DNA of 33,659 nt, taken from contig CAZKUI010000004.1 of assembly GCA_964555905.1 (NCBI GenBank), forward strand, positions 1 to 33,659, in the 5' to 3' direction. Positions 1-33,659 of the stretch are shown here, in pieces. The notes beneath the pieces are model-generated. The model made no database searches, was not told the origin of the DNA, and was given only the letters and a program-made list of their open reading frames with translations. How positions within the stretch are numbered: the first letter of the stretch is position 1; every line of letters starts with the position of its first letter. The DNA comes from an uncultured Candidatus Bathyarchaeia archaeon. Its GTDB lineage: Archaea > Thermoproteota > Bathyarchaeia > EX4484-135 > B24-G1. The position numbers and the translations under genes are program-made.

Positions 1-1
1 G

Positions 2-628
2 AATCCCGAACTCCATCTTCAATAATACGGCGGGTATCCCGCAGAAGGCGGCGGCCGAGGAGTGGCACAGGTCCACCTCAGGGTACTCGTAGGCGAGCAC
101 CCTCAGGAGGTGCTGTATTATGCGGGAAATCTCCACGGTGGACGAGACGCTTAGGTTCTGGTAGAGGGGATCCTCAGCCAGCTCCTGACGGATTACATCC
201 CACACGTATCTGCTCCTGAAGGTTTTCTTGTAGTCGTGTTCCCTGAGGAATAGGTGCATCTCGTATAGGGATTGGGCCACGGCCTCGGGGTTCTTACCGC
301 CGTTCTTTACCTCCCTGATGAACCTCCTGAAGTGCGGGGTGAACTGCCGCCTTATTTCCCAGTCCTTGGTGTTCAGCCTCCGTTTAATCATCATCTTTAT
401 GGGCTCGCCGTGAAATTCCTTGACTAGCTCCGTCCCCCATAGGGGTATGGACGCTAACCCAATCACGTTCTCCGGGAGATTATAGCAGGGCTTGAAGAAG
501 GGTGTGGGGAGCACGGCGGCAACGATGAACTCAAATTCCCTTAGGTTTGTGATGAGGTCGTCTGTCCAAGTGCTCACCCCGCCTTTGAAGTAGGGGTATG
601 TCCCCTCGGTGAGCATGAGCACCCTCAT
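2..628 (-). CDS. PelF-like GT4 glycosyltransferase (DUF3492-type N-terminus), runs off the window start
   Basis: Not in the ORF track. Manual translation from ATG at 628 gives MRVLMLTEGTYPYFKGGVSTWTDDLITNL...IPLWG...DLCHSSAAAFCG. EGTYPY..GGVS.W is the PelF/DUF3492 N-terminal motif. Confidence 0.85.
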   Translation of the reverse strand, partial: MRVLMLTEGTYPYFKGGVSTWTDDLITNLREFEFIVAAVLPTPFFKPCYNLPENVIGLASIPLWGTELVKEFHGEPIKMMIKRRLNTKDWEIRRQFTPHFRRFIREVKNGGKNPEAVAQSLYEMHLFLREHDYKKTFRSRYVWDVIRQELAEDPLYQNLSVSSTVEISRIIQHLLRVLAYEYPEVDLCHSSAAAFCGIPAVLLKMEFGI

Positions 629-635
629 GCTGGGG

Positions 636-1100
636 CTACCTCGCGTCCCGCTTCTTACCCCTATAGGGCTTGAATAGGGGTACATCCCCAGCGCTGGGCT
701 CGGAGCTCACCTTCCCGGAGATGGAGTCGGCGACCTCCATAAGCCTCTGTGCAGTCTCGTACTCCTCAGCCCACATGTAGCACTTAGCAGCCATCCTGTA
801 GCCCCAGACGGTAGACGTCGGCGCTATAGACGACGTGGATTCGGCGTACTCCCGGTATTTATCCCCAGCCAGCCGAAACAGTTCCAGCGCCTCGTCCCTG
901 CGGCCAACCCTTAACAGGCACTTAGCCGCCGAGAGGTAGCCCAACGCCGCCATGGCCGCGTTCTTGCCGTCCTGCCTCCTCGCCTCCCTCAGGTAGTGCT
1001 CCGCGGCCTCCTCTAGGTTTCCCTCCCTCTCCAGCCTGGTCGCTAGGAGCCACTCGCTTTTCTCCTCGCTTACCTTTTCAACCCACGTTTTTTCCTTCAT
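636..1100 (-). CDS. TPR/alpha-SNAP-like helical repeat protein
   Basis: 154 aa with repeated A..Y..AA.C helices (AAEHYLREA, LGYLSAAKCL, GYRMAAKCY). Ends 7 nt upstream of the GT4 start. Confidence 0.6.
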   Translation of the reverse strand: MKEKTWVEKVSEEKSEWLLATRLEREGNLEEAAEHYLREARRQDGKNAAMAALGYLSAAKCLLRVGRRDEALELFRLAGDKYREYAESTSSIAPTSTVWGYRMAAKCYMWAEEYETAQRLMEVADSISGKVSSEPSAGDVPLFKPYRGKKRDAR

Positions 1101-1195
1101 TTCTAATACCTTCGGTACATATCATTGATTAGCTATGTTCTTATACGGAGAATATCTAAATAAGCGTAATGAATTGGAGGTAACTACGATTGATT

Positions 1196-1906
1196 ATGGA
1201 GAGGGTTGAGACCGGCATTGAGGGTCTTGATAACCTGCTAGGCGGGGGCTTCCCGAAGAATAGAACCGTTCTGGTGGCGGGGGAGACGGGAACCGGGAAG
1301 ACCATATTCTCCCTTCAGTACTTGTACAATGGGGCTAGGATGTATGGGGAAAGCGGGGTCTACGTTACCATAGACGAGAAGCCCGAGCATGTGGTGGAGG
1401 ATGCAGCCTCCCTAGGCTGGGACTTAGAAGCACTCATCGACAATAATCTGCTCCTCATCGTGGAGTTAACCCCCTACTTCACCAGCCTGAGGCGGTTGGA
1501 CGCTAAGGAGATCGTGGAGAACCTGAGAAGCTACATCACGGAGATTCACGCCGCGAGGTTGGTGATAGACCCCGTGGCTCCGCTCATAACCCGGAGTGAG
1601 GAGCCCATAGAACCCGCCTTCGCCCAGGCCTACGTGAAGAACTACCTACGCCGCCTATTCTTCTCCCTAGACGAACTTAACGTAACCACCGTAGCCACCT
1701 CGGAGATTCCAACCGGGACGAGCCAACTCAGCAGGTACGGGGTGGAGGAGTTCTTGGCGTCCGGCGTCATAGTGCTCACGTTGAGGAGGGAGGGTGGAAG
1801 GTTCCATAGGGAGATGTATGTGAGGAAGATGAGGGGTGTGAACCACAGCATGGACATCTATCCGTTCATTATCGAGCAGGGTAGGGGTATAGTAATATCT
1901 ATTTAG
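1196..1906 (+). CDS. KaiC-like (RAD55/RecA-superfamily) single-domain ATPase
   Basis: TGIEGLD, Walker A GETGTGKT, Walker B LVID, GVEEFLASGVIVL, KMRG arginine finger. GGAGGT SD upstream; start is ATG 1196 or TTG 1190. Confidence 0.9.
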   Translation: MERVETGIEGLDNLLGGGFPKNRTVLVAGETGTGKTIFSLQYLYNGARMYGESGVYVTIDEKPEHVVEDAASLGWDLEALIDNNLLLIVELTPYFTSLRRLDAKEIVENLRSYITEIHAARLVIDPVAPLITRSEEPIEPAFAQAYVKNYLRRLFFSLDELNVTTVATSEIPTGTSQLSRYGVEEFLASGVIVLTLRREGGRFHREMYVRKMRGVNHSMDIYPFIIEQGRGIVISI

Positions 1907-1927
1907 AAAATTTTCATATACCCCTAA

Positions 1928-3121
1928 GTGGGGAGTCTAGTGTTGAAATTGTCTACGGGGATACCTGTTCTGGACGACATGCTTGGTGGGGGGGTCACCC
2001 GCGGCTCCAGCACGATCCTCTGGTGCGCCCCCTTCGTAGACGGGGCAGTCCTCCTTCACCAGTTATGTCATGGATGGCTGAAGCGCGGAATGACGGTCAT
2101 CTACTTGGTGAATAACAAGCGACCTGACGTGGTGTTCGAGGATGCTGAGAGGTACGGGTGGCCCCTCAGGGGGTACGCGGAGGAGGGGAAATTCGTCGTC
2201 GTAGACGCCTACACCGCCTTGATGGGTGTGGAGAGCCCCGAGAAGTACGCCGCCTCGGACCCCACGGACATAAATGACGTAAGCGAGGCGGTACTCCAAG
2301 CCATTAAGGACGTGGGGGCTCAGGACGCCCTACTGGCGGTAGACTCCCTCTCCATCATGTTGGACATGTGGGGCGCCGAGGCCGTGGAATGCATTTCTAA
2401 CTGGAATAGGTGGGTTGCCGTGAAGGATTTAGTGGCCATCTACTTATTTAACGAGTGGAATTACGAGAAAGAAACCAAGGATAAATTGTTCAGCTTATGC
2501 GATAACGTAGTATCCCTCCAAGTCATCGAGAAGAATGTAATCACGGGGGACGTGTTCACTGTGAAGAAGGTGAATGGAAGTCCCGTGGAGGAGCGTGTCG
2601 TGCCGTTCAAGTACCTAAAGCCCGGGGGGCTCCACGTCTACGTCCCGAAGATACTCGTCACGGGTCCCTACCACGCTGGTAAGACGACGGTGGTGCACGC
2701 GCTATCCACTAGGGCGGTGAGCGTCCAGAGGCGCGGAACCACGATAGCCCTAGACTTCGGCCACCTAGAATACAAGGGATTCACGGCGGACCTCTTCGGA
2801 ACGATCGGGCAACAGCGGTTCGACCCCATTCTGGAGCAACTGGGCGGGGAGTCCCTAGGCGTCATACTGGTCGTAGACAGCACGAAGCCCGAGACGTTCC
2901 CGAGGGCGTTCGAGATGCTGAGGAAAGCCCGCGTGTACGGCCTCCCCTTGGTGGTCTTCGCAAATAAGCAGGATCTACCGGGGGCTTTAACCCCGGAGGA
3001 TGTGCGCAAAAGCATGCATCTCCCGCCCGACGTGCCAGTGATCGGCACCGTAGCTACGGAGAAAAAGAATATATATGAAGGGTTGGAGAGACTACTTAAA
3101 ATGATATTCAAGGTGGGTTAA
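1928..3121 (+). CDS. Fusion of a degenerate KaiC-like domain and an MglA/CvnD-type small GTPase
   Basis: N-terminal STGIPVLDDMLGGG with the Walker A lost (WCAPFVDG). C-terminal G1 GPYHAGKT, TTIALDFG, FGTIGQQRF, G4 NKQD. Confidence 0.85.
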   Translation: MGSLVLKLSTGIPVLDDMLGGGVTRGSSTILWCAPFVDGAVLLHQLCHGWLKRGMTVIYLVNNKRPDVVFEDAERYGWPLRGYAEEGKFVVVDAYTALMGVESPEKYAASDPTDINDVSEAVLQAIKDVGAQDALLAVDSLSIMLDMWGAEAVECISNWNRWVAVKDLVAIYLFNEWNYEKETKDKLFSLCDNVVSLQVIEKNVITGDVFTVKKVNGSPVEERVVPFKYLKPGGLHVYVPKILVTGPYHAGKTTVVHALSTRAVSVQRRGTTIALDFGHLEYKGFTADLFGTIGQQRFDPILEQLGGESLGVILVVDSTKPETFPRAFEMLRKARVYGLPLVVFANKQDLPGALTPEDVRKSMHLPPDVPVIGTVATEKKNIYEGLERLLKMIFKVG

Positions 3122-3124
3122 GAT

Positions 3125-3502
3125 ATGTCAAAGGCCCATGGAATTAAAGAGATGCTCACCGAGGTTCTCGTTGAATTAAACCGTGGGGGCACGGCGTACG
3201 CGTCCGCGGTTGTTTCTCGCGACGGCCTCCTCATGGCTAGCGCCATGCCCGAGGACTTGGACGCCGAGACCTTCGCGGCTATGACCGCCACCATGGTTGG
3301 AGCCGCTGAAACGGCATTCTCGGAGTTGAAGCGCGGCGTGGCGGAGAGGGTGATCGTGGAGGGGGGTAGGGCTAAGATCGTGGCGATGGGCGCTGGGAGG
3401 GAGGCGCTCCTAGTGACCATGGCGGAGCCGGATGTCACTCTGGGGCTGCTCCTACACCAGATGGGGAAGGCGGCTGAAAAAATAAAGAAAATTTTATCGT
3501 AG
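3125..3502 (+). CDS. Roadblock/LC7 (MglB-like) protein
   Basis: ASAVVSRDGLLMAS...FAAMTATMVGAAE...LGLL pattern; starts 3 nt after the GTPase gene. Confidence 0.9.
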   Translation: MSKAHGIKEMLTEVLVELNRGGTAYASAVVSRDGLLMASAMPEDLDAETFAAMTATMVGAAETAFSELKRGVAERVIVEGGRAKIVAMGAGREALLVTMAEPDVTLGLLLHQMGKAAEKIKKILS

Positions 3503-3574
3503 ACGGGTGAATTTTTCTCCCCCTGATGGGTTTTTGGGAATCGTTTAAGGGCTCCCCACAGAATAGATAATTTT

Positions 3575-4378
3575 GTGAGCGGCATGGAGGAAGCCGTAAC
3601 CATACTGCAACACCCAAGCGTGAAGGAGGCGCTCAACGCCCTCCGGAAGGCGCTCTCCAGCCGGCGCGTAATCCTCTTGGTTGGAAGCTGCCGCGTGGAT
3701 TACCGGGGGAGGGCTGAGTCAAAGCTGGAGTTGGGGGATCGCGTCGTCCTCATAAAGGAGGACGGCTCCCTCCTCGTTCACCGCCCCTACGGATACGAGC
3801 CCGTCAATTGGCAACCCCCCGGGTGTATGTTCCAAGCTGGTTTGAGGGAGGATTGCCTCCAGATTAGGGCGGTGAGGAGGGCTCCGAGGGAGTCGGTCTC
3901 CATCACCTTCAATAGGGTCTACCTCCTAGCGGTCCTCCGCCTAGTTGACGCGGGTGCATTCGCACTCCACGCAACCGAGGAGGACATGCAGAGGGCTGTA
4001 TTACTGGAGCCAAGCCTCATAGAGGAGGGACTTAGGGCAATCACGTACGAGAAGAGGGTTGAACCCGGATTCATAGACGTCTACGCCGTAGACAGCCGGG
4101 GGCGCCTCGTGGTGGTGGAGATTAAGCGCGGAACCGCTGGGAGGGAAGCCGCCCTCCAACTCCACAGGTACGTTCAGCACGTGAGGGCTACCGCAAATCA
4201 GGAGGTGAGGGGGATTCTAGCCGCCCCGAGGCTCGCGAAGGGCGTCCAACGCCTACTCACAAACCTAAACCTAGAGTTTAAGCGGTTAGACCCAAAGAAG
4301 TGCGCCGAAGTCCTAAAGAGGGCGGCTAGTAGGCGCCTCACGGAATTCGTAGACGGAGGTAGTGCGCCGAAAACCTAA
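3575..4378 (+). CDS. nucS: Mismatch-specific endonuclease NucS/EndoMS
   Basis: CRVDYRGRA, IKEDGSLLVH, PVNWQPPG, GFIDVYAVD...VVVEIKR, QLHRY. Confidence 0.95.
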   Translation: MSGMEEAVTILQHPSVKEALNALRKALSSRRVILLVGSCRVDYRGRAESKLELGDRVVLIKEDGSLLVHRPYGYEPVNWQPPGCMFQAGLREDCLQIRAVRRAPRESVSITFNRVYLLAVLRLVDAGAFALHATEEDMQRAVLLEPSLIEEGLRAITYEKRVEPGFIDVYAVDSRGRLVVVEIKRGTAGREAALQLHRYVQHVRATANQEVRGILAAPRLAKGVQRLLTNLNLEFKRLDPKKCAEVLKRAASRRLTEFVDGGSAPKT

Positions 4379-4445
4379 CCGCGCATGTGCGGAAAAGCGT
4401 TATAGCCTCTTCCCCCCAAGATTAGTGGCGTGGGGGCGTTGCAGG

Positions 4446-5324
4446 GTGGAGATTGTTCCAATCGCCTTCGACAGCATGGGGACTAGGAGCATGTGCACTT
4501 ATGTGCGCACGAGCGACGTGGGGATACTCATAGACCCCGGGGTTTCATTGGCCCCGAGCAGGTATGGCCTCCCGCCACATCCGCTTGAGTTTCAGCGCAT
4601 GGAAGAGCACCACGCGGAAATCGTCCGTTACGCCGGCGAAGCCGAGGTCTTCATCGTCACCCACTACCACTACGACCACCACCTCCCGGATGAGCCGGAG
4701 CTCTTTGAGGGGAAAATCGCGTATCTGAAGCACCCAACGGAGAACATAAACAGGAGTCAGAGGGGTAGGGCGAAGTACTTCCTAGAGCAGCTCAGGGGGT
4801 ACCCGAAGAGGCTTGAGTACGCGGATGGGAATGAGGCGAGGTTCGGGGGCACGCACATCAGGTTTTCCCCGGCAGTCTGCCACGGGACGAACAACCGCCT
4901 AGGGTACGTGGTTGAAATCTCAATAGAATGCGAAGGCGAGAAGCTCGTGTTCACCTCCGACGTGGAGGGACCCGCCTTAGAGGAGCAGATTCAATTCATA
5001 CTGGAGGAGAAGCCGGACACGCTCATCGTAGACGGGCCCATGACCTACATGCTCGGTTACAGGTACTCCCGCGCCAGCTTGGAGAAGTCTAACGAGAACT
5101 TGGTGAGGGCTATTAGGGAGGCGGGCGTCCAACGCATAATCATAGACCACCACTTCATGAGGGACCTCCAGTACAGGGAGAGGATAGGACCCGTCTACGA
5201 GGCGGCTAGGGACGAGGGAGCCGAGGTTCAATCCGCCGCCGAATTCGCCAAGAAGCCCGTTGATATGTTGGAGGCGCACAGGAAGGAGTTATATAAGGGG
5301 GATTATAAGAGCCCAACCGGGTAA
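4446..5324 (+). CDS. UPF0282-family metallo-beta-lactamase-fold hydrolase
   Basis: DSMGTRSM, IDPGVSLAP.RYGLPP, THYHYDH, SDVEGP, DHH. Start moved to GTG 4446 because the upstream extension overlaps nucS. Confidence 0.85.
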   Translation: MEIVPIAFDSMGTRSMCTYVRTSDVGILIDPGVSLAPSRYGLPPHPLEFQRMEEHHAEIVRYAGEAEVFIVTHYHYDHHLPDEPELFEGKIAYLKHPTENINRSQRGRAKYFLEQLRGYPKRLEYADGNEARFGGTHIRFSPAVCHGTNNRLGYVVEISIECEGEKLVFTSDVEGPALEEQIQFILEEKPDTLIVDGPMTYMLGYRYSRASLEKSNENLVRAIREAGVQRIIIDHHFMRDLQYRERIGPVYEAARDEGAEVQSAAEFAKKPVDMLEAHRKELYKGDYKSPTG

Positions 5325-5340
5325 AATCCCTCCATTCCAA

Positions 5341-5353
5341 AAAGCTTTTAAAT
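5341..5353 (+). promoter_or_regulatory. Putative BRE/TATA promoter of a probably leaderless transcript
   Basis: AAAGCTTTTAAAT lies about 25 nt upstream of ATG 5378. Confidence 0.55.
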
Positions 5354-5377
5354 CGTGGACGAACATAACTACGACAC

Positions 5378-6055
5378 ATGCCGTGGAATGCAGGGCTGAT
5401 TCTAGGCATTAGGATTAGCTACGCGGAGTGGGTGAACTTCGCGTTAATCCTCGTCTACAACTTGTTTGTCATATTCTACGTCTCCAAGAAGGTCTACGAG
5501 CGCTGGGGCGTCTACATGGGGAGGAAGTGCATCCACTTCCTCTGCGGCGGCGTCAGCATACTGCTTGCGCCATACCTATTTGATGACGTTTTCCTGCCGG
5601 TTCTCATGTGCGCCGCCATGACTCTCCTAACGTTGTTTGGGCATCTGTGGCTAGGTCCATTCAAGTGGTTTCAGGTGGAGGGTAACTACGCTGATGTCTA
5701 CTTCTGCATCATGTTCACCCTATTGGTGGGCGTATTCTGGGGCTACAACCCGTGGATCGGAATTCTCGCATGTCTATTCATGGCGTGGGGGGACGGAATC
5801 ACAGGCGTAGTCAGGAACATCGTCTATAAGCGTAGGACGAAGGGGGCCTGGGGGAACCTAGCCATGATACTCCTATGCGTACCCCTAGGCTACGCCCTCC
5901 TAGGCTTGGTAGGCGCCATCGGAGGCGTCTTCGCCAGCGTCATAGAGAAGTTCGAGTTCATAGACGATAACATATCTGTACCCATAGGCTCAGCAGCCGT
6001 CATGAGCCTACTCTACACGCCTGTCGTACGCGCCGCCCTCATGAGCCTAATCTAG
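5378..6055 (+). CDS. Dolichol/phytol kinase-like (CTP-dependent) membrane protein
   Basis: RKCIH, MAWGDGITGVV, KRRTKG..G, DDNISVP; multiple hydrophobic segments. Confidence 0.8.
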   Translation: MPWNAGLILGIRISYAEWVNFALILVYNLFVIFYVSKKVYERWGVYMGRKCIHFLCGGVSILLAPYLFDDVFLPVLMCAAMTLLTLFGHLWLGPFKWFQVEGNYADVYFCIMFTLLVGVFWGYNPWIGILACLFMAWGDGITGVVRNIVYKRRTKGAWGNLAMILLCVPLGYALLGLVGAIGGVFASVIEKFEFIDDNISVPIGSAAVMSLLYTPVVRAALMSLI

Positions 6056-6106
6056 CAACCAAAAATTAATACCCAATCTCGGTGCAACGTAAATTGGTAG
6101 AGCGAA

Positions 6107-6775
6107 TTGAATAGGAGAGTAGGCATATACACCGTAGTTTTGGTAGTCCTCTTGGGGATGACCGCCTATGCGTATGTAGACCTCCAATCTAAGTACGTAA
6201 ATCTGCGAGATAGCTACCTAAAGCTGATGGAAGATTATTCCAATCTAGCGGAGGAGCACGAGGAACTAGCGGCAAAGTATGAGAGGCTCCTCCTGGAGGT
6301 AAACCGGACGCTGGAACCCTCGGTCTCGGTTACGCCCCTCAACGACGGGGAATACTATGAAACAGCCCTGAGGCTCATCAACTCCGCCAACGAAAGCGTC
6401 TACATCATCATGTACGCCGCCAAGTACGACCCGGATGACCCCGTAGACCCCGCCAACGACCTCCTTGGGGCGTTGGTGGGGGCGGCACATAGGGGAGTTA
6501 GGGTGTGCGCGATTCTTGATGACGAGGTAGGTTGCAACGAGGAGACTCTGAGCTACCTTCAATCAGCTGGTGTAAACGCAACGTACGACCCGAAGGATGT
6601 GAGAACCCACTCAAAAATCGTGATTGTTGACGGATATTTGGTGCTTATTGGAAGCCACAACTGGACTGAGAGCGGCTTGGCGTACAACCACGAGACGAGC
6701 GTCCTAGTCTCCTCTAGACAGTTCGCTCAGCTTGAAATCGCATATTTTAACTCGGTGTGGGCGGAGGCCTCCTAG
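6107..6775 (+). CDS. Membrane-anchored phospholipase D/Nuc-family protein
   Basis: N-terminal TM segment, coiled coil, and a single HKD motif HSKIVIVD...GSHNW...NHE. Confidence 0.85.
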   Translation: MNRRVGIYTVVLVVLLGMTAYAYVDLQSKYVNLRDSYLKLMEDYSNLAEEHEELAAKYERLLLEVNRTLEPSVSVTPLNDGEYYETALRLINSANESVYIIMYAAKYDPDDPVDPANDLLGALVGAAHRGVRVCAILDDEVGCNEETLSYLQSAGVNATYDPKDVRTHSKIVIVDGYLVLIGSHNWTESGLAYNHETSVLVSSRQFAQLEIAYFNSVWAEAS

Positions 6776-8017
6776 GTGGAGGGGCGCTACGTCTACCGCA
6801 GGAATCCGGATGAGTGCCGCGAATGCGGCTTCTGCGAGGAGCACATTCTATGCCCCGGAGTTGGTGGGTCCACCATCCACAGGCCGGAGCGGCTATGCGT
6901 TGGTTGTGGGGTGTGCTACGTAGCGTGCCCCTACGAGGCGGTTGAAGCCGTGACGGATGAGACGCCCAGAAGCACCGTTCGCATAGTCGTAGACGGGGAG
7001 GTCTACGAGGTCCCGGAGAGGACGACCGTAAGGCACGCCCTCCAAACCCTTGGATGGGAGTTCACGAAAATTCCGGTGGAGGGTCGCCTCTACGCCCCCT
7101 GCGAGACCGGCGGCTGTTATGCCTGCGCTTTACTCGTAGACGGGGAGCTTAGGCCCTCATGCACCACCCCGGTGAAGGACGGAATGGAGATAAGCACGAA
7201 CTTGGAGGGGTATACACCCCTCAGGAGGGTGTCCGGGTATCAGCCGCATCCGGTTGGCGGCGTTGGAACCCCTTGGTGGATTAAGGGGGAAAGCAGATAC
7301 ATAGAGGTTGCGTGCTTCGCCCACGGCTGCAACCTCAGGTGCCCACAATGCCAGAACTACTCGGTGACGTATGACAATGTAACGCCGCCATCCACGCCGG
7401 TGGAGGCCGCCAGAAGGCTCACGTGGTTGAGGTGGTGGTATAACGTAGACAGGATGGCGATCTCAGGGGGAGAACCCACCCTCAACCGCCCATGGCTGAT
7501 CAAATTTTTCACCGAGCTACGCAGGCTGAACAAAGACCCGAAGGCCAGGCTCCACCTAGACACCAACGCCACGCTCCTCACACCAGACTACATAGACGAA
7601 CTGGTAGAGGCCGGAGTCACCGACATAGGCCCAGACCTAAAGGGCCTACGCGTTGAAACTTTCATGGAGATAACTGGAATCCGAGACAAAGACCTAGCCA
7701 GTAAGTATCTGAAGAACTCCTGGTCGGCCGTAAAGTACATACTGGATGAGTACTACCCAGATAGGGTCTTCCTCGGAATCGGCATACCATATAATAGGTG
7801 TTTCATGAGCCTAGAGGAGCTTCGGGAGATTGGAGACCGAATCGCATCCATGAACCCCCAAGTCCAAGTATGCATCCTAGATTACTTCCCTACATTCAGG
7901 AGACGCGCCATGAGGAAACCGACGGTCGAAGAGATGAGGAAGGCGAGAGAAACACTCCTAGAAGCTGGATTAAAGACGGTAATCGCACAGACTGCCATCG
8001 GTTATTTAGGCCCTTAA
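6776..8017 (+). CDS. Radical SAM protein (PFL-activating-enzyme-like) with N-terminal 2x[4Fe-4S] ferredoxin and [2Fe-2S] domains
   Basis: CRECGFC...CP, CVGCGVCYVACP, CETGGCYAC...SC, CNLRCPQC, SGGEPT, DTN. Confidence 0.85.
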   Translation: MEGRYVYRRNPDECRECGFCEEHILCPGVGGSTIHRPERLCVGCGVCYVACPYEAVEAVTDETPRSTVRIVVDGEVYEVPERTTVRHALQTLGWEFTKIPVEGRLYAPCETGGCYACALLVDGELRPSCTTPVKDGMEISTNLEGYTPLRRVSGYQPHPVGGVGTPWWIKGESRYIEVACFAHGCNLRCPQCQNYSVTYDNVTPPSTPVEAARRLTWLRWWYNVDRMAISGGEPTLNRPWLIKFFTELRRLNKDPKARLHLDTNATLLTPDYIDELVEAGVTDIGPDLKGLRVETFMEITGIRDKDLASKYLKNSWSAVKYILDEYYPDRVFLGIGIPYNRCFMSLEELREIGDRIASMNPQVQVCILDYFPTFRRRAMRKPTVEEMRKARETLLEAGLKTVIAQTAIGYLGP

Positions 8018-8043
8018 ATGGCCTGAACTTAAAGGTCATTTAA
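8014..8043. repeat. Inverted repeat (11-bp arms, 1 mismatch, 8-nt spacer)
   Basis: TTAAATGGCCT-gaacttaa-AGGTCATTTAA overlaps the radical SAM stop codon. Confidence 0.6.
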
Positions 8044-8078
8044 TCTTAAATTATAGTACTTACCATAAAATCCTATCG

Positions 8079-8086
8079 TTTAAATA
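8079..8086 (+). promoter_or_regulatory. Putative TATA box of the ftsZ-like operon
   Basis: TTTAAATA in an AT-rich intergenic region, about 50 nt upstream of GTG 8136, which has a GGAGG SD. Confidence 0.55.
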
Positions 8087-8135
8087 AGAGAAGTTCTCCA
8101 AAATTAGTGAACATAATATACGGAGGGACGAACAA

Positions 8136-9122
8136 GTGGCGTCTATCTTCCCTGCCGGTAAACCGGAGAGGCCGGTAGTAGAGATGGTGGTCGCTGGGTT
8201 CGGAGGCTGCGGGTGCAACACCGTGAGCAACCTCTACGGGAAAAGCTCGGCGCGCCTCATAGCCGTGGATACGGACGCCAGCAACCTCACGGTAACGAAG
8301 GCGGACAAAACCCTACAGGTGGGAGAGGCGCTCACTAAGGGGAGGGGCACGGGAGGCGACATAGGCCTGGGAAGGAAGGTGGCTGAAAGCGATGTAGATA
8401 ACATCCTAGACGTTCTAGGCGCCCCGGACCTCCTCATAGCCGCCGCCGGCCTCGGAGGCGGCGTCGGCTCTGGAACCATGCCGTACGTTCTAGCGGCCTT
8501 CAGGGAGAAGTACCCAGACAAGCTCATCGGAGCGGTGGTCACGGTCCCCTTCAAGTACGAGGGGGTTGAACGCCTAAAGAACACGCAAATCGCCATCAGG
8601 GAGCTACTCGACGCAGCCGACTTCGTCATAGTGAACCTAAACGACCTACTCCTGAAGCGCTACGGGGTTCTGCCGGTTCAGGACGCCATGAAGATCATGG
8701 ACAGCATCCTAGCTAATGGCATATTCGGGTTGGTGGACATGCTGGACCCAACGAACTCCGTCATTAGAACGGACTTCTCCGACTTCACGGCGGTCGTGAG
8801 GAGGAGCGGGGTGAACCTCCTAGGGTACGGCGTGCAGGCCAACGCTAGGAAGGCAACCGAGAGGGCAATCGCTCAGTCCCTGCTGGATGCGGATCTCTCC
8901 ACGGCTAGGGGCGCCCTAGTCTTCGTGAAGGCGCCTCTTGGCGCTAACCTCCAAGAGGCCAGCGAGGCTCCGAGAATCCTGAACGAGTTGTATGGGGTGA
9001 GTAAGGTGACTTGGGGCTTGAAGGTCGCCCCTGACGTTAAGAGGACGCATGTAATGGTGGTGGCTAGTGGTGTCACCTCCAAGACGATTAATGAAACGCT
9101 CAGCGAGGTGGGAGGTGAGTAG
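8136..9122 (+). CDS. FtsZ/tubulin-family GTPase, copy 1 (type A)
   Basis: GFGGCGCN, DTD, GRGTGG, signature GLGGGVGSG, PFKYEGVER, T7 IRTDFSDF. Confidence 0.92.
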   Translation: MASIFPAGKPERPVVEMVVAGFGGCGCNTVSNLYGKSSARLIAVDTDASNLTVTKADKTLQVGEALTKGRGTGGDIGLGRKVAESDVDNILDVLGAPDLLIAAAGLGGGVGSGTMPYVLAAFREKYPDKLIGAVVTVPFKYEGVERLKNTQIAIRELLDAADFVIVNLNDLLLKRYGVLPVQDAMKIMDSILANGIFGLVDMLDPTNSVIRTDFSDFTAVVRRSGVNLLGYGVQANARKATERAIAQSLLDADLSTARGALVFVKAPLGANLQEASEAPRILNELYGVSKVTWGLKVAPDVKRTHVMVVASGVTSKTINETLSEVGGE

Positions 9123-9124
9123 GA

Positions 9125-10141
9125 ATGGCTGGATTAGGGTTTGGAGATGAGGAGCTACTGGCGGAGAGGGAAAGGAGGGCGGCTGTGAAGATAAACGTCG
9201 TCGGCGTTGGAGGCTGCGGAAACAACGCAATAAACAACCTCTACAAGCTGAGGCTCCCGGCGAAGCTCATCGCCATGAACACCGACGCACCAGTCCTCAG
9301 AAAGACGGCGGCCGACAAGAAGGTCCTCCTCAGCGGCCTCACGGAAATCCCGAGGGGAGCCCACGGAGTCCCGGATGTAGGGGCTAAGGCCATGGAGAAC
9401 AGCATCGACGATGCCATAGCCGCCATAGACAAGGACGTAGACGCCGTCATCGGAGTTGCGGGGCTCGGCGGTGGAACCGGAACCGGAGGCCTACCAGTTC
9501 TGTTTAGGGAGTTGGCGGTGAGGAGGAAGGATGCCCTTAGAATCGCCGTGGTGACGCTGCCATTCAAGGAGGAGGGTGACGAGAGGGTCAAGAACGCGCA
9601 GATGGGCCTGCAGGAGCTCCTAGAGTGCTCCGACACGGTGATACCGAACGCCAACGACGTGCTGGCGGAGAAGATGGGAGGCGTCACCATGACGTACGCC
9701 TTCAAGGTCATGGACAAGAAGATAGCCAGAGTGGTGGAGGCGCTGGTGAGGCTTCAGTCGCCGGAGACCGGCCCGGGGATAATAAACGTGGACTTCTCCA
9801 ACGTGAAGAGGATAATGCGAAATGCGCGCGTCTCCTTCGCCGGGGTGGGTGAGGGCAGGAGGGTCTACGACGCCTTCACCAAGGCGTTGAAGGACGACTA
9901 CGCCGAGACGGACCTGTCTACGTCCCACGGGATGGTTCTCTACTACGAGGGCAAGGAGGTCTACCTAGACATGAGCCAGATAAGGAGCACCATCAACTAC
10001 ATAACGAACAACTTCGGGACATCTACCGTGTTCTTCGGCATAAGGCCCACATGGGAACTGGCGGAGGTGAGGGCGTCGCTAATCGCCTGCGGAGTGAGGA
10101 GCAACTACTTAGACGAATTCCTAGGAGGTGAAGTCCCGTGA
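9125..10141 (+). CDS. FtsZ/tubulin-family GTPase, copy 2 (type B)
   Basis: GVGGCGNN, NTD, GLGGGTGTG, PFKEEGDER, T7 INVDFSNV; GGAGGTGA SD. Confidence 0.93.
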   Translation: MAGLGFGDEELLAERERRAAVKINVVGVGGCGNNAINNLYKLRLPAKLIAMNTDAPVLRKTAADKKVLLSGLTEIPRGAHGVPDVGAKAMENSIDDAIAAIDKDVDAVIGVAGLGGGTGTGGLPVLFRELAVRRKDALRIAVVTLPFKEEGDERVKNAQMGLQELLECSDTVIPNANDVLAEKMGGVTMTYAFKVMDKKIARVVEALVRLQSPETGPGIINVDFSNVKRIMRNARVSFAGVGEGRRVYDAFTKALKDDYAETDLSTSHGMVLYYEGKEVYLDMSQIRSTINYITNNFGTSTVFFGIRPTWELAEVRASLIACGVRSNYLDEFLGGEVP

Positions 10142-10395
10142 GCTTCTTCAGGAGGAAGCGCGAGGTAAGCCCGCCGCTGGAGGAGCTGATCAACAAGTTC
10201 CTAGACGAGCACCCCGGGGAGGTGGACCTAGCGTGGCACCTAGAGATGGAGAAGATGCCCTACATACCACCGGTGGTCAAGTTCGCCGACTGGGCCTCGG
10301 AGAAGGGCTACAACTCCAACTATGACCGCAGGGAGGTGGAGGCGGAGATGATGAAGGCTGTCATGCTAAGGGTTACAAAGAGGGGGGTGAGGTGA
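10138..10395 (+). CDS. Small hypothetical protein embedded in the ftsZ-like operon
   Basis: 85 aa. GTGA start/stop overlap with copy 2, GGAGGTGA SD, and a 1-nt gap to copy 3. Confidence 0.8.
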   Translation: MSFFRRKREVSPPLEELINKFLDEHPGEVDLAWHLEMEKMPYIPPVVKFADWASEKGYNSNYDRREVEAEMMKAVMLRVTKRGVR

Positions 10396-10396
10396 A

Positions 10397-11404
10397 GTGG
10401 CAAGCGTGGAGAATGCATACCTAAGGGAGGTCGTGGGTAAGAGGGCCGCCGTTAAGATGGCTGTAGTAGGCATAGGAGGCTGCGGGTGCAACACCATCAC
10501 AAACCTAGAGATGGCCGGAGTGGAGGTCCCCACCATCGCCGTAGACATGGACGCCGTCACGCTCCACAAGACGAGGGCGAAACACAAGGTGCTGATAGGG
10601 GAAACCACCACCCACGGGAGAGGCTCAGGTGGCCTACTCTCCCTGGGAAGGAAGGTCATGTCGGATGAGATAGAGAAGGTGGCAACCCTCATAAAGGACG
10701 CGGAGCTGGTGATCGTGACCGCTGGCCTGGGGGGCGGAACTGGAAGCGGTGGAATAGCCACCTTCGTGGAGTACATGGACGAGAACATGAAGGACAAACT
10801 CCTATGGAGCGTGGTGACGCTTCCCTTCGAATCCGAGGGGACGGAGAGGGCGAAAAACGCCAGCACAGCCCTGAGGGAGGTAATGGAACTCTCGGACATG
10901 ACGATAGTCCACAGCAACGACGTCCTTAAAGCCAAGGCTAGGCACGCATCCATAATCCAAGCGTTCAGGCGCATGGATAAGGTCCTAACAAACGCCATAA
11001 CCGGGCTGCTGAGGCTTCAGGGAGCCGAGCCCGTCCCGGGGCTCATCAGCATAGACTTCTCCAACATCGAGAGGGTCACGAGGGATTCGGGCCTCGGCTT
11101 CGTGGGGGTCGGCGAGGGCAGGGACACCCTAACCGCCTTCGAGAACTCGCTGAAGGAGAACTACGCGGAGGCGGATATAACCAACGCCCAGGGCGCCGTG
11201 GTTCTGGTGGAGGCGAGGAAGGCTGTGCTGAGCACCGGAGGCGTGGAGGAGATACCGAGAATCCTGAAGGAGAACTACGGAATAACCACCATATACTTCG
11301 GGGTGCGCCCGGACTGGACGCTCCACCTGCCGAAGGTGACCCTAGTAACCTCCGGTGTGCGGTCTAAGCTGGTGGACAACTACCTCAGGGGGAGCGAGAA
11401 GTGA
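10397..11404 (+). CDS. FtsZ/tubulin-family GTPase, copy 3 (type B')
   Basis: GIGGCGCN, DMD, GRGSGG, GLGGGTGSG, PFESEGTER, T7 ISIDFSNI. Confidence 0.93.
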   Translation: MASVENAYLREVVGKRAAVKMAVVGIGGCGCNTITNLEMAGVEVPTIAVDMDAVTLHKTRAKHKVLIGETTTHGRGSGGLLSLGRKVMSDEIEKVATLIKDAELVIVTAGLGGGTGSGGIATFVEYMDENMKDKLLWSVVTLPFESEGTERAKNASTALREVMELSDMTIVHSNDVLKAKARHASIIQAFRRMDKVLTNAITGLLRLQGAEPVPGLISIDFSNIERVTRDSGLGFVGVGEGRDTLTAFENSLKENYAEADITNAQGAVVLVEARKAVLSTGGVEEIPRILKENYGITTIYFGVRPDWTLHLPKVTLVTSGVRSKLVDNYLRGSEK

Positions 11405-12366
11405 GCGAGGAGGTCAAGCCGGGCATAGTTGTGGTGGGCGTGGGCGGCTGCGGGTGCAACACGCTGAACAGGCTGTACGAGGTGGGGGTGGAGGTTCCCA
11501 CCATCGCCGTGCACACCGAGGCTGTTCACCTAAAGACGGTGAAGGCGACAGCCACCATACTCGTGGGGCGCACCACCACCGAGGGGCGCGGAAGCGGCGG
11601 AAACCCGATCAAGGGGCAGATGGCCATGAGCGAGGACGTAGACGCCGTCATCTCGGCGATGGGCTCCCCGAACGTGGTCATCGCAACCGGGGGCCTAGGC
11701 GGGGGGACGGCGTCAGGCGGGATTCCGGTCCTCCTAGACGAGGTGAAGAGCCGCTTCCCGGAGGCATTAAGAATCTCCCTAGTAACCATACCCTTCACGT
11801 TCGAGGGAATAAACCGCATGGAAAACGCGAGGATAGGCCTCAGGGCGATTATAGACCGCTCGGACCTCACCATCGTGAACATGAATGACCTACTGCTGAA
11901 GAAGATAGGGGATATACAGGTTCAGTACGCGTTCAAGTTCATGGACAGCATACTGGTGAACACGCTGAAGGGCCTCGTAGACCTCATCACAAAGCCAGCT
12001 GTGGTCAGCATAAGCTTCGCCGACTTCCACTCGCTCGTGAAGGACATGAACCTAGGCATGGTTGGGCATGGAGTCGGAAGGAAGGTGAGGGAGGCGCTGG
12101 AGAACGCCGTGAAGAACAAGCTCGTAGACGCGGAGCTAGAAACCGCCGAGGGCGCCCTACTATACATAACGGCCCCGCCAGCCGTCACCCTGCAGGAGGC
12201 CAGCGAAGCCGCCAGAACCCTAACGGAGCAGTACCACATAGGCCGAGTTTTTTGGGGCCTAAGAACCGAGGAGGGCATTGAACGCCCAACCGTGATGCTG
12301 GCGGCCTCCAACGTCACATCGCCAACCATCAACAACCTCATAGGAACCACCGAGAAGATGTTCTAG
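11401..12366 (+). CDS. FtsZ/tubulin-family GTPase, copy 4 (type A')
   Basis: GVGGCGCN, HTE, GRGSGG, GLGGGTASG, PFTFEGINR, T7 VSISFADF; GTGA overlap with copy 3. Confidence 0.92.
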   Translation: MSEEVKPGIVVVGVGGCGCNTLNRLYEVGVEVPTIAVHTEAVHLKTVKATATILVGRTTTEGRGSGGNPIKGQMAMSEDVDAVISAMGSPNVVIATGGLGGGTASGGIPVLLDEVKSRFPEALRISLVTIPFTFEGINRMENARIGLRAIIDRSDLTIVNMNDLLLKKIGDIQVQYAFKFMDSILVNTLKGLVDLITKPAVVSISFADFHSLVKDMNLGMVGHGVGRKVREALENAVKNKLVDAELETAEGALLYITAPPAVTLQEASEAARTLTEQYHIGRVFWGLRTEEGIERPTVMLAASNVTSPTINNLIGTTEKMF

Positions 12367-12937
12367 CAGCCGACCGAGCGGGGGCGCCTGCGCCCCCGCT
12401 CTCCACAGCCACCACGCTGGGGCCCTCCGCTGGTTCGGCGATTATCTCGCAGTATGGGTCCCCCCTCGCGATGCACCTGACCTCCCTACCAACGATTTTC
12501 ACGTTTCCCCTCCTTTTTCTGCTAGATTCCGCTACGTATTGCAGCACGCCGGCTATGATTCCCCTCCATAGGTGGCAGGCGGGTCTACCGGCGTCGCGTA
12601 GCTCCTCCGCTGGCGAGTGCCGTATTATCACGTCGACCCTGGGCTTATCCATGTTGAGTTCTACGAGGCCGAAGACGCCCCAACCCCTTACGAATCCGGT
12701 GTGTAGGCACGCCTCCATTATGGCTGGCCCCTTCAGCCCCCGGGAGCCCAGGCTCTTAGCGAGGTTGTAGCCGCCTTTGAAGCCAGCGTTGTAGAGGAAT
12801 AGGGCGGCTCCCCTAGCTCCAAAGAATTTTTCGGCTGTCTGTTGGAGTAGCGCCATAAATCCCCTAGTTATTATTAATATCGGGGTTTCGCCCAAAAACA
12901 GCCTTCCAAACTTATCCGAGGAAATCTCGACCTTCAC
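12338..12937 (-). CDS. V4R (4-vinyl reductase-like) ligand-binding domain protein
   Basis: LYNAGFKGG, GWG, PACHLWRGIIAG, EVRCIARGDPYCEI. Confidence 0.85.
   Translation of the reverse strand: MKVEISSDKFGRLFLGETPILIITRGFMALLQQTAEKFFGARGAALFLYNAGFKGGYNLAKSLGSRGLKGPAIMEACLHTGFVRGWGVFGLVELNMDKPRVDVIIRHSPAEELRDAGRPACHLWRGIIAGVLQYVAESSRKRRGNVKIVGREVRCIARGDPYCEIIAEPAEGPSVVAVESGGAGAPARSAARTSSRWFL
12376..12401. terminator. Perfect GC-rich hairpin after the ftsZ-like operon (terminator or 3' stabiliser candidate)
   Basis: GAGCGGGGGCGC-CT-GCGCCCCCGCTC, 9 nt after the stop at 12366. No U-tract follows, so the function is uncertain. Confidence 0.45.
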
Positions 12938-13053
12938 GTCCAGCCTCTCCCCGTTCCCGGCTAAGACCTCGCCCCCTCCTAAATTTAGTTTGCAATTTCG
13001 GCTCGTTTTAGATGTAGTTGCGGATATATAAGGGTTTTATGGGCTGGCGGTCC

Positions 13054-13776
13054 TTACAAAACGTCGCCTTTAGTGCCTATTTTTAGCTCCAAAAGCCTGA
13101 CAGCCCGAGGCACCTCCATTATGCCGTCTACCACCACATCCGGCTGCACGCCGACAACGTCTCCCTCACCCTCATCACGCACCCAGATAGCCCACATCCC
13201 GACACCCTTAGCCCCCGCCACATCCTCCCTAACCGAGTTCCCCACGTGAACAGCCTCCCAAGGCCTAACGCCTAGCCGCTTGAGGGCGTATTGAAATATC
13301 CGTGGGTGCGGCTTCCTATAGCCCACCTCCCCGGAGATGACGACGACCTCAAAGTACTCTGATAGCCCGCTTTCTTCAAGGAAGAGCTTCGGGAGGAGGC
13401 TCATGGAGTTGGATATAACGGCTAGGCGGTATGCACCCCTGAGGGCGTTGAGCGCCTCAACAACCCCCTCCTTCACGTTTTGCGGGAAGCTAAGCCTATA
13501 GAGGTGTCTGATGTCATCAATCAGGTCGGCGGTTGGCGGTATGTGGAGCCTCCTCAACACCTCGGAGTAGAAGTCCTCAAACCGCATCTCCCTACCCCTA
13601 GACCTGAACCTCCCAAGCTTCTCCATGGATGGACGCAACGCCCTGCGGTAGCTCGCTACGGTAACCGGGTAGCCCATGCCCCGAAGGTGGCTGACCACCC
13701 TCTCCACGTACGCATCCCTATCCAACTCGCCGCTAGCCAACGTTCCACCGACATCAAACGTTACGGCTAGAATCAA
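13054..13776 (-). CDS. HAD-superfamily hydrolase (subfamily IA)
   Basis: FDVGGTL, ISN, KPHPRIF, HVGNSVREDVAGA. Confidence 0.9.
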   Translation of the reverse strand: MILAVTFDVGGTLASGELDRDAYVERVVSHLRGMGYPVTVASYRRALRPSMEKLGRFRSRGREMRFEDFYSEVLRRLHIPPTADLIDDIRHLYRLSFPQNVKEGVVEALNALRGAYRLAVISNSMSLLPKLFLEESGLSEYFEVVVISGEVGYRKPHPRIFQYALKRLGVRPWEAVHVGNSVREDVAGAKGVGMWAIWVRDEGEGDVVGVQPDVVVDGIMEVPRAVRLLELKIGTKGDVL

Positions 13777-14336
13777 CTTGGGTTCACCAACAGGTGCGTC
13801 CAGAAATCCCCCCTACCCCACTCGTAGACGAGTATTGCGGCGGTGAGCGCAAGGCACACTAGGTGGACGAGGATGGTTGCGGCCGCTGGGTTCCCGAAGA
13901 GGACTAGGGTGTCTACGGAGGATGCGGTGAGGGGGTAGAGTAGGGGGTTGTAGGGGTGGTGGAGCGCGTCCAAGAGGACGTGGGAGACGCACCCTAAAAA
14001 GGCGGACGCCACTAACCCCCAGCTGGGCCTACACGCCTCGAGGGCGTCTACACCAAATAGAGCCGATGAAATGCGGGGATAAAGATAGATGGTTACGATT
14101 AGCGTCAATCCTAAGCCTAGGGTGGAGGCTCCGATCAGGCTGTGAAGAACAAGCCTATCTGCGGCTAGCTCGTAGGGGACGTCCAGATTCAAAATTTTCA
14201 AACGAAACAGTAGGTAAATCACGGGGTTCTCCAAATCGGGGATGAGGCTCCCAACTGTGAGAGCTGGAAGGCTGAGGTGCCTATCAAGCCTCTTAGCCAC
14301 GTACGCCACGCAGTAATGAAGCGGGGTTACCGGCAA
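13773..14336 (-). CDS. Membrane metal-dependent hydrolase (DUF4184/YdjM-like)
   Basis: MPVTPLH, GSLIPDLE, HSLIG, SHVLLDALHH. Confidence 0.75.
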   Translation of the reverse strand: MPVTPLHYCVAYVAKRLDRHLSLPALTVGSLIPDLENPVIYLLFRLKILNLDVPYELAADRLVLHSLIGASTLGLGLTLIVTIYLYPRISSALFGVDALEACRPSWGLVASAFLGCVSHVLLDALHHPYNPLLYPLTASSVDTLVLFGNPAAATILVHLVCLALTAAILVYEWGRGDFWTHLLVNPS

Positions 14337-14522
14337 TGGGAGGACACCACAATGTATGCGTTAAGTTCTAGAAATTAAACCTGTTGCCGTAAAACGTAAA
14401 ATCGGGAGTTTTTCACGTGTCTCCATAAACCATTTTTGGGTGTAAGCCCGCCGCGTTCTATGCGGCGATTTACTTTTAAGCACTTCACCCTACTAATATT
14501 TGGTATCTGCGGGTGAGTAACT

Positions 14523-15122
14523 TTGGCTGAGATGGAAGAAGCCGCCAAGAGTGGGTCACTATCTCAGGAACTGAGAAAACGCCTGCCTAGCATGATAAAC
14601 AACGTAATAAAGTTCGCCGTGCTCATGATAATCATCCGGTTCGTAGCCCCTTCCATAATACCCTCAAACACCGAGCTAATTCCGAACATTCTCGGAGTGA
14701 ACACGGTACTCAACGCTCTCTCCTTCCTCGTAATCATCTATTACGGATATTACATACTGAGGGACATCCGCGCGCTGACGGATAGGGCGGTGAACTTCGT
14801 GGTAATTCGTTCTGGTATCGTGAAGGAGAGGAGCGCCCTGAGGAGGGCTGCCATGGACATCGTCTGGACTATTGGAATAATTCTGGCATACGCCGCCGTA
14901 ATGCCCCTAGTGAAAGGCGCCATTAAAATTTCCTGGGTTGAAATCGCCGTCGCCCTTAGCTTCCTACTGCTCATCGCGATCTTCCTATACGATTGCGTTA
15001 GGATGCTCAGCCTAATCTTTGGGGTGGGGATTAAGAGGTTAGTGGATGTTGTAGCTGGTATCGTGGAGAAGGCTGAGAGGGAGGTGAAAGAGGAGGAGAG
15101 TGGGGAGGGTCCCACCGGATGA
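14523..15122 (+). CDS. Hypothetical membrane protein (about 4 TM)
   Basis: Four hydrophobic segments; ATGA overlap with the downstream transporter gene. Confidence 0.7.
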   Translation: MAEMEEAAKSGSLSQELRKRLPSMINNVIKFAVLMIIIRFVAPSIIPSNTELIPNILGVNTVLNALSFLVIIYYGYYILRDIRALTDRAVNFVVIRSGIVKERSALRRAAMDIVWTIGIILAYAAVMPLVKGAIKISWVEIAVALSFLLLIAIFLYDCVRMLSLIFGVGIKRLVDVVAGIVEKAEREVKEEESGEGPTG

Positions 15123-16399
15123 CTATAAGCGTGGAAGCTATCTTCGCCTTAGTTTTCCTTTTCGTCATACTCCTTATCTTCCTAGAGGTTGTACACAGAA
15201 CTTTAGCGGCACTTATAGGGGCATTCCTAGCTGCCTACTTTGGCATCGTCTACCGCGTCTTCGGATATGAGGAAATGCTAACTTTCATAGACTTTCGCCT
15301 ACTAATCTTCGTGGTTGGGATATACATAATAGTGGAGGTGATGGATAGGGCTGGAGTCTTCCACTTTCTGGCGTTATCCATCCTAAATATGGTAGGCGCC
15401 AATCCAAAACGCCTTATGATAATATTCCCCCTCATAACCATCCTAATTTCTGCTCTCTTATCTAACATCGCTGTAATGATGATAGTTGGAGCCCTTACCA
15501 TGGCTGTTGCTAAGAGAATAAAACTAGATCCACTACCATATCTCATTTCCGAGAGCATAGCGGCTAACGTTGGGGGATTAATGTTGATTATAAGTTCCAT
15601 ACCTACCATGCTAGTAGGGATGGAAGCGGGCTTCACCTTCTTAGGGTTCCTATTAATATCCGTGCCAACAACCCTGTTCTTATCACTGGTCACCGTTTTA
15701 ATTTGTCTATCAATCTTTAGGGTCGAATCCGGTGAATTTAAGGAGTTGCATTTTAATCCATGGTCTGCTGTGAAGGATAGAGGAGTTTTCATGCGATCCA
15801 TCGCCATTTTCATCTTAACCTTAATTCTCTTCATGTTTTGCGACAGACTAGGGCTTGGGATGGAGGCTGTAGCCATCGGAAGCGCTGTCATCCTCCTCGT
15901 CTTAACCAACGTAGACATAGAGGATATTCTCGGCCATTTAGACTGGCCAACCGTATTCTTCTTCTCCGGCTTCTTCATTCTCGTCGGGGGCTTGGAGAAG
16001 TCCGGGCTTCTCCGCCTAATTTCAATGCATATACTCCAATTCACCGGAGGGAACCCTGCCCTACTGACGCTTACAATTCTGTGGGTTGGAGCCATACTCT
16101 CCGGGGCTGTGGATAATATTCCCATAACCCTAACTCTGATACCCATAATAAAGGGCTTAATTCCTCAGGTGAGCGTGAATCCCATGGTTATCTGGTGGAG
16201 CCTCCTCATAGGGGTAACGGTAGGTGGGAACTTCACCCCAATTTCCTCGCCTCCAGGCCTAGTCACCATGAGTATCTTAGATAGGGAGGGGGTTTCGGGA
16301 TACTTCTACAAATTTCTCAAAATGAACTTCATCATAACAATTGCCCAGCTATTGGCGGCAACCATATATACCTACGCTCTACTTATAGTCATAGGTTGA
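15119..16399 (+). CDS. ArsB/NhaD/SLC13 (ion transporter superfamily) permease
   Basis: HRTLAALIGA, SALLSN, ANVGG, DWPTVFFFSGFFILVGGLEKSG, SGAVDNIP, GGNFTPISS. Confidence 0.9.
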   Translation: MTISVEAIFALVFLFVILLIFLEVVHRTLAALIGAFLAAYFGIVYRVFGYEEMLTFIDFRLLIFVVGIYIIVEVMDRAGVFHFLALSILNMVGANPKRLMIIFPLITILISALLSNIAVMMIVGALTMAVAKRIKLDPLPYLISESIAANVGGLMLIISSIPTMLVGMEAGFTFLGFLLISVPTTLFLSLVTVLICLSIFRVESGEFKELHFNPWSAVKDRGVFMRSIAIFILTLILFMFCDRLGLGMEAVAIGSAVILLVLTNVDIEDILGHLDWPTVFFFSGFFILVGGLEKSGLLRLISMHILQFTGGNPALLTLTILWVGAILSGAVDNIPITLTLIPIIKGLIPQVSVNPMVIWWSLLIGVTVGGNFTPISSPPGLVTMSILDREGVSGYFYKFLKMNFIITIAQLLAATIYTYALLIVIG

Positions 16400-16405
16400 A
16401 ACGGA

Positions 16406-16663
16406 ATGACGCTTAAAGATATCGTAGAGAGGCTAAGGAGGCGATCCATGAGTGAGAGCATGAGCAAGTACGAGGAGGAGCGTAAGCGGATGGACGATAT
16501 CCTATCAAAGCCTCACATAACTCTCCACATTGAAATCCCTGAAGGTTTCGAGGATATGCGTGGGGAGTTTATGGAATTGGAAGATGATAAGGAGTTCCTC
16601 TCGGCGGTAGAGAACCTCGTAAAGAAAACCCTCCTTGCAAGGAGGAGGAAGGCAACCGATTAA
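16406..16663 (+). CDS. Small charged hypothetical protein
   Basis: 85 aa, ATG 6 nt after the permease stop. Confidence 0.65.
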   Translation: MTLKDIVERLRRRSMSESMSKYEEERKRMDDILSKPHITLHIEIPEGFEDMRGEFMELEDDKEFLSAVENLVKKTLLARRRKATD

Positions 16664-16695
16664 CAGCACCTGTCTACGCGAGGTGTCCGTGCGAG

Positions 16696-17217
16696 TTGCG
16701 CCTCTTGTCCCGGCTTCTACGTTGGTGGAGGTTGCGAGGTGCAGTTTTCCCAGATACTTTAAACACACCAGAGGATTTGGAGGCTGCCCGGAGGCTCATA
16801 GAACTTGGTTACAGGCATAGACTGAAGGTAGACGGGAGCCGAGAGTTTAAGGATCGTATTATGGAAACCCTAAAGCTCATAGAGGAAGCTGGCTATGGAG
16901 ACCTGCTCCACGCATACATTCGGCGCATCGTGGAGGTCGAGGGCTACACCCAGCTGAGGGAGGTTGAGGCCACCTTATGGATGAGCAAGTTCTCCCTAAC
17001 CGACGTGGTGGACGCCGCCAGCATCATAATCCAGAAGGTGTACCAGATGAAGAGGTTCTTGGAGGGAAAGCCGTATTATGGCCCAAAGGGGGAGATGTGG
17101 ACGACGAAGAAGCGCTTCGAATTCTTGGAAAAGCTCAAGGAGAAAGCCAAGGAGGAGTGGGTTAGAAGGCGGTGCAAGGAACTCCTGAAGGAGTGGGAGG
17201 CGCCCCTAGTCATCTAG
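16696..17217 (+). CDS. Hypothetical protein
   Basis: 173-aa ORF with typical codon usage and an upstream GAGGTG SD. Confidence 0.7.
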   Translation: MRLLSRLLRWWRLRGAVFPDTLNTPEDLEAARRLIELGYRHRLKVDGSREFKDRIMETLKLIEEAGYGDLLHAYIRRIVEVEGYTQLREVEATLWMSKFSLTDVVDAASIIIQKVYQMKRFLEGKPYYGPKGEMWTTKKRFEFLEKLKEKAKEEWVRRRCKELLKEWEAPLVI

Positions 17218-17276
17218 CTGAGAATGGCGTTTTTATTTAGGGGTGGCTCGATATAAGTTTCCAGAGGTAGTGCACG

Positions 17277-17525
17277 ATGTTAGACCTTGAGTTGGTTGCC
17301 ATTATGGTGACGTTAATCGTTATTACTGTGGAGACGGCTATGCTGTTTAAGCTCGTGAGCCACATTAAAATGTTAGACAGGCACATGGAGATGTTGGAAG
17401 AACACACGGAGATGTTAGACAGACATTTAGAAGCCTTAGATAAGTGTTTTGATAGGTTAGATTTGCATACGAGGGAACTTGATGCGCACATCGAGACTTT
17501 ATGCAAGAAGTTCGGCTTAGACTAG
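17277..17525 (+). CDS. Small membrane-anchored coiled-coil protein with His-heptad repeats
   Basis: N-terminal TM segment followed by 7 heptads of the form H..ML(D/E); GAGGT SD. Confidence 0.75.
   Translation: MLDLELVAIMVTLIVITVETAMLFKLVSHIKMLDRHMEMLEEHTEMLDRHLEALDKCFDRLDLHTRELDAHIETLCKKFGLD
17361..17507 (+). repeat. Degenerate 21-bp coding tandem repeat (7 units)
   Basis: cacattaaaatgttagacagg / cacatggagatgttggaagaa / cacacggagatgttagacaga and further degenerate units. Confidence 0.7.
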
Positions 17526-17535
17526 CGAGCGCCTA

Positions 17536-18213
17536 CTATTTGTTGGTTAGTTCTGCCTTTAATATAGCGAGGTGCCCGCTATCCCCCATCCAGCGTTCCT
17601 TAACCTCTAGTATGCGGATTTTCCTCCTGTAGAGTGGGGCGTCCAAGACTAGGGTTTCATATTCGCCTCCCTCACCTATGGGGGACACCCCGAACTTCTC
17701 ATGCAGTTCCATCAGCTCCCCCACGGCATCCTCGTCTAGCCGTCTACCAAGCCACTCCCTACCCAAGCCGTAGGCGTAGACCCCCACAAATATGACCTCA
17801 AACTCGTTGTCTAGAAGTTCCCTTAGCACGCTTCTTGGCTCCCGTCCCCAGAGGGGTGATATGTGGGTTAACCCAAGCTCTTTGCATATTCCGTCTATGC
17901 GGCTCTTCTGGTATTGGGATGCCACGGCGCCTGAGACGACGGCGTCCACATCCAGCGACGCCAAAATCCGCTTCAGGTCACCCACCTCCACCTCCTTAAC
18001 GCCCGAAGTGGGGGCTTGAACGAGCGGGATTCCCAGCGCCTCCGAGATGAGGCGTGTTAGGTGTAGGTTTGGCGTGTGAAACATCCAACTGTCCGGGCGT
18101 TCAGGGAGCATAACGACTAGCTGGGAGACCTCATGCCCCATCCAGACCGCGTGATGCAACGCCAGCATGGAGTCCTTGCCGCCTGAGATTAGAGCCGCAA
18201 CCCGCAACCCCAT
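17536..18213 (-). CDS. Diphthine--ammonia ligase (Dph6/MJ0570 family, PP-loop)
   Basis: SGGKDS, SWMFH, GAVASQYQK, PLW, GEGGEYETLVLDAP. Start probably ATG 18213. Confidence 0.9.
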   Translation of the reverse strand: MGLRVAALISGGKDSMLALHHAVWMGHEVSQLVVMLPERPDSWMFHTPNLHLTRLISEALGIPLVQAPTSGVKEVEVGDLKRILASLDVDAVVSGAVASQYQKSRIDGICKELGLTHISPLWGREPRSVLRELLDNEFEVIFVGVYAYGLGREWLGRRLDEDAVGELMELHEKFGVSPIGEGGEYETLVLDAPLYRRKIRILEVKERWMGDSGHLAILKAELTNK

Positions 18214-18275
18214 CAACCTTGAGGACTCCTCCGCGCTATCCATGAAGGCTTAAAGCGTTCTGGCGTAAATTAAGC

Positions 18276-18539
18276 GTGGTGTTGCGGTTGCTGTTCCTCA
18301 GCCTGCTGAAGGCTTACGGGAGGGGAGACCACACTGGGTTGTTAAAGAGGATATGGGAGGTTCAACCGCCCTCGGACGTGAAGGTCATCCAAGTCTACTA
18401 CCTGATAGGTTCGTATGATGGGGCGGTAATATTCGACGCACCAGATTTCAGGGCTGCGAAGGCGTTCCTCACCCGCATCGCCGCTCAGGGCGTCTATAGG
18501 ATAGAGACGATGGGCGCCATACCAGCCGAGGAGCTTTAG
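18276..18539 (+). CDS. GYD-domain (ferredoxin-like) small protein
   Basis: YYLIGSYDGAVIFDAPD...IETMGAIPAEE. Confidence 0.75.
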   Translation: MVLRLLFLSLLKAYGRGDHTGLLKRIWEVQPPSDVKVIQVYYLIGSYDGAVIFDAPDFRAAKAFLTRIAAQGVYRIETMGAIPAEEL

Positions 18540-18557
18540 GCATTGATTCAGGGCAGG

Positions 18558-18565
18558 TTTAAATG
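18558..18565 (+). promoter_or_regulatory. TATA box of the C/D sRNA
   Basis: TTTAAATG lies about 24 nt upstream of box C. Confidence 0.6.
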
Positions 18566-18584
18566 GGACGTAGACGCCATCATA

Positions 18585-18654
18585 CTCGGTGATGATAAGG
18601 GAGTCTACGGAGCCCTCTGGGCTGTGAAGTGAACCGACGGGCGGGCTGATGGAG
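18585..18654 (+). ncRNA. Box C/D 2'-O-methylation guide sRNA (predicted targets 23S C1920 and 16S C1402, E. coli numbering)
   Basis: C box GTGATGA 18589-18595, D' CGGA 18608-18611, GCCC/GGGC stem, C' GTGAAGT 18624-18630, D CTGA 18646-18649. Guides TAAGGGAGTC and CGACGGGCGG are antisense to conserved rRNA motifs recalled from memory. Confidence 0.8.
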
Positions 18655-18742
18655 AATAAACCCGCCCCCACAAAACGTAAGATGGTGTTTGCACCTCCCC
18701 CTAAACCCTTTTAATACAGGACTCCACTCTAGTTTAAATGAT

Positions 18743-19747
18743 ATGAGAAGGCGCCGAGGGTTTTTACTGACGTTCCTGCTCCTAACTGCGTATTTAACGA
18801 GTTCTATCCCTATGGCTATGGGCGACAGCGGGGAGATTGTTGTTAGCTTTGAGGCAGCCCTCCAAGGCATAGAGTGGTCTGACGGGAATATGCGTGTCTC
18901 CCTTTGGGTTGAGGAGGTCATGGGGTCTTATAGGTTGTGGTTTAAGGTCTATGCCTTTAAGAATCTGGAGGCGGTCACGATCAGACTATTAAACTGCAGT
19001 GGGCAACCTCCAGCGGGCGTCGCGAGGAACCCGTATAGGACGGGGAGGATTGCCCAGAACTCCGTGGATGTGAAGTTCTGGTTTCCCCTCTCTAAGAGCG
19101 AGTTTCCCGTCGTCGTGCAGATAGAGTACCGCGTTTCGTGGGTTTCTTTCCTCGGTCCGTTCACCGTCTACGCAACCTTGATACTCGGCGCCTTCTCAGC
19201 GTTCTACCAAGGTGCCAAAAAGTATGGGGAGAGGGTGATTAAGGGGGTGGCACCCCTAATCGCCCCCCTCTACTTCATGATAATGGGTGAGGAGGTCCTC
19301 GAGCACCCCACGAGAAAGGACATCTACTGGCTGATCGAGAAGGAGCGCGTCTGCACAGCCTCCGACATACGCGACCTACTAGGCATATCCATGACCGCGG
19401 CGTCTTGGCACCTATGGATGCTGGAGTCACGCGGCTTCATCCAATCAACTAGGGTTGTAGGCCGCATAGTCTACCACTCCCCGAAGATTAGCGGGGATGC
19501 CGCTGCATCCCTATACCTCCTCAGGAGCCCCACTAGGAGGAAGCTGGTGAAATATCTACTCCAGAACGGCCCCGCGCACATCCGTGGCATAGCTAGGGCC
19601 CTCTCCCTCTCCACGGAGACGGTGAAGAGGAACGCGGACATACTCATGAGGTATGGGGTGCTTGAGGAGCGGAGGATGCAGGACCAACGCCTCCTACTAG
19701 TGAACAAGGAATTTGTAGATAGGCTGATGCGGCTTGGGGAGGCATAA
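18743..19747 (+). CDS. Membrane-anchored transcriptional regulator with two ArsR-like wHTH domains
   Basis: Signal-like N-terminus, beta-rich domain, TM segment, then VLEHPTRKDIY...ASWHLWMLE and LRSPTRRKLV...IARALSLSTETV. Start probably ATG 18743. Confidence 0.75.
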   Translation: MRRRRGFLLTFLLLTAYLTSSIPMAMGDSGEIVVSFEAALQGIEWSDGNMRVSLWVEEVMGSYRLWFKVYAFKNLEAVTIRLLNCSGQPPAGVARNPYRTGRIAQNSVDVKFWFPLSKSEFPVVVQIEYRVSWVSFLGPFTVYATLILGAFSAFYQGAKKYGERVIKGVAPLIAPLYFMIMGEEVLEHPTRKDIYWLIEKERVCTASDIRDLLGISMTAASWHLWMLESRGFIQSTRVVGRIVYHSPKISGDAAASLYLLRSPTRRKLVKYLLQNGPAHIRGIARALSLSTETVKRNADILMRYGVLEERRMQDQRLLLVNKEFVDRLMRLGEA

Positions 19748-19790
19748 TACTTTTTAGCGTCCTCCAGCCCTATCTTAGGGGTGGGATTTA

Positions 19791-20795
19791 TTGCCCTGCA
19801 CCGTCGTTGTTTGCGGGTTTTTCGGCGACACAGGTAAGGGAAAGGTGATTTCATACCTGGCCGTGAAGGATAAGCTCGACATCGCCGTTAGAGCTGGCGT
19901 CGGCCCAAACGCGGGCCACACGGTTGTATATGAGGGGAAGAGGTACGTTATGCGCATGCTCCCGAGCGCCTTCGTCTACGAGAAGTGCCGCCTCCTCGTC
20001 GGCCCCGGGGTTCTGGTAGACCCGGAGGTCTTCCTAGCCGAGGTGGAGCGTGTAGACGGTGAGGGGAGGGTGGGCGTAGACCCCCACTGCGCGATCATAG
20101 AGCCGAAGCACAAGGAGGCGGACCGCAAAGGCCACCTCGCCCAGAAGGTGAAGACCACGGGCACGGGCTGCGGACCGGCGAACGCGGATAGAGCCCTAAG
20201 AATAGCGAAACTGGCTAGAGATATCCCGGAGCTCCAGAAGTACCTAACAGACGTTCCCCTAGAGGTGAATAATGCACTCAACGAGGGGAGGAAGGTTCTC
20301 ATAGAGGGCTCCCAAGGAACCTACCTCTCCCTCTACCATGGAACCTACCCATACGTCACATCGAAGGATGTAACCGCCTCGGCCGCGTGCTCCGACGTAG
20401 GCGTCGGCCCAACTAGGGTGGACGATGTGATCGTGGTGTTTAAGGCGTACGTGACGCGTGTTGGGGGTGGACCCCTACCTAACGAGCTCACCTGGGAGGA
20501 GGCTGAGAAGCGGGGCTGGGCTGAAACGGCCTCGGTGACGGGCAGGCGTAGACGGTCAGCCCCGTTCAACTTCGACCTCGCCAGAAGGGCGGTCATGCTG
20601 AACGGCGCCACGCAGGCGGCCATCACGAAGATGGACGTGCTATACCCGGAGTGCGCTGGGGCGAGGTCTTACGACGAGCTCCCAAGGGGGGCGAGGGAGT
20701 TCGTGGAGAGGGTTGAGAGGGAGATTGGAATCCCGGTAACTCTCATCGGAACTGGGCCCGGAGTCTGGGACATGGTGGACAGGCGGGAAAGCTAA
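19791..20795 (+). CDS. purA: Adenylosuccinate synthetase (short archaeal type)
   Basis: GFFGDTGKGK, GPNAGHT, EGSQG, GTYPYVTS, TRVGGGP, VTGRRRR, TKMD, GTGP. Confidence 0.96.
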   Translation: MPCTVVVCGFFGDTGKGKVISYLAVKDKLDIAVRAGVGPNAGHTVVYEGKRYVMRMLPSAFVYEKCRLLVGPGVLVDPEVFLAEVERVDGEGRVGVDPHCAIIEPKHKEADRKGHLAQKVKTTGTGCGPANADRALRIAKLARDIPELQKYLTDVPLEVNNALNEGRKVLIEGSQGTYLSLYHGTYPYVTSKDVTASAACSDVGVGPTRVDDVIVVFKAYVTRVGGGPLPNELTWEEAEKRGWAETASVTGRRRRSAPFNFDLARRAVMLNGATQAAITKMDVLYPECAGARSYDELPRGAREFVERVEREIGIPVTLIGTGPGVWDMVDRRES

Positions 20796-20830
20796 TCTAG
20801 TTTTTCGTCCACCCTTGTTCGGGGCGGGGG

Positions 20831-21985
20831 ATGCGCCGTAGGAAGGGGGGGCGTAGACGCCTACAACTGCTCTTCGTCGCCGTAGTCTTAACTCTAGCCC
20901 TAGCATTTGAACTAAATAAGGTTCTGGCGCCGGGACCCACAGCCCTAGAGATAGTCATGGTCTACGGCTCGGAGAAGCAGAGGTGGGTTGAGGAGGTCGT
21001 ACCCCTCTTCGAGGAGTGGTGGATGGAGACTCATGGAACCCCGGTGAGGGTGAAGGGCATACCGATGGGCTCCGGGGAGTCGATGAACCAAATCATGCAC
21101 ATGCAACTGCTCCCCACGGTCTGGAGTCCAGCGTCCAGCGTCTGGATACCCCTCGCCAACTACCTCTGGGAGGAAATACACCCAAAATACGCCGAGAAGT
21201 ATGGTCAACTTGTTGAGGATTGGCAACCCCTAGTCTACTCCCCAATCGTCATAATCACTTGGGAGGAGTTCCAGAAGAGATATAACATCACGGGTTTCGG
21301 CACCCTCCACCAACTGGCGGTATCCGAGGAGCGGAATACACTAAAATTCGCCCACACGGACCCACGCCTCTCAAACTCCGGATTCATGTCGCTAATCTTA
21401 GAGGTGGCGGTGGCGGCGGGGAAGGAGCCGAGCGAGCTCACCATAGAAGACCTAACCCGAGACGAAGTTAGGAGTTGGCTCAGCGAGTTAGAGGCGAGGG
21501 CGGTCTTCTACGGGAGGAGCACGGGATTCCTAGTGAAGCAGGCTGTTCTCGCCGGACCAAACGGGATGAACGCCATCCTAGCCTATGAAAGCCTAGTACT
21601 GGACGAGAACATCGCAGGGGAGCCGCAGGCGCGTTGGGGGCAGAAGCTGGTCGCCGTCTATCCGGAGGAGGGGACCCTCCTCAGCGACCACCCATACTGC
21701 ATACTAAACGCCCCGTGGGTGAAGCCGGAGCAGAGGGAAGCCGCCGAGGAACTACTCCAATTCCTACTCAGGGCGGATGTACAAGCTAAGGCGGTGAAGC
21801 ACGGCTTCAGACCCGTGGTGGAGGGGGTCGCCCTAGACGAAACTATATTCTGCGGGGATTACGGGGTAGAGGCGAACCTCACCTGCCCGATACTCAACCC
21901 GGAGGTACCCGGTGAGGTGCTTTGGAGGATCACCGACCTCTGGATGGTGACTAGGACTCACGGTGGTGGGGGATGGGTGGGCTGA
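20831..21985 (+). CDS. ABC transporter substrate-binding protein (type usually associated with vWA domains)
   Basis: Basic N-terminus plus TM anchor; YGSEK, WSPASS, SPIVI, HTDPRLSNSG, YESLV, YPEEGT...DHP. Confidence 0.8.
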   Translation: MRRRKGGRRRLQLLFVAVVLTLALAFELNKVLAPGPTALEIVMVYGSEKQRWVEEVVPLFEEWWMETHGTPVRVKGIPMGSGESMNQIMHMQLLPTVWSPASSVWIPLANYLWEEIHPKYAEKYGQLVEDWQPLVYSPIVIITWEEFQKRYNITGFGTLHQLAVSEERNTLKFAHTDPRLSNSGFMSLILEVAVAAGKEPSELTIEDLTRDEVRSWLSELEARAVFYGRSTGFLVKQAVLAGPNGMNAILAYESLVLDENIAGEPQARWGQKLVAVYPEEGTLLSDHPYCILNAPWVKPEQREAAEELLQFLLRADVQAKAVKHGFRPVVEGVALDETIFCGDYGVEANLTCPILNPEVPGEVLWRITDLWMVTRTHGGGGWVG

Positions 21986-23658
21986 TTAGGAGGGTTGAGC
22001 GGGTTCTCTCCACACGCACATGCAGGATTGTTGGGGATGCGCTCACGCTGGCGCTCTTCTCCCTCGTGGTCCTCATCCCGTCCATGTCCGTATTCACGTA
22101 CATCCTCACGGAGTGGGGTAATGTCTACGAGGTGGTGTTCCACGACCCGATATCAGGGAGCGCCTACTGGGGCTCCATGAAGAGGGCGATGCTCCTATCA
22201 TTTCAGATCGCATCCCTAGCCGCGGCCATAGATGTGGCCATAGGCTTACCCATGGCGGTGATTCTCGCTAGGTATGACTTCCGTGGTAAGAGGCTCGTGG
22301 ACGCCTTGGTGGACCTCCCACTGGCGGTTCCGTCGTCAGCCCTCGGATTCTCCATATTCCTCTTCTGGGCGACGGGGGAGGGAATCTCAGGCCTCCTCGG
22401 AATGCGCAGCGGGTTCATCCCTCGGGGTCCACTCCTCATACTCCTAGCGCACGTGGCGTTCACCTACTCCTACGTCGTTCGCTCCCTGACGAGCGTCATA
22501 GAGGGAGTGGACGTATCCTACGAGCACGCTGGGAGAACCCTTGGGGCGTCGCCGTTCACGGTTTTTAGGACGATTACATCCCCGCTTGCGAAGTCGGGGC
22601 TCATCGCCGGAATAATCCTCTCCCTCGCTAGGAGCCTCGGGGAGACCGGCGCCACCATAATCGTGGCTGGCGTATACGAAACCGCCCCGCTGGCGGTGGT
22701 CTCGCTCCATAACCGCCTACTCATACCACCAGCCGCGTTCCTCAGCGCCGTCCTAGTCTCAATCTCCATCCTACTACTGCTCTTCGTGAGGTTCTTCAGC
22801 GCGAAAGTCGGCATACCAATAAGGAAGGTTTGGCCCGGACCTGAGAGGCTCCTTAGTGGACCCGTACCCAGAAGGCTTAGGGACGTGTTCACCTTCTCAT
22901 CATTCGCCTTGGTGGTGTTAGCCCCCTCGTGCTTTACCATCCCCTACGTTGCCACTTGGTGGGGTGGGAGCCCGTACACGGGGAGGTACGAGTCTGGGGT
23001 CTACTACCAAGTTTTCCTCGCCCCGGATAGGAAGTGGGCTTCCCTCCTGTCAAGCCTAGCCGCGTCCATTGAGGTGGCGTCCCTCGCCACCGCGGTGGAT
23101 TTGCTCCTAGGCTTGCCCATGGCGGTGCTTATCGTTCGGAGGAGGTGGGGGCGCTTAAACGAGCTCCTAAACACCCTCGTAGACATTCCCCTCGTGATAC
23201 CGACATCCGCCCTCGGGTTCTCCGTCTACCTATTCTGGGGGCTGAAGGGCGTAGGGGTTCTCCCTCCGGGGTTCTGGCTGCTCACCCTCACGCACATCGC
23301 CTTGGCGTACCCATACGCCGTTAGGAGCCTCGTCGCCGTCCTGGAGAGCGTAGACCCGTCCCTGGAGGAGGCGGCTAGGACGCTCGGGGCCCCACCGTTC
23401 ACGGCGTTCAGGACTGTTACGCTCCCCCTGATAAAGCCCGGGCTCCTATCCGCAGCCATCCTATCATTCACGAGGAGCCTCGGGGAGACCGGCGCCACCA
23501 TAGTTGTGATGGGGAGGGTGAGAACCATACCCGTCCTGATAGTCCAGTGGGCTGAATCCATGGCGCTGCCAGCCGCCGCATTCGCATGCGTCATACTCAT
23601 CCTCATATCATACCTGTTGCTCCTCTCCCTCAGGTACATAGTTAGGGGTGCCGTGTGA
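21973..23658 (+). CDS. ABC transporter permease, two fused TM domains (ModB/CysT/FbpB-like)
   Basis: Duplicated D(L/I)PL..P.SALGFS, EAA-like motifs (EHAGRTLGA, EEAARTLGA), and RSLGETGAT twice. Confidence 0.92.
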   Translation: MGGLIRRVERVLSTRTCRIVGDALTLALFSLVVLIPSMSVFTYILTEWGNVYEVVFHDPISGSAYWGSMKRAMLLSFQIASLAAAIDVAIGLPMAVILARYDFRGKRLVDALVDLPLAVPSSALGFSIFLFWATGEGISGLLGMRSGFIPRGPLLILLAHVAFTYSYVVRSLTSVIEGVDVSYEHAGRTLGASPFTVFRTITSPLAKSGLIAGIILSLARSLGETGATIIVAGVYETAPLAVVSLHNRLLIPPAAFLSAVLVSISILLLLFVRFFSAKVGIPIRKVWPGPERLLSGPVPRRLRDVFTFSSFALVVLAPSCFTIPYVATWWGGSPYTGRYESGVYYQVFLAPDRKWASLLSSLAASIEVASLATAVDLLLGLPMAVLIVRRRWGRLNELLNTLVDIPLVIPTSALGFSVYLFWGLKGVGVLPPGFWLLTLTHIALAYPYAVRSLVAVLESVDPSLEEAARTLGAPPFTAFRTVTLPLIKPGLLSAAILSFTRSLGETGATIVVMGRVRTIPVLIVQWAESMALPAAAFACVILILISYLLLLSLRYIVRGAV

Positions 23659-23659
23659 A

Positions 23660-24769
23660 ATGCCGGAAGTCCGCTTGGTGAATGTGACAAAGACCTTTGA
23701 CGGCGGTCGGATAGTCGCGGTAGACCACGTAAACCTCCACGTTCACGACGGAGAATACCTGACTCTGCTTGGGCCCAGCGGGTGCGGGAAAACCACCACC
23801 CTGAGGATCATAGCTGGCTTGGTTAAACCCGACGAGGGTGAGGTGTATATCGGGGGGCGCCTCGTGAACGACGTTCCACCCGAGGATAGGGATGTGGGCT
23901 TCGTCTTCCAAACCTTCGCGCTCTTCCCCCACATGACCGTCTGGGAGAACGTCGTCTACGGGCCTAGGGTGAAGGGGTGGCCGGAAAGCGAGATGGAGAG
24001 GGTGGCCAGGGAGGCGCTGAAGATGGTTGGCCTCTACGAGAGGGCCGACGCCTACCCACACGAACTCAGCGGCGGCATGATGCAGCGCGTTGGGTTGGCC
24101 AGGGCGCTCGCCGCCGGAGCCAAGCTCCTACTCCTAGACGAACCCCTAAGCGCCCTAGACGCGAAAATCAGCTTCGAACTCCGCTACGAGCTGAGGAGGC
24201 TTGTGAAGGACCTCGGCCTCACGGCCATCCACGTGACGCACGACCAGGCCGAGGCGATGTCCATATCTGACCGGATCGCGGTGATGAGGAGGGGGCGGGT
24301 GTTGCAGGTGGGGACCCCGATGGAGTTGTACATGCACCCGAAGCACATATTCGTCGCGCACTTCCTCGGGGAGGCGAATTTCCTAGAGGGGTACGCGGAG
24401 AAGGTGGGTGACAAGAGCGTGGTTGTTCACCTCAGGGGCGGCTTAACGGTGAGGGTAGACGGGTGGAGCGCCGAGGAGGGGGAGCGGGTGGTCCTATCCG
24501 TGAGGCCTGAAGTGCTGGGGTTACGTGTTGGGGTTCACCGGGGCGAGAACGCCCTCGTGGGGCGTATAGAACGGGTGATGTTCGAGGGCGTAACAATCCG
24601 GTACGAAGTCAGGCTGGAGAACGAAGACTTGGTGGTGGTGACGAAGCCCACCATGCTCGGCGAGTTCCACAAGGAAGGAGAGGAGGTCACGGTGGATTTC
24701 CCGCCGGGGAGAGCCATAATTTTCCCGTATCCGAAGAGGGGATTGAGGGAGGAGCTCTCCCTAGAATGA
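23660..24769 (+). CDS. ABC transporter ATP-binding protein with TOBE domain
   Basis: GPSGCGKT, LSGGMMQR, LLLDEP, HVTHD. Start probably ATG 23660. Confidence 0.95.
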   Translation: MPEVRLVNVTKTFDGGRIVAVDHVNLHVHDGEYLTLLGPSGCGKTTTLRIIAGLVKPDEGEVYIGGRLVNDVPPEDRDVGFVFQTFALFPHMTVWENVVYGPRVKGWPESEMERVAREALKMVGLYERADAYPHELSGGMMQRVGLARALAAGAKLLLLDEPLSALDAKISFELRYELRRLVKDLGLTAIHVTHDQAEAMSISDRIAVMRRGRVLQVGTPMELYMHPKHIFVAHFLGEANFLEGYAEKVGDKSVVVHLRGGLTVRVDGWSAEEGERVVLSVRPEVLGLRVGVHRGENALVGRIERVMFEGVTIRYEVRLENEDLVVVTKPTMLGEFHKEGEEVTVDFPPGRAIIFPYPKRGLREELSLE

Positions 24770-24865
24770 CTTAGAGAGGCATCCCGGGGGATGGTTGTCC
24801 ATGCGTAAACTTTTTTCTGGGTGTGTGCGCATTCATTCTCTCGTGCACGTTTGGAGGAGCGCCTC

Positions 24866-25525
24866 TTGAGCGATTTAATCAGCTGGTTTAGGAGGAGGAG
24901 GGAGGATGTGGTTCTGAAGATGGTGCAGAGGCACCTAGCCCTAGCCATCAGCGCCGTTGAGGACCTAGACAGGGCGTTGAGGGCGGCCTCCGAGGGGAAT
25001 ACTGAGGATTTAAAGCGCTCCCTTAAGAGGGTGGATGAGGCTGAGATGGAGGCCGACACCATCCGGAGGAACCTCATGACGGAATTAGCCCGTGGGGAGC
25101 TAACCCCGGAGAGTAGGGAGGATCTCATGCACTTAGTGAAGAGGGTGGATATGGTGGCGGACTGGAGTAGGGAGGCTGGTAGGGTTCTCTCAGCTATACC
25201 CCCTATGAAGGTGCCTAGGAGCATGTGGAAGGCGTGCATAGAGATGAGTCAGGGTGTGGTGGAGTGCGCCCTCTCCCTCAGGAAGTGCATAAACCGCCTA
25301 ATTGAAAATCCCGAGGAGGCGCTACACGCCGCCGACGAGGTTGAGAGGTTGGAGGAGATGGTGGATGAACTCTACAAGAAGGCGCGTTGCACATTCGCCC
25401 AAGAGCGATTTGAGGAAATTTCGGTGGCTATACTATTTAGGGACCTCCTAGACGCCGTTGAGATGGTTGCAGATTGGTGCGAAAACTCCTGCGACCAAGC
25501 CAGAGTAATCGCCGTGTCAAGGTGA
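24866..25525 (+). CDS. DUF47/PhoU-like phosphate transport regulator
   Basis: E.EAD.IRR, REDL..LV..VD.VAD, E.LEE.VD, EMVADWCE. TTG 24866 follows a GGAGG SD. Confidence 0.88.
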   Translation: MSDLISWFRRRREDVVLKMVQRHLALAISAVEDLDRALRAASEGNTEDLKRSLKRVDEAEMEADTIRRNLMTELARGELTPESREDLMHLVKRVDMVADWSREAGRVLSAIPPMKVPRSMWKACIEMSQGVVECALSLRKCINRLIENPEEALHAADEVERLEEMVDELYKKARCTFAQERFEEISVAILFRDLLDAVEMVADWCENSCDQARVIAVSR

Positions 25526-25551
25526 AAAGGGGCGTAGATGGGGTGTAGACC

Positions 25552-25824
25552 TTGGAGGTGCTCGTGGAGGCTGGGGAACTCAACGACGCGCTGGATGACG
25601 GCGTGAAGACCCTGGCGGACTTTCTTGGAGACCGCCTCAAGGTGGAAGTGAGGGAATCAGCGGGAGCCTTAACCATGACGCTCCCAGACGACCTAGCGGG
25701 CGCTAGGCGTAGAATCCGCCTCCTCCTTAAGAAGTTCCTCCATAAGCAAGGATTAGACGAGTTCCGCGTCATCGCTGGAGCGGATGGCAGGTTCATCGTG
25801 AAAAGGCGTAAACCAAAGCCGTAA
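25552..25824 (+). CDS. Ribosomal protein eL22 (L22e)-like protein
   Basis: LADFLGDRLKV and IRLLLKKFLHKQGLDEFRVIA resemble the eL22 motifs FL..RIKV and KYLTKKYLKK..LRD.LRVVA. Confidence 0.7.
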   Translation: MEVLVEAGELNDALDDGVKTLADFLGDRLKVEVRESAGALTMTLPDDLAGARRRIRLLLKKFLHKQGLDEFRVIAGADGRFIVKRRKPKP

Positions 25825-25858
25825 CGGCGCAGCCTCCCTTTTTCAGGAGGAGAATCGG

Positions 25859-26284
25859 ATGCCGAGGGAGTATCCAAGCCAGCCCGTAGTGGCGGTGGCA
25901 GCCGTTATCGTAAAGGGTGGGAAGATGCTCCTGGTGAAGAGGGCGAACGAGCCAGCCCGGGGGAAGTGGAGCATACCCGGTGGTGTCGTTGAACTCGGGG
26001 AGAAGCTCAGAGACGCCCTCATCCGCGAGGTTCGGGAGGAGTGCGGAATAGACATCGAGGTGGACGGCCTCTTTGATGTGGTGGAGGTCATTAACAAGGA
26101 GGGGGGAAGAGTGCGCTTCCACTACGTTATACTAGATTACTTAGCGCACCCCACCGGGGGAGAATTGAGGGCTATGGGGGACGCGGAGGACGCAAAATGG
26201 ATACCCATAAGCGAGGTCGAGAAATACGACATAACCAACAGCCTACGTAGGCTGCTTAAGAGGCGCGCACACGAACTCCTCTAG
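25859..26284 (+). CDS. NUDIX hydrolase (ADP-ribose pyrophosphatase-like)
   Basis: Nudix box GGVVELGEKLRDALIREVREECG. Confidence 0.93.
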   Translation: MPREYPSQPVVAVAAVIVKGGKMLLVKRANEPARGKWSIPGGVVELGEKLRDALIREVREECGIDIEVDGLFDVVEVINKEGGRVRFHYVILDYLAHPTGGELRAMGDAEDAKWIPISEVEKYDITNSLRRLLKRRAHELL

Positions 26285-27731
26285 GGGTTAGGGCGTCCTC
26301 AAAGAACAGCCTCGTCCTACCCATGGTCTGCACATCCAAGCTCCTAATCTTAGCCACTATGGGGAAGTCCCTCACCACGCAACCTAAAATGAGGCAGTAA
26401 TGCGGAGGAAGCTCATTCGCAATGAGCTTAACCGTCTCGGCGTCTACGCGGGCGGCCCTGGACACCATGTCTAAGTCTCGCTGGTTTGTGAAGTTGAAGA
26501 GGAATATGTTGTCTGCCTGCCTGTATATGTTTTCGCTTAGGCTGTCCGGCTGGTTCGTGATGAACGTGGTGAATATTCCGAGGTGCCTCATCCTCGTGAC
26601 GACGTCATCCCAGTAGGTCTCCCTGAAGTATAGGTGGGCCTCCTCCGCGAAGAGGAAGACGGCCTTGAGCTTCCAAGAGGAGAGCAGGTCCACGAGCTTC
26701 CCGAGCACGTACTCAACCACTATCCGCCTATCCAGCGGGGGGAGGTCCCTGAGGTTCATCACCACGACTCCGCCGCCCTCCACCCTGCGGAATACGTCTC
26801 CTAAGTCTAGGGATTCCTCCTCGCGGTCTGTGAAGAAGCCTGAATTCGCTAGGGCGTGGTAGCGGGAGTAGAGGGCGTCCCTCACCAATTCGTTGCACTT
26901 CCAAACCCGAATTGCCTCCCCCAACCCCTCAAGAGTTAGGGCGCCGTGCGCCTCTAGGTGCCTCCAAATCCTCCTAAACTCCCTAGCGGAGGTCCCCGGG
27001 AGACCTAGGGAATAAATCATTATGTTCATGATGATTCTCAGGCTGGTTTGCGCTAGGGTCACCTTAAAGTTGGATGCGGGGGTTAGGACTACGATGCGGT
27101 TGTGGTATTCGTTCTTCCTCCCGTCCAACGTGTAGCCTAGGTTCACGTATTCCCCGTTTAGGTCTAGGACAACCACGGTTGCGCCGTAGTCTACGAGGCC
27201 GAGGGCGAGGAGCTTAGAAAGGTGGGACTTCCCGGTTCCCTTCTTCCCAGTGATTATGTTCAATCTCCCGTCAAGGCTCTTTGCGTCTATGGAGATGTTT
27301 GAGGAGTCCTTCCCCTCGCCCAGCTCTATCGGGAGGTCTCCGGGTATCTCCAGTAGCTCCATGAGCTGTGAGAGCCTTATCCTCTTCACCCTGGAGTGGA
27401 ATCTGGATGGCAGCCACCTCTCCACGGTGAGTTCCCCACCTTTGATGGCGCCGCGAATCTTGCACACGAGTAGGCGGGCGTCCTGGATGCACGCCACGTG
27501 GGATGAAACTCCGAGGGGGTCTACATCCTCGCCCTCCGCCAACTCTTGGGAGGCCAGGTCCCTCAACAGCTCCTCCAGCACGCCGGGGACGTTTGCGAAC
27601 TGAACGTCCACGACTTGGACGATGAGGCTTCTATCCTCATCCTCAACTAGCAGGTAGTCCCCTTTCTCCGCGTCCTCTCCGGGGAAGCTTAGAATTTTTA
27701 GGGTGTCCCCCTCCTTCTTGTAGAGCCTCAT
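26256..27731 (-). CDS. HerA/FtsK-family ATPase (DUF87)
   Basis: N-terminal barrel-like region, GKKGTGKS, DLNGEY, FAEEAH, RMRH, TNQP. Confidence 0.88.
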   Translation of the reverse strand: MRLYKKEGDTLKILSFPGEDAEKGDYLLVEDEDRSLIVQVVDVQFANVPGVLEELLRDLASQELAEGEDVDPLGVSSHVACIQDARLLVCKIRGAIKGGELTVERWLPSRFHSRVKRIRLSQLMELLEIPGDLPIELGEGKDSSNISIDAKSLDGRLNIITGKKGTGKSHLSKLLALGLVDYGATVVVLDLNGEYVNLGYTLDGRKNEYHNRIVVLTPASNFKVTLAQTSLRIIMNIMIYSLGLPGTSAREFRRIWRHLEAHGALTLEGLGEAIRVWKCNELVRDALYSRYHALANSGFFTDREEESLDLGDVFRRVEGGGVVVMNLRDLPPLDRRIVVEYVLGKLVDLLSSWKLKAVFLFAEEAHLYFRETYWDDVVTRMRHLGIFTTFITNQPDSLSENIYRQADNIFLFNFTNQRDLDMVSRAARVDAETVKLIANELPPHYCLILGCVVRDFPIVAKIRSLDVQTMGRTRLFFEDALTPRGVRVRAS

Positions 27732-28807
27732 TAGGATGCCTCCCGGCTGGTGCCGTATGGTCCGAAGAGCATGCGCCTTATGCTCGGTTGAGGAGCCACC
27801 TTAAGCCCGTACCTCCCGGATACGTACCGTTGAATCGCCAGCACCTCGGTTGCGGTGAAAGTTGATAGCACGTGAGCCAGCCTCAACACCTCCGGGTAAC
27901 CCTGAAAAATCAGGTCGTTGTGGAGTAATCTACGCACGGCGTCTATGCACGCCTCACTCGGCAGCTCCCTGTCTACATCAAGGCGGAAGGAGTAGGGCTC
28001 CCAGCCCAGCCGGGCCACGTAGACCCTGCCGAGCAGCTTGATTTGTTTGCTCGTGCTTAGTCCCTGAATTTCTAGGAGGCACGGGGGTTTATGCTCGGCG
28101 GCTAGGCTTGTGATGCTCCTCCCGAGGAGCCTAAGCCTCGTTACCTTCGTGAACGCCAGGATGACGTTCCCCCTATCCCTCGCCGCTCTCAGGAGCTGTG
28201 GGAGGGCGTTCCCCAGTGCATCCCCGGAGCGGACGGTGAGGGAGCCGTCTCGCAGTATGATGGAGTTGGATGTTTGCTGGGAAACGTTCATCTGTAGCAG
28301 GTGGTCAAGCATCCCCGCAAACCTGACTTGGAGGAGGGTTGGGTAGGGGGCGCCAGCCCCTCCTGAGACTCCTAAATACCGCCTCTGCAACCTCCTCAGC
28401 AGTCGCGGTCCATCCTCATCCGTGATGTGGAAGAGTAGAGGCCCAACCCTTAGGTATCGGTATTTGCCGTCCGTTCTCCAAACCACCGCGCCTCTCACGG
28501 CGCATATAACCCCCATGTCGGTCTCCCCAACCTTAACGCTGGATGTGTCTACGCCAATCACGGCGGCATCCTCCTCCAATGGCTCTAGGGGGATGTAGCG
28601 TATGCTCGGCGGCTCGCGAATTGGAAGCGGCGGCTCCCCGTCTACCTCACTTAAAAGGGTTTCAATCGGGTCTGTGGATGGTTGTAGACACCCAGCCACC
28701 CCACTCATGGACTCTAAGCTTAGCTCCACGAGCTTTTCTGGGAGGATGAGCGTGGGGAGGGGAAAGCTATATGTTGGTGTTGGTGCATACTTTAATTGTG
28801 CAGTCAA
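27731..28807 (-). CDS. NurA-family nuclease
   Basis: IGVDTS, LRDGSL, FTK, GYPEVLRLAH; TAATG coupling to herA. Start uncertain. Confidence 0.85.
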   Translation of the reverse strand: MTAQLKYAPTPTYSFPLPTLILPEKLVELSLESMSGVAGCLQPSTDPIETLLSEVDGEPPLPIREPPSIRYIPLEPLEEDAAVIGVDTSSVKVGETDMGVICAVRGAVVWRTDGKYRYLRVGPLLFHITDEDGPRLLRRLQRRYLGVSGGAGAPYPTLLQVRFAGMLDHLLQMNVSQQTSNSIILRDGSLTVRSGDALGNALPQLLRAARDRGNVILAFTKVTRLRLLGRSITSLAAEHKPPCLLEIQGLSTSKQIKLLGRVYVARLGWEPYSFRLDVDRELPSEACIDAVRRLLHNDLIFQGYPEVLRLAHVLSTFTATEVLAIQRYVSGRYGLKVAPQPSIRRMLFGPYGTSREAS

Positions 28808-28840
28808 CAGTATTCACCAATATGGAGGTAAGACTCACTT

Positions 28841-28887
28841 GTTGTATTTAAGTATTGTGCATGTTCAAGTTGCACAACATCTACAAC
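28841..28887. promoter_or_regulatory. Divergent promoter region with nested palindrome (operator candidate)
   Basis: TTGTGCA-N9-TGCACAA (28855-28877) flanked by GTTGTA/TACAAC, adjacent to TATTTAAG. Confidence 0.5.
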
Positions 28888-28903
28888 GGGAGGCACGCAC
28901 CCC

Positions 28904-29383
28904 ATGAGCCAAGAAGAAAGACGCCGAGTTCGGGTCATGGTGAGAGTTGGGGACATGGAGTTCGAAATAGAAGCCGACGAAGACCAGATTGAGAGTAGCG
29001 TGGAGAAGGTCTTGGCTGGTGCCTTGAGGGCTCGTGAGAAGGCTGGGTTGGGGGTAGTTGGGGTTACTAAGCGTGAGGTTAGGAAGGAGAGAACCTGCAA
29101 GGGGCTAATTGAAGATTTGTGGAGCGAGGGTTGGTTCAGCGTCGGGAGGAGCCTCGGCGAAGTCCACGAGGAACTCGGTAGACGGGGATACCACTACGAC
29201 AGAACCGCCGTCGCACACGCCCTCCTAGACCTAGTAAGGGAGAACATCCTAACCAGAATGGGGAAGCCGAGACGTTACCGTTACATCCAGAAGAGACCTC
29301 CACCGGGGGCGGGGGCTAGGCCGCCAACCCCCGAAGTCGGGGAACCCGCTCAGCCAGAAATTTCTTCAAACCCAGCGTGGTGA
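28904..29383 (+). CDS. Hypothetical protein with C-terminal winged HTH
   Basis: LIEDLWSEGWF...RSLGEVHEEL...VAHALLDLVRENILTRMG..RRYRY. Confidence 0.75.
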   Translation: MSQEERRRVRVMVRVGDMEFEIEADEDQIESSVEKVLAGALRAREKAGLGVVGVTKREVRKERTCKGLIEDLWSEGWFSVGRSLGEVHEELGRRGYHYDRTAVAHALLDLVRENILTRMGKPRRYRYIQKRPPPGAGARPPTPEVGEPAQPEISSNPAW

Positions 29384-29819
29384 TGCGGTAGTAGTCCTCC
29401 CCGACCTTCTCAACCCACCTAAGGCGGGTGAGCTCGCTGAGGCGGGTGGATGTAATCTTCGCGGTCTTCCCAAGCTTGCGTTGGAGTTCATCCCGGCTGA
29501 TCGTGTCCGCGTCTAGGAGCCCCATGCGGTAGCCCACGTACGCTCCGACTAGGCATAGGGTGAGGAAGTCCCTATCAGAGACCTTCTTCCTGTCTAGGAG
29601 GATTTCCACGCCCTCAGGGGCTAGGGTGATTATGCCCTCCAACTGCTCCACGAGTTCAGGTAAATCCACCGTGAGGGTAAGCCTCTTCGCGATTTCGAAG
29701 GTGGGTATCACTTGGCTGAAGAAGCGGTTCACGCCTGCCCAGACCTCGTCTACATCCCCCGTGAAGGTTTGCTCAACATTACCGTACTTCACGTGGACCG
29801 TGATTTGGGGTTTCTCCAT
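29316..29819 (-). CDS. Hypothetical protein with C-terminal winged HTH
   Basis: ISRDELQRKLG...STRLSELTRLRWVEK...YRITTLG. Confidence 0.75.
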   Translation of the reverse strand: MEKPQITVHVKYGNVEQTFTGDVDEVWAGVNRFFSQVIPTFEIAKRLTLTVDLPELVEQLEGIITLAPEGVEILLDRKKVSDRDFLTLCLVGAYVGYRMGLLDADTISRDELQRKLGKTAKITSTRLSELTRLRWVEKVGEDYYRITTLGLKKFLAERVPRLRGLAA

Positions 29820-29821
29820 GC

Positions 29822-30289
29822 CTACTCACCCTGAAGCTTAGGTATAACCGTCTCCTCTATCCACCTCTTCCCCTGAACGGTGAGCTTCCACTCCCCCTTA
29901 GCTGGGTCCGGCTTGTAGACCCAACCCTTCTTCGCCATCTCGTTTAGGCGCGCCGGAACCATGCTCTTTATTCCGCTGGCCTCAAGGAGCCTAGAAATCT
30001 TTGATGGGGCGCACGCCTTCCCCTCCGAGGCGTAGAGGATGATGCCGATTGCCTCGTAATGCGTGACATCCTTCCCCGTAACTAGTATTGGACCCTCCGT
30101 GGTGTACTCCACGATGCCTTGGAGCTTTAGCTTAATTGGTGGGGCGAGCTTGGCGGATATGAGGCTCTCCACCTCACCCATAAACTGCGGGGGCATCCCC
30201 CTCAGCAACTCCAATAACTCCTCGGCGCTCTCCCCCTCAACAAGCAACTCCCCAAAAGGAGCCCTAATACGCACCGCAACCCTACCCAA
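29822..30289 (-). CDS. Hypothetical protein with C-terminal winged HTH
   Basis: VPARLNEMAKKGWVYK...WKLTVQGKRWIE. Confidence 0.75.
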   Translation of the reverse strand: MGRVAVRIRAPFGELLVEGESAEELLELLRGMPPQFMGEVESLISAKLAPPIKLKLQGIVEYTTEGPILVTGKDVTHYEAIGIILYASEGKACAPSKISRLLEASGIKSMVPARLNEMAKKGWVYKPDPAKGEWKLTVQGKRWIEETVIPKLQGE

Positions 30290-30406
30290 ATCGGAACCCC
30301 CAACAGTTCGTCACAAACTAAAGACTATTAGACAAACCTCATATTTTACTGTTATTTCCCAACAAGCCGAAAAAATCTTGGAATAGAGGCGTCAATGTGT
30401 GACGAA

Positions 30407-32212
30407 TCAGGTTGAATGCACCCTATCCGGGTTCACCCCCCTGTCTACGGCGGTGTAGTAGGCGAGTAGCTGGAGTGGAACCACGTAGACGATTGGTGAA
30501 AGAACCGGGTGAACCCCCCTCGGAACCTCCACGATGTGATGCGCCATCTCCGCGATTTCCTCATCCCCCTCCTCAATTATTGCGATGATCTCGGCGCCCC
30601 TCGCCCTCATCTCCTGTATGTTCCCCTTCACGGTTTCGTGGGTTTCATCCCTCGGGCAAACGAATATGACGGGGAACCCCGGCTCTATGAGGCTTATGGG
30701 ACCGTGCTTTGACTCCCCAGCTGGGTAGGCGATGGCGGTTACGCGAGCCAACTCCACGAGCTTCAGGCACCCCTCCTGAGCGGTTGCGTTACTAATTCCC
30801 CTCCCAAGCACGAAGAACGCCCGCCTATCATGGTACCTCTCAGCTATCTCCCTTATTCTCCCCTCCTGCGTCCGAACCACCCAGCCCATGAGCTCAGGGA
30901 TTTGTTTAAGTCCTTTTTCAAGCTCTTCTATCTCCCCATGCGATAGTTTCCCCCTCATCTCCGCAAGTTGGAGCGCCGCCTGAGCCAAAACGAGCGTCTG
31001 CGCTGTAAACGTCCTGATGGAGATGGAGCCGATTGGAGGCCCGGACTGCTGGCAGACGTAGACCCTAGATATGCGGGTTAAGGTGGAGCCAATCACGTTA
31101 GTTAGCCCCAATATCGTGGCAGCCCTAAACCTCGCGTGCTCCACCGCGGCTAAGACATCCGCGTCCTCCCCGGACTCGCTGATCGCCAGAATTGTGCTAC
31201 CTATGTCCACGGCGTCTCCGTAGCGCTCCACGAACTCGGAGGTGGAGACCGGGTGGGTTGCTAGGTAAGCCAACTCCGAGAACATGTAGGATGCGGCGAT
31301 GCAGGCATTATAGGAGGAGCCCGAAGCCACAAGAAAAACCTCCTCAGCCCTATCAAGGAAGGCGGACATGAGGTTTAGGTACTTCCTCTGGAGCCTCAGC
31401 GTGTTTCTTAGGTAGAGAGGCTGATTATGAATCTCCATGAGTGTGTAGTGTGGGTAGCCACTCCTCTTAGCCTCCTCTAATGTATAATTCACGACGCTTA
31501 CATCCTTGTCCAGAGGCTTCATATCCTCAGCCCTACGGACGTCCACCCCGGACGCCCGGAGTATGGCGAGTTCTCCATCCCCGAGGTGGATGATGCGGTT
31601 CGTCAGTGGGGTGAGGGCTGGGAGGTGCGAAGCGCAGTAAGTGGCATCACTAGCAACGCCCAACAGTAGGGGGCTCTCCATCTTCGCGCAGACCACCATA
31701 TCCGGGGCTCCAACCCAGACGGCGGCGACGGCGTATGAACCCCTCAACGCCCCAACCGCCTTTCTCACAGCCTCGGGAAGGCTCAGCCCGTCCTTCAGCC
31801 CATCCTCTATCAGGTGTGGAATCACCTCCGTGTCCGTCTTGGAGCGGAACTTATGCCCTCGGCCCTCAAGCTCAGCCTTCAACTCCTCATAGTTCTCTAT
31901 GACGCCGTTATGGACGACCGCGACGGACTCCCCGCAATCCAATTGGGGGTGGGCGTTCACTTGGTAGACGGGTGCCCCGTGCGTGGCCCAGCGTATGTGC
32001 CCGATGCCCACGCTTCCGGACGCCCCATTCAGGTTGTGGCGTTCGTGCACCTCCCTCAGGCTTCCCACATCCTTCCTCACGTCAAGCTCACGCCCGTGGA
32101 TTGTGGCCAAGCCAGCTGAGTCATATCGCATGTACTCCAGCCGTTTCAGGGCTTCGTGGATTAATGGCGCGGCGTCCCCCCGGGTGAGGACGCAACCGAA
32201 TATGCCGCACAA
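30407..32212 (-). CDS. glmS: GlmS-like glutamine amidotransferase/SIS protein, divergent (lacks the C-terminal catalytic peptide)
   Basis: (M)CGIFG, RWATHG, HNGVIEN, TDTE, two SIS domains, KHGP; ends NPDRVHST. TTG start with a GGAGGAG SD. Confidence 0.8.
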   Translation of the reverse strand: MCGIFGCVLTRGDAAPLIHEALKRLEYMRYDSAGLATIHGRELDVRKDVGSLREVHERHNLNGASGSVGIGHIRWATHGAPVYQVNAHPQLDCGESVAVVHNGVIENYEELKAELEGRGHKFRSKTDTEVIPHLIEDGLKDGLSLPEAVRKAVGALRGSYAVAAVWVGAPDMVVCAKMESPLLLGVASDATYCASHLPALTPLTNRIIHLGDGELAILRASGVDVRRAEDMKPLDKDVSVVNYTLEEAKRSGYPHYTLMEIHNQPLYLRNTLRLQRKYLNLMSAFLDRAEEVFLVASGSSYNACIAASYMFSELAYLATHPVSTSEFVERYGDAVDIGSTILAISESGEDADVLAAVEHARFRAATILGLTNVIGSTLTRISRVYVCQQSGPPIGSISIRTFTAQTLVLAQAALQLAEMRGKLSHGEIEELEKGLKQIPELMGWVVRTQEGRIREIAERYHDRRAFFVLGRGISNATAQEGCLKLVELARVTAIAYPAGESKHGPISLIEPGFPVIFVCPRDETHETVKGNIQEMRARGAEIIAIIEEGDEEIAEMAHHIVEVPRGVHPVLSPIVYVVPLQLLAYYTAVDRGVNPDRVHST

Positions 32213-32264
32213 TCTGATGCTCCTCCGTCAAATGATTTGCCGGGGGGCATAAATGGGTTCTGGG

Positions 32265-33659
32265 TTAGGACGCCCCAACTACCCTATCTAACTCGCTCTT
32301 TAGAATCTCCTTCACAACCTCCGGGTTTGCCCTCCCCCTAACCCTGCTCATAACCCTACCCATGAGGGAACCAAATGCCTTAACGCCGCGCTCCCTCACG
32401 AGCTCAAGGTTCTCCTGAACGACCATCCTGATGATTTCTGCGAGTTCCTCCCTGCTCAGCATGGTTAGGCCCAGCGCCCGGAGGGCTTCCATGGGGCTTG
32501 CCCCCTCATGCTCCGACAGCCACCTAATCACATCCGGTATCGCCTCCTTTGCGGCTTCACCGCGACCAACCATCCCGAACAGCTCCAGAATCTGCCCATC
32601 CGAAACCCTGTCTACGCGGACCCCATCCCGGCTTAGGCTCTTGAGGGTTTCGGTGAGCGTGGCGGCAATTACGGTTGGCGAGACACCCGTCTCCCGGGCC
32701 GCCCTCTCAAAGAGTTCTACATACTCGCTGTCTACGAGCTGGCTTGCCAGCTTCCGGTTCAGCTTATAATCCCTCATAAGCCTCTCCAGTAGCTGCTCCG
32801 GCATCTCAGGCAGCTGCGACCTAAGCCTCTCTATGTAATCTTGGGTTATGCGTATTGGGGGTACGTCCGTCTCCGGGTACATCCTAGCGGCTCCGGGCCT
32901 AGGCCTCATATAGCGTGTTGTCCCGTCGGGCCTCGCCGCCCTCGTCTCTTCGGGAACCCCGGCCAGAGCCATCCTGCACCTCTCCACCACGGCCCTCAGG
33001 GCGTCTTCAGCCTCCTTACGATTACCCGCCACGAAGACAACGGCGTCCTCATCCCCAGCCTTAACCAACTCCCTCAGTTTCTCAACCTCACCCTCGGTTA
33101 TCCCGTATGCCGGGAGTTCATCCGTGTGGAATATTCCACCAACCCCACTCCAGAGCCTCGCAAAATCGGAAACCTCCGTTCCAAACCTCACCCCCGGAGT
33201 GAGTTCGCGGCCGAGCAAGCCCGCAAACCCCGGGAGTTTAAGGGCGAGGACCACGCCTCCACGCTTCAGCGCCTTCTGGAGCACCCTACACCTCGTATCC
33301 TTGAAGATGGAGGTTGCGTCCACGAACTCCTCCGAGATATCCCCCTCATCCACTCCCCGACTCCTCAGTTCATCCCGAATCTCCAGCAGCCTCAGCTGGC
33401 GTTGAACCTCGTACTCCACGACCTTAGAGACTAGGCGTAGCTCCTGAACCCCCTTCACCTCGATGAGTGCGCCATCCCTGATTGATATGTTTATGTCCTG
33501 GCGTACGGCTCCTAAGCCGCGGGCCACCCGCCCGGTCGCCCTCAGGATTCTCCCGATGGCTAGGGCGACCTCCTCCGCCTCCTTCGGTGAGGTGATGACT
33601 GGGGCTGTTGCAACCTCTATTAGTGGTATGCCGAGGCGGTCTAGGCGGTAGCGGATTAC
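32265..33659 (-). CDS. gatE: Glu-tRNA(Gln) amidotransferase subunit E, 5' end outside the window
   Basis: Frame is open to the window edge: YRLDRLGIPLIEVAT...RGLGAVRQDINISI...EVKGVQ, HTDELPAYGI, RPRPGAARMYPETD. Confidence 0.96.
   Translation of the reverse strand, partial: VIRYRLDRLGIPLIEVATAPVITSPKEAEEVALAIGRILRATGRVARGLGAVRQDINISIRDGALIEVKGVQELRLVSKVVEYEVQRQLRLLEIRDELRSRGVDEGDISEEFVDATSIFKDTRCRVLQKALKRGGVVLALKLPGFAGLLGRELTPGVRFGTEVSDFARLWSGVGGIFHTDELPAYGITEGEVEKLRELVKAGDEDAVVFVAGNRKEAEDALRAVVERCRMALAGVPEETRAARPDGTTRYMRPRPGAARMYPETDVPPIRITQDYIERLRSQLPEMPEQLLERLMRDYKLNRKLASQLVDSEYVELFERAARETGVSPTVIAATLTETLKSLSRDGVRVDRVSDGQILELFGMVGRGEAAKEAIPDVIRWLSEHEGASPMEALRALGLTMLSREELAEIIRMVVQENLELVRERGVKAFGSLMGRVMSRVRGRANPEVVKEILKSELDRVVGAS

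Follow-up and report, generated by a model that had tools for sequence, protein, structure and literature searches.

A reduced five-gene form of a conserved Thermoproteota cluster encoding divergent FtsZ-like paralogs and a small orphan protein

A compact operon of four FtsZ-like genes

The window analysed here is a stretch of 33,659 nucleotides from the genome of an uncultured Candidatus Bathyarchaeia archaeon (contig CAZKUI010000004.1), in which positions 8136-12366 of the plus strand are occupied by four genes with the FtsZ fold and a small orphan gene, s1 (Table 1). A preliminary description of the locus gave four FtsZ-fold genes of 321-338 aa and an 85-aa ORF joined by GTGA overlaps or gaps of 1-2 nt, and the ORFs are exactly as it had them: A and B are separated by 2 nt, B and s1 share a GTGA overlap, a 1-nt gap follows s1, and C and D again overlap by GTGA. 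Comparable spacing to these gaps and overlaps of 1-4 nt is found at other loci, and the Shine-Dalgarno-like motifs described earlier are present as GGAGG-type motifs 5' of the operon gene starts. Misassembly of the cluster, which had been raised as a possible objection, was ruled out by contigs from four other public runs (independent assemblies) across every junction: one contig of 4909 nt corresponds to window 7500-11754 with 13 differences, and A/B, B/s1/C and C/D are each bridged by separate contigs. The four paralogs together with s1 are a real, translationally compact operon.

Table 1. Features of the operon and its immediate surroundings, in window coordinates
Feature	Position	Strand	Description
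TATA-like box TTTAAATA	8079..8086	+	57 nt 5' of gene A GTG; candidate archaeal promoter, from position only
GGAGGG Shine-Dalgarno-like motif	8122..8127	+	8 nt 5' of gene A GTG
Gene A (Z-A)	8136..9122	+	328 aa, GTG start, FtsZ-like type A
Gene B (Z-B)	9125..10141	+	338 aa, ATG start, FtsZ-like type B
s1	10138..10395	+	85 aa, GTG start, orphan
Gene C (Z-C)	10397..11404	+	335 aa, GTG start, FtsZ-like type C
Gene D (Z-D)	11401..12366	+	321 aa, GTG start, FtsZ-like type D
GC-rich hairpin	12376..12401	+	11 bp stem, 4-nt loop; 10 nt past gene D stop

Both the upstream TATA-like box and the downstream hairpin that had been proposed could be located, and the former has a counterpart, TTTATATA at -62, in the closest relative (L005). 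The hairpin has a folding energy of -31.1 kcal/mol (z -3.16), with 1 of 200 shuffles equally good. Since a convergent V4R ORF (12338-12937, minus strand, overlapping gene D by 29 nt) contains it in its 3' end, the hairpin is a candidate terminator at most. The reported absence of the usual archaeal ftsZ neighbours holds, in that a scan of 28 flanking ORFs in the 33.7-kb window showed none of secE, nusG, rpl11 and sepF.

Sequence features of the encoded proteins

All four FtsZ-like proteins match PF00091 (E 6.5e-31 to 2.2e-33) and score 179-210 bits with the TIGR00065 ftsZ model, under its cut-off of 295.2 bits; against Methanocaldococcus jannaschii FtsZ1 they score 165-188 bits, where the class's two canonical paralogs reach 330 and 270. 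The best fold match of an AF2 model of Z-B (pLDDT 87.3) is M. jannaschii FtsZ (2VAP, TM 0.85). Their first loop, GGCGCN or GGCGNN as against GVGQAGG in CetZ of the same class, is of the FtsZ type, as claimed previously. The tail past the last core strand, estimated earlier at about 15 residues, measures 14-16 (15 in Z-A); it spans 7-18 residues in the operon family and a neighbouring 'X' group, versus 41-42 in the FtsZ1-like proteins of the class.

In a comparison of 43 sequences the T1 and T4 nucleotide-binding motifs were present in nearly all, including all four window proteins. Certain other changes are type-specific, namely those of the T3 loop in B (RGAHG in Z-B, not GxGAGG) and of T2 and T4 in D (HTE and GGGTASG in Z-D). 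The role of the T7 aspartates in hydrolysis is established for E. coli FtsZ and tubulin. Z-A keeps both of them (RTDFSD, residues 211-216), the second is replaced by Asn in Z-B (NVDFSN, 221-226) and Z-C (SIDFSN, 218-223), and Z-D has lost the first and kept the second (SISFAD, 203-208). Across the comparison set the second Asp is retained in all sequences of type A (7/7) and type D (8/8), as it is throughout the X group (6/6) and canonical FtsZ (6/6), and is lost in five of six B (L046_B being the exception), six of six C and four of four C' sequences, the last being a fifth paralog from a longer form of the operon.

The s1 protein, for which no Pfam or NCBIfam match was obtained, has a basic N-terminus (MSFFRRKRE) followed by a four-helix domain; its AF2 model (pLDDT 80.4) has four helices and yielded no significant structural match. 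Across eight loci it consists of an N-terminal M-x-[FL]-x-[RK][RK]K motif, a linker of 0-25 residues and the conserved domain, the N-terminus being below the length needed to call a membrane-targeting helix. Among the named loci and metagenome contigs s1 occurs nowhere outside this operon, and in each of the 16 metagenome loci to which it led, it is preceded by B and followed by C as far as the contig extends.

Distribution, phylogeny and selection

The search for synteny suggested at the outset recovered the same order at loci of 7 named genome records and at 16 metagenome loci. Two orders are conserved across other Thermoproteota genomes and the metagenome contigs, A-B-s1-C-D and A-B-s1-C-PRC barrel-C'-D, and every complete locus has every type in fixed order. 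The long form is that of loci labelled Ca. Korarchaeum sp. and of near-identical loci (L042, L043, L044), its gene between C and C' encoding a PRC barrel (PF05239, 34-37 bits, cut-off 21.2). Two genomes (G698, G747) have an additional partial cluster, C-C'-D without A, B and s1, and hence not every subunit type is required everywhere. The cluster was present in 9 of the 40 genomes of the Korarchaeum class; the phylum-wide survey gave a patchy distribution (4/401 genomes). The description of the system as undescribed does not stand, and the earlier caveat about Korarchaeota paralogs was right: in 2008 Elkins et al. reported from Ca. Korarchaeum a seven-gene cluster of orthologous genes, five of them ftsZ paralogs and one encoding a PRC barrel (as cited in a passage of 10.1101/2023.03.28.534543). 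The window operon is a reduced five-gene form of this conserved Thermoproteota cluster. We found no functional study of it in the literature; we add that its paralogs are monophyletic and lie outside canonical FtsZ and that its genes evolve under purifying selection, together with the T7 split, the restriction of s1 to the operon and the pattern of SepF co-occurrence.

For the phylogeny we used IQ-TREE on 64 rows and 326 columns (LG+C20 PMSF), with CetZ and a 450-aa tubulin-like group as the root and a reference set without named FtsZ1/FtsZ2 sequences. The tree recovered types A (UFboot/SH-aLRT 100/99), D (99/95), B (100/100) and C' (100/99), the monophyly of type C being disrupted by the long branches L006_C and L046_C. 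Deeper in the tree, A groups with D (99/98), B with C and C' (99/98), and the entire operon family is united at 98/89, while this family and the X group are separated from canonical FtsZ at 100/99. Nesting of the family beside the FtsZ1-like genes of the class costs 110.7 lnL and was rejected (p-AU 2.9e-5). The operon paralogs are one clade outside canonical FtsZ, in agreement with the divergence first attributed to them. In the comparison of the window with L005, dN/dS lies at 0.065-0.078 in A-D and at 0.17 in s1; in that of L043 with L044 (dS 0.19-0.56) the FtsZ-like genes have values of 0.012-0.052, s1 has 0.090 and the PRC gene 0.083. With dN/dS of 0.01-0.17, every operon gene evolves under purifying selection, and the paralogs are not the relaxed duplicates considered earlier. 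We propose that the four FtsZ-like proteins diverged long ago, that none can stand in for another, and that a single transcript encodes them all.

Division machinery in the carrier genomes

Cdv is the division machinery of the studied TACK archaea, and CdvA has a PRC barrel. As to which division genes accompany the operon, a question left by the preliminary description, CdvA was found in this genome, between two ESCRT-III-like genes, and SepF and canonical FtsZ were not found in it at 88% completeness. CdvA is also present in G001 and G693. SepF scored above cut-off in four of four carriers with canonical-length FtsZ (G569, G744, G745, G746), 'canonical' being assigned to these extra copies by score and ORF length alone, and in none of the five carriers without it (G000, G001, G693, G698, G747). 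Two of the latter, G693 and G698, are 98% and 99% complete, and in G698 no CdvA was seen either. According to passages of two published studies, the PRC-barrel proteins CdpB1-3 function in the FtsZ-based division of Haloferax (PMC10120694), and an FtsZ-like protein of Nitrosopumilus is diffuse alongside Cdv (PMC7613921). The PRC barrel of the long form and the five carriers without canonical FtsZ and SepF point to division, whereas the Cdv locus here and the four carriers with canonical-length FtsZ and SepF count against such a role.

A proposed mixed-subunit filament and its alternatives

We lean, by a little over even chances, towards a SepF-independent filament of mixed subunits, activating and non-activating, with s1 as its own small adaptor. 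The four FtsZ-like proteins would co-assemble into one filament, in which types A and D, with the second (water-activating) T7 Asp, would set off hydrolysis of the GTP bound by the subunit beneath them, and types B, C and C', which lack it, would hold GTP at the interface below; this asymmetry would follow the logic of the alpha/beta-tubulin and BtubA/B heterodimers. A stoichiometric multi-subunit filament, as suggested earlier, is plausible and gains support from the type-specific split of the catalytic T7 Asp. Given that the subunits have no C-terminal tails and that the genome yielded no SepF, s1 may do the adaptor or anchoring job, making it a candidate filament adaptor. The filament would act at the membrane, most likely in association with division and beside the Cdv system of this genome, with a role in cell shape nearly as likely. 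The earlier interpretation as a whole is partly supported.

The T1 and T4 motifs of all four proteins imply that each could polymerise alone, which argues against co-assembly and for separate homopolymers with separate or overlapping roles, the operon merely co-regulating them. Haloferax FtsZ1 and FtsZ2 are paralogs with distinct roles (10.1101/2020.06.04.133736), and the partial C-C'-D clusters fit as well. Against this stand the fixed order of every type at all complete loci, the strong purifying selection on each and the type-specific, complementary losses in the catalytic loop, and we consider independent or redundant paralogs improbable. Far less credible still is the possibility that the operon belongs to a mobile element and segregates its DNA in the manner of TubZ. 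The patchy distribution, the second partial copies and the flanking genes, which differ between loci except for V4R in the closest relative, would suit it; however, the flanks in the window are housekeeping genes, no integrase, replication gene or DNA-binding adaptor adjoins the operon there, its GC content is that of the surroundings, and the nearest structures are FtsZ, not TubZ/RepX.

Two further readings, both unlikely and to the same degree, concern function. The operon might encode the main cytokinetic ring, in which a derived FtsZ system has replaced FtsZ1/FtsZ2-SepF and the part of SepF and CdpB falls to s1 (and to the PRC barrel, if present). The PRC-barrel gene inside the long form and the carriers without canonical FtsZ and SepF, G698 with no CdvA seen among them, speak for such a ring, but CdvA in three carriers and the retention of canonical-length FtsZ and SepF beside the operon in four others speak against it. 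Alternatively, it might build a CetZ-like cytoskeleton for shape or elongation, unrelated to division. The operon does coexist with complete division systems (Cdv here, FtsZ and SepF in Korarchaeum-type genomes), tail-less subunits could not use the usual divisome anchor, and Ca. Korarchaeum cryptofilum has the form of a thin, elongated filament (a passage of PMC7613921). Yet the embedded PRC barrel suggests division-type partners, Korarchaeum alone among carriers has a known cell shape, and sequence affinity is to M. jannaschii FtsZ1 (1.8e-54) rather than CetZ (3ZID, 2e-14).

Comparison with known systems

The closest counterpart is the Ca. Korarchaeum cluster, whose genes have the same order and with whose orthologs the window proteins group (41-52% identity). 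The window differs in being without the PRC-barrel gene and C', in coming from another class (a relative in the same family bears the title Ca. Bathyarchaeota), and in a genome showing neither the canonical FtsZ nor the SepF of Korarchaeum-type genomes. Divergent FtsZs outside FtsZ1/FtsZ2 are known in TACK archaea (Bathyarchaeia, Korarchaeia and Nitrososphaeria, with a Culexarchaeia clade), and the operon family very probably belongs among them; the passages concerned (PMC9723716, PMC9871819) mention neither an operon nor subunit types nor a small partner. With the FtsZ1/FtsZ2-SepF-CdpB divisome the operon shares the GTP-binding motifs and the fold of FtsZ, its best match of known structure being M. 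jannaschii FtsZ1, and, in its long form, an encoded PRC-barrel partner; it differs in lying outside the canonical clade, in the number of types encoded together (four or five) and in having changed T7 loops and neither tails nor SepF. The truncated FtsZ paralogs of Hyphomicrobiales/Agrobacterium are, in the accounts consulted, likewise tail-less and co-polymerise with another FtsZ, but they are bacterial, work beside full-length FtsZ and form no multi-type operon.

In alpha/beta-tubulin and BtubA/B the catalytic T7 residue is likewise asymmetric between subunits. There too co-encoded paralogs comprise one class with and one without the hydrolysis-activating residue, and the BtubA/B operon also has a small accessory gene, btubC (a passage of PMC9871819); the window proteins differ in being FtsZ-type and in having four or five subunit types, not two, and the heterodimers serve here as a mechanistic analogy. 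CetZ is set apart by its GQ-type first loop and its distance in sequence, with same-class CetZ serving as the outgroup of our tree; as an archaeal non-division cytoskeleton of the tubulin superfamily, it is a possible functional analogue.

Structure and integrity of the operon

The four FtsZ-like genes and the small gene s1 form an operon that is real, conserved and under selection. Genes A and B are separated by a 2-nt gap and s1 and C by a 1-nt gap, B/s1 and C/D overlap at a GTGA, and a GGAGG-type motif stands ahead of each junction. The ORF coordinates thus bear out the preliminary description of a compact five-gene operon with GTGA overlaps and gaps of 1-2 nt. Its upstream TATA-like box and downstream hairpin are present as well, the latter falling within the 3' end of a convergent V4R-domain ORF. 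The V4R ortholog in the most closely related locus is shorter by 8 residues, which suggests that the real stop or start of the window's V4R ORF may differ.

Features of the operon and its immediate surroundings in the window
Feature	Position	Strand	Details
TTTAAATA (upstream TATA-like box)	8079-8086	+	57 nt 5' of the first start codon
Gene A (Z-A)	8136-9122	+	328 aa, ORF call
Gene B (Z-B)	9125-10141	+	338 aa, ORF call
s1	10138-10395	+	85 aa, ORF call
Gene C (Z-C)	10397-11404	+	335 aa, ORF call
Gene D (Z-D)	11401-12366	+	321 aa, ORF call
GC hairpin	12376-12401	+	11-bp stem; -31.1 kcal/mol, z -3.16
V4R-domain ORF	12338-12937	-	converges on the operon; overlaps gene D by its final 29 nt

The operon stretch is covered by contigs from four other public runs; a single 4909-nt contig from another run spans 7500-11754, and each junction is bridged by further contigs. 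Given that every junction is bridged by independent contigs, the cluster is not an assembly artefact, which disposes of the misassembly that had been named as a potential objection. Half or more of the sampled words occur in eight runs from eight studies labelled as hydrothermal vent or sediment metagenomes, and no RNA run holding the operon sequence is among the 23 runs listed.

The rest of the window is of a housekeeping character (KaiC, NucS, PLD, radical SAM, V4R, HAD, transporters, PurA, GlmS and a GatE-like gene). At 1190-3121 (+) a KaiC-family ATPase (238 aa, PF06745 E 5.7e-71) is directly followed by a 397-aa protein in which a KaiC-like domain is fused to a small GTPase domain of Arf/Ras type (PF00025 E 1.9e-16). 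A 201-aa relative of this fusion (29% identity, E ~1e-14) is encoded some 3.5 kb downstream of the operon in two Korarchaeum-type loci, L043 and L044. At 26256-28807 (-) a HerA-type ATPase gene (DUF87) precedes a 358-aa ORF without a Pfam match; this pair could be HerA-NurA-like.

Distribution of the operon and earlier reports

Pattern scans and genome searches recovered this arrangement of genes also in QMYG01000003 (Ca. Bathyarchaeota, D 89% identical), QMSP01000020 (Thermoprotei archaeon, 60%), CBDUKN010000025 (Thermoprotei, 66%), QMSB01 (Thermoprotei, divided between two contigs), JAVCBY010000076 (Thermoproteota), CAZFIJ010000048 (titled Nitrososphaerota), JAVQRZ010000234 (Ca. Korarchaeum sp., partial contig) and NJEE01000072 (Ca. 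Bathyarchaeota). The operon order therefore recurs in other Thermoproteota records, and it does so likewise in 16 metagenome loci, while the flanks are unconserved between loci except for V4R in the closest relative. The cluster exists in two forms, namely A-B-s1-C-D and A-B-s1-C-s2-C'-D, where s2 is a PRC-barrel protein of 79-85 aa (PF05239, 34-37 bits) and C' adds a fifth FtsZ-like gene. As an observation apart, G698 (L063 on contig C1, 4145-7044) and G747 (contig C50) each carry, in addition to the full seven-gene form, a second partial cluster C-C'-D that lacks A, B, s1 and the PRC gene.

The family is sparsely distributed. Among the matches listed for a 401-genome sample of the class, four tandem copies are found only in the genome of the window, G000, and in G001, a genome of the same family titled Ca. 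Bathyarchaeota archaeon. A D-type match at E <= 1e-58 was obtained in 4/401 genomes of the phylum sample (G000 included) and in 9/40 genomes of the class to which the Korarchaeum-labelled genome belongs. The operon clade accounts for nine of the 150 best matches to D among 1.84 billion representative proteins, and the Korarchaeum-type D, used as a single-protein query, matched just three near-identical records. Those operon-clade proteins that bear names are annotated as 'hypothetical protein'.

The operon had been put forward as undescribed, a claim that does not survive: a seven-gene cluster of Ca. Korarchaeum, reported in 2008, is cited in the Discussion of 10.1101/2023.03.28.534543, which calls it the first hint of PRC-barrel proteins in division, and the 2008 description as cited there fits A-B-s1-C-PRC-C'-D. 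The window has the orthologous subunit types in the Korarchaeum-type order A-B-s1-C-...-D, with four instead of five ftsZ paralogs and without the embedded PRC-barrel gene. This vindicates the accompanying caveat about Korarchaeota, and the orthologous order without PRC and C' makes the window a reduced variant of a known but uncharacterised cluster. In their available text, PMC9723716 and PMC9871819 report non-canonical FtsZ-like sequences from Bathyarchaeia, Korarchaeia and 'Crenarchaeota' without operon detail; the corresponding text of PMC10120694 records one genome only in which a PRC gene adjoins sepF/ftsZ and leaves the Korarchaeum-type cluster undiscussed. Our literature search found no functional or experimental study of the cluster, and the supplements of PMC9723716, PMC9871819, PMC8178401 and PMC10120694 may already show the family or its neighborhoods. 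As far as we have seen, what is new is the spread beyond Korarchaeia, the classification of subunits with complementary T7 losses, the partner s1 and the pattern of SepF occurrence.

Relationship to the tubulin/FtsZ superfamily

All four large proteins match PF00091 (about E 6.5e-31 to 2.2e-33), which establishes the presence of a tubulin/FtsZ GTPase domain. PDB sequence alignments span residues 4-304 of Z-D and 8-327 of Z-B, and an AF2 model of Z-B aligns with the two-domain fold of M. jannaschii FtsZ at a TM of 0.85 over 330 columns. They carry the nucleotide-binding motifs of canonical FtsZ, i.e. T1 GGxGxN (GGCGCN or GGCGNN in the window) and T4 GGGTG[ST]G (here GGGVGSG, GGGTGTG, GGGTGSG or GGGTASG). 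An assignment to canonical FtsZ (TIGR00065; FtsZ1, FtsZ2 and bacterial FtsZ) nonetheless fails on score, clade, T7 loop and tail. Their scores against the TIGR00065 ftsZ profile, 179-210 bits, lie under the cut-off of 295.2 bits; against M. jannaschii FtsZ1, D reaches 188 bits and B, the other window protein searched, 165 bits, and the two canonical paralogs of the class 330 and 270 bits. Only 14-16 residues follow the last core strand in A-D, as against 41-42 in the FtsZ1-like proteins of the class, in agreement with the tail-less ends described at the outset; canonical FtsZ has here a linker and a conserved C-terminal tail to which its anchor, SepF in archaea, is bound.

The first loop is equally of the FtsZ type that had been claimed and not of the GQ type of CetZ, an identity further opposed by the match to 3ZID at E 2e-14 versus 1.8e-54 for M. 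jannaschii FtsZ1; L070, a CetZ from the class (4B46 at E 7e-104), sits in the outgroup of our tree. A segregation system of the TubZ type would call for a TubR-like DNA-binding adaptor and a mobile-element context, neither of which adjoins the operon, its flanks encoding radical SAM, PLD, V4R and HAD proteins; profile and fold searches with s1 gave no HTH match. The FtsZ-likes of the operon are hence neither canonical FtsZ1/2 nor CetZ, and they are not categorically new.

To place them we computed a tree from 64 rows and 326 columns with IQ-TREE (LG+C20 PMSF; 17 rows dropped beforehand), rooted on a CetZ pair and a pair of 450-aa tubulin-like proteins, with unnamed representatives as the canonical FtsZ rows. 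Types A (UFboot/SH-aLRT 100/99), D (99/95), B (100/100) and C' (100/99) were each recovered, as were A+D (99/98), B+C+C' (99/98) and the entire operon family (98/89); type C is not monophyletic because L006_C and L046_C are two very long branches. The operon family together with the X group, a set of short FtsZ-likes, is separated from all canonical FtsZ representatives at 100/99, and the canonical clade is itself weakly supported (83/41). FastTree (215 rows) and a quick IQ-TREE run (76 rows) gave the same picture. A constraint uniting the operon family with the FtsZ1-like proteins of the class, a group named after the tree was seen, was rejected (delta lnL 110.7, p-AU 2.9e-5), which speaks against the named objection that the copies nest within FtsZ1/FtsZ2.

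A-D share 32-43% pairwise identity (A-D pair 43%, B-C pair 41%). Between the window and its closest relative dN/dS is 0.065-0.078 for A-D and 0.17 for s1, at a dS of 0.9-1.7 that is close to saturation; L043 and L044, a less diverged pair, give 0.012-0.09. Taken with the tree, these values indicate that the duplications are old and that each type has been retained, none of them decaying; recent duplicates under relaxed selection are thereby ruled out.

Several other groups were encountered in the same searches. The X group (L010, L011, L061 and L073 in G050/G070, of family f25 in the same class; P0011, P0043, P0058 and P0098) comprises mostly tail-less FtsZ-likes of 316-347 aa, whose genes are dispersed rather than tandem; it keeps both T7 Asp and is sister to the operon family, and all three FtsZ-likes of G070 placed on the tree belong to it. 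The double-FtsZ fusions P0007, P0008 and P0010 were considered as a Rosetta-stone clue and set aside, their domains being of canonical type, with a score equal to the sum of two and a position in the canonical clade. P0008 (744 aa) and P0010 (826 aa), from metagenome sources, hold two complete canonical-type FtsZ domains per polypeptide, joined by a long linker. Tubulin-superfamily proteins of 445-463 aa with the first loop GLGHCGG (L068, L069 and L072 in G027, G020 and G019 of the same class) are distant from both FtsZ (74 bits to M. jannaschii FtsZ1) and CetZ, and constitute a separate group in Bathyarchaeia-type genomes.

Subunit types and the small protein s1

Motif comparison of 43 aligned sequences, drawn from the operon types, the X group and canonical FtsZ, showed that the T1 and T4 nucleotide-binding motifs are retained almost everywhere. 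Measured against the canonical T7 pattern N-x-D-x-x-D, whose residues we take to be N207, D209 and D212 in E. coli numbering, A of the window has both Asp, D is without the first, and B and C are without the second. Across loci type A ([R/H]xDFxD) has both Asp in 7/7 sequences, and type D ([S/G]I[S/G][FY]xD) lacks the first and keeps the second in 8/8; the second is gone in 5/6 of type B (NVDFSN), and its place is taken by N, H or T in type C (6/6) and by S, V or M in type C' (4/4). Both are present in the X group and in canonical FtsZ (6/6 each). Further, type B has RGA[HQRS]G as T3 in place of GxGAGG, and type D has HTE as T2 and GGGTASG as T4. The T7 split parallels both the tree (A+D versus B+C+C') and the gene order, which reads competent-deficient-s1-deficient-competent.

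Orthologs of s1 (78-104 aa) have three common parts: an N-terminus of the pattern M-x-[FL]-x-[RK][RK]K, a linker rich in Pro and Glu (0-25 residues) and a conserved domain L..FLDE..GEV.LAW..E.EKMPY.PPV. An AF2 model from 10 sequences has four helices (pLDDT 80.4, pTM 0.66) and a disordered N-terminus. No Pfam or NCBIfam profile matched s1, Foldseek of the model against PDB returned nothing below E 4, and ESM Atlas gave no feature match and only a weak structural resemblance, below the bar, to the helical domain of GatB/YqeY (TM 0.54-0.57). A homologous-protein search yielded just 3 close clusters, the relatives of s1 having been collected from the loci; in a metagenome scan seeded by its alignment (16 loci), B lies upstream and C downstream in 16/16 wherever the contig reaches. 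A three-chain prediction of B, C and s1 from their own alignments scored 0.00, which speaks neither for nor against binding. In its layout, with a globular domain joined by a flexible linker to a short basic peptide, s1 resembles membrane tethers such as SepF and ZipA. This layout, together with the tail-less FtsZ-likes and the absence of SepF, makes a role as adaptor or anchor of a filament our best guess for s1.

Co-occurrence with SepF and CdvA

The preliminary description had left it to be seen whether the genome has a canonical ftsZ/sepF or cdv elsewhere. In G000 (1.13 Mb, 101 contigs, 88% complete, the window being contig C4) the four FtsZ-likes of the operon are the sole tubulin-superfamily matches, and searches of this 88% complete genome found no SepF. 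A Cdv locus is nonetheless present on contig C16 (L007, 1279-3513), where CdvA (256 aa; a PRC barrel and the PF18822 coiled coil, 35.4 bits with a cut-off of 30) lies between two ESCRT-III-like genes, the first of 257 aa. Ahead of this locus are genes for a winged-helix regulator and for a small membrane protein. Elsewhere in G000, contig C31 (L066, ~1200-1541) encodes a free-standing PRC-barrel protein that carries a zinc-ribbon (CPNCG...CIKCG) at its C-terminus and resembles the PRC protein encoded within the seven-gene operon.

Tubulin-superfamily genes, SepF and CdvA in the nine carrier genomes surveyed
Genome	Completeness	Tubulin superfamily	SepF	CdvA
G000	88%	operon only	none over cut-off	yes
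G001	58%	operon only	none over cut-off	yes
G693	98%	operon only	not found	30.7 bits
G698	99%	operon and second partial C-C'-D	not found	not found
G747		operon and second partial C-C'-D	not found	
G569	90% (7% contamination)	operon and canonical FtsZ in the FtsZ1-like clade	two matches	26.9 bits, sub-threshold
G744, G745, G746		operon and one or two higher-scoring 386-448-aa PF00091 ORFs (judged by score and length)	yes	

SepF is thus found in 4/4 carriers with canonical-length FtsZ versus 0/5 without it (G001 gave one sub-threshold match of 18 bits), indicating that it tracks canonical FtsZ and not the operon. A search of five other carriers with the CdvB-like protein of G000 returned nothing and is uninformative; Pfam Snf7 is insensitive to archaeal CdvB.

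Functional implications

For the mechanism we lean, by a modest degree, towards an FtsZ-like filament of mixed subunits that is independent of SepF and has its own adaptor, for which division-associated and shape functions are the candidate roles. More speculative, and in our estimate less likely than not, is the larger scenario in which a lineage derived from FtsZ independently evolved a tubulin-like logic. There the filament would be an obligate heteropolymer of activating (A, D) and non-activating (B, C, C') subunits, s1 would act in trans as an adaptor replacing the FtsZ tail and SepF, and the system would be the sole or main membrane-remodelling cytoskeleton of archaea without FtsZ1/2 and SepF, including G698, where CdvA was not found either.

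The mixed-subunit filament bears on how some TACK archaea arrange division or shape without FtsZ1/2 and SepF, and the operon supplies context for the PRC-barrel proteins recently linked to archaeal division. Although the cluster came to light in 2008, MAG annotation still reads 'hypothetical protein'; the subunit classification and the partner s1 should ease the design of expression and EM experiments. More generally, the transition from a homopolymeric FtsZ-like ancestor to heterodimeric tubulin is an open question for which natural intermediates are scarce, and the operon offers a testable case of division of labour among subunits on the FtsZ side, with four or five co-encoded and presumably co-expressed paralogs showing complementary losses in the catalytic loop.

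In FtsZ and tubulin each subunit contributes its T7 loop to the GTPase site of the following subunit and thereby completes it, and the GTP within the tubulin dimer stays unhydrolysed because beta-tubulin has lost the equivalent acidic T7 residue. We read the T7 split of the operon proteins, with its parallels in tree and gene order, as probably reflecting subunits built for fixed neighbours within one polymer, in a manner akin to the tubulin heterodimer and heteropolymer; in sequence, one of the subunit classes of the operon likewise lacks the T7 residue expected to activate hydrolysis.

Follow-up and report, generated by a model that had tools for sequence, protein, structure and literature searches.

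In FtsZ, the Asp of the T7 loop activates GTP hydrolysis in the neighbouring subunit, the one below it. Beta-tubulin keeps the first Asn and the Asp of this motif and loses the last acid. Asgard archaea, both Lokiarchaeal and Heimdallarchaeales, have alpha/beta-tubulin heterodimers, and for the Heimdallarchaeales proteins the same split into catalytic and noncatalytic partners predicted a heterodimer that was confirmed biochemically and structurally, as passages of PMC13371889 describe. The duplicated chloroplast paralogs FtsZ1 and FtsZ2 are reported, in excerpts of PMC8142252, to co-assemble into a heteropolymer and to differ in their contributions to turnover. Among the TACK archaea, Nitrosopumilus maritimus, which also has Cdv proteins, encodes a noncanonical, single-copy FtsZ-like protein that lacks a conserved T7 loop and a GTP-binding motif and did not polymerise in yeast (PMC3684127, in part). 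Finally, a seven-gene cluster that combines five ftsZ paralogs with a PRC-barrel gene in "Candidatus Korarchaeum" is credited to Elkins et al. 2008 in a passage of a 2023 preprint (bioRxiv 10.1101/2023.03.28.534543).

In the window analysed here, 33,659 nucleotides from the genome of an uncultured hydrothermal archaeon (G000), four short FtsZ-like paralogs are encoded together in an operon. Four tail-less genes of 321 to 338 aa and one gene of 85 aa lie on the plus strand between 8136 and 12366, a layout that reads as a five-gene operon, c1-c2-s1-c3-c4. The A-type c1 (8136..9122, 328 aa) ends 2 nt before the B-type c2 (9125..10141, 338 aa), which overlaps by 4 nt the 85-aa gene s1 (10138..10395, no family assigned); s1 is followed after 1 nt by the B-type c3 (10397..11404, 335 aa), which overlaps the A-type c4 (11401..12366, 321 aa) by 4 nt. 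Upstream on the same strand, an AT-rich intergenic leader (8018..8135) contains TATA-like stretches (tttaaataag at about 8079-8088) and, 8 nt upstream of the GTG start of c1, a GGAGG-like ribosome-binding site (8123-8127); as the sole sizeable gap in the unit, it is the probable promoter region. Independent metagenome contigs span the array, and a 4909-nt contig from one run covers 7500-11754 with 13 differences. By dN/dS (0.077 for c1 versus the genome G001, 0.070 for c2, 0.172 for s1, 0.063 for c3, and 0.075 for c4), purifying selection acts on all five genes.

All four paralogs match PF00091 (Pfam Tubulin/FtsZ) with E values of 2e-33 to 3e-30 (c1, 6.5e-31; c2, 2.8e-30; c3, 2.2e-33; c4, 3.8e-31), and they make up all 4 such matches in the 1.13-Mb, 88% complete window genome. 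FtsZ_C was matched by c1 (E 1.9e-9) and c4 (E 1.1e-8) and, in the same Pfam search, was undetected in c2 and c3. The closest solved relatives are FtsZ proteins, with Methanocaldococcus jannaschii FtsZ as the top match (E 2.6e-47). The paralogs resemble canonical FtsZ (archaeal FtsZ1/FtsZ2 and bacterial FtsZ, TIGR00065) in their GTPase fold and in their T1-T6 nucleotide determinants, and they share 31 to 36% identity with canonical FtsZ of related genomes. Unlike canonical FtsZ, they lack a C-terminal tail, score 179 to 210 bits against TIGR00065 (c1, 187.7), all under the equivalog cutoff of 295.2, and belong to a separate clade: the short family, which comprises single-copy proteins and c1 to c5 (c5 being a paralog present in relatives), is separated from canonical archaeal and bacterial FtsZ at an SH-aLRT of 100. 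We classify c1 to c4 from these sequences and trees as FtsZ-family GTPases of two old types, each about 330 aa long and made up of the core only. The A-type (c1 and c4) has kept the T7-loop Asp; the B-type (c2, c3, and c5) combines canonical nucleotide-binding loops with a fixed nonacidic residue in place of the T7 acid, Asn in c2 and c3. The trees bear out the A/B typing of the original prediction, since c2, c3, and c5 fall together on one side of a branch (SH-aLRT 99) and c1 groups with c4 (81 to 89); deep branching among A, B, and the single-copy proteins has an SH-aLRT of 23.

By sequence comparison, Korarchaeum-like archaea have a larger version of the window unit, the seven-gene ftsZ-paralog/PRC-barrel cluster, of which the unit is a reduced form. 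It is not wholly new, as that cluster was, according to the preprint passage, already noted in 2008. Gene order is identical in G001 and five further species-level genomes, across which only the paralogs and small genes are conserved neighbours. Clusters in a Korarchaeum-labelled MAG and its related MAGs hold orthologs of c1 to c4 and of s1, with every ortholog group on one side of a branch (SH-aLRT 94 to 100), and gene order, T7 pattern, and T4 pattern are shared. The PRC-barrel gene and c5, however, are missing from both the window and G001, and the window host has CdvA/ESCRT-III in place of canonical FtsZ and SepF. Because the ancestral cluster holds the fifth, B-type paralog along with the PRC-barrel gene, it contains two A-type and three B-type paralogs (A:B of 2:3) and not the simple A/B pair that was originally proposed. 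Such numbers misfit a simple 1:1 alternation of subunits and speak against a mixed filament.

The loop motifs quoted in the original prediction match our alignment exactly, as do the strings said to be common to c1 and c4 (LQEASEA.R.L and VTS.TIN) and to c2 and c3 (RAAVK, L.RLQ..E..PG.I, YAE.D, FG.RP.W, and GVRS). Every window copy is altered at T4 and/or T7. The T7 loop of c1, RTDFSD, has both acids and Arg in place of Asn, and its T4 loop is GGGVGSG; c4 has SISFAD, with the D209 equivalent lost and the D212 equivalent present, and GGGTASG. In c2 (NVDFSN) and c3 (SIDFSN) the catalytic Asp is replaced by Asn and T4 is canonical (GGGTGTG and GGGTGSG, respectively). In a HMMER alignment with M. 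jannaschii FtsZ (1W5E/1FSZ, E 2.6e-47), the final Asn of c2 falls on chain residue 238, where NVDFAD has its last Asp.

Conservation of these substitutions in orthologs, the check named with the original prediction, holds for three of the four claims. In c2, N-x-D-x-x-N (N221, D223, N226) and GGGTGTG are invariant in 11/11 orthologs down to 42% identity, and the final T7 Asn and canonical T4 of c3 recur in 7/7. The c4 ortholog clusters (52 to 99% identity) carry GGGTASG in 16/16 cases, with Ser or Gly in place of D209 and the final Asp in the same 16/16; the final Asp is also kept at 9/9 loci. Both c1 acids are kept in all 8 orthologs ([RH]xDFxD), whereas the c1 T4 signature is lineage specific, its variable residue being V in 3, T in 4, and M in 1 of the 8. 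As a result, the statement that every copy departs from the canonical motif at one site or the other, and with it strict reciprocity, fails across orthologs. With this T4 change not conserved and c1 nearly canonical in 4/8 orthologs, c1 could polymerise alone, a point against a mixed filament. The c4 T7 loop may itself be impaired because it is missing the D209-equivalent acid. The c5 paralogs have a nonacid at the final T7 position in 6/6 cases (H, V, S, or I), and they vary in both the T7 and the T4 loop.

In a set of 138 representative homologs, the three T7 positions read N/D/D in 127, the T4 loop reads GGGTG[TS]G in 129, and the final acid is missing from just 5; single-copy short relatives show the canonical motif at T4 as well as at T7 (3/3 loci, plus P0148, P0158, and P0176). 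Judged against this sequence background, the T4/T7 pattern exceeds chance. The invariance of the Asn in c2 and c3, at dN/dS values of 0.06 to 0.08, speaks for a contact under selection and not for decay. Asn at this position might keep some activity, a point against the mixed filament. The comparison mutant is D212A, not D212N; E. coli D212A keeps 7% of GTPase activity, as given in excerpts of PMC8142252. Our literature search found no published description of a conserved split of catalytic residues among the paralogs, nor did the accessible descriptions of the Korarchaeum cluster contain one.

Our best reading, to which we assign a probability of roughly 45%, is that the paralogs co-assemble into a filament with hydrolysing and nonhydrolysing interfaces. 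A and B subunits would join head to tail into mixed protofilaments, in which GTP held by B would need an A subunit on top of B to be hydrolysed, resembling the E site of tubulin, and nucleotide held by A under a B subunit would stay unhydrolysed, resembling the N site. By this analogy A would correspond to alpha-tubulin and B to beta-tubulin, and gene adjacency suggests the pairs c1-c2 and c3-c4. The B-type N-x-D-x-x-N parallels the beta-tubulin pattern, with Asn rather than Lys as the substitute residue. As in alpha/beta-tubulin, including the Asgard proteins of the PMC13371889 passages, some paralogs have an acid and others a nonacid at the T7 catalytic position, and both kinds keep the nucleotide-binding loops. 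Unlike tubulins, the paralogs are FtsZ-family proteins by their solved relatives and FtsZ_C matches, number four to five instead of two, and have a heterodimer by prediction only. Chloroplast FtsZ1/FtsZ2 are likewise duplicated FtsZ paralogs, with co-assembly reported there and only predicted here; loss of the T7 Asp was engineered in chloroplast FtsZ1 (D275A, in the excerpts of PMC8142252) and is natural and fixed here. In contrast to the N. maritimus protein as described in PMC3684127 excerpts, nucleotide determinants are present in all copies and the catalytic Asp in two.

In the alignment, c1 to c4 all share the residues that determine ribose and guanine binding (E142, R146, N169, and D170), so each paralog can probably bind nucleotide. 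This fits a less likely arrangement in which the paralogs form separate homopolymers, the B-type as static, nonhydrolysing scaffolds and the A-type as dynamic filaments, with the operon reflecting co-function (compare archaeal FtsZ1/FtsZ2 and CetZ paralogs) and not co-polymerisation. FtsZ T7 mutants are reported in parts of PMC3684127 to still bind GTP, and both the nearly canonical c1 orthologs and the unequal A/B numbers suit independent filaments. Against this, three independent T7-dead lineages always stand beside T7-competent paralogs (6/6 complete clusters), the T7-dead state was never met in single-copy relatives, and translational coupling suggests matched stoichiometry.

It is unlikely that B-type proteins instead cap or regulate A-type filaments, a role in which they would bind with either the intact nucleotide face or the dead T7 face and so create a nonhydrolysing end, stabilising growth or bringing it to a stop. 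The missing T7 acid, the undetected FtsZ_C match in c2 and c3 compared with c1 and c4, and the loop variability of c5, as expected of a less constrained accessory subunit, agree with such a role. Yet the remainder of the c2 T7 loop is invariant among orthologs (P217 and G218 along with N221, D223, and N226), strong purifying selection has kept both faces conserved, and it would be unparsimonious to have three cappers when only two proteins form filaments.

The small protein s1, under the mixed-filament reading, may be an adaptor. Its N terminus is basic-hydrophobic (FFRRKRE), its conserved core spans about 60 aa (GEV.LAW...P..PP), and its relatives show a variable Pro-rich linker and 12 invariant columns. 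In 6/6 complete clusters the gene separates c2 from the paralog that comes next; searches of Pfam, NCBIfam, PADLOC, and PHROG returned no match, and its Atlas model is predicted to be helical, with weak structural neighbours only. This tether-like layout would also suit a division ring that replaces canonical FtsZ1/FtsZ2 in the window lineage, with s1 as membrane tether instead of SepF, a possibility we consider improbable. The window genome, at 88% completeness, yielded no SepF and, beyond the four paralogs, no PF00091 match, and the PRC-barrel gene amid the full-cluster paralogs (3/3 above the Pfam cutoff) recalls the PRC-barrel proteins that, in literature passages, function in FtsZ-based division in Haloferax. 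On the other hand, CdvA is encoded by G401 and by the window genome (35.4 bits; cutoff, 30 bits), where two ESCRT-III-like genes flank it, and three Korarchaeum-like carriers have the cluster together with SepF and one or two FtsZ matches outside it (open frames of 386 to 448 aa). Moreover, canonical FtsZ binds its anchors via a C-terminal tail, which the paralogs lack. Because the window genome and G001 (58% complete) are both incomplete, a canonical FtsZ could be unassembled, a caveat to our best reading.

Since carriers also encode either CdvA/ESCRT-III or canonical FtsZ and SepF, the cluster is probably an accessory cytoskeleton, with a task in cell shape or elsewhere at the membrane or on DNA, and not core division machinery. 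Two T7-acid-less paralogs within one operon hint at a putative tubulin-style mixed filament.

The window encodes four short FtsZ-like paralogs (c1 to c4) on the plus strand at 8136-12366, which ORF calling resolves into products of 328, 338, 335, and 321 aa, together with an 85-aa ORF, s1, between c2 and c3. The gene order is c1-c2-s1-c3-c4: c1 and c2 lie 2 nt apart, s1 overlaps c2 by 4 nt and is separated from c3 by 1 nt, and c4 overlaps c3 by 4 nt. The sole real gap of the unit is a 118-nt AT-rich leader upstream of c1 that holds TATA-like stretches and a GGAGG-like site. A profile search of the genome (1.13 Mb, 88% complete) returned c1 to c4 as its only four FtsZ/tubulin matches. The array is bridged by contigs of other metagenome runs, namely a 4909-nt contig over 7500-11754 and a 1776-nt contig over 9464-11239, a count that omits the best-matching run, which may be the source sample. 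Among the 24 runs listed, no RNA data set carried the sequence.

All four proteins matched the Pfam Tubulin/FtsZ domain PF00091 at 106 to 117 bits versus a cutoff of 33 (E values of 2e-33 to 3e-30), and the FtsZ_C domain was matched in c1 and c4. None reached the TIGR00065 FtsZ equivalog, with scores of 187.7, 189.3, 179.1, and 209.9 bits for c1 to c4, respectively, versus a cutoff of 295.2. The closest solved relative of c2 is Methanocaldococcus jannaschii FtsZ (HMMER, E value of 2.6e-47), and every one of the 49 solved sequences with a match at an E value up to 1e-20 is an FtsZ; the paralogs do not fall within the tubulin family proper. At 321 to 338 aa, c1 to c4 lack the C-terminal linker and tail peptide for anchor binding. 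Their alignment to M. jannaschii FtsZ stops at the globular core, at chain residue 343 of 364, and the canonical FtsZ ORFs of related genomes measure 347 to 389 aa.

As in alpha- and beta-tubulin, the co-encoded paralogs carry complementary catalytic and noncatalytic residues in the T7 loop: c1 and c4 (here A-type) keep the final Asp, equivalent to E. coli D212, and c2 and c3 (B-type) have Asn. The canonical N-x-D-F-x-D loop occurs in none of them, as both acids are present only in c1, which has Arg in place of the leading Asn, the loops of c2 and c3 finish with Asn, and c4 is without the first acid. In the HMMER alignment, the final Asn of c2 lines up with the second Asp in the M. jannaschii NVDFAD loop. 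The T4 signature GGGTG[ST]G is present in c2 and c3 and absent from c1 (GGGVGSG) and c4 (GGGTASG). The original prediction had proposed an alpha/beta-tubulin-like heteropolymer from such motif strings, every one of which is present in our alignment of c1 to c4, and the motif observation is real and well beyond chance.

When one genome per species was scanned for the c4 patterns, 215 stretches matched and 66 of them were confirmed as loci. The best 8 of these loci (52 to 88% identity) are c4 orthologs in 7 genomes, and the remainder (35% or less) are bacterial FtsZ. By ORF calling and BLAST, the layout at the 8 c4 loci is c1-c2-s1-c3-(small gene)-c5-c4, where c5 is a fifth ftsZ paralog of full clusters; c1, c2, s1, c3, and c4 matched in loci L035 to L041 of other genomes in the same order as in the window. 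The small gene between c3 and c5 encodes a PRC-barrel protein of 78 to 85 aa (L040:6745-7002, L041:6739-6996, L037:6775-7014, and L039:785-1021) that scored over the Pfam cutoff in all three cases tested, which ties the full clusters to the PRC-barrel proteins acting in Haloferax FtsZ-based division. The clusters of the window and of a family-level relative, G001, have four paralogs and neither c5 nor the PRC-barrel gene, and the window cluster is therefore a reduced variant of the Korarchaeal seven-gene cluster; the window's genome has one PRC match elsewhere (C31:1218-1409). A metagenome scan with the c2 alignment, based on generic patterns, gave no new c2 orthologs, as its best 80 loci were 29 to 41% identical. 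One MAG, G402 (loci L036 and L037), contains a full seven-gene cluster and, on another contig, a partial c3-c5-c4 cluster, either through a real duplication or because two strains were binned together.

The gene cluster as such is not new. A passage in a preprint (bioRxiv 10.1101/2023.03.28.534543) notes a cluster in Ca. Korarchaeum, attributed to 2008 work, and the seven genes of L040 and L041 fit the description given there; for Korarchaeia and Bathyarchaeia, a passage in PMC9723716 mentions noncanonical FtsZ-like sequences whose role it calls "yet undetermined." In the literature searched, we found no prior description of a conserved catalytic split or of the reduced cluster in a Cdv-bearing genome.

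Outside the cluster itself, the neighborhoods of these loci share nothing conserved except a V4R/DUF5943 gene, the sole window neighbor also kept in G001 and common to that genome only (60% identity); it lies on the minus strand at 12338-12937, convergent with c4 and overlapping its 3' end by 29 nt. Directly 5' of the operon, at 6107-8017, are genes for a PLD-like protein (phospholipase D/cardiolipin synthase type) with an N-terminal hydrophobic stretch and then for a radical SAM protein that has ferredoxin-like domains; other genomes keep neither of the two beside the cluster. Long ORFs run antisense to the FtsZ-like genes on the minus strand (8234-8629, 9241-9717, 10366-10998, and 11526-11882) and out of frame with them on the plus strand (11355-11888). 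These reappear at matching places in related loci and resemble shadow frames of conserved, GC-rich genes rather than genes. A defense or mobile origin was rejected, given that PADLOC matched 0 of 5 proteins, PHROG gave only weak PhuZ-like matches (c1 and c3), no tRNA genes were found in the window, and GC content is even.

Orthologs of the cluster genes conserve the catalytic split. In c2, the T7 Asn, Asp, and final Asn are invariant in 11 of 11 orthologs, down to 42% identity, as is the T4 loop GGGTGTG (11/11), and all seven c3 orthologs have the final Asn and a canonical T4. In the c5 proteins, the final T7 position is occupied by H, V, S, or I (6/6), and T4 is variable. On the A side, c4 keeps the final Asp, with Ser or Gly at the D209 position, and GGGTASG in all 16 clusters (52 to 99% identity), and c1 orthologs keep both T7 acids behind a leading Arg or His (8/8). 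The original prediction had asked for conservation of the substitutions, which is seen in c2, c3, and c4 but not in the signature loop of c1, where the variable residue is Val in three, Thr in four, and Met in one of the eight orthologs; the altered c1 signature is thus a local feature, and the heteropolymer interpretation is partly supported.

Canonical loops prevail among the surrounding relatives. T4 and T7 are both canonical in the single-copy short relatives of the same class (3 loci) and in three database representatives. As a background set, we took 147 newly listed representative c3 homologs and removed 9 cluster-family members by BLAST; in the resulting 138, the three T7 positions read N/D/D in 127, the T4 loop is GGGTG[TS]G in 129, and the last acid is missing from only 5. 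The first T7 position is Asn in 129 of the 138 versus Arg or His in c1 (8/8) and Ser in c4, so the A-type proteins also depart from canonical FtsZ within the T7 loop. The basic residue at this position of c1 could reach to the phosphates of the neighboring subunit. Between the window and G001, the four paralogs have dN/dS values of 0.06 to 0.08 and s1 has a value of 0.17, all of them approximate because dS is high (0.9 to 1.7). Pseudogene decay is rejected on this range (0.06 to 0.17), and the substitutions are maintained rather than decaying.

Two quick maximum-likelihood trees, from which the L038 row and an L039 fragment were left out as incomplete, bear on the age of the two types. In the first (54 rows, with divergent tubulin-like proteins of related genomes as the outgroup), each ortholog group falls on one side of a branch, with support of 99 for c1, 100 for c2, 94 for c3, and 99 for c4, and c1 and c4 are sisters (89). 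In the second, reduced to 50 rows by dropping four long rows (three of the outgroup and one of c5), the short family (single-copy proteins plus c1 to c5) separates from canonical archaeal and bacterial FtsZ with an SH-aLRT value of 100, one branch sets c2, c3, and c5 apart (99), and another does so for c1 and c4 (81). The branch uniting all cluster paralogs without the single-copy proteins has a support of only 23. The c2+c3+c5 (99) and c1+c4 (81 to 89) branches support the gene order A-B-x-B'-A' claimed in the original prediction, and the tree topologies indicate that the A and B types are older than the divergence of their carriers.

Additional FtsZ-like architectures appeared among the database representatives. 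P0145, P0146, and P0149 (744 to 840 aa) hold two complete FtsZ domains per polypeptide, with canonical T4 and T7 in both halves. We considered these double-FtsZ fusions as a Rosetta stone for pairing, but both halves are canonical and not close to the c1-c4 family, and they give no support. The short FtsZ-like proteins P0162, P0207, P0195, and P0284 (306 to 315 aa) have a degenerate T4 and/or T7 (for example, GKGMGS with KPDFPL, or TLSFEN) and may be members of further multiparalog sets.

The window's genome also contains a CdvB-like/CdvA/CdvB-like trio (contig C16; L100:1279-3513). Its CdvA matches PF18822 at 35.4 bits versus a cutoff of 30, the upstream gene has a weak Snf7/ESCRT-III match that is below the Pfam cutoff, as is the Sulfolobus control, and the product of the downstream gene is a similar coiled-coil protein that matched nothing in Pfam. 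The organism therefore has ESCRT-type division genes besides the FtsZ-like operon; SepF was not found in this 88% complete genome. Among five other carriers, G401 combines the cluster with CdvA, three Korarchaeum-like genomes combine it with one or two outside FtsZ matches (open frames of 386 to 448 aa) and SepF, and neither CdvA nor SepF turned up in G402, which has two clusters (5 + 3 paralogs); the carrier genomes are incomplete, so gene absences in them are not proven. The cluster is thus found alongside either of the known archaeal division systems and travels separately from the main division system of the cell. From this coexistence and the tail-less paralogs, we infer an accessory cytoskeletal role.

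No family match for s1 was found in Pfam, NCBIfam, PADLOC, or PHROG searches. Its Atlas model is helical, with only weak structural neighbors, and six orthologs share a short basic-hydrophobic N terminus and a conserved core joined by a variable Pro-rich linker, a layout that we would guess to be tether-like. A complex prediction of c2 and c3 with s1 as partner (score of 0.00, mark of 0.32), run without controls, says nothing either way on binding.

What the split might do can be framed by better-studied relatives. Passages in PMC8142252 report that E. coli FtsZ D212A retains 7% of GTPase activity. In eukaryotic and Heimdallarchaeales tubulin, as described in PMC13371889, alpha supplies the catalytic Glu and beta has Lys, a complementarity from which an obligate heterodimer, hydrolyzing about once per dimer, was predicted and then confirmed. 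By analogy, a B-type subunit would be unable to activate hydrolysis of the nucleotide beneath it and an A-type subunit would be able to do so, such that mixed filaments would hydrolyze only at interfaces with A on top. The invariant c2 Asn within an invariant loop suggests a selected contact at a nonhydrolyzing interface. In the fullest form of this reading, to which we assign a probability of roughly 30%, TACK archaea would have an independently evolved alpha/beta-tubulin-like polymer that is derived from FtsZ rather than tubulin, built from c1-c2 and c4-c3 heterodimers, with structural, nonhydrolyzed nucleotide under the Asn subunit, exchangeable hydrolyzed nucleotide under the Asp subunit, and s1 as a dedicated adaptor.

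Three features stand against a neat alternation of A and B subunits: in some relatives c1 departs little from the canonical form, c4 is without the first T7 acid, and the A-type paralogs of the full cluster number two and the B-type paralogs three. Separate homopolymers of the paralogs would be a less probable alternative to mixed filaments, and capping of A-type filaments by the B-type proteins a still less probable one.

As four thermophile proteins of about 330 aa each, c1 to c4 offer a small, recombinant-friendly case in which to ask what a polymer gains when only every second interface hydrolyzes GTP. If mixed filaments do form, they would provide a first functional hypothesis for the korarchaeal cluster, which has had no assigned role since it became known in 2008, and the catalytic/structural split would be recurrent, arising also within the FtsZ branch and not as a one-off on the tubulin line to eukaryotes. 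If the FtsZ-derived heterodimer polymer of TACK archaea is real, catalytic division of labor would have originated a second time, by convergence, in the superfamily.

Follow-up and report, generated by a model that had tools for sequence, protein, structure and literature searches.

The 33,659-nt stretch of DNA from an uncultured Candidatus Bathyarchaeia archaeon analysed here (the window) carries at 18585–18654, on its plus strand, what is almost certainly a genuine archaeal dual-guide box C/D sRNA gene. As judged from its sequence, the sRNA appears to be independently transcribed. Its D guide very likely targets C1402 of 16S rRNA, in helix h44 within the P-site/decoding region, and its D′ guide probably targets C1920 of 23S rRNA, on the 3′ strand of H69. 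The best explanation as a whole, which we hold to be reasonably probable, is an sRNA whose D guide would direct Cm1402, whose D′ guide would most likely direct Cm1920, and whose combination of the two arose from guide turnover. The decisive evidence that the gene is real is conservation across families: we found five homologues, three of them in genomes of a family (g3) that is sister to the host's within the same order, and two in genomes of a further family (g34). The features of the gene, with target positions in E. coli numbering, are as follows.

18559–18565, plus strand: TATA-like A/T-rich box TTTAAAT, a putative promoter element that ends 20 nt upstream of the 5′ stem.
18585–18588, plus strand: CTCG, the 5′ half of the terminal stem, whose partner is 18650–18654.
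18589–18595, plus strand: C box GTGATGA, which lines up with the C boxes of the Rfam families sR23, sR2 and sR3.
18596–18607, plus strand: D′ guide TAAGGGAGTCTA, 12 nt; 18596–18605 face 23S G1918–A1927, with G18603 opposite C1920.
18608–18611, plus strand: D′ box, variant CGGA, identical in all five homologues.
18612–18622, plus strand: hairpin GCCC-TCT-GGGC, which separates the D′ box from the C′ box and is seen in the fold; the g34 homologues show GCC...GGC.
18624–18630, plus strand: C′ box, variant GTGAAGT; in the g34 homologues this position is occupied by CTGAAGA.
18631–18645, plus strand: D spacer, 15 nt; 18635–18644 (CGACGGGCGG) face 16S C1399–G1408, with G18641 opposite C1402.
18646–18649, plus strand: D box CTGA, read from the sequence.
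18650–18654, plus strand: TGGAG, the 3′ half of the terminal stem, read from the sequence and the homologues.

Inspection of the plus strand gives the order CTCG-GTGATGA-TAAGGGAGTCTA-CGGA-GCCCTCTGGGC-T-GTGAAGT-GAACCGACGGGCGGG-CTGA-TGGAG for 18585–18654. The canonical C and D boxes, the CGGA D′ box, the GTGAAGT C′ box and a TATA box had all been located by the initial annotation of the window, and we find each of them, at every position, where it had been placed. The same annotation had read a 3-nt bulge between the internal boxes; these nucleotides, TCT, are instead the loop of the GCCC/GGGC hairpin. The hairpin folds at −9.9 kcal/mol (z −2.3), and both internal boxes, CGGA (D′) and GTGAAGT (C′), keep their GA dinucleotides. 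The fold of the whole sRNA is not better than that of shuffled sequences (z +0.43), as is usual for the box C/D sRNA class. The terminal stem is short, with 3 bp (CTC/GAG). The D′ spacer is 12 nt long and the D spacer 15 nt, against a canonical 12; a second GTGAA at 18629–18633 overlaps the C′ box, and with it as C′ box the D spacer would be 10 nt. Among the homologues the D spacer spans 15–17 nt in g34 and 12 nt in g3.

The sRNA sits between a gene for a GYD-domain protein (18276–18539) and a gene for an HTH regulator. The likely in-frame ATG of the latter is at 18743 on the same strand, 89 nt downstream of the sRNA, and this gene has an A/T box of its own at 18709–18716; the regulator is probably leaderless from that ATG. 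In the C-terminal half of the HTH reading frame (18689–19747) there are two regions of winged-helix type, HTH_20 (residues 204–251) and HTH_24 (280–325), and the first ~200 residues have no Pfam match. Two minus-strand ORFs that run over the sRNA region likewise have no Pfam match. In a read-through transcript CCCGCCC, which lies about 15 nt beyond the D box, could pair with the D-guide segment GGGCGGG (window 18639–18666); this fold is not better than shuffles (z −0.39), and we saw no T-rich terminator after the sRNA.

A search of 301 genomes of the class for the D guide followed by a D box returned 8 genomes, compared with 2 matches for the reversed control. Six of the eight places are box C/D sRNAs: the host's own and those of G004, G006, G008, G043 and G078. 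The other two (L022 and L023) lack boxes and were rejected. All six sRNAs have the D guide and the unusual CGGA D′ box in common, and the g34 copies additionally have the GCC...GGC hairpin and the CTGAAGA C′ box. Read from the sequences, the terminal stems vary yet stay complementary (CTC/GAG, TGGC/GCCA and GGGG/CCCC), and an A/T-rich box lies 20–21 nt upstream in the homologues of both g3 and g34. The D′ guides differ between the window sRNA, g3 and g34, whereas the D guide is kept, which makes the gene a clear illustration of how guides evolve as modules: three families combine the same conserved guide half with three different partners. The homologous genes lie in three unrelated neighbourhoods, namely GYD/HTH in the window, ERCC4/ABC ATPase, and PNPOx/arginase-family, and no synteny is common to the three lineages. 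The differing neighbourhoods point to relocation of the sRNA gene between lineages, and mobility of such genes has been described (PMC6009581). A DNA search in 41 relatives gave only a 23-nt look-alike in G014, which has no C box and was rejected. Taken together, the boxes and the homologues in two other families bear out the initial reading of the element as a dual-guide box C/D sRNA.

Within the 1.13-Mb host genome, two places fit the strict box architecture, compared with none in the reversed genome and a mean of 0.4 over 10 shuffles, a count that is in itself modest support for a real gene. A relaxed genome-wide scan for sRNAs was mostly noise, with 57 candidates having a 9-mer rRNA match versus 42 when the guides were reversed, and was set aside. 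An Infernal-type comparison, which had been proposed as a check, gave no Rfam match at gathering level anywhere in the window; the best score was that of sR23 (RF01138; 24.1 bits against a gathering score of 45), followed by sR2 (RF01139; 18.6/42) and sR3 (RF01133; 18.1/41). These low-score alignments to three C/D families are full-length with the boxes in register (E 4e-4 for sR23). The host MAG (101 contigs, 88% complete) encodes fibrillarin (PF01269, 327.8 bits) and Nop5 (PF01798, 258.7 bits), adjacent to each other on contig C19, together with two L7Ae-family proteins (PF01248, 106.2 and 79.2 bits).

Of the 24 sequencing runs listed, 22 contain the stretch or a part of it; these 22 derive from hydrothermal-vent and marine-sediment metagenomes, and none of them is an RNA run. 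A metagenome scan with the architecture pattern, in which the D′ guide was left free, found only two copies identical to the window and two identical to G078, and the D′ guide was seen only in the host organism and its identical metagenome copies. DNA runs X6, X7 and X8 cover the sRNA, and the sole difference listed inside it is G18619T, at full depth in run X8. This change disrupts just the innermost base pair of the hairpin, so that 3 bp remain (GCC/GGC), as in g34, with boxes and guides intact. For the one clearly divergent strain (2%, run X9) no contig covers 18546–18800, and a 93%-identical contig in run X7 starts at 18637.

The host MAG has no 16S or 23S rRNA gene, nor has any of the 8 same-order genomes, and the pairings were therefore tested on rRNAs from other orders of the class. 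The initial annotation had called for alignment of both guides to the organism's own rRNAs; on the relatives' rRNAs the outcome is clear-cut for the D guide, with 10 Watson-Crick pairs, and less so for the D′ guide, with 9 Watson-Crick pairs and one G·U. The D guide CGACGGGCGG (18635–18644) is perfectly antisense to CCGCCCGTCG, forming 10 contiguous Watson-Crick pairs in all six full-length 16S sequences, and its N+5 residue is C1402 in 4/4 alignments to E. coli rrs, exactly the h44 site first proposed for it. C18635 stands opposite G1408, which is typical of the class and is A in E. coli. The outermost pair thus uses a residue particular to the relatives, so the D guide appears fitted to the class. 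The word expected in the unassembled host 16S is CCGCCCGUC(G) or CCGCCCGUCG. The 16S genes of two of the relatives (G017 and G010) are about 1730 nt long, and the 23S gene of G010, at 3843 nt, has an insertion directly 5′ of TTAAGGTAGCC, within the H69 3′-strand target; both the insertion and the long 16S genes are probably due to rRNA introns.

Equivalents of Cm1402 are reported in P. abyssi, N. equitans and eukaryotes. E. coli Cm1402 has been aligned with P. abyssi Cm1369, yeast Cm1639, human Cm1703 and Arabidopsis Cm1645, the last of which is guided by AtU43 (PMC11542601, Tables 1–2). In N. equitans, Cm1402 was detected by RiboMeth-seq and is given there without an sRNA candidate (PMC5389701). 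A further survey lists 16S C1389, which equals C1402 since the paper's A1395 is A1408, as the target of Pca sR25 and Tte sR35, with an asterisk denoting a mismatch at the site (PMC4644070). The core of our D guide is absent from all 489 sRNAs listed in the supplement of that survey. For an uncultured archaeal lineage of hydrothermal habitats, the window sRNA would supply an explicit guide to the universally conserved Cm1402 with Watson-Crick pairs throughout; as described in PMC5389701, N. equitans lacks a guide candidate for this residue, and the candidate in I. hospitalis is weak. We consider this perfectly matched, family-conserved guide to be the most useful feature of the sRNA.

The D′ guide TAAGGGAGTC (18596–18605) is antisense to GACTCTCTTA on the 3′ strand of H69, with 9 Watson-Crick pairs and one G·U in a contiguous duplex, in all four usable 23S sequences of relatives; the fifth 23S, that of G010, was left unscored because of the insertion at its target site. 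The N+5 residue is C1920 in 4/4 alignments to E. coli rrl. The proposed H69 site is thus upheld in its register, and its pairing is qualified by the G·U that every relative shows at U1923. This G·U is central, separating Watson-Crick runs of 5 and 4 pairs, and the D′ guide accordingly falls short of the published rule of 9 contiguous Watson-Crick pairs (PMC6009581) on every relative's 23S, its best pure Watson-Crick run anywhere being 8. For this reason our confidence in C1920 is moderate unless the host has C1923. The word expected in the host 23S, which is not assembled, is GACUC(U/C)CUUA. U1923 pairs with G1907 in the H69 stem, and a C1923 in the host would be expected to be neutral there and to make the guide duplex perfect.

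We then asked how readily such matches occur. Among 1500 random 12-mers from the host's own genome, compared with one relative's 16S and 23S, 2.0% reached 10 contiguous Watson-Crick pairs including position 5, and 7.7% did so with one G·U; both reversed D′ controls reached at least 9 pairs. No host tRNA fits the D′ guide better than 8/12. One 12/12 antisense match lies on the host's own contig C48 (1567–1578), inside overlapping ORFs, where ~0.13 such matches are expected by chance. The survey noted above predicts 23S C2186 as a target in 4/7 species, by Mma sR104, Sac sR20, Mka sR47 and Iho sR201, and equates its A2178 with E. coli A1912 (PMC4644070), so that C2186 is C1920. Cm1920 itself has been verified in N. 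equitans by mass spectrometry and RiboMeth-seq, with Neq sR20 as its guide (PMC5389701). Our assignment of the D′ guide to C1920 as probable is based on a prior that about half of all guides target rRNA, on the 2–8% chance rate, and on a match that falls exactly on a recurrent archaeal site.

A pattern for H69 guides matched 57 places in 52 of the 301 genomes, and its reversed control also gave many matches. We inspected all 57 contexts and found only those of the window and G025 to be convincing sRNAs; the candidates L051, L074 and L087 were rejected because they have no boxes, and L072 is ambiguous. The G025 element (C59:3689–3903, minus strand), from another family, is an unrelated sRNA whose D′ guide also has C1920 as its N+5 residue, with an A opposite U1923. 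Its D guide has no convincing rRNA match (best 9/12). Additionally, another host guide, on contig C84, fits 23S H69 on its 5′ strand, a short way upstream of the C1920 site. The minus strand of C84 (122–206) holds a box C/D sRNA of textbook form, with guides that fit the 16S of relatives near 517 and 762; directly after it come a further C′-like box, the H69 5′-strand guide and a D box, and the whole may be a tandem pair or a three-guide RNA. The G025 sRNA and the C84 guide further support a cluster of H69 methylation in this group.

The combination of a 16S and a 23S target in one sRNA is probable from the pairings, but it has precedents and shows no evident sign of selection. Each of the two sites is already known as a target in archaea, and C1920 guidance as well as 16S+23S dual guides are already in print. 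Most dual guides do target sites within 100 nt of each other, in keeping with the initial annotation, by which archaeal dual guides usually act on nearby sites in one rRNA: the published figures are 237 of 327 rRNA-targeting sRNAs (PMC6009581) and about half of 489 (PMC4644070). Other 16S+23S dual guides include Neq sR11 (16S U766 and 23S G2174), Pca sR16 and Iho sR52 (PMC4644070). In the homologues, the D′ guide of g34 fits 23S near E. coli position 1354, in domain III (10 Watson-Crick pairs on one same-family 23S), and for that of g3 we found no rRNA match. Because the homologues keep the C1402 guide but have other D′ guides, the D′ half appears to be interchangeable.

Mechanistically, the sRNA can be pictured after the archaeal sRNP model of L7Ae, a Nop5 dimer, two fibrillarins and the N+5 rule, as summarised in PMC7994747. 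By analogy, L7Ae would bind the C/D kink-turn and the C′/D′ motif, in which CGGA with GTGAAGT is closed by the small hairpin, and the Nop5 dimer would bring two copies of fibrillarin. Each guide would pair with pre-rRNA, and 2′-O-methylation would fall on the residue that faces guide nucleotide 5, counted upstream from the box. The D guide would in this way yield Cm1402 in 16S h44, and the D′ guide, most likely, Cm1920 in 23S H69; the two methylations would be independent events. The 16S+23S combination would be a by-product of modular guide turnover, joining a conserved C1402 half to an exchangeable D′ half, rather than an adaptation to the 70S interface.

Three other readings were weighed against this one. 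That the element is no functional gene at all, being chance boxes, a decayed sRNA or an L7Ae-binding regulatory part upstream of the HTH gene, is highly improbable: chance alone would give the strict architecture ~0.4 times per genome and the element lies 89 nt ahead of the likely ATG at 18743 on the same strand, but the guide, the D′ box variant, an A/T box upstream and compensatory stems are common to homologues in three families, a separate A/T box precedes the HTH gene, and the sequence is unchanged in two identical metagenome copies and three runs except for the one hairpin SNP. More weight is due to a real sRNA that guides Cm1402 and has a D′ guide that is directed to some other RNA or is an orphan, so that the H69 match would be fortuitous or non-productive. 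The central G·U in all four relatives, the shortfall against the nine-pair rule and the chance rate of 7.7% per guide would fit such an orphan, as would the different D′ guides of the homologues, one of them (g3) without any rRNA match, and the perfect antisense match on C48. Orphan guides are also common in the published collections, where 163 of 489 sRNAs are without rRNA complementarity (PMC4644070) and 56% of guides are assigned to rRNA (PMC6009581). Against it, the N+5 residue falls exactly on a C that is targeted in four published species and in N. equitans, and the same 10-nt guide core occurs in Iho sR201; a C1923 in the host would be a neutral change that perfects the duplex. The tRNAs, at 8/12 at best, offer no better target, and the C48 match sits inside overlapping ORFs and is within chance expectation (~0.13 expected). 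On balance we regard an orphan D′ guide as unlikely, and far from negligible.

It is very unlikely, in our estimation, that the C1402 half and the H69 C1920 guide were joined by selection because their pairing helps ribosome maturation, coupling modification or folding at bridge B2a, with one RNA serving for RsmI- and TlyA-type enzymes. The initial annotation had pointed this way, inferring one sRNA in place of two protein enzymes at sites, near B2a, that are close only in the 70S ribosome. The targets do belong to elements that are opposite each other once the ribosome is assembled, a point made for h45 and H69 in PMC5389701, and Neq sR20 has a similar pairing of a site in the 16S 3′ domain with Cm1920, so that such a pairing has arisen at least twice. 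A selective meaning is not supported, however: the closest homologues join the C1402 guide to the domain III site near 1354 (g34) or to an unassigned guide (g3), the C1920 guide of G025 has an unrelated guide as its partner in the sRNA, and published guides that span both subunits (Neq sR11, Pca sR16 and Iho sR52) combine unrelated sites. Moreover, sRNPs act on pre-rRNA before subunit joining. TlyA makes Cm1920, and its 16S site is C1409, not C1402. No RsmI or TlyA equivalog scored above cut-off in the 88%-complete MAG, which agrees with the proposal that one sRNA stands in place of two enzymes; when domains are compared, an RNA guide does take the place of protein enzymes, but this applies to archaeal and eukaryotic rRNA methylation generally and is not special to this sRNA. 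If selection had in fact joined the two guides, one sRNP might hold the pre-16S 3′ minor domain and pre-23S domain IV of the same transcript, ordered release could act as an RNA-based checkpoint for the future bridge B2a, and the independent pairing of h45 with Cm1920 in Neq sR20 would be a convergence on the same logic. Our preferred reading remains an sRNA that guides Cm1402, most likely also Cm1920, and that came by this pair through turnover of its D′ half.

Several known systems share parts of this design. Neq sR20 likewise combines two guides in a box C/D sRNA, one directed to the 3′ part of 16S and one to H69 C1920, and its authors remarked that the two target helices meet across the subunit interface (PMC5389701). 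It differs in that its 16S site is Gm1530 near h45 rather than C1402, and in that its H69 guide is the D guide and fits a different H69 sequence; we see no sign of common descent. For the C1402 half, Iho sR11 has a guide that differs from our D guide at 2/12 positions, is followed by CTGA and has the same N+5 register, and it has been proposed for Cm1402 (PMC5389701, PMC4644070). There, however, the C1402 guide is the D′ guide, one position implies a G·U, and the other guide is directed to 16S A1223; methylation at C1402 was <50% in the I. hospitalis study (PMC5389701). For the H69 half, the D′ guide of Iho sR201 begins with the same ten nucleotides, TAAGGGAGTC, and is assigned to 23S C2186, that is, C1920 (PMC4644070). 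Unlike the window sRNA, Iho sR201 has degenerate boxes (ATGAGGA and GAGA), and its D guide is directed to 23S C2260 with a mismatch, so that both of its targets are in 23S.

The Pyrobaculum sR25 family, with Pca sR25 and Tte sR35, has a D guide over the same h44 stretch with a single core difference (PMC6009581, Table S1; PMC4644070), and all six Pyrobaculum members carry the one-mismatch guide (PMC6009581, Table S1). The differing position is the N+5 nucleotide itself, A in place of G, and the prediction is flagged C1389*; the D′ guide of the family is directed to 16S C1349, making it a classic within-100-nt double guide, and is unrelated to the window D′ guide. The box variants of the window sRNA are not isolated, as CGGA together with GTGAAGA-type C′ boxes is common among the published sRNA sequences of M. 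kandleri. Beyond the archaea, eukaryotic U43-type snoRNAs (AtU43, with yeast Cm1639 and human Cm1703 as the corresponding sites) and bacterial RsmI act on the same universally conserved residue (PMC11542601). The eukaryotic snoRNAs differ from the window sRNA in usually being single-guide and nucleolar, and RsmI and TlyA in being stand-alone proteins.
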